A stretch of 20,000 nucleotides of DNA from a bacterium (GTDB lineage: Bacteria; CLD3; SB21). Position 1 is the stretch's first letter; each line of letters starts with the position of its first letter. Shown here in pieces: positions 1 to 20,000 of this stretch. The position numbers and the translations under genes were made by a program. Under the pieces are notes generated by a model. That model was not told the DNA's origin. It saw nothing but the letters and a program-made list of their open reading frames with translations, and did not search any database. The stretch covers positions 148,711 through 168,710 of the forward strand of contig JABWCP010000006.1 in the NCBI GenBank assembly GCA_013360215.1. The letters are read 5' to 3'.

Positions 1-98
1 GAATAAATCAACTGGTAGGCCCGATCTTACTACAAAGAGCGCTTGATAAAGCCGGAGAAATAAGTAAACCAATTCCTCAAAGCTCTATTTTAAATTAA
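1..98 (+). CDS. C-terminal end (partial) of a probable cation:proton antiporter
   Basis: The frame starting at nt 3 reads INQLVGPILLQRALDKAGEISKPIPQSSILN* with TAA at 96-98. The N(Q/E)xxGPxLxxxALxxAGE pattern resembles the last helix of CPA-family antiporters. Only 31 codons are visible. Confidence 0.55.
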   Translation, partial: INQLVGPILLQRALDKAGEISKPIPQSSILN

Positions 99-125
99 TA
101 GAAGTAAAGATCGTTATAAATTATT

Positions 126-650
126 ATGGCTAAATTTGTCGTTCATATCGCTAAAGAATATTTGAAATTCAGCGCTGCACATTTTACTATTTTCAGTGAC
201 CATGCGTTGGAGATGCTTCACGGGCATAATTACTATGTAAGCCTGGATGTTGAATTTCGGGACAGCGCTAACGGAATCACAATAGATTTTAAACATCTTA
301 AGAAAATCATGGAAGCCTTATGTGACGAATTAGATGAAAAGGTTCTATTGCCATCGGAATCGCCGTATCTAAAGATTGAAAAAAGAACTGACAATTTTTA
401 TGTTGTTTTTCACGGTGAAGGATTTAGAAAAGAGTATCAATTTCCGTGCGAAGATGTAGAAATTCTGCCGGTGAATAATATCAGCTCTGAAATGCTTGCA
501 AAACAATTGTGTGAATCGTTTTGTGAAAAACTAATGCAAACATGGCATCAACTTAAACCCGGTCGTGAAATCCCTGAGACATTAATCGCAATACATGTCG
601 GTGTCGAAGAAACACGAGGCCAAGCCGTCAAATACATTTGGGAGTATTGA
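126..650 (+). CDS. 6-pyruvoyltetrahydropterin synthase (T-fold) family protein, PTPS-III type
   Basis: Contains FSAAHF, EMLHGHNY (Zn-binding His; Glu rather than the QueD CxxxHGH Cys), DFKHLK, SSEMLA and VEETRGQ motifs; 174 aa. Confidence 0.85.
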   Translation: MAKFVVHIAKEYLKFSAAHFTIFSDHALEMLHGHNYYVSLDVEFRDSANGITIDFKHLKKIMEALCDELDEKVLLPSESPYLKIEKRTDNFYVVFHGEGFRKEYQFPCEDVEILPVNNISSEMLAKQLCESFCEKLMQTWHQLKPGREIPETLIAIHVGVEETRGQAVKYIWEY

Positions 651-2192
651 TTGTTAATGGGAAAATTGGATCTTAGAGAATTTGAAAAGACCATATCCGT
701 TCGAACGCTTACGCTTGAGGATTTCGATAAAGTTACCGAATTACAGTTGCGCTGTTTTCCGGGAATGAAACCTTGGTCCTTGGATCAATTTGAAAGTCAA
801 ATTCGTATTTTTTCAGATGGTCAGATATGCGTAGAATATCGTGGCGTATTGGTGGCCTCTTCATCGAGCCTCATACTTGATTTTGATCCATACAAGAACT
901 GGCACAGCTGGAAAGAAATTTCAGACAACGGTTATATTCGAAATCATATGATGACCGGCAACACTCTGTATGGCATCGAGATTATGGTCGATCCGGAATA
1001 TCGCGGACTTCGCCTTGCGCGTCGGTTGTATGAGGCGCGAAAAGCGATCGCACGAAAGTACAACTTAAGAAGCATTATTCTCGGAGGTAGAATTCCCGGT
1101 TATGATAAATATGCTGACCAGATGGATGCCAAGACGTATGTAGAAAAAGTCACGAATAAGGTACTTGTAGATCCGGTTTTGACCACCCAAATTGCAAACG
1201 GATTTGTTATAAAACGCATCATTCCTAACTACTTAATGGCGGACACCGAATCCAGAGGTTATGCTACGTTTCTAGAATGGGTCAATCTTGACTATAAACC
1301 CGATTTTACATTTGATGCGAAAAAGGAAATTGTTCGTATATCGGCAGTGCAATATCAAATGCGAAATATTAACGATTTTGATGATTTTGCCAAACAATGC
1401 GAATATTTTGTTGATGTTGCATCGGATTACCGGTCCGACTTCATTTTGTTTCCTGAAATGTTCACAATGCAATTACTTACATTTTTGCCCAATCTTCGTC
1501 CTGGGCTAGCCGTTAGAAAGTTGGCTGAGTATACTCCTAAGTACCTTGAGTTATTTAATCATCTATCCGTCAAATATAACATAAATATTATTGCAGGTTC
1601 TCACTTCACCGTCGAAAATGAAGATTTGTTTAATATCGCTTATTTATTCCGACGTGACGGTACCATCGGTAAGCAATATAAGCTCCATATTACGCCTAAT
1701 GAGCGAAAATGGTGGGGTGTCAAACCAGGGAATGTACTTGAAGTTTTCGATACCGATTGCGGCAAAATTTCTATACAAATATGTTATGATATTGAGTTTC
1801 CTGAATTAACACGAATAGCTGTTGAAAAAGGAGCTCAGATTGTTTTAGTACCGTTTTGTACCGATGAAAGATATGCATATTTACGTGTGCGTTATTGCGC
1901 CCAAGCAAGATGTGTCGAAAATCAGATATATGCCGTTATTGCAGGTAGCGTGGGTAATCTGCCGCATGTAGAAAATCTGGATATCCACTATGCCCAGTCG
2001 GCTATTTTTACTCCGTCGGACATTCCATTTACGCGCGACGCGATACAAGCCGAAGCTACCCCAAATATTGAGACAGTCATAATTGATGAGATAAATTTAG
2101 CCACGTTGCAGAAAAACAGACAATCGGGAAGCGTTTTGAATTGGAATGATCGTCGCACGGACTTGTTCAATGTGAGTTATCAAGGGGCTTAG
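651..2192 (+). CDS. Bifunctional GNAT N-acetyltransferase / carbon-nitrogen hydrolase (YhcX-like)
   Basis: N-terminal acetyl-CoA motif [16 protein letters not shown]-terminal nitrilase triad E (LFPEMF), K (QYKLHIT), C (ICYDIEFPE). Start is TTG 651 or ATG 657, directly after the upstream stop, with GGGAG at 640-644. Confidence 0.9.
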
Positions 2193-2249
2193 AATTTTAA
2201 AAAATTATACTTATATTTAAATTAACTATGCAGTAACATAGAGGAATTC

Positions 2250-3317
2250 ATGAAATCCAAGTCGGTCAAGAAAAACAAACCCACGGTAAAAAGGAATAGT
2301 GTAAAATCACAGCCAAAGATGAACGAATCAAAGAGCTCTCTATCCTATCGCGCGCTGGGCTTGACGCCCGACGATTTGCTGCGCATGTACCGGTTGATGA
2401 AACTGACACGCCAGTTTGATCAGGGCATCATACGTCTGTACCGTCAGAATAAAATGATCGGCGGTGCTTATAGCGGATGGGGTAATGAAGCGACGGCCGT
2501 AGGTAGTGCGTATCCGCTTTTGCCGCACGATTATTTGTATCCGATGCATCGCGATATCGGTGCGCATTTTACCAAAGGTCAGTCAGCCAAAGTTTTGATG
2601 CTCAACCATCTTGCCCGTGCGGAAGGCCCGACACGCGGTGTGGACGGTACGGGACATTATTATGATAAAAATCTTCGAATCGTCGGTAATATCAGCCATT
2701 TGGCAGCAATGATACCTCAAGCCGTGGGTACGGCATTGGCGTCCGTAAAGAAAAAAGAAAATGCGGTCGTGATCAATTATGTCGGTGACGGCGGTATGAA
2801 CGTCGGTGAATTTCACGAAGGCCTCAATATGGCCGCGGTATGGAAATTACCCTTTATCCTGATCATCGAAAACAATCAGTACGCGTATTCCACACCCAAT
2901 ACGTTACAGTTTGCTTGCGAAAGTCCAGTGGATCGTGCATTAGGGTATGGCATACCCGGCGTCAAAGTGGATGGTACGGATATTTTGGAAGTGTACCGTG
3001 TTTGTAAAGAAGCGTTTGAACGGGCGCGTCGCGGTGAAGGGCCGACGTTGATCGAATCGGTTACGATGCGTATGCGCGGACATGCCGAACACGACGGCCA
3101 TGAATATTATCCTCCGGGGATCTTGGAAAAATGGGAGAAGAAAGACCCGATCATGCAGTTTGAGAAATTTCTTAAATCGGAGAAATTACTCACCGATAAA
3201 ATGATCGAAGACATTGATACGTCAACCAAACAAGAAATTGATGAAGCGATCGAATATGCCGACAAAGCGCCGTGGCCAGAACCTTCGCAGGCGGCGACGT
3301 GGGTGTACGCGGAATAA
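2250..3317 (+). CDS. TPP-dependent 2-oxoacid dehydrogenase E1 alpha subunit (paralog 1)
   Basis: TPP motif GDGGMNVGEFHEGLNMAAVWKLP...ENN, RMRGHAEHD loop and KDPI motif; RBS GAGGA at 2241-2245; Lys-rich N-terminal extension. Confidence 0.92.
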   Translation: MKSKSVKKNKPTVKRNSVKSQPKMNESKSSLSYRALGLTPDDLLRMYRLMKLTRQFDQGIIRLYRQNKMIGGAYSGWGNEATAVGSAYPLLPHDYLYPMHRDIGAHFTKGQSAKVLMLNHLARAEGPTRGVDGTGHYYDKNLRIVGNISHLAAMIPQAVGTALASVKKKENAVVINYVGDGGMNVGEFHEGLNMAAVWKLPFILIIENNQYAYSTPNTLQFACESPVDRALGYGIPGVKVDGTDILEVYRVCKEAFERARRGEGPTLIESVTMRMRGHAEHDGHEYYPPGILEKWEKKDPIMQFEKFLKSEKLLTDKMIEDIDTSTKQEIDEAIEYADKAPWPEPSQAATWVYAE

Positions 3318-3356
3318 TTAAATCCTAATATTAACATTGGTAAAAAATACTTACGC

Positions 3357-4385
3357 ATGACCGGTCAAAGTAAAACAACGACAAAACCATACGCTCATTC
3401 GACGGAACTGGATCTGAAAAAATACGAGCCGACCAAAGAGCAGATGAAAGAAATGTACTATTTTATCATGCTCAATCGCGCGTTCGATGATCGCATCGCC
3501 AAACTTTACCGCCAAGGTAAAATCATCGGAGCCGCTTACGGCAGCCGCGGGCAGGAAGCCACCAGCGTGGGTTCGACGTATGCGTTGGGTCCGGATGATA
3601 TCGTCGGGCCGATTATTCGAAATGCGGGCTCCATCATCGTGCGCGGGCTACCGGTTAAAAATTTCTTATCTAATTTTGTCGGTCGTTCGACCACTCCGAC
3701 GCGCGGTCGCGATGGCAATTCGCACTTAGGTGATTTGAATATGGGCGTCTTCGCTCCGATTTCACATTTGGGGAGTCTGATCAGCAATATCGCCGGTTGT
3801 GCACTGGCATTCAAAATGAAAAACGAACCGCGTGTGGCGCTGACCTATATCGGGGACGGAGGTACGTCCACAGCCGAGTTTCACGAAGGTATGAATATGG
3901 CCGCCGTGATGAAATTACCTTTTATTTGTATTATCGAAAATAATAATTGGGCGTATTCGACACCGACGCGAACTCAAGCGATGATCAAAGATTTTGCTAT
4001 CAAAGGCAAAGCTTACGGCATGGAGGCCATCGTCGTGGACGGCAATGATGTTTTCGAGGTGTTTCGTACGACACGGTACGCGGCCGAACGCTGTCGAAAA
4101 GGTATGGGGCCTATTTTGATCGAAGCGAAAACCATGCGCATGAAAGGTCATGCGGAGCACGATGATGCGTTTTATGTTCCCAAAGAACAATTTACAGAAT
4201 GGCAGAAAAAAGACCCGATCGCGCGTGCAGAAACGTATCTTTTGGATAAAAAATACATGACCGCAACTGAAAATGAGGCCTTAAAACAACGTGTGGCGAA
4301 AGATATGGAAGAAGCGGAAGAATTTGCACTTAATGCGCCGTTTCCAGCCATGGAAGAAGCGGTGACCGGAGTATACGCTGATTAA
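3357..4385 (+). CDS. TPP-dependent 2-oxoacid dehydrogenase E1 alpha subunit (paralog 2)
   Basis: TPP motif GDGGTSTAEFHEGMNMAAVMKLP...ENN, RMKGHAEHD and KDPI; colinear with paralog 1. Confidence 0.92.
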   Translation: MTGQSKTTTKPYAHSTELDLKKYEPTKEQMKEMYYFIMLNRAFDDRIAKLYRQGKIIGAAYGSRGQEATSVGSTYALGPDDIVGPIIRNAGSIIVRGLPVKNFLSNFVGRSTTPTRGRDGNSHLGDLNMGVFAPISHLGSLISNIAGCALAFKMKNEPRVALTYIGDGGTSTAEFHEGMNMAAVMKLPFICIIENNNWAYSTPTRTQAMIKDFAIKGKAYGMEAIVVDGNDVFEVFRTTRYAAERCRKGMGPILIEAKTMRMKGHAEHDDAFYVPKEQFTEWQKKDPIARAETYLLDKKYMTATENEALKQRVAKDMEEAEEFALNAPFPAMEEAVTGVYAD

Positions 4386-4397
4386 GGAGGAGAGACG

Positions 4398-5723
4398 ATG
4401 AAAAAATTAATTCTATTATTTGTTTTGTTCGTTCATTCGACATTTGCTCAAACATCATTTGCCATTATCCCTTTCACGGGAACCGCCGATGTAGGTGTTA
4501 ATGATCGCGAAGCTTTTGTTAGCGGGCTTTATCAAGGGATGACGAATAGCGGGCGTTACCGTATCGTCGATCGCAACCTGATCGAACAAGTATTGAAAGA
4601 ACAAAATTTTCAACTGAGTGACTTAACGGAACAGAAAAAAGTTATCGAATTCGGAAAAATTGCCGGGGCTGAAAAAATTATAACCGGTAAAATGTTCAGA
4701 TATTCGTCGACACAACCGGCAATTACATTTTCCGTGATTGATGTTTCAACCAGTCAGGTTGAGTTTTCCAAAGAAATCACATATAACAATTATACGTTTT
4801 CTAACCTAAGCAGTTTTTTGGTATCGCAGTTAATTGATAAGTATCCGCTGGTCGGTAAAGTGCTTGGTAAATCCGGAGATGTCTATATCATCAACATCGG
4901 ACTCAATCAGAATATCAAAAACGGAACGCGCATTTTTGTGGCTAGAAATAATGTCCTCAAAGGTGATGACGGTGAAATTTTGATGGAAGAGTATAAGCGC
5001 GTCGGTATTTTAGAGGTGACATTAGCCGACAAAGCGCGTTCGCAATGCAAGCTACGCAGTTTGGTTGAAAGCAATGTTATCATTCAAAAAGACGATATGA
5101 TTTCTCCGGATCCGATACCGGAGCGACCGGCACTTGTTTCGGATAAGCCTTTTTGGACTGGTTATTCAAAAGGCGAGCTGCTTTTAGATGATGATATGAG
5201 TAAAAAGCAGTATCTATCTGTAACGAGCGCTATGGGCGAAACCTACAAAGATGGACGGCTTTTTATCAATACGACACATTTGAATTCCGGTCATGGGTAC
5301 TGCTATTATCCGGCACCTTTTGACGCCGTGGGAGATTTTGTATGCGAAGCAGAAATTACGTTTGAAAAAAACACTGAAAAGTATAATAGGGTAACTTTTA
5401 TATTTAGAAATGTCGGTGCGTACGGCGAAGGAAACGGTTATTCGTTATACTTTACTAATGACGGTTCTTACCAAATGGATTATATGCGTAACGGGTTTTT
5501 GTTCCCGATTATCAAATTTACTTCAACCCCTACATTGAAACGTGGCACGTCAAAAAATATATTGCGCGTCGTAGCCAAAGGCTCAAAATTTGATCTTTAT
5601 TTCAATGATCAGTTTTTAGCTGCATTTGAGCATGAGGCAATAGAAAAAGGCGGTTTTGGAATTTGGTCCGGGCAGGGAAGTCACGTATCCGTGGACAATA
5701 TCAAAATCTGGAATATTAAATAA
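4398..5723 (+). CDS. Secreted hypothetical protein with CsgG/HfaB-like N-domain, FlgT-C-like middle domain and DUF1080/LamG-like beta-sandwich C-domain
   Basis: Strong RBS AAGGAGG; signal peptide MKKLILLFVLFVHSTFA|Q. Domain cues: YRIVDRNLIEQVLKEQ...GKIAGAEKIITG (CsgG-like), GKVLGKSGDVYIINIG..QNIKNG (FlgT-C-like), LRVVAKGSKFDLYFND...GGFG...VDNIKIW (DUF1080-like). Domain calls are by eye. Confidence 0.65.
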   Translation: MKKLILLFVLFVHSTFAQTSFAIIPFTGTADVGVNDREAFVSGLYQGMTNSGRYRIVDRNLIEQVLKEQNFQLSDLTEQKKVIEFGKIAGAEKIITGKMFRYSSTQPAITFSVIDVSTSQVEFSKEITYNNYTFSNLSSFLVSQLIDKYPLVGKVLGKSGDVYIINIGLNQNIKNGTRIFVARNNVLKGDDGEILMEEYKRVGILEVTLADKARSQCKLRSLVESNVIIQKDDMISPDPIPERPALVSDKPFWTGYSKGELLLDDDMSKKQYLSVTSAMGETYKDGRLFINTTHLNSGHGYCYYPAPFDAVGDFVCEAEITFEKNTEKYNRVTFIFRNVGAYGEGNGYSLYFTNDGSYQMDYMRNGFLFPIIKFTSTPTLKRGTSKNILRVVAKGSKFDLYFNDQFLAAFEHEAIEKGGFGIWSGQGSHVSVDNIKIWNIK

Positions 5724-5739
5724 AACTCCTTATTTAATA
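5714..5739. terminator. AT-rich inverted repeat between convergent genes, possible bidirectional terminator
   Basis: TATTAAATAA (5714-5723), loop AACTCC, TTATTTAATA (5730-5739): a perfect 10-bp stem overlapping the + strand stop and lying just past the - strand stop. Confidence 0.45.
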
Positions 5740-5744
5740 CAAGA

Positions 5745-6920
5745 TCAGCAGCAGCCATCCGGCCCACAACAGGCTTCGCTCAGAATAGTTTCATTGTAAT
5801 CCATACCTTTAGTTTCGCGCGCGTGACGGCGAGCATTCTTATTGCAATTAAAGAATTTTGCCGATTCTAAAGAAATAATCTCTTTAGGACTTACCGCAAA
5901 AATATCATTGGCGTACGGCCCTTTTTCCCGCGTATAAATGCCAAATGTTTTATCACACACGGCCATACGCTCCCCACGAAAAAGTGTATGTCCGTCATCA
6001 TCTATAACGGCTTTCCAAGGACCTTTATAGATCACGGCTTGTTGGCGTTCAAGGCAAGGACCTTCTTTTCCTTTGTAACCGATCACGGTGACCGAACGGT
6101 ATTCGATACCTTCCACCACTTGCCATGGTGAGGTTTCCCATTTGTCTAAACTAATACCGTAGAACCCCGCTTTTTCAAAAGCTTTCAAAAATTCATCCTC
6201 ACGAAATGCACCGGAGATACAGCCGCTCCAGAGTTCTGGGTTATTTTTCTGATGAAGCGGTATGTCTTCATCAGAGACTATATCCGATATAGCAAAGCGG
6301 CCGCCTGGTTTCAAAACGCGATATATTTCGGCGATGAGATTTTGACGGTCTTCTTCCCGGACAAGATTGAGTACACAATTGGACAAAACGACATCCACGG
6401 AATTGTCGTGAATCATCGGCCGTTGGTTGCGAAGTTCTTCTGTAAATAATTCCAAACGTTGCAAATCATCACCGTGTTGGATAGGGTTTTGACGCACATA
6501 AGCATCGAGCGCATCCCAATCCAATTTCAAATCCTGTATTTTTCCTCGATGAAATGTAACATTGGTATAACCCAGTTTTTGTCCGATAGGATCTTTGTAC
6601 TTGCGGGCTAAAGCTAACATTTCGGAGTTCATATCGACGCCGAGTACACGCCCTTCGGAACCTACGATTTGCGCGGCGATATAACAGATTTTTCCACCGC
6701 CGCTGCCCAAGTCCAATACCGTTTCTCCGGGGCGCACATAACGCGAGGGGTCGCCGCAACCGTAGTCACGATCAAGGATTTCCTGAGGTAAAATTTGAAG
6801 ATATTTTGAATCGTATGAAACAGGACAACATAAAGAGGCAACGGTCGTGCGTGCGCCTTCGGTATATCGTTCGGTTACCGCTTTTTCCACATTGAGTGCG
6901 AGTTCGTCGTTAGCAGACAT
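5745..6920 (-). CDS. arsM: As(III) S-adenosylmethionine methyltransferase, ArsM/AS3MT-like
   Basis: SAM motif VLDLGSGGG; conserved ArsM Cys positions LCCP, YGCG, SNCVLNL and WSGCISGA; C-terminal domain ending CCGPDGCC. ATG at 6920 follows GGGAGAG and is preferred over the ORF-track start at 6935. Confidence 0.8.
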   Translation of the reverse strand: MSANDELALNVEKAVTERYTEGARTTVASLCCPVSYDSKYLQILPQEILDRDYGCGDPSRYVRPGETVLDLGSGGGKICYIAAQIVGSEGRVLGVDMNSEMLALARKYKDPIGQKLGYTNVTFHRGKIQDLKLDWDALDAYVRQNPIQHGDDLQRLELFTEELRNQRPMIHDNSVDVVLSNCVLNLVREEDRQNLIAEIYRVLKPGGRFAISDIVSDEDIPLHQKNNPELWSGCISGAFREDEFLKAFEKAGFYGISLDKWETSPWQVVEGIEYRSVTVIGYKGKEGPCLERQQAVIYKGPWKAVIDDDGHTLFRGERMAVCDKTFGIYTREKGPYANDIFAVSPKEIISLESAKFFNCNKNARRHARETKGMDYNETILSEACCGPDGCC

Positions 6921-6939
6921 GCTTAGCTCTCCCAAAAAA

Positions 6940-8055
6940 TTATTGAATCAAATAATAAATGCAAGCTGCGATAACAGCAGCTATGGGTAGTGTTAACGCC
7001 CATGAAAGAACGACTTGCCCTATCACTTTGAAATCGGCTTGACCGGTAATAATGCCTATTCCGGAAATAGCGCCTACGGACACATGGGTAGTGGATACAG
7101 GCAAACCCCACCGACTTGCAAAAATAACAAGAAATCCCGTGACAAGATTGGCCGTCAGTCCCTGGCCGTGGTTCATAGATGTGATTTTTTTACTCATAGT
7201 ACGCGCTACTTTGCGGGCATTGAGTAAACCGCCGATGGCCATAGCTATTGCGATGGCTACCATGGACCACTCGATGCGCATAATCTGCGCAGCAAAAACA
7301 AGCCCGACGATTTTAGGTGTATCGTTGAGACCGCGTGCAAAGCTAACCATAGCCGCGCTTAGATAATGAAGTACGTCCACCAGGCGCTGCGCTGAAATGC
7401 CCATCACGGCGCCGCCGTATCGTCTTTGGCAGGAAACTTCATCGCCAACAGTAATTTCAGGCAGGGTCACGGTCTGAAACGAAAGAGCATGCGCGGGTCG
7501 AGGGGTAGGTATGACGGTTTGGCAGGTTCCAACGCAAATGCAGTGTTCTTCTCGAATACCAGCCCAAATCCGAATTTGACGAAATATTACATAGACAATC
7601 GCGGCAACGACTACGGAAACCAACGGACTAATTAACAGAGGTATAAAAAAGGTTGAACCTAATTTTTCTGTATTTAATTGGGAACCTACAGCGAGGAAAC
7701 CTGCGCCGGTAAGCGCACCGGTTAGGCCGTGTGTCGTCGAAATGGGAAATCCGAAAAATGAAGCGATGAGAACCGTTAAACCGGCGCCAAGAGCTACTGC
7801 GGTTAAAAATTCGGGAGTAACTGTCAATGTATCCGGCACAAGCCCTTTACCTGAAAAATTACTCACGAGTGATTGAGCAATAAAAATCGAACATACCGAA
7901 CCCGCAAAGGTAGTGACGGTCGCGAGCCCAATCGAGGCTTTATATCCTAGTGCTTTACTGCCGTAGAGCGTTGCAACACCTTTAAAATTATCATTTGCAC
8001 CGTTGCTGTACGCGACAAAAAGCGCTCCGGCAAAAAGCAGTACGATCATCGCCAT
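6940..8055 (-). CDS. PiT/CysP-family inorganic anion transporter with atypical signature and Cys-rich loop
   Basis: PiT repeats NGANDNFKGVAT...PISTTH and RGLNDTPK...PVSTTH...SWALTLP; highly hydrophobic; loop HCICVGTC...SC. Confidence 0.88.
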   Translation of the reverse strand: MAMIVLLFAGALFVAYSNGANDNFKGVATLYGSKALGYKASIGLATVTTFAGSVCSIFIAQSLVSNFSGKGLVPDTLTVTPEFLTAVALGAGLTVLIASFFGFPISTTHGLTGALTGAGFLAVGSQLNTEKLGSTFFIPLLISPLVSVVVAAIVYVIFRQIRIWAGIREEHCICVGTCQTVIPTPRPAHALSFQTVTLPEITVGDEVSCQRRYGGAVMGISAQRLVDVLHYLSAAMVSFARGLNDTPKIVGLVFAAQIMRIEWSMVAIAIAMAIGGLLNARKVARTMSKKITSMNHGQGLTANLVTGFLVIFASRWGLPVSTTHVSVGAISGIGIITGQADFKVIGQVVLSWALTLPIAAVIAACIYYLIQ

Positions 8056-8093
8056 TTTTATGCCCTAATTAATTTCAAGTTATTTATTTTGAA

Positions 8094-9110
8094 TTATGCC
8101 GTTGTCCCGCCGCAACTGCTGCCCGCCCCCGCCGTACATCCGAAACAATGCGATGCAAAAAGGATAGTGCGATTTCGTATTCTCGTCGCATCAAAATTGA
8201 AAACGCTAAGCGGTTCGTGATCATGGGATTGCATGCCGAGCATTTGGTTGAAATCGCAATCGTAGATTTTTCCGTCATAACTCACACTGATCAGAGTTCG
8301 GCACATGATACCTTGCGCCGCGCCGGGATTAAATGCATTTATTAACTTCATCATGTATTCGTCGTATTTGCCCGTACGCTCAAGATCTTCCCGAAAGCGA
8401 TGGATCGGCATATTGGTGATCGTAAATAGATTATTGAAGTGAATTCCGAATTTGTCATGCAAACTGCGTTTATAGTCCGCCTCCAACGCTCCTTGAGCAG
8501 CGGGAAGGTATGTACCGACGGGGTTGTACACTAAGTTGAGCACAAGGCCTGAACCGTCTTTTCCAAAACCCAGCGCATTGAGATTTTTTAACGCCGCGAT
8601 GCTTTTATTAAAAACGCCCCGCCCGCGTTGCTTATCCGTAAAATATTCCTCATAAAAAGGTAGCGATGAAATCACTTCAATCCCGTGATCGGCGAAAAAC
8701 TGCGGCAGGTGCGTCATCGGTTGTTTGGTCAGAGGATGAGGGTCCTGCGATACGGTGAGGTTATGCCGAACCATGACGTGTTTTCCCATTCGTCGCGCTT
8801 CGGTAACCAAAAACTCAAAATGCGGATTAAGTTCCGGGGCGCCGCCGGTAATATCGAGGTTTTTTATTTCGTCATGCGCCGCAAGTATCGCCAAACAGCG
8901 ATCTACGGTAGGGCGATCCATTTGCTCGGTGCGCTTGGGTGAAGCATCCACGTGGCAATGACGGCAGGCCTGATTGCACAGTTTGGTTATATTGACTTGC
9001 AACGTATGAATGCCGAGCGGCGGTAATGTCAACTCATGCTCACGCAGTTTTTCATGAAAAGAATATTTCATATCGGCCGGAGATATCGGCAATATTTGTG
9101 GCAGTTGCAT
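8094..9110 (-). CDS. arsS: Arsenosugar biosynthesis radical SAM protein ArsS
   Basis: LQVNITKLCNQACRHCHVDASP (CxxxCxxC), DITGGAPELNP, LNLVYNP, NMPIHRF, MCRTLISVSYDGKIYDCDFNQML and the C-terminal HCFGCTAGAGSSCGG, all typical of the ArsS family. Confidence 0.9.
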   Translation of the reverse strand: MQLPQILPISPADMKYSFHEKLREHELTLPPLGIHTLQVNITKLCNQACRHCHVDASPKRTEQMDRPTVDRCLAILAAHDEIKNLDITGGAPELNPHFEFLVTEARRMGKHVMVRHNLTVSQDPHPLTKQPMTHLPQFFADHGIEVISSLPFYEEYFTDKQRGRGVFNKSIAALKNLNALGFGKDGSGLVLNLVYNPVGTYLPAAQGALEADYKRSLHDKFGIHFNNLFTITNMPIHRFREDLERTGKYDEYMMKLINAFNPGAAQGIMCRTLISVSYDGKIYDCDFNQMLGMQSHDHEPLSVFNFDATRIRNRTILFASHCFGCTAGAGSSCGGTTA

Positions 9111-9115
9111 AATTT

Positions 9116-9448
9116 TTATACGTTGAGGTTGTCTAAATTATTCAGCATTTGTACACCGTGTACGAGCGTGATGCCGGCCATCATGGCGGAGGCGACGTGT
9201 ACCGCTTCGGTCATTTGGTCGGGGCTTGCACCGCATTCGAGGCTCTGCGTCGTATAGGCGTCAATACAATAAGGACAGTTTTTAGCATGGGCTACAGCCA
9301 AAGCGATCAGGGCTTTTTCCCGTTTGGTCAATGCGCCGTCTTTGCCGGTAACCTCATTGTAATACGCAAAAAATTTATCCATCAGTTCTTTGCGAAATCT
9401 CCCTACGTCGCCAAATTTTTTAAGGTCTTCACTTTCGTAGTAATTCAT
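9116..9448 (-). CDS. AhpD/carboxymuconolactone decarboxylase family protein (arsenosugar-cluster-associated peroxidase-like)
   Basis: GALTKREKALIALAVAHAKNCPYCIDAY (CxxC) and EAVHVA..M.AG.TLVHGVQM. ATG at 9448 (MNYYESEDLKKF) follows GGGAG and gives 110 aa; stop is 5 nt from arsS. Confidence 0.85.
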   Translation of the reverse strand: MNYYESEDLKKFGDVGRFRKELMDKFFAYYNEVTGKDGALTKREKALIALAVAHAKNCPYCIDAYTTQSLECGASPDQMTEAVHVASAMMAGITLVHGVQMLNNLDNLNV

Positions 9449-9547
9449 CTTGGGGCTCCCATGTTGTAAGAATACTGATGAGGAAAAAGGATTAATTTTC
9501 TGAAGACTGAATGATGTAACTCGGAGGTAAAACAAATATTCCCATGT

Positions 9548-10714
9548 TTATTTGTTATCCACCTGCGATTCGATGACGGATTGGATTTCTGCAGGTACGC
9601 GATTGAGGAAATCATATCCGGTGGAGGTTTCGATTTGGTCCACGGATGTTCTGTACGATTTCCATGATGTGCTGCGAATACCATCGGTATTGGGCATATC
9701 CACGGCGATCACGCGTGTCAGCGTGGTGACCTGATCGGGTGTGGTTTCCTCATGAGGAAGTACAACAATGATTTTCCATACGCGTACGGGGACGGTGACT
9801 TTACCGGAAGCTATGGTTTTGAGCGAATCATAATGCCCTGACATGATAAAAAGTTCGTTACCTTCACCGGCCAAATCACGGCAATAACTTTCGAGTTCGA
9901 CCCAAGGTCCTTGGTTATTATCCGAAGCCTGAGGAAGTATATTGGTCATGTAAAATGTAGAAACATTATCGGAAGGAACTGCATTGCGATCGCCGGAGGG
10001 GCACATGTGTCCTCGATCATAACCGCTGCCGGTATAGTCACCATCTTTCACAGCATACCAACCCGCCGGCAAAATATCTGTTTTAAAGTTATCTTGACGT
10101 GCTATCGTACCGAGCCAATTTTTATTCAAGTGCCATGCGCACCAGTTGGGGATACGGCGAACATTGTCATAAGACACAGCGTATTGGGAGCGGGCGATCA
10201 GATAGTTACGCGGCGAAGCGATATTTGTTTCGCTTTGACTCGGATTGCCGAGGGAAAGATGCAAATTCGGCGTTTGGCCGGTATCGGCATCAGCTGCGGA
10301 TAGTCGGTATAGTTGTGTTTCGCTGTAGGCGCCGTTTTCACTCAGGATTTTTATGAAATAGGTGCCTACGTTTAAGTGGGGAATATCAATGGATTCTGTG
10401 ACGCCATTGGCGCCGCGGGATAAACCTACAATGGAATCGTGGCTATCCATGAGATAAAGATTATAGTCTTTATCATCCGGAACGGCTAAAGTAACTGCGA
10501 CATGACGCGGCGAACTTAATACAAAACGAAAATAATCTACATCGTCGCTAACGGATACGGTGCCTTGATGAACTTGGGGAAGTCTCGGAAATAAAATCGC
10601 CGTTTCAGGTGTATCATTGCCATCAATGGAATCCAACGGCTCGATTAAATCCGCACACCCCGCTAAAAATGCAGCAATCAATACAACCGGTAACAAGATT
10701 TGGAAGGATTTCAT
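9548..10714 (-). CDS. Lipoprotein DNA/RNA non-specific endonuclease (NucA/EndA type) with N-terminal PPC-like domain
   Basis: Lipobox FLAG|C; PPC-like DVDYFRF...DYNLYL...GTYFIKI; nuclease motifs LSLGNPS, SGYDRGHMCPSGDR, TFYMTNILPQ..NNQGPW..LE and TGYDFL. Confidence 0.9.
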   Translation of the reverse strand: MKSFQILLPVVLIAAFLAGCADLIEPLDSIDGNDTPETAILFPRLPQVHQGTVSVSDDVDYFRFVLSSPRHVAVTLAVPDDKDYNLYLMDSHDSIVGLSRGANGVTESIDIPHLNVGTYFIKILSENGAYSETQLYRLSAADADTGQTPNLHLSLGNPSQSETNIASPRNYLIARSQYAVSYDNVRRIPNWCAWHLNKNWLGTIARQDNFKTDILPAGWYAVKDGDYTGSGYDRGHMCPSGDRNAVPSDNVSTFYMTNILPQASDNNQGPWVELESYCRDLAGEGNELFIMSGHYDSLKTIASGKVTVPVRVWKIIVVLPHEETTPDQVTTLTRVIAVDMPNTDGIRSTSWKSYRTSVDQIETSTGYDFLNRVPAEIQSVIESQVDNK

Positions 10715-10803
10715 ATAAAAAGATAAAAAAACTTATGATTCGTCCAAAGAATTTTTCAAAGCTTTTCTTGTTTCTTAGTTTCAAAATTATTATGATAGCC
10801 CGC

Positions 10804-10841
10804 CTTAATAATCCGCTAATATTTACATAACAAAATTTACA
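10804..10841. promoter_or_regulatory. Candidate PhoB/OmpR-family binding site (11-bp-period direct repeats) in the divergent promoter region
   Basis: TAATA 10806-10810, TAATA 10817-10821 and TAACA 10828-10832 have an exact 11-nt period; ATTTACA also occurs at 10821 and 10835. The region is AT-rich, so chance is possible. Confidence 0.4.
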
Positions 10842-10876
10842 CTTCGATAATTCAAATTTAATAACGAGGAAATACT

Positions 10877-11521
10877 ATGAGGGTAGATCGTATCATCGAG
10901 GCGTTTTTACCACGTGAAGACAAATTTTTTAAACTTTTTGAAGAAACAGCCCAGCACCTGATCACGGCATCGGATCTGATGGTCAAACTGATGAATTGTC
11001 CGGCGGAGGAGCGTTTAGCCGTGAGTCAGGAAATTCATAAATTGGAGCACTTGTGCGACGACACAGCGCATCGGCTTTTTTCCGAGCTGAACGCCACATT
11101 TGTAACGCCGTTTGATCGCGAAGATATTATGATGCTGGCATCGGCACTGGACGACGTCATGGATTTTTTGGACGAAAGCGCGCGACGCATTATACTATAT
11201 AAAATCACTTCTATTCCGGCAAATATGAAACAATTGGCCGACGTGCTCAAAGAATCTATCACCGAGACACATCACGGCGTGAGCCATATTCGGAATATCC
11301 ATAAGACGGATGGTATTCGTAAAACACTGGAACGTATCCATGCCTGTGAAAACAAAGCGGATATGGTTTTTGAAATGGGAATAGCGGACCTTTTTGATAA
11401 TGAAAAAGACCCGATTAATTTGGTCAAGCTCAAAGATATCTATACCAGTCTCGAACGCTCCACGGATAAGTGCGAAGATGTCGCCAACGTGCTCGAAGCG
11501 ATCCTCATCAAGCACGCGTAA
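10877..11521 (+). CDS. DUF47 family PhoU-like phosphate transport regulator
   Basis: LPREDKFFKLF, EHLCD, TFVTPFDREDI..LASALDDVMD, ENKAD and LERSTDKCEDVANVLE; RBS GAGG; directly upstream of a pit gene. Confidence 0.92.
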   Translation: MRVDRIIEAFLPREDKFFKLFEETAQHLITASDLMVKLMNCPAEERLAVSQEIHKLEHLCDDTAHRLFSELNATFVTPFDREDIMMLASALDDVMDFLDESARRIILYKITSIPANMKQLADVLKESITETHHGVSHIRNIHKTDGIRKTLERIHACENKADMVFEMGIADLFDNEKDPINLVKLKDIYTSLERSTDKCEDVANVLEAILIKHA

Positions 11522-11536
11522 AGGGAGATATTGCTC

Positions 11537-12532
11537 ATGATGGAGCTACTTATAATTACGATAGCCTTGGCATTAATCTTTGATTTTATCAATGGCTTTC
11601 ACGATGCGGCCAATTCGATCGCAACCGTCGTTTCCACGCGCGTATTGTCGCCGTTCAAAGCGGTGATTTGGGCGGCGGCATTTAACTTTATTGCGTACTG
11701 GTTTTTTGAATTGCATGTCGCTGATACGGTCGCCAAAACAGTAAAGCCGGAGGGTTTTACTTTGGTCGTTGTTACAGCCGGATTGATCGGTGCGATCATA
11801 TGGAATTTGTTAACATGGTGGTGGGGAATTCCGTCGAGCTCCTCACACACGTTGATGGGCGGTTTCGCCGGTGCGGCTGTGGCATATGCCGGCGGTGATT
11901 TTTCTGTAGTACGCTTGGATAAAGTAACTCCGGTCGTATATTTTATCTTGCTGGCGCCGATTCTCGGTATGTTGGTTTCATATACGATTTCAGTGATTAC
12001 GATTCATATCTGCAAGCGTATGAGTCCCCATAAAGTGGACAAAGTATTTCGTCAATTGCAGTTGTTTTCTTCTGCCGCATTTAGCCTCGGTCATGGTGCC
12101 AACGATGCCCAAAAGGTTATGGGTATTATAGCCGTGGCAATGTATTCACAAAAAGTCATTCCTAGCCTTGATCACATACCGGATTGGGTTCCTTTATCAT
12201 GTCATGCAGCAATTGCGTTTGGGACCATGGCAGGCGGATGGCGTATTGTGAAAACGATGGGACAAAAAGTTACTAAACTCTCTCCGTTTGAGGGCTTTGC
12301 AGCTGAAACGGCCGGAGCAATGACACTTTTTGGAACAGGCATGACAGGTATTCCTGTCAGTACGACGCACACGATTACCGGCTCGATCATCGGCGTAGGC
12401 GTGATCAAACGCGTATCCGCCGTTCGCTGGGGCGTAACTCGCAATCTGCTGTGGGCATGGGTTTTAACCATTCCGATTTCAGGATTGTTTGGCGCGATTT
12501 GTTATTGGATTGCTTCGTTTTTTGTTTCATAA
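11537..12532 (+). CDS. pit: Inorganic phosphate transporter, PiT family
   Basis: Canonical signatures NGFHDAANSIATVV, GIPSSSSH, HGANDAQK, GIPVSTTH and AWVLTIP; ATG 11537 follows GGGAG. Confidence 0.93.
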   Translation: MMELLIITIALALIFDFINGFHDAANSIATVVSTRVLSPFKAVIWAAAFNFIAYWFFELHVADTVAKTVKPEGFTLVVVTAGLIGAIIWNLLTWWWGIPSSSSHTLMGGFAGAAVAYAGGDFSVVRLDKVTPVVYFILLAPILGMLVSYTISVITIHICKRMSPHKVDKVFRQLQLFSSAAFSLGHGANDAQKVMGIIAVAMYSQKVIPSLDHIPDWVPLSCHAAIAFGTMAGGWRIVKTMGQKVTKLSPFEGFAAETAGAMTLFGTGMTGIPVSTTHTITGSIIGVGVIKRVSAVRWGVTRNLLWAWVLTIPISGLFGAICYWIASFFVS

Positions 12533-12561
12533 AACTTCGGATTACAATTTTTATATTCGAT

Positions 12562-12596
12562 AAAAGGCTGCTCGGAAATGAGCAGCCTTTTTTTTT
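12562..12596 (+). terminator. Rho-independent terminator after DUF47-pit
   Basis: AAAAGGCTGCTC-GGAAAT-GAGCAGCCTTTT, a perfect stem followed by a T tract. Confidence 0.9.
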
Positions 12597-12681
12597 GGAT
12601 TTCTTTGTGCTTTTCTTTTTTAAACGCGATGTGTATCATGGGTAATGAATGGATTGGGGATTACATGAATTTGAGGTATGT

Positions 12682-14385
12682 ATGAAAAATAGAAGAAATA
12701 TTTCATATCTGGCTTTGATAGGTATCATCATTTCCTTTTACGGTTGTTCATCCAAATCTCCACGAACAACTCCGCCCAAGCCGCCGCGTCTTATTGTTTT
12801 TATCGCACTAGATCAGTTTCGCTATGACTATCTGACGCGGTTTAGTACGCATTTTGGACCGGACGGATTTAATTACCTCCTCAATGGCGGAGCAAGTTTT
12901 GCCAACTGCTTATATGAACAAGCCACGACGCACACATCGGTGGGGCACGCGACGATGATGAGCGGTACGTTGCCGTATCGGCATGGTATCATTGCCAACT
13001 ATTGGTGGAGCCGCGAATTGCATCGCTATATTTACGCACCGGAAGACACTTTGGCGCCGATACTGGGAATTGAAAAGCAAAAAGCAACAGACGGGCGTTC
13101 GCCGCGCAATTTTAGCGGAATCAATTTTGCCGATGCCTTACGTGAAAAAACGAACGGCCGGGCTAAAGTATTTTCCGTGTCCAATAAAGACCGCTCCGCC
13201 GTATTGATGGGCGGGAAAAATCCCAATGGCGCATATTGGATGGTAAAAAACCGCGGAGGGTTTTATACCAGCACGTATTATATGAAGGACTATCCGGTGT
13301 GGGTAAAGGATTACAATGCTCAAAAACCGGCGGACAAATATTTTGGCATGTCGTGGGACATGCTGCTGGATAAAGAAAAATATCCGGTCATGAAACCGGA
13401 GATACTTCGCTTACTGGATTTGCCGAGTTCGGGTTTTGGGCATAGTTTCCCGCATCCACTCAAAGGATTGACGTCGGACAGACCTGATACGATGTACTAC
13501 AAAGAACTGATCCATACGCCGTTTGCCAGTGAAATGATTTTGGATTTTGCAAAGGCGATTATTCAAAATGAAGCTTTAGGTTCGGACGAGGTTACGGATC
13601 TTCTTTGCATCAGTTTATCGGCCAATGACGAAATAGGGCACAGTTTCGGACCATCGAGTCCGGAGGTGATGGATATCACTGTACGGACCGACCGTTTGCT
13701 GGCGCAGTTTTTTAAGTATATCAATAATGCCGTCAGAGAAGAAGATGTCCTGTATGTGTTGACGTCCGATCATGGTGTTCCTTTTTTCCCGGAAGAAATG
13801 ACCGACCGGGGTGTGACAGCCGCACGGGTTCATCCCCGAAAATTGGCCGCTGTGGCCGATTCGATCATGGCTTTGAAGTACGGAAAATTGCCTCAGGGAA
13901 AACAATACGTTGATCGGATAGCGTACCCGGATTTGTATTTTGACGGCCGTGTTTTGGCGGAAAAAAAGATTGATAAAGAAGAAGCGTCCGATTATATTAG
14001 CGCGGTTTTTGAACAATCGCTGCCGATCATCTATAGAGCGTATTCGGGCACGCGGTTAAAGCGCGGTCTAGTGCCGTCCGATCCTATATCCGAAGCTGTA
14101 CGTAAAAGCTTCCATTCTCGCCTGAGCGGGGATGCCGTGATAGTGCTAAAACCTTTTCACGTATGGGATTCCAATGGCCTAGGAACCGAACATAGTCTTC
14201 CGTATGCGTATGATGCGCAGGTGCCTTTGATATTCAAAGGAAAACGTTGGATCAAAAGCGGATTGTACAAAGACGAAGTCGCACCGACCGACATAGTTCC
14301 CGTTTTGTCGGTGATCACCGGTTGCGAAGATCCGGGCGGTAGAGATGGACAAGTGCCCGATCAGTTATTGAAATTTTCAAAATAG
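12682..14385 (+). CDS. Alkaline phosphatase superfamily lipoprotein, PafA/PhoK type
   Basis: DQFRYDYL, Thr nucleophile region TTHTSVGHAT, GIIANYW, SNKDRSAV, NDEIGHSFGP, TSDHG and GTEH...YDAQVPL. Lipobox FYG|C. ATG 12682 follows GAGG and is preferred over 12649. Confidence 0.88.
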   Translation: MKNRRNISYLALIGIIISFYGCSSKSPRTTPPKPPRLIVFIALDQFRYDYLTRFSTHFGPDGFNYLLNGGASFANCLYEQATTHTSVGHATMMSGTLPYRHGIIANYWWSRELHRYIYAPEDTLAPILGIEKQKATDGRSPRNFSGINFADALREKTNGRAKVFSVSNKDRSAVLMGGKNPNGAYWMVKNRGGFYTSTYYMKDYPVWVKDYNAQKPADKYFGMSWDMLLDKEKYPVMKPEILRLLDLPSSGFGHSFPHPLKGLTSDRPDTMYYKELIHTPFASEMILDFAKAIIQNEALGSDEVTDLLCISLSANDEIGHSFGPSSPEVMDITVRTDRLLAQFFKYINNAVREEDVLYVLTSDHGVPFFPEEMTDRGVTAARVHPRKLAAVADSIMALKYGKLPQGKQYVDRIAYPDLYFDGRVLAEKKIDKEEASDYISAVFEQSLPIIYRAYSGTRLKRGLVPSDPISEAVRKSFHSRLSGDAVIVLKPFHVWDSNGLGTEHSLPYAYDAQVPLIFKGKRWIKSGLYKDEVAPTDIVPVLSVITGCEDPGGRDGQVPDQLLKFSK

Positions 14386-14414
14386 TTCATACATCTAAAC
14401 AGGAGTTCAGTTCA

Positions 14415-14780
14415 ATGCCGGGTTTTCTCACAACAATCAAATATGTGTGCATATACGCATCGGATTTTGACCGTTCATTGGCATTTTATCGTGACGGCCT
14501 CGGCCTCCAGGTAACATACAAAGAAGACGGTTTTGCACAGTTTAATACCGAAGGTACGATACTCACGCTCGAAAAAGACGGGTTTCGTTCCGATGAGCCC
14601 AAAGACTACCGCAAAGTGGGTTTCTTAATCCAATTTGAAGTGGAAGATATCGAAAAAGCGGTTACCGCACTTAAAGCCAAAAATGTGAAATTCACCCAAA
14701 CGATTACAGATAAAGAATTCGGTCGTACGGCGATCATTGTTGATCCGGACGGCAATCAGATCATGTTGCTGGAGCAGTAA
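14415..14780 (+). CDS. VOC (glyoxalase/bleomycin resistance) family protein
   Basis: DFDRSLAFYRDGLGL, FEVEDIE and FGRTAIIVDPDGNQIML; RBS AGGAG. Confidence 0.88.
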   Translation: MPGFLTTIKYVCIYASDFDRSLAFYRDGLGLQVTYKEDGFAQFNTEGTILTLEKDGFRSDEPKDYRKVGFLIQFEVEDIEKAVTALKAKNVKFTQTITDKEFGRTAIIVDPDGNQIMLLEQ

Positions 14781-14838
14781 ACGAATTGCTCGGATTCATT
14801 TTTTTTGGGTGCGAATGTAAAATTTCACAGAGGTTCTC

Positions 14839-15813
14839 ATGGCTAATATTACATATCTCGAAGCCATTTCGATGGGTTTGCGCGAAGAGATGCAGCGCGA
14901 CGGCAATGTATTTCTGATCGGTGAAGACATCGGTGTCTATGGCGGCGCGTTCAAAGTAACCAAAGGATTTATCGACGAGTTTGGCGCCGAGCGTGTTATG
15001 GATACGCCGATTTCCGAAGCCGGTATTATCGGTGTGTGTGTAGGCTCCGCGCTTATGGGGATGCGTCCCGTGGCGGAAATGCAGTTTGCCGATTTTATTT
15101 CCTGCGGATTCAATCAGCTTGTCAATCAGGCCGCTAAAATTCACTACCGATGGGGCGAGGCGGTACCGATGGTCGTTCGTTGTCCCTCGGGCGGTGGCGT
15201 GCACGGCGGTCCTTTTCACTCACAAAATCCCGAAGCATGGTTTTTTCACGTACCGGGATTAAAAGTGGTTTCCCCGTCAACGCCCTACGATGCCAAAGGG
15301 TTGATCAAAGCGGCGATTCGTGACAATAATCCTGTATTATATTTTGAGCACAAGTTTTTGTATCGTCGTATCAAAGGGGAAGTTCCGGAAGACGACTACA
15401 TCGTGCCGATCGGCAAAGGGGACATCAAGCGCGAAGGTAAAGACATGACGGTCGTGGCGTACAGTTCGGCTGTGCATTGGGCGCTCGAAGCGGCAGAGAT
15501 CATCGAAAAAGAGGGCGTCAGCGTCGAAGTGCTCGATCTGCGCAGCATTTTACCGTACGATAAGGAACTGATTCTCCAATCGGTTCGCAAAACCAATCGA
15601 GTCATCGTCGCTCACGAAGCTACGCTAACCGGCGGGGTCGGTGGCGATATTGCAGCGTTCATCACCGAACACGCTTTTGAATCGCTCGATGCGCCGGTGA
15701 AACGACTTGCGGCGATTGATACACCCGTGCCGTACAGCCCGCCACTCGAAGCATATTTCCTTCCCAACAAGGACAAAATGCTGGCGATGATGCGCGAGCT
15801 CGCGGCTTACTGA
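14839..15813 (+). CDS. 2-oxoacid dehydrogenase E1 beta subunit
   Basis: GEDIGVYGGAFKVT, DTPISE, EMQFADF, GGPFHSQNPEAWF, FEHK, DLRSI and PVPYSPPLE. Confidence 0.95.
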   Translation: MANITYLEAISMGLREEMQRDGNVFLIGEDIGVYGGAFKVTKGFIDEFGAERVMDTPISEAGIIGVCVGSALMGMRPVAEMQFADFISCGFNQLVNQAAKIHYRWGEAVPMVVRCPSGGGVHGGPFHSQNPEAWFFHVPGLKVVSPSTPYDAKGLIKAAIRDNNPVLYFEHKFLYRRIKGEVPEDDYIVPIGKGDIKREGKDMTVVAYSSAVHWALEAAEIIEKEGVSVEVLDLRSILPYDKELILQSVRKTNRVIVAHEATLTGGVGGDIAAFITEHAFESLDAPVKRLAAIDTPVPYSPPLEAYFLPNKDKMLAMMRELAAY

Positions 15814-15822
15814 TCGAACATC

Positions 15823-16497
15823 ATGCAGAAACGTTGGTTTAATATACTTTCAATAATTTCACTGGTACTCTTTGGTGCCGGTGATTTTATTTTGAAGGCC
15901 TCGGATAAAGGCGAGGGACAGGAACTTCATGCAAACCGTTTTCTTGCGGATGCTTTGGAGGACGCCCGTCATAATTATGCAGGTCGCACCATTCCCGCAT
16001 CGGCTGTCGTGAAGTTTGAAGTATATCGCGGTTTTCTTGCGGATATCAATAAAGACGGCGAATCCGAATATATCGTGGCCGGCACGATTACGGGCCTGGA
16101 TATCAATTACGTCATGGTGTATCTGTGGAAGAACGAAAAATGGCTCTGTACTGTGCTCAATAGCGGTCTCGGCGGAGGCATTGCCGACTTACAGTTGTTG
16201 GATGTGAATCAGGACGGCACAGAGGAAATATATTCGGTCATCAAAGACGAAAAACAAAAACAACACTGCCGTATCGACGGATTTTGTAAAGACCTGAGCA
16301 GCGAATTGTCACCGATGTTTTGTTGGAATGCAGAAGATGGAATGAGCATTTCACAAAACATTCTGCTCATCGAAAAAAGCGGGATGCGCTGTGTGCGGGT
16401 GGACGAAATCCGGTATCCGGAATCGGAAGACGGAGATATCCAGCAACAAACGTATTATTATGTATATGAAAACGGAAAATTTGTACGGGGACAATAG
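15823..16497 (+). CDS. Exported hypothetical protein with two FG-GAP-like DxNxDG motifs
   Basis: Hydrophobic N-terminus; ADINKDGESEY and LDVNQDGTEEI; 224 aa, tightly packed after E1-beta. Confidence 0.6.
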   Translation: MQKRWFNILSIISLVLFGAGDFILKASDKGEGQELHANRFLADALEDARHNYAGRTIPASAVVKFEVYRGFLADINKDGESEYIVAGTITGLDINYVMVYLWKNEKWLCTVLNSGLGGGIADLQLLDVNQDGTEEIYSVIKDEKQKQHCRIDGFCKDLSSELSPMFCWNAEDGMSISQNILLIEKSGMRCVRVDEIRYPESEDGDIQQQTYYYVYENGKFVRGQ

Positions 16498-16506
16498 AGG
16501 TGTAAT

Positions 16507-16710
16507 ATGAAAATGTTGTGGCTTGTAAAGTTATATTGGATATGGATAGTTCTCGGCCTGATTATTTTAATTCCGGCTGTTATCCCTCCGGGACTGGACA
16601 TGTTCAATGCATTCTTTGGCTTTGCGGTAGTAGTTGTCGGATTGGTTTTTCGACGTGCGATGCAAAGCGATACGCTTCGCCAGCGCATTGATCGCAATTT
16701 GAATTCGTAA
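16507..16710 (+). CDS. Small membrane protein with two TM helices
   Basis: RBS GAGGTG; two hydrophobic segments and a basic C-tail; fills the gap between co-oriented genes. Confidence 0.55.
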   Translation: MKMLWLVKLYWIWIVLGLIILIPAVIPPGLDMFNAFFGFAVVVVGLVFRRAMQSDTLRQRIDRNLNS

Positions 16711-16734
16711 CATTTTATTTATAGGAATTTATTC

Positions 16735-18222
16735 ATGGCTCAGAAATTTCAGAATTATATCAACGGAAAATGGCAAGATGCCAAGTCCGGTGCCACCTTT
16801 GAAAATCGTAATCCCGCCAATTGGGATGAAGTGATCGGTTTATTTCCCAAATCAGGAAAAGAAGATGTGCAGGAAGCCGTGGAAGCGGCCGCGGCCGCAT
16901 GGGATAAATGGCGTTTGATGCCGGCTCCCAAACGCGGCGACATATTGCGCAAAGTAGGCGATATTCTCGTTGCGCGTAAAGACGAGTTTGCCCGTGAAAT
17001 GACACGGGAAATGGGCAAAGTCGTAGCGGAAACAAAAGGCGATGTACAAGAAGGTATTGATACAGCCTATTACGCAGCGACCGAAGGGCGCCGTCTTTTC
17101 GGTCATACTGTTCCTTCGGAATTGGCCAATAAATTTGCCATGTCGGTTCGTATGCCGATCGGTGTTGCGGGGTTGATTTGTCCGTTTAATTTTCCGTTAG
17201 CCATACCGACGTGGAAGATGTTCCCGGCGCTGCTTTGCGGGAATACTGTCGTTTTCAAACCGGCTGAAGACACGCCGAAAACCGGAAGTATGTTGCTCGA
17301 AGTTTTGATCGAAGCGGGAATTCCGGCAGGCGTAGTTAACCTTGTGCACGGTTTCGGTGAAGATGTCGGCGCGACGATCGTAAGTCATCCGAAAATTGAT
17401 CTGATCAGCTTTACCGGTTCGTCCCAAACCGGCAGTATGATCGCATCACAATGCGGTAAAGACCTTAAGCATGTTTCCCTTGAGATGGGCGGAAAAAATG
17501 CGCAAGTCGTTATGGACGATGCCAATCTCGAATTGGCTCTTGACGGCGTTTTATGGGGTGCATTCGGTACGACAGGACAACGTTGTACTGCAACGAGCCG
17601 ATTGATTTTGCACGAAGCGATTCATGATAAATTTGTAGATATGCTGATCAAGGCGGCTCAGAAACTTGTCATCGGTGACGGTCTTAAGCCCGGAAATCAA
17701 GTCGGGCCGTTGATTCACGAAGAATCACTCAAAAAAGTTCAGCGTTATGTCGAGATCGGTAAGAGCGAGGGCGCAAAACTGGTGCTCGGCGGTGAACGCC
17801 ATACCGACGGCGATTGTGCCAAAGGATGGTTCTTTAAACCCACGATTTTTACCGATGTCAAAGCAGGCATGCGTATCGAACAAGAAGAAATTTTCGGTCC
17901 CGTGCTTTCAGTGATCAAAGTAAAAAATATTGATGAAGCGATCACGGTGCTTAACGGTACCAAATACGGCTTATCTTCATCGGTCTATACCAAAGATGTC
18001 AATAACAGCTTCAAAGCCATGCGCGACATCAAAACCGGTATCACGTATATCAATGCACCGACGATCGGTGCCGAAGCGCATTTGCCTTTTGGCGGTGTCA
18101 AAGCTACGGGTAACGGACACCGTGAAGGCGGTTGGCCGGTATTTGATTTTTACAGTGAAACCAAAACAGTATACGTGGACTATAGCGATAAACTGCAACG
18201 TGCACAGATTGATAATTACTAA
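16735..18222 (+). CDS. NAD(P)+-dependent aldehyde dehydrogenase, candidate 2-aminoadipate-semialdehyde/P6C dehydrogenase
   Basis: PFNFP, FKPAE, FTGS, LEMGGKN (catalytic Glu), TTGQRCTA (catalytic Cys), EEIFGPV and PFGG. The substrate is inferred from adjacency to lat. Confidence 0.92.
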   Translation: MAQKFQNYINGKWQDAKSGATFENRNPANWDEVIGLFPKSGKEDVQEAVEAAAAAWDKWRLMPAPKRGDILRKVGDILVARKDEFAREMTREMGKVVAETKGDVQEGIDTAYYAATEGRRLFGHTVPSELANKFAMSVRMPIGVAGLICPFNFPLAIPTWKMFPALLCGNTVVFKPAEDTPKTGSMLLEVLIEAGIPAGVVNLVHGFGEDVGATIVSHPKIDLISFTGSSQTGSMIASQCGKDLKHVSLEMGGKNAQVVMDDANLELALDGVLWGAFGTTGQRCTATSRLILHEAIHDKFVDMLIKAAQKLVIGDGLKPGNQVGPLIHEESLKKVQRYVEIGKSEGAKLVLGGERHTDGDCAKGWFFKPTIFTDVKAGMRIEQEEIFGPVLSVIKVKNIDEAITVLNGTKYGLSSSVYTKDVNNSFKAMRDIKTGITYINAPTIGAEAHLPFGGVKATGNGHREGGWPVFDFYSETKTVYVDYSDKLQRAQIDNY

Positions 18223-18228
18223 AAAACC

Positions 18229-18348
18229 ATGAGTGAATTTTTCCAAAATACATCCAACGGCACAGCGCAACGTCGGGGATGGCTTCTGCAACAAGAAGCT
18301 GTCGGTGAAGTGCGTCATTGCTTGCTCAAACCGGAATGGCGCGTGTGA
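18229..18348 (+). pseudogene. 39-codon ORF resembling a decayed aldehyde dehydrogenase N-terminus
   Basis: MSEFFQNTSNGTAQRRGWLLQQEAVGEVRHCLLKPEWRV*; the start resembles MAQKFQNYING of the upstream ALDH. Confidence 0.3.
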
Positions 18349-18398
18349 GATCGGTTCTTTTTGTAAATAATTTTTAATTATTAAAAAAGGATACCGAC

Positions 18399-19751
18399 AT
18401 GGAAAAAATTCAAATCAAACCGCAAGAAGTTCACGAAACACTCAAAAAACACATTCTCGCCGATGGTTACGATTTTGTACTCGATACAAAAAAGAGCCAC
18501 GGTTCATGGGTAGTAGATTCTAAAACCGGTAAAGAATATCTGGATTTTTATTCGTTTTTTGGATCGTCTCCGATCGGTATGAATCACCCGGCCATGATGA
18601 CGCCAGAATTTCGTGAAGGGCTCATTGATGCCGCGACCAATAACCCTGCGAATGCCGATGTATATACGGTAGCGATGGCCGAATTCGTTGCGACATTCGA
18701 AAAAACCGGTATTCCCGAATATCTTCCTCACATGTTTATGATTTCCGGCGGCGCTTTGGCCATCGAAAATGCGCTTAAAACGGCGTTTGACTGGAAGGTT
18801 CGTAAACAACACCCCAACGGGTTCAGTTCGATCGAGCAAGAAGAAGACTACGTCAATTCCATGAAAGTGATTTATTTCAAGGAAGCATTTCACGGTCGTA
18901 GCGGCTATACGATGACGATGACCAATACGCATTATCGGTATAAAGTGCAGTATTTCCCGAAATTCAACTGGATCAAAGCACCAAACCCCAAGATGGTATT
19001 TCCTTTAAATGATACCAATCTTGCCGACATCAAAAAACGGGAAGAAGAATCTTTAACATTTATTCGCGAACAAGTTAAGCGTTATAAAAATCAAATCGCC
19101 GCGTTGATTTTAGAGCCGATTCAGGCCGAAGGCGGGGATAATCATTTCCGCGTTGAATTTCACAAAGAGCTGCGAAAAATCTGTGATGAAAACGAAATCA
19201 TCATGATCTACGATGAAGTGCAGACCGGCGTCGGTCTAACCGGTAGCTTTTGGGCGCATGAAAAAATCGGCGTTAAGCCCGATATTCTTGCGTTCGGAAA
19301 AAAAATGCAGGTATGCGGTATTCTTGCCGGTAAACGTATTGATGAAGTAAAAGATAACGTATTTCAAAAATCGGGACGAATCAATTCGACCTGGGGCGGG
19401 AATTTGGCGGATATGTACCGTGCGACGTGGTATCTTCGTATTATAGAATCAGAAAAATTGGTTGAAAATGCAGATAAAGTCGGAGCTCATTTGCTTGGCA
19501 AACTGCAAGATCTGACCAAAGATTTTAAACAAGTGACCAATGTACGCGGAGCCGGTCTGATGATCGCATTTGATTTACCGACCGAACAACTTCGTGATGC
19601 CGTCCATAAAAAAACGCCGGAATTCGGTTTGTTGGTTTTGAAATGCGGCGAAAAAACAATTCGGCTTCGACCGGCACTGAACCTGACGATGGCGGAAGCC
19701 GATATGGGTGTCGAACGAATTGCGAAATCTTTAAAAGAAATCTTGAAATAA
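18399..19751 (+). CDS. lat: L-lysine 6-aminotransferase (class III PLP enzyme)
   Basis: LKKHILADG, YLDFYSFF, GGALAIENALKTAFDWK, AFHGRSGYT, EPIQAEGGDNHFR, DEVQTG, FGKK (PLP Lys) and RINSTWGGN. Confidence 0.92.
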   Translation: MEKIQIKPQEVHETLKKHILADGYDFVLDTKKSHGSWVVDSKTGKEYLDFYSFFGSSPIGMNHPAMMTPEFREGLIDAATNNPANADVYTVAMAEFVATFEKTGIPEYLPHMFMISGGALAIENALKTAFDWKVRKQHPNGFSSIEQEEDYVNSMKVIYFKEAFHGRSGYTMTMTNTHYRYKVQYFPKFNWIKAPNPKMVFPLNDTNLADIKKREEESLTFIREQVKRYKNQIAALILEPIQAEGGDNHFRVEFHKELRKICDENEIIMIYDEVQTGVGLTGSFWAHEKIGVKPDILAFGKKMQVCGILAGKRIDEVKDNVFQKSGRINSTWGGNLADMYRATWYLRIIESEKLVENADKVGAHLLGKLQDLTKDFKQVTNVRGAGLMIAFDLPTEQLRDAVHKKTPEFGLLVLKCGEKTIRLRPALNLTMAEADMGVERIAKSLKEILK

Positions 19752-19767
19752 TAAATAATTTACCGTA

Positions 19768-19815
19768 TATCAGGCGCCCGTGCTAAGAGTGATCTTAAGC
19801 ACGGGTTGTTTGATA
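19768..19815 (+). terminator. Long imperfect hairpin between lat and tRNA-Pro, possible terminator or processing stem
   Basis: Core CCCGTGCT-AAGA gtga TCTT-a-AGCACGGG (19777-19805), extendable through G:U pairs to TATCAGGCG/TTGTTTGATA. Confidence 0.55.
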
Positions 19816-19823
19816 CATAGGTT

Positions 19824-19898
19824 CGGGGTGTAGCGCAGCCCGGTTAGCGCGCCTGCTTTGGGAGCAGGATGTCAGGAGTTCGAATCCCCTCACCCCGA
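19824..19898 (+). tRNA. tRNA-Pro (anticodon TGG)
   Basis: Acceptor stem CGGGGTG/CACCCCG, D arm GCGC/GCGC, anticodon arm CCTGC-TT TGG GA-GCAGG, T loop TTCGAAT, discriminator A. CCA is not encoded (CAA follows). Confidence 0.97.
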
Positions 19899-19913
19899 CA
19901 AAGAGAAATGAGT

Positions 19914-19942
19914 AACAGCCACGTTAGAACGTGGCTGTTTTT
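19914..19942 (+). terminator. Rho-independent terminator after tRNA-Pro
   Basis: AACAGCCACGT-TAGA-ACGTGGCTGTT followed by TTT. Confidence 0.88.
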
Positions 19943-19948
19943 GTTAGG

Positions 19949-20000
19949 ATGAAATTTACAGTTTATATATTGTACAGTAAAAGTCGCCAGCGCTATTATG
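19949..20000 (+). CDS. N-terminus (partial) of a small GIY-YIG nuclease
   Basis: ATG 19949 reads MKFTVYILYSKSRQRYY..., matching the VYILxS-x5-YY(V/I)G start of standalone GIY-YIG proteins. Truncated by the window end and absent from the ORF track. Confidence 0.7.
   Translation, partial: MKFTVYILYSKSRQRYY

Follow-up and report, generated by a model that had tools for sequence, protein, structure and literature searches.

Arsenosugar synthesis in Synechocystis sp. PCC 6803 has been assigned to an arsM-arsS gene pair (work credited to Xue et al. 2019 and Cheng et al. 2021), and the NCBIfam arsenosugar biosynthesis gene set, as found in Flavobacteriia, comprises TIGR04169, TIGR04167, TIGR04282, an NF045521 rhodanese, PNP, an NF038099 ArsM, TIGR04283, DUF547, VTT/DedA and an FA hydroxylase. 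It is a long-standing question whether cells make arsenosugars for a purpose or only as the end-products of detoxification. Here we analyzed a window of 20,000 nucleotides from an uncultured bacterium, the ORF listing of which contains four co-oriented minus-strand genes (5745-9448) that combine enzymes of this type with a transporter, given below in order of transcription.

9116..9448, minus strand: AhpD-like / CMD-family protein, 110 aa (TIGR04169, PF02627 CMD)
8094..9110, minus strand: ArsS-family radical SAM enzyme, 338 aa (TIGR04167, PF04055, PF12345 DUF3641)
6940..8055, minus strand: PiT-ars, a specialised PiT-family transporter, 371 aa (PF01384 PHO4)
5745..6920, minus strand: ArsM-like putative As(III) SAM-methyltransferase, 'type A', 391 aa (best model NF040538; Pfam Methyltransf_31/25/11)

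Gene order and genomic context

The intergenic gaps of 5 nt (9111-9115), 38 nt (8056-8093) and 19 nt (6921-6939) are exactly those given by the first-pass annotation, which had read the four genes as a compact arsenosugar-type operon. The synteny survey that it proposed recovered the identical order AhpD-ArsS-PiT-ArsM in three further genomes of the same bacterial family (G006, G007 and G014; 65-83% identity), none of which share the genes flanking the cassette, and ArsS-PiT-ArsM was also found at locus L041, where ArsS and ArsM are 69-70% identical to those of the window. Because this order is kept in three relatives with unrelated flanks, and because the PiT gene accompanies ArsS and/or ArsM in 41 of 80 surveyed loci, which extend to other phyla, we consider the grouping to be more than chance. 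A scan of the cassette for consensus promoters and terminators returned sites no more numerous than in shuffles, so that the four genes are presumed to be co-transcribed from their spacing and conservation only. On balance, the four genes are probably inherited together as a single module that would carry out the first committed steps in making an arsenosugar-type organoarsenical.

The host is an uncultured, heterotrophic bacterium of the FCB group. By RpoB, the relatives at 82-88% identity bear no label beyond 'bacterium' and the next matches, at 67-71% identity, come from KSB1, Bacteroidota and Ignavibacteriales, in agreement with the earlier impression that the flanking genes are not cyanobacterial. 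A Pfam search of all 18 large ORFs detected no arsR, arsC, acr3 or arsB in the window, and a classical ars resistance operon was rejected as a description of the locus. The claim that resistance genes are lacking thus holds for the window; it fails for the genome, in which contig C49 carries arsR-arsC-acr3 (acr3 450.6 bits, cut-off 282.8) and contig C28 an arsR-arsM pair, this second ArsM scoring 336 bits against NF008823 (cut-off 263). Both NCBIfam "arsenosugar" glycosyltransferase families are likewise encoded in the host genome outside the window, TIGR04283 at 233 bits (cut-off 182) adjoining a DUF547 gene and TIGR04282 at 181 bits (cut-off 134). Beside the cassette, the window also contains a PafA-like phosphatase, a secreted-type nuclease and, at a distance of 3 kb, a housekeeping PhoU_div-PiT pair; relatives do not share this Pho-type neighbourhood.

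Enzymes of the cassette

Assignment of the radical SAM gene as arsS is secure at the level of family membership, since the protein scores 427.1 bits against TIGR04167, the NCBI-named arsenosugar biosynthesis family (cut-off 300; profile positions 7-302 of 303), and also matches Radical_SAM PF04055 and, at its C-terminus, PF12345 DUF3641 (182.9 bits). The radical SAM motif CNQACRHC (CX3CX2C) and the tail C322-x-G-C325-TAG-x-GSS-C333-G-G show no variation among the 50 sequences aligned, and an NCBI protein 97% identical to it already carries the name ArsS. TIGR04167 includes selenoprotein forms according to its model name; the ArsS of the window is the Cys form, not selenocysteine. From its above-cut-off family membership, this enzyme is predicted to adenosylate DMAs(III) to dimethylarsinoyl-adenosine.

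The identity of the methyltransferase is less straightforward. Its best NCBIfam model is NF040538, the arsinothricin ArsM (361.2 bits, cut-off 500; 319 of 356 profile positions), followed by NF008823 (198.4 bits, cut-off 263) and NF038099, the curated arsenosugar-ArsM clade (126.5 bits, cut-off 400), so that it passes none of these three curated ArsM cut-offs, a result that bears on the possibility, raised in the first-pass annotation, of its clustering outside the ArsM clades. Four conserved catalytic cysteines are required of ArsM, as described in PMC8552651. Alignment with the solved ArsM structures 5evj and 4fr0 showed that the cysteines of the GCG, SNCV and GC(I/L)xGA motifs are conserved; these three align unambiguously, while an N-terminal CC pair is present in a region where the alignment is offset by 3 residues. 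In CmArsM the catalytic cysteines are C44, C72, C174 and C224. The protein starts at ATG 6920, preceded by GGGAG (an alternative TTG lies at 6935), and ends in CCGPDGCC. Homologues of this type-A ArsM (52-70% identity) adjoin PiT-ars in 17 of the 80 loci, among them those of the cyanobacteria Xenococcus and Waterburya and of Verrucomicrobiota, Brocadia and Omnitrophota, and the linkage of its orthologues to ArsS extends to cyanobacteria. The conserved cysteines and the ArsS linkage of its orthologues therefore favor the proposed ArsM identity, against which stand the sub-cut-off scores; function as an As(III) methyltransferase is suggested by family resemblance together with these cysteines.

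The AhpD-like protein exceeds the curated cut-off of TIGR04169, named 'arsenosugar biosynthesis-associated peroxidase-like protein' (159.9 bits, cut-off 120), as anticipated by its earlier assignment to an arsenosugar-associated family, and also matches PF02627 CMD. Its motif C58-P-Y-C61 (CPYC) occurs unchanged in all 17 homologues of the alignment. A longer TTG ORF extends to 9535; we set the start at the ATG at 9448, which has GGGAG upstream, because the longer form matches TIGR04169 only from its residue 31 onwards and 16 of 16 aligned relatives begin at this Met. The AhpD-ArsS pair is kept in G006, G007, G008, G011 and G014, and the pairing persists where ArsM and PiT have a different location. 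Although the protein may serve as an arsenate reducer, this pairing without local ArsM or PiT points more towards a helper role for ArsS or ArsM than towards general arsenate reduction. NF041537, a natural ArsM/AhpD fusion family, is matched both by the methyltransferase (134 bits) and by the AhpD-like protein (profile positions 263-335).

A PiT subfamily linked to arsenic genes

The transporter scores 220 bits against PF01384 PHO4 (cut-off 33.7), and its AF2 model (pLDDT 78.9) has TmPiT, 6l85, as best PDB match (TMq 0.75). NCBIfam holds no model for PiT-ars, a tight subfamily whose members, drawn from at least eight phyla, are 51-66% identical; the window's housekeeping PiT at 11531-12532 shares only 25% identity with the transporter of the cassette. 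We surveyed 80 loci for gene neighborhood and 87 sequences for residue conservation. The TmPiT phosphate/Na residues D22, S106-T107-T108, D245 and S321-T322-T323 are conserved throughout the 87 sequences. At the third-Na position, where TmPiT has the acidic D327 and the window's housekeeping PiT a Glu, every one of the 87 has Asn (Asn303 here); in TmPiT, D327Q abolishes phosphate binding (PMC7413737). A central loop, modelled at low confidence (pLDDT 44-56), carries a CxC...C triad (C172, C174, C209) in 74 of the 87 sequences; it is absent from the other 13, including that of L041, the nearest outside relative. As judged from sequence, PiT-ars is an unannotated PiT subfamily with a putative As(III)-type cysteine triad and a presumably altered ion-coupling residue, and this is the new part of the finding.

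The 41 arsenic-linked loci are those with ArsS or ArsM within 6 kb of PiT-ars (both in 31), which marks the transporter as a conserved accessory of such clusters, in support of the earlier reading. By gene, ArsS occurs at 37 of the 80 loci, ArsM at 35 and Acr3 homologues at 3. Ten PiT-only loci were sampled, of which seven belong to genomes with ArsS elsewhere and three to genomes without it. The PiT-ars clades follow ArsM type, with 4 changes versus 14 in shuffles. In the small phylum of the window, 14 of 20 genomes are ArsS-positive, 12 of 12 PiT-ars carriers have ArsS and 0 of 6 ArsS-negative genomes carry PiT-ars; G009 lacks both genes, and G017 and G018 have ArsS without PiT-ars. All nine PiT-ars carriers in a Flavobacteriaceae sample likewise have ArsS (chance expectation of 9/9 ~0.11), yet they make up only 9 of the 95 ArsS-positive genomes (out of 121). 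These carriers' rarity, together with G017 and G018, indicates that PiT-ars is dispensable for the pathway.

Proposed pathway and alternative explanations

We propose that a tetrahedral oxyanion, most likely arsenate and alternatively phosphate, would enter through PiT-ars, and that As(V) would be reduced to As(III) by the ArsC of contig C49 and/or a thiol relay. Two SAM-dependent methylations by the type-A ArsM would give dimethylarsenite, to which ArsS would add the 5'-deoxyadenosyl radical, an activity known from the Synechocystis enzyme, to yield 5'-deoxy-5'-dimethylarsinoyl-adenosine. Strict adjacency and the known ArsM-AhpD fusion proteins suggest that the CxxC AhpD-like protein is a thiol-disulfide helper of ArsS or ArsM. 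Later steps would fall to products of other parts of the genome, namely the glycosyltransferases of TIGR04282 and TIGR04283 and the DUF547 protein; the host's detoxification genes likewise lie apart from the module. We hold the enzymatic core of this scheme to be very likely. That PiT-ars imports arsenate to feed it is put forward tentatively, as slightly less likely than not.

The earlier contrast of biosynthesis with detoxification is partly supported, by the biosynthetic families, by the tracking of ArsS/ArsM by PiT and by the placement of the genome's resistance genes on other contigs. An arsenic-tolerance device, in which PiT would import phosphate to sustain supply or out-compete arsenate while ArsM and ArsS turn As(III) into harmless arsenosugar precursors, strikes us as rather unlikely. 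The separate housekeeping PhoU_div-PiT pair so close by argues against it, as do the association of PiT-ars with biosynthetic and not efflux genes, the lack of any ArsR beside the cassette in G000, G006, G007 and G014, and the statement in the introduction of bioRxiv 10.1101/2022.09.23.509062 that Synechocystis arsS mutants are not arsenic-sensitive. The fully kept TmPiT phosphate/Na site would nevertheless suit this explanation, as would the Pho-type surroundings of our cassette and the occurrence of PitA in a B. gladioli ars cluster (as described in PMC8552651) and of PstS in cyanobacterial ars clusters (according to the same bioRxiv text). A Microcoleus PiT-ars even lies within a resistance cluster of ArsR, a PstS-like protein, Acr3, ArsH and ArsC, where arsenate import would be counter-productive.

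Two further explanations concern the direction of transport and the nature of the product. Expulsion by PiT-ars of a pathway oxyanion (methylarsonate or dimethylarsinate, for instance), comparable to the export of arsinothricin by ArsQ, would agree with the frequency of exporters in biosynthetic clusters (PMC8552651 describes ArsQ in arsQML) and with the universal Asn at the third-Na position, by which ion coupling may differ from that of importing PiTs. We think it improbable, given that those characterized PiT-family members named in the sources consulted (6l85; PMC7413737) are importers, that the PiT-ars binding site suits a fully oxygenated tetrahedral anion, and that a phosphate-selective outer-membrane porin gene directly upstream of ArsM-PiT-ArsS in L061, with a 76% identical homologue at the edge of L024 ~5 kb upstream of PiT, suggests inward flow. 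Far less credible still is an arsinothricin-like or other non-sugar organoarsenical, or a selenium compound, as product. This idea arises from the proximity of the methyltransferase to NF040538 over most of that profile, and the selenoprotein forms of TIGR04167 could be cited in its favor; however, the methyltransferase falls 139 bits under the NF040538 cut-off, NF040542 (RCCLKC-tail ArsL) is absent among the 21 NCBIfam matches of the radical SAM protein, whose tail is CFGCTAGAGSSCGG and not RCCLKC, no GntP-type ArsQ was found in the window, and the host genome encodes both arsenosugar glycosyltransferase families.

Under the preferred reading, that of organoarsenical biosynthesis, a phosphate/arsenate-type anion transporter travels with ArsM-ArsS over at least eight phyla, a pairing that hints at possible deliberate arsenic uptake by some bacteria, and the host keeps this transporter cassette apart from a complete arsenic-resistance gene set. 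ArsS-type genes are moreover common in non-phototrophs, as the Flavobacteriaceae sample and the phylum of the window illustrate. A bolder and doubtful extension is that PiT-ars is devoted to arsenate import, that its cytoplasmic CxC...C loop acts as an As(III) sensor, and that its carriers acquire arsenic purposely for arsenosugars or arsenolipids; if so, these compounds might, for instance, be components of the membrane or surface that spare phosphate, and the cassette would be wired into a phosphate-scavenging neighborhood separate from the ArsR-controlled detoxification genes. The transporter offers a simple testable handle: does it import arsenate, and does it raise organoarsenical yield?

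Comparison with known systems

The cassette resembles the Synechocystis arsM-arsS pair, as that pair has been described, in having an ArsS-family gene near an As(III) methyltransferase gene, presumably co-transcribed, and in the chemistry, here predicted, of DMAs(III) with a 5'-deoxyadenosyl radical. It differs in its ArsM lineage (only 126 bits against NF038099), in the PiT inserted between the enzymes, in the AhpD-like gene before ArsS, and in its host, an FCB-group heterotroph and not a cyanobacterium. With the Flavobacteriia set it shares the AhpD-like-ArsS pair, the host genome has TIGR04282, TIGR04283, DUF547 and a 57%-identical FA hydroxylase, and the PiT-ars subfamily occurs in those clusters; the host's genes are, however, divided over at least three loci, the local cassette is reduced to four genes, and its ArsM is type A and not NF038099.

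The arsinothricin cluster arsQML of Burkholderia gladioli, as presented in PMC8552651 and bioRxiv 10.1101/2024.02.01.577332, is likewise a 3-4-gene cassette of a radical SAM enzyme, an ArsM-type protein and a permease, and its methyltransferase is the nearest curated relative of ours. We rejected it as the identity of the locus: the radical SAM enzyme is ArsS-type and not ArsL, the permease is PiT and not GntP-type, and the cluster lies outside any ArsR-controlled ars operon. Relative to TmPiT and SLC20, PiT-ars retains the fold and identical phosphate-2Na ligands, whereas it is 22% identical to TmPiT, replaces D327 by Asn, adds a central loop of ~55 residues that usually bears the cysteine triad, and is genomically linked to arsenic enzymes.

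Layout and family assignment of the cassette

The candidate arsenosugar-type cassette consists of four minus-strand genes, listed here with their profile HMM scores.

9116–9448, minus: AhpD-like protein, 110 aa from the ATG at 9448; TIGR04169, 159.9 bits (cut-off 120)
8094–9110, minus: radical SAM protein (ArsS), 338 aa; TIGR04167 ArsS, 427.1 bits (cut-off 300); PF12345 DUF3641, 182.9 bits (cut-off 24.9)
6940–8055, minus: PiT transporter, 371 aa; PF01384, 220.1 bits (cut-off 33.7)
5745–6920, minus: methyltransferase, 391 aa from the ATG at 6920; NF040538 (arsinothricin ArsM), 361 bits (cut-off 500); NF008823 (arsenite methyltransferase), 198 bits (cut-off 263); NF038099 (arsenosugar ArsM), 126 bits (cut-off 400)

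The ORF listing returned the same spacing that the first-pass annotation had reported for these co-oriented genes, with 5 nt between the ahpD stop and the arsS start followed by gaps of 38 and 19 nt, and GGGAG Shine-Dalgarno-like motifs lie upstream of the ahpD and arsM starts. ArsS and the AhpD-like protein, as named in that annotation, score above their curated cut-offs; the methyltransferase scored below the NF040538, NF008823 and NF038099 thresholds and therefore passed no curated ArsM cut-off. Alignment of the methyltransferase to solved ArsMs (5evj, 4fr0/4kw7) showed that the GCG, SNCV and GC-x-GA cysteines are kept and that an N-terminal CC pair is present. Outside the aligned region its C-terminus (window 5745–5790) reads ...EACCGPDGCC, a four-Cys tail reminiscent of those with which ArsL and ArsS bind As(III). 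The radical SAM protein carries CX3CX2C together with the invariant C-terminal tail CxGCTAGxGSSCGG, gave no match to the ArsL family of arsinothricin synthesis (RCCLKC tail), and is 97% identical to an NCBI protein already annotated as ArsS.

A promoter and terminator scan of 5400–11000 was uninformative (9 and 7 sites versus 10.2 and 7.0 in shuffles), and an Rfam scan of the window matched only a tRNA, with no riboswitch near the cassette. Among RNA-library contigs (X5, X6, X8, X13), pieces from three studies cover parts of arsS and ahpD, with arsM covered only by X6; no piece spans a gene junction by at least 31 nt, and the X5 piece at 8723–9142 extends just 27 nt into ahpD. Because these pieces are contigs with possible DNA carry-over, they establish neither expression nor co-transcription, and the absence of PiT coverage is uninformative.

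Genomic setting

The remaining window ORFs with Pfam assignments encode PTPS, GNAT/CN-hydrolase, lipoprotein, glyoxalase, ALDH and aminotransferase proteins, along with the following features.

2250–4385: two tandem E1-alpha genes (PF00676)
9548–10714: secreted-type non-specific endonuclease (PF01223) with a lipoprotein signal
within 9548–14385: divergent pair of PhoU_div/DUF47 and housekeeping PiT genes
within 9548–14385: PafA-like alkaline phosphatase (NF042991, 392 bits, below the cut-off of 650)
14839–15813: matching E1-beta gene (transketolase-like)
19824–19898: tRNA gene (RF00005, 63.6 bits), at the end of the window

The endonuclease, the PhoU_div/DUF47-PiT pair and the PafA-like phosphatase form a phosphate-scavenging-looking block (9548–14385) that borders the cassette. 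Pho-regulon linkage as a general rule was rejected, as none of the genes flanking the cassette in the window neighbours it in any of 10 relatives' loci. The E1-alpha and E1-beta genes are ~10.4 kb apart, and the interval contains the lipoprotein, arsenic cassette, nuclease and Pho-type genes, an arrangement resembling a block insertion into a 2-oxoacid dehydrogenase operon. In a Flagellimonas locus (L019), too, an E1_dh gene is found close to PiT.

Arsenic-related genes were located elsewhere in the source genome, which spans 3.72 Mb in 56 contigs at 100% completeness.

Contig C49: arsR-arsC-acr3 (acr3, TIGR00832, 450.6 bits, cut-off 282.8)
Contig C28, 15316–16535 (L087:3316–4535): second, canonical arsR-arsM pair (NF008823, 336 bits, cut-off 263)
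Contig C45: TIGR04283 'arsenosugar glycosyltransferase' adjoining a DUF547 gene (233 bits, cut-off 182)
Contig C36, same contig as the cassette and ~36 kb upstream: TIGR04282 glycosyltransferase (181 bits, cut-off 134)
Contig C49: FA hydroxylase, 57% identical to the flavobacterial arsenosugar-cluster enzyme

The earlier statement that no resistance genes are present was borne out inside the window, where Pfam searches of the other large ORFs found no ars resistance genes, but the arsR-arsC-acr3 and arsR-arsM sets on C49 and C28 contradict it genome-wide, so it holds only locally. The organism has an ArsR-linked detoxification set and, apart from it, a non-ArsR-linked ArsS cassette with its own ArsM; thus two ArsM lineages coexist, one linked to ArsR and the other to ArsS. 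At C36:117500–119033 (L086:3502–5033), the TIGR04282 gene shares 4 nt with the end of a gene for geranylgeranylglyceryl/heptaprenylglyceryl phosphate synthase (NF003198, 298 bits, cut-off 247), an enzyme of ether-lipid synthesis; chemotaxis genes follow. This arrangement might point to an isoprenoid-glycerol acceptor for arsenosugar transfer.

The cassette in relatives

The closest RpoB relatives (82–88% identity) are labelled only 'bacterium' and the next (67–71%) belong to KSB1, Bacteroidota and Ignavibacteriales; the organism is not a cyanobacterium, in agreement with the first-pass remark that the flanking genes do not look cyanobacterial. Sequencing runs labelled as activated sludge or bioreactor contain near-identical sequence. 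The synteny survey that the annotation had proposed recovered AhpD-ArsS-PiT-ArsM in the same order at 65–83% identity in three genomes of the same bacterial family (G006, G007, G014), with no flanking gene in common with the window. A DUF2064 (TIGR04282-type) gene lies directly upstream of the cassette in G006 and G014. The G014 PiT (G014:C9:54839–55929; L106) is broken across two reading frames near residue 235 with the rest of the cassette intact, reflecting either pseudogenisation or misassembly.

Other genera of this family carry a second design, ArsS...PiT-DUF547-ArsM, in which ArsM is 66–68% identical to the flavobacterial NF038099 type, and some of these genomes have a separate AhpD-ArsS pair. 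On a quick IQ-TREE phylogeny of 88 PiT sequences, the window PiT groups with those of G006 and G007 in one starred clade, and the second-design PiTs share another with Bacteroidota PiTs. The ArsM-type label changed 4 times on this tree versus 14 in shuffles (0 of 500 shuffles as low), where 'type B' denotes every ArsM match at 26–33% identity and was checked only in L017 and L048, which pass NF038099, and L079, which fails it. These clades and label changes suggest, descriptively only since kin share labels, that PiT travels with its ArsM type.

A PiT subfamily linked to ArsS and ArsM

The cassette PiT, whose subfamily is here called PiT-ars, shares just 25% identity with the housekeeping PiT of the window and 56–66% with proteins of Acidobacteriota, Thermodesulfobacteriota, Methylococcaceae, Dehalococcoidia, KSB1 and Elusimicrobia. 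Scanning species-representative genomes gave at least 596 stretches coding for a relative, of which the best 80 (51–61% identity) were surveyed for linkage; these come from Cyanobacteriota, Bacteroidota, Planctomycetota, Verrucomicrobiota, Acidobacteriota, Ignavibacteriota, Omnitrophota, Pseudomonadota, KSB1 and Fidelibacterota.

Table. Linkage and co-occurrence of PiT-ars with ArsS and ArsM. The co-occurrence rows cover two sampled lineages, within which relatives do not count as independent.
Best 80 of at least 596 PiT loci, within 6 kb: ArsS 37; ArsM 35; either 41; both 31
52 of those 80 loci with 4.5 kb or more of sequence on each side: ArsS 27; ArsM 24; either 29; both 22
Window's GTDB phylum (only 20 species genomes): ArsS 14; PiT-ars 12; PiT-ars also with ArsS 12
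Flavobacteriaceae sample (121 genomes): ArsS 95; PiT-ars 9; PiT-ars also with ArsS 9

Ten of the 39 PiT-only loci were traced into their genomes. ArsS was encoded elsewhere in seven (5/5 Bacteroidota, one cyanobacterium and one gammaproteobacterium) and missing from three (a Pyrinomonadaceae, a Scalindua and an Ignavibacteria MAG). Within the window's phylum PiT was found in 0 of 6 ArsS-negative genomes, G009 (100% complete) lacks both genes, and G017 and G018 have ArsS without PiT. Chance co-occurrence in all nine Flavobacteriaceae would be expected at ~0.11 given the base rate, and 5 of these 9 PiTs lie 4–6.5 kb or less from ArsS. PiT thus nearly always implies ArsS and ArsS does not need PiT; from these counts, therefore, we regard PiT as a pathway accessory. 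ArsS itself scored above cut-off in 95 of the 121 Flavobacteriaceae species genomes (G021, G030–G149), which makes this arsenosugar radical SAM gene nearly a family-wide trait of these non-phototrophs.

The AF2 model of the cassette PiT (pLDDT 78.9) matched TmPiT 6l85 with a TMq of 0.75. Residue conservation was assessed over an 87-sequence alignment by profile alignment to 6l85, using residues listed in PMC7413737. The phosphate-2Na ligands (D22, S106-T107-T108, D245, S321-T322-T323) are invariant in 87/87 PiT-ars sequences. The third-Na acid position is Asn303 in 87/87 and Glu in the housekeeping PiT; mutation to Q of the corresponding TmPiT residue, D327, is described in PMC7413737 as leaving the protein unable to bind phosphate. 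PiT-ars also has a central loop of ~55 residues, absent from the housekeeping PiT and modelled at low confidence (pLDDT 44–56), whose Cys triad (C172, C174, C209) is present in 74/87 sequences and lacking in 12 Bacteroidota sequences and L041. The loop occupies what we take, by topological homology, to be the position of the large intracellular domain of SLC20 proteins. As(III) is classically bound by three thiolates, and the triad as a putative As(III) site is a lead rather than a result.

Transport direction and possible redox partners

PiT would import arsenate in the proposed pathway, and its neighbours in other phyla bear on this direction. In the Verrucomicrobiota locus L061, ArsM-PiT-ArsS is immediately preceded by a gene for a phosphate-selective porin, and a 76% identical homologue sits at the edge of L024, ~5 kb upstream of PiT; these porin genes favour inward flow. 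The Microcoleus loci, ordered PiT-ArsR-PstS-like-Acr3-ArsH-ArsC-ArsS, place PiT in a resistance context. In five Acidobacteriota loci (L004, L029, L044, L045, L057) PiT lies between SPASM/twitch radical SAM genes on both sides, an arrangement that may belong to another organo-arsenic or organo-phosphorus pathway. L004 additionally encodes a B12-binding radical SAM, a flavin monooxygenase and an ADH, and its genome lacks ArsS.

The AhpD-like protein could act as a stand-alone arsenate reductase or as a thiol-disulfide helper of ArsS/ArsM chemistry. The genome has its own ArsC for arsenate reduction. A class-I pyridine-nucleotide disulfide oxidoreductase is encoded in 11 of the best 80 of at least 596 PiT loci, the window's methyltransferase and AhpD-like protein both match NF041537, a natural ArsM/AhpD fusion family in NCBIfam, and AhpD remains next to ArsS even where ArsM and PiT lie elsewhere (contig C10 of G008 and C48 of G011). 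These points favour the helper role for the AhpD-like protein over the reductase role. Scalindua loci L008, L009 and L010 carry the series Pyr_redox_2-DUF547-AhpC-DsbD_TM-redoxin-CMD (177 aa)-PiT-GT2 (cellulose-synthase-like)-DUF3179, and the L008 genome lacks ArsS; DUF547 and GT2 therefore travel with PiT even without ArsS.

Relation to known arsenosugar clusters

Gene content, order, family membership, conservation and co-occurrence are direct observations. By established ArsM/ArsS chemistry, as summarised in PMC8552651, PMC12159101 and bioRxiv 10.1101/2024.02.01.577332 and 10.1101/2022.09.23.509062, ArsM would yield DMAs(III) and ArsS dimethylarsinoyl-adenosine. The distant glycosyltransferases and DUF547 might serve downstream steps. 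Our literature search found no description of the PiT subfamily or its linkage to arsenosugar clusters, and NCBIfam has no model for the subfamily. The cluster kind is already known, NCBI naming ArsS, the peroxidase-like protein and two glycosyltransferases; the new part, as far as the literature search went, is the PiT subfamily and its linkage to arsenosugar genes.

Follow-up and report, generated by a model that had tools for sequence, protein, structure and literature searches.

Known members of the PiT family are ion-coupled importers of inorganic anions, and the ligand roles of their signature residues, as well as the repeat motifs used below (G-x-N-D and the hairpin tip P-x-S-T-T), have been described (PMC7413737). 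Among them, TmPiT from Thermotoga maritima (PDB 6L85) is a Na+-dependent phosphate transporter that serves as a model for human SLC20. The PiT family is also able to change its anion, since CysP of Bacillus subtilis, another family member, is a permease for sulfate, a non-phosphate substrate. With regard to arsenic, it has been reported that ArsS adenosylates DMAs(III) (PMC13598754), and that arsS uses the product of ArsM and arsenate enters cells via phosphate transporters (bioRxiv 10.1101/2022.09.23.509062). In Synechocystis sp. PCC 6803, the same two enzymes, which begin arsenosugar synthesis, are encoded by a co-transcribed arsM-arsS pair that, as described, includes no dedicated transporter. 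In the searched literature, bacterial arsenosugar synthesis has a known chemistry for its first two enzymes only and no transporter assigned to it. Moreover, no paper tying a PiT transporter or a bacterial DUF547 protein to arsS/arsM was found among open-access papers and bioRxiv preprints.

The locus analyzed here lies in a window of 20,000 nucleotides (the whole stretch of DNA examined, positions 148,711 to 168,710 of contig JABWCP010000006.1) from a bacterial genome of 3.72 Mb, and all coordinates below refer to this window. It contains a four-gene operon on the minus strand, in the order AhpD-like, ArsS, permease and ArsM, with gaps of 5, 38 and 19 nt. Compared with the Synechocystis pair as described, the window has a permease between the two enzymes and an AhpD-like gene ahead of them. 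The latter, the first gene of the operon (9116..9448, minus strand; ATG at 9448, longest ORF from a TTG at 9535), encodes a CxxC-containing member of the AhpD/CMD family and matched the model for the 'arsenosugar biosynthesis-associated peroxidase-like protein' (TIGR04169, 159.9 bits; cut-off, 120). It is followed by the gene for ArsS, the radical SAM enzyme of arsenosugar synthesis (8094..9110, minus strand; TIGR04167, 427.1 bits against 300; Radical_SAM and DUF3641 domains), which is co-oriented with the permease gene and stops 38 nt upstream of its start. The last gene (5745..6920, minus strand), whose ATG at 6920 lies 19 nt past the permease stop, encodes a putative ArsM-type As(III) SAM methyltransferase, for which ArsM models gave the best NCBIfam matches, each with a score below its cut-off (NF040538, 361.2 against 500; NF008823, 198.4 against 263; NF038099, 126.5 against 400). 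This protein carries CC, YGCG, SNCV and GC[IVL]xGA motifs, the four Cys motifs that provide the As(III) ligands of ArsM, and has a C-terminal ...CCGPDGCC sequence. The operon of the window holds no phosphorylase gene.

A PhoU_div (DUF47) gene and an ordinary PiT gene form a pair on the plus strand (10877..12532; PF01865, 85.2 bits; PF01384, 310.2 bits) and were used as a comparator; the ordinary PiT gene (11531-12532) starts 3.5 kb from the permease gene. A gene for a PafA-type alkaline phosphatase was also observed near the operon. Elsewhere in the genome, an arsC-like gene and acr3 form a pair of their own, and the handling of arsenic is therefore not dependent on the permease operon. An Rfam scan of the window returned tRNA only, and promoter-like and terminator-like sites were no commoner in the window than in shuffled sequence. 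Contigs from three RNA libraries covered only parts of ArsS and of the AhpD-like gene (8068-9404) and no part of the permease, a partial cover that is not readable as silence of this gene.

The permease gene (6940..8055, minus strand) translates into a protein of 371 aa, referred to as PiTx (Cys-hairpin subfamily), which is a PiT-family protein by profile, paired repeats and fold. Residues 18-363 matched positions 1-350 of the 350 positions of the Pfam PHO4 profile (PF01384, 220.1 bits against a cut-off of 33.7), and the genome has no PHO4 gene other than this one and the ordinary PiT gene. The protein belongs neither to PitA (NF033774, 85.3 bits against 800) nor to the CysP sulfate permeases (NF053884, 73.4 bits against 400) as modeled in NCBIfam. 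Both inverted repeats are present, the first with G19-A-N-D22 and P104-I-S-T-T108 and the second with G242-L-N-D245 and P319-V-S-T-T323. When the AlphaFold2 model (pLDDT 94.6) was searched against the PDB with Foldseek, chains A and B of TmPiT were the only matches at E<=0.001 (TM-score 0.72, E 2e-11), and the two proteins also matched by phmmer (E 8e-26) at an identity of approximately 23%.

The preliminary description had drawn attention to the signature motifs of the permease, GANDNFKG and GLNDTPK, as opposed to GFHDAANS and GANDAQK in the ordinary PiT 3.5 kb away, and the translations confirmed this reading. Residues 17-26 of the permease are SNGANDNFKG, with the N-repeat signature at residues 19-26 (7978..8001, minus strand; N21 and D22 as anion/cation ligands, K25 specific to the subfamily), and residues 242-248 are GLNDTPK, which together with R241 form the C-repeat signature (7312..7335, minus strand; N244 and D245 as ligands, R241 and K248 as cationic residues); the corresponding segments of the ordinary PiT read NGFHDAANS and GHGANDAQK. 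Both motifs were invariant in an alignment of 22 homologues from many phyla with 56-66% identity. In a broader alignment of 85 representatives, with identity down to 38%, each position of GANDNFKG was kept in 78-85 sequences, R241 in all 85, and N244, D245, P247 and K248 in 84 each. Such conservation of the motifs and of the hairpin cysteines described below indicates that these features of the permease are not due to chance.

In the phmmer alignment with TmPiT, where GANDNFKG aligns with GANDVANS, all eight phosphate-binding residues are kept: D22, D245, S106/T107/T108 and S321/T322/T323 correspond to D22, D258, S105/T106/T107 and S345/T346/T347 of TmPiT, and they are invariant or nearly so across the subfamily alignments. 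The Asn/Asp cation ligands are kept as well. Relative to the solved PiT, the direct phosphate ligands are thus unchanged and only flanking signature positions differ. The changes specific to the subfamily consist of added cationic residues, with Lys (K25 and K248) replacing the Asn found three residues past each Asp in TmPiT and Arg (R241) replacing the His before its second motif, and of an altered third cation site. At the third Na+ site, N303, with a conservation of at least 90% across the subfamily, takes the place of an acidic residue (D327 in TmPiT, E575 in human PiT2), and Q243 of TmPiT is replaced by H230. The ordinary PiT of the window, which shares the Pfam family with the permease and, like E. 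coli-type PitA, the Lys at the end of the C-repeat motif (GANDAQK versus GLNDTPK), is only 24% identical to it; its N-repeat reads GFHDAAN, and the positions of H230, N303 and R241 are occupied by Q, E and H. Because the anion-binding residues are canonical, the altered signature emphasized in the preliminary description is by itself no sign of a new substrate, and phosphate would fit the site as well as arsenate.

A second distinguishing feature is a subfamily-specific cytoplasmic insert of 56 residues between TM3 and TM6 (residues 166-221; 7393..7560, minus strand), at which the ordinary PiT shows an alignment gap. According to the model, the TM4/TM5 scaffold (dimerization) domain of TmPiT is absent and is replaced by a beta-hairpin (strands 171-183 and 193-205) and a short helix (206-213). 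The loop reads EEHCICVGTC...EVSCQRRY, and all four cysteines that had been noticed in it are present, at positions 172, 174, 178 and 209. C172, C174 and C209 were invariant in the 22 homologues and occurred together in 70 of the 85 representatives, whereas position 178 is mostly E, T or A; the conserved unit is thus three cysteines and not four. Among 74 homologues, at least three loop cysteines were counted in 63, none in 11, and one or two in no sequence, an all-or-none pattern expected of a single functional unit. The exceptions are confined to Flavobacteriaceae: this family accounts for all 11 Cys-less homologues, 8 of which are still located inside an ArsS/ArsM cluster, and it has lost the triad at least three times while the cluster context was kept. 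Thus, the thiols are not essential for the ArsS-linked role. In the model, C172 and C174 share one strand at the base of the hairpin, with a single residue between them, and C209 is located in the helix after the partner strand, a topology from which the three thiols are inferred to be close together. In ArsR-type repressors and in ArsD, three-Cys As(III) sites similarly combine a C-x-C pair with a distant cysteine, all conserved together, and are carried by a DNA-binding or chaperone fold, whereas the candidate site of the permease would be carried by a beta-hairpin of a membrane transporter.

The subfamily is widespread, with relatives carrying both motifs encoded in at least 590 species genomes, including those of culturable Mariniflexile, Altibacter and Xenococcus, and 559 matches at E<=1e-30 in a HMMER search against 1.84 billion representatives. 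Gene neighborhoods were examined within 7 kb of the permease gene in a sample of 80 fetched loci, with ArsM and CMD counts based on ORF clustering. At least one gene for ArsS (37 loci), an ArsM-type protein (39) or a radical-SAM/ArsM fusion (2) was found in 46 of the 80 loci, and in 28 of the 45 loci for which at least 5 kb was available on both sides. In 30 loci ArsM was located within 300 nt of the permease gene, and in 21 loci this was true of ArsS. Synteny with arsS/arsM was observed in at least seven named phyla in addition to the phylum of the window, and the gene order differs between them: ArsM-PiT-ArsS in cyanobacteria and Verrucomicrobiota, ArsS...ArsM-PiT in Flavobacteriaceae, and ArsS-PiT-ArsM in the window. 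Such variation argues for selection and against a single frozen operon. Recurrent neighbors include AhpD-like proteins, ResA-like thioredoxins, MerA-like flavin disulfide reductases, rhodanese and DedA/VTT membrane proteins, and purine nucleoside phosphorylase is part of the flavobacterial cluster. Two representatives are natural fusions of the permease to DUF547, an exported protein whose C-x4-C-P motif is invariant. Modeling of a complex between the permease and the DUF547 protein of its own genome (residues 24-246) gave a score of 0.00 against a mark of 0.32, which is no evidence either way.

The co-occurrence of the genes was further examined at the genome level. In the phylum of the window, the permease was found in 12 and ArsS in 14 of 20 genomes, and all 12 permease carriers have ArsS. 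The same holds for all 36 permease carriers among 401 sampled genomes of Flavobacteriaceae; of the 307 ArsS-positive genomes of this family, 271 have no permease, and in 5 of 5 such genomes checked the same cluster was present minus the permease. As most ArsS genomes do without it, the permease is an accessory part, recurrent but optional. When 15 loci without a nearby ArsS were tested, ArsS was found elsewhere in the genome for 10; a genome-wide look did not detect it in the genomes behind loci L001, L005, L007, L009, L034 and L051. In Scalindua, which lacks ArsS, an 871-aa fusion of a radical-SAM/SPASM protein and an arsenite methyltransferase (NF008823, 239.7 bits against 263) forms part of the operon, and a similar cluster containing ArsM was seen in one verrucomicrobial genome that also lacks ArsS. 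In the Verrucomicrobiota sample, ArsS was present in one of three non-seed permease genomes, and the permease of one genome (G597) has no related neighbor within the 14 kb fetched. Taken together, operon structure, synteny and co-occurrence show a separate PiT subfamily with strong and recurrent ties to arsS/arsM. The arsenic-specialized paralogue proposed at the outset is thus supported in part: the arsS/arsM-linked subfamily and the conservation of three of the four loop cysteines are borne out, and the canonical direct anion ligands, the Cys-less homologues in ArsS/ArsM clusters and the 271 permease-less, ArsS-positive Flavobacteriaceae weaken the proposal.

Given its location inside the arsenosugar operon in many phyla, the permease probably acts as a carrier dedicated to arsenic oxyanions. 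The more complete reading, which is tentative, is that of a PiT-fold secondary-active oxyanion permease which now serves the ArsM/ArsS organoarsenical (arsenosugar-type) pathway in an accessory capacity. In such a scheme, the permease would import a tetrahedral arsenic oxyanion from the periplasm, arsenate being the simplest choice; the arsenate reductase of the cell would yield As(III), which ArsM would methylate, and ArsS would adenosylate the resulting DMAs(III). Ion coupling may be unlike that of Na+-dependent PiTs, with N303 in place of the acidic residue and H230 in place of its Gln partner, and K25, K248 and R241 would provide extra cationic side chains beside both Asn-Asp pairs. C172, C174 and C209 could form a putative three-thiolate As(III) site at the base of the hairpin, which may either signal the presence of As(III) in the cytosol and so gate the transporter by feedback, or pass As(III) on, as a module that would be helpful and dispensable. 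We also considered whether the transporter might itself contain a thiol-relay arsenate reductase, a possibility that is not preferred because the arsC-like gene adjoins acr3 and the triad is dispensable. It is rather unlikely, but conceivable, that arsenic is taken up deliberately by bacteria of many phyla, through a dedicated PiT-derived acquisition carrier whose built-in three-thiolate As(III) sensor throttles uptake to the capacity of ArsM/ArsS and whose DUF547 partner, fused to it in some species, captures arsenic in the periplasm; in that case, cells would make arsenosugar-type compounds for a use of their own (e.g., as membrane or surface constituents) and not only as detoxification waste.

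Several other functions were weighed against that of an arsenic-oxyanion permease. Conservation of all eight phosphate ligands, the PhoU_div-PiT pair and PafA-type alkaline phosphatase adjoining the operon, and the phosphate-using purine nucleoside phosphorylase of the flavobacterial cluster would also suit an ordinary phosphate carrier that supplies or balances phosphate for the cell, e.g., to out-compete arsenate or to feed phosphorolysis, and that travels with the cluster but has no part in arsenic handling. However, an ordinary PiT is already available 3.5 kb away, the window's operon lacks the phosphorylase, the subfamily-specific changes (K25, R241, K248, H230, N303 and the hairpin) have been kept in different phyla, and the linkage to ArsM/ArsS recurs in differing gene orders, so this role seems improbable. 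Similar doubt applies to a carrier of methylated arsenic oxyanions (methylarsonate or dimethylarsinate), which would either salvage ready-made precursors for ArsS from outside the cell or export oxidized by-products of ArsM. The ArsM-type gene is the tightest neighbor (within 300 nt in 30 of the 80 loci), and methylated As(V) species, being tetrahedral oxyanions, could fit a widened PiT site; yet known PiT members import inorganic anions in an ion-coupled manner (PMC7413737), no residue change that would make space for a methyl group was identified, and import of dimethylarsinate would leave ArsM, the most constant neighbor, redundant.

The recurrence of thiol-redox proteins as neighbors, the two fusions to DUF547 with its invariant C-x4-C-P, and the fact that some ArsS/ArsM relatives are selenoproteins according to NCBIfam model names could instead point to another redox-active oxyanion (selenite, tellurite, thio-oxyanions or sulfate), with the cysteines acting as a redox relay served by the nearby thiol-disulfide proteins. 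Such a substrate is quite unlikely, given that the sole cluster enzymes with known chemistry, ArsM and ArsS, act on arsenic, that the CysP model score is far below its cut-off, and that the variants without the triad retain the same neighbors.

The permease, which is conserved, is encoded between ArsM and ArsS in many phyla and is distinguished by a few defined residue changes and a removable three-Cys module, makes several questions directly testable, namely the route by which arsenic enters the pathway, the tuning of a PiT protein to arsenate over phosphate, and the sensing of As(III) by a transporter. Relatives of the permease are currently labeled 'inorganic phosphate transporter' or 'anion permease' in databases, a widespread annotation that the reading proposed here would correct. 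In addition, the stretch was found in activated-sludge and related metagenomes from 9 studies.

The permease is encoded by a 371-codon open frame on the minus strand of the window (6940-8055), and its whole length matches the Pfam PHO4 family (PF01384; 220.1 bits vs cut-off 33.7). The curated models of PitA (85.3 bits, cut-off 800) and of the sulfate permease CysP (73.4 bits, cut-off 400) match far below their cut-offs. Its signatures are GANDNFKG (residues 19-26) and GLNDTPK (residues 242-248), and the central loop contains C172, C174, C178 and C209. The ordinary PiT of the window (11531-12532, plus strand), which is 24% identical to the permease and preceded by a PhoU_div gene, has GFHDAANS and GANDAQK. 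Both translations thus read as the preliminary description had stated when it set odd signatures and a four-cysteine loop against the ordinary motifs. These are the only two PHO4 genes in the whole genome (3.72 Mb, 56 contigs). A PafA-type alkaline phosphatase gene (392.7 bits vs cut-off 650) lies beside the PhoU_div-PiT pair; this phosphate-scavenging block (10877-14385) is separated from the arsenic operon by a secreted Endonuclease_NS gene, and the two may or may not be co-regulated. The window also shows a split E1 arrangement: a tandem pair of E1_dh paralogues (2250-4385), of the dehydrogenase E1 alpha type, is 10 kb away from a transketolase-like E1 beta-type gene (14839-15813).

Four minus-strand genes arranged head to tail form the operon: an AhpD/CMD-family gene (9116-9448; TIGR04169, 159.9 bits vs 120), ArsS (8094-9110; TIGR04167, 427.1 bits vs 300), the permease and an ArsM-type methyltransferase (5745-6920; best model NF040538, 361.2 bits vs 500), with intergenic gaps of 5, 38 and 19 nt. 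Every ArsM model matches the methyltransferase, each below its cut-off. The protein contains the motifs CC, YGCG, SNCV and GC[IVL]xGA, whose cysteines we take to be the As(III) ligands of ArsM. A conventional arsenic-resistance pair was found far from this operon in the same genome (contig C49:53159-54598); its acr3 gene passes the model cut-off (450.5 bits), and its arsC-like gene, of the LMW-phosphatase type, scores 124.9 bits vs 174.3. ArsS has been described as adenosylating DMAs(III) to 5'-deoxy-5'-dimethylarsinoyladenosine (PMC13598754), and in Synechocystis arsM and arsS are reported to be co-transcribed, the product of ArsM being the substrate of ArsS (bioRxiv 10.1101/2022.09.23.509062).

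Relatives of the permease are widespread in bacteria. Of 8,000 candidates that a word-indexed search scored, 7,994 reached E ≤ 0.001; the best 120 of these share 56-66% identity with the permease and come from sources including Acidobacteriota, Thermodesulfobacteriota, KSB1, Elusimicrobiota, Methylobacter and Dehalococcoidia. Their database names, where given, are 'inorganic phosphate transporter' or 'anion permease'. By using HMMER against 1.84 billion representatives, 559 were found at E ≤ 1e-30. In a species scan of one genome each, at least 590 stretches encode a relative that has both motifs; for the 80 loci retained, ORFs were called and clustered, and the clusters named by Pfam and NCBIfam. 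Of these loci, 37 contain ArsS, 39 an ArsM-type gene and 2 a radical-SAM/ArsM fusion; at least one of the three occurs in 46, in agreement with the earlier proposal that homologues would lie beside arsS or arsM. Among the 45 loci whose sequence extends 5 kb or more to each side, 28 have at least one of the three. Less than 300 nt from the permease, ArsM was found in 30 loci and ArsS in 21. The linked loci belong to Bacteroidota, Cyanobacteriota, Verrucomicrobiota, Planctomycetota, Pseudomonadota, Acidobacteriota, Omnitrophota and the window's own phylum, and gene order differs among lineages: ArsS, permease, ArsM in the window; ArsM, permease, ArsS in Verrucomicrobiota; ArsM, permease, ArsS, VTT/DedA in Cyanobacteria; and AhpD-like, ArsS, rhodanese (NF045521), TIGR04282 transferase, purine nucleoside phosphorylase, ArsM, permease, fatty-acid hydroxylase, DUF547, TIGR04283 glycosyltransferase in Flavobacteriaceae. 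Taken together, the linkage of the permease to arsenic-carbon chemistry is strong. Two ArsM types occur at these loci, the ~390-aa type of the window and a 322-aa NF038099 type. Both types adjoining the permease (39 loci) share a C-terminal G-C-C tail, which reads CCGPDGCC in the window (5745-5790); this conserved terminal dithiol may play a part in arsenic transfer.

Co-occurrence was also examined at the genome level. Among 20 genomes of the own phylum, 12 have the permease and 14 ArsS (both in 12, ArsS alone in 2, neither in 6), and in 8 of 11 relatives with the permease ArsS lies on the same contig within 2 kb. In a Flavobacteriaceae sample, whose counts are over kin and hence non-independent, the permease occurs in 36 of 401 genomes, all 36 of which have ArsS. 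Five of five permease-less ArsS genomes examined carry ArsM over cut-off and keep the cluster, which lacks only the permease where ArsM meets the hydroxylase/DUF547 genes, and the permease is therefore an optional insert. ArsS itself was detected above the TIGR04167 cut-off in 307 of the 401 genomes, in a conserved cluster also containing ArsM, purine nucleoside phosphorylase, rhodanese, DUF547 and two 'arsenosugar' transferases; judging from these genes, organoarsenical synthesis looks near-universal in this heterotrophic family.

In a set of 15 loci without ArsS within 7 kb, 10 have it elsewhere in the genome and 5 do not. Among 201 Verrucomicrobiota genomes (seed included), the permease was found in 4, ArsS in 9 and both in 2, one being the seed. 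Of those with the permease and no ArsS, one (G615) has a divergent copy within a cluster ordered DUF547, radical-SAM/ArsM, MerA-like, permease, VTT, MerA-like, TIGR04282, glycosyltransferase; in the other (G597), the 14 kb retrieved contain no related neighbour. In Scalindua, the permease operon contains DUF547, thioredoxin-like and AhpD-like genes, and four genes downstream lies an 871-aa fusion of radical-SAM/SPASM and arsenite methyltransferase (NF008823, 239.7 bits vs 263; L005:12310-14925 and L007:12395-14965). This fusion, in genomes that gave no ArsS match, may be another kind of enzyme that forms carbon-arsenic bonds; a search of the second Scalindua genome likewise found no ArsS. In two Acidobacteriota whose genomes lack ArsS (L001:5616-11969 and L051), two radical-SAM/SPASM genes flank the permease, followed by a B12-binding radical-SAM gene weakly resembling PhpK P-methyltransferases; upstream are genes for ACP, FabA-like, SDR and zinc-ADH proteins.

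Among solved structures, the one relative is TmPiT, the Na+-dependent phosphate transporter of Thermotoga maritima (PDB 6L85; sequence E 8e-26, fold TM-score 0.72 with the AlphaFold2 model of the permease, which was built from an 85-row alignment with pLDDT 94.6 and pTM 0.90). The description of TmPiT (PMC7413737) assigns phosphate to D22, D258, S105/T106/T107 and S345/T346/T347, Na1 and Na2 to N21/D22, N257/D258 and hairpin-tip residues, and a third Na+ to T29, Q243, S247 and D327. In the HMMER alignment the permease retains D22, D245, S106/T107/T108, S321/T322/T323, N21, N244 and T29, whereas Q243 is replaced by H230, D327 by N303, the Asn three residues past each Asp by K25 and K248, and the His before the second motif by R241. 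Where the permease has H230, N303 and R241, the window's ordinary PiT carries Q, E and H. Among 85 representatives with identity down to 38%, N21, D22, R241, S321 and T322 are kept in all, and K25, N244, D245, P247, K248, H230 and H324 in 84. These residues suggest an intact tetrahedral-anion site with changed ion coupling; the additional cationic residues may substitute for Na+, and His230 could permit proton coupling.

A scaffold and dimer domain formed by TM4/TM5, with both termini outside, is reported for TmPiT (PMC7413737). In the permease model no scaffold helices lie between TM3 (129-165) and TM6 (222-254); they are replaced by an insert, absent from the ordinary PiT, consisting of a beta-hairpin (171-183/193-205), a helix (206-213) and a short strand. 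Homology to TmPiT and Arg/Lys-rich flanks (R159, R162, R168; K290-region loop) would place it in the cytoplasm. C172 and C174 face the same side because they are two apart on one strand, and C209 lies beyond the partner strand; from the modelled topology, all three are therefore expected to come together at the hairpin base near the inner gate. Both motifs, C172, C174, C209, R212, Y213 and G215 are invariant in a 22-sequence alignment, and the three cysteines occur together in 70 of the 85 representatives. The proposed conservation of the four-cysteine loop thus holds for these three but not for C178.

Nor does it extend to all arsS-linked homologues. Loop cysteines were counted in 74 homologues, the window's own and 73 from the loci: 63 have at least three, 11 have none, and no homologue has one or two. 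The 11, all Flavobacteriaceae, retain the loop length (67-73 residues), and in 8 cases the gene remains next to ArsS or ArsM. Mapped on a quick maximum-likelihood tree, the distribution of Cys-less homologues requires 4 changes, at least 3 of them forced by well-supported branches. The loop cysteines thus appear to act as a unit yet to be dispensable. In some Flavobacteriaceae the third cysteine lies four residues earlier, or cysteines occupy both positions. Two genomes (G014:C9:54839-55932 and G048:C1:614678-615685) match the permease as two pieces in different frames, owing either to a sequencing error or to a frameshift in a gene that may be decaying.

The permease is thus a PiT-family member in which a defined set of residues is changed and both the insert and the genomic role are new, its function being putative; no published study of it or of bacterial DUF547 was found among open-access papers and bioRxiv. 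Its anion site says 'phosphate-like oxyanion', as far as residues can tell. PiT proteins are described as importers (PMC7413737), and arsenate is reported to use phosphate carriers (bioRxiv 10.1101/2022.09.23.509062). The most economical reading, to which we give slightly less than an even chance, is an accessory arsenate importer: the permease would import arsenate and feed ArsM/ArsS, and the loop cysteines would form a thiol module that binds As(III) but is dispensable. Arsenate reduction would need no transporter thiols, since the genome has an arsC-like gene beside acr3. Three rival readings are less likely: the permease might be a plain phosphate carrier, or it might carry methylated arsenic oxyanions, or another redox-active oxyanion.

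DUF547 is a recurrent neighbour (21 loci). In two representatives it is fused to the permease C-terminus straight after the last helix, a position on the periplasmic side. A signal-peptide-like or lipoprotein-like N-terminus was found in 23 of 25 cluster members, the other two being truncated fragments. All 25 contain C-[AG]-[AS]-x-[SG]-C-P, with both cysteines and the proline invariant in a 23-row alignment. The predicted exported DUF547 protein, with its invariant C-x4-C-P, is a constant member of the permease clusters. In plants, DUF547 has been described as fused to a glutaredoxin domain (PMC13621322). In the own genome, an ORF of 147 aa that matches no Pfam family precedes a pair of DUF547 and family-2 glycosyltransferase genes on contig C45 (L081:7758-9649), which lies away from the ArsS operon.
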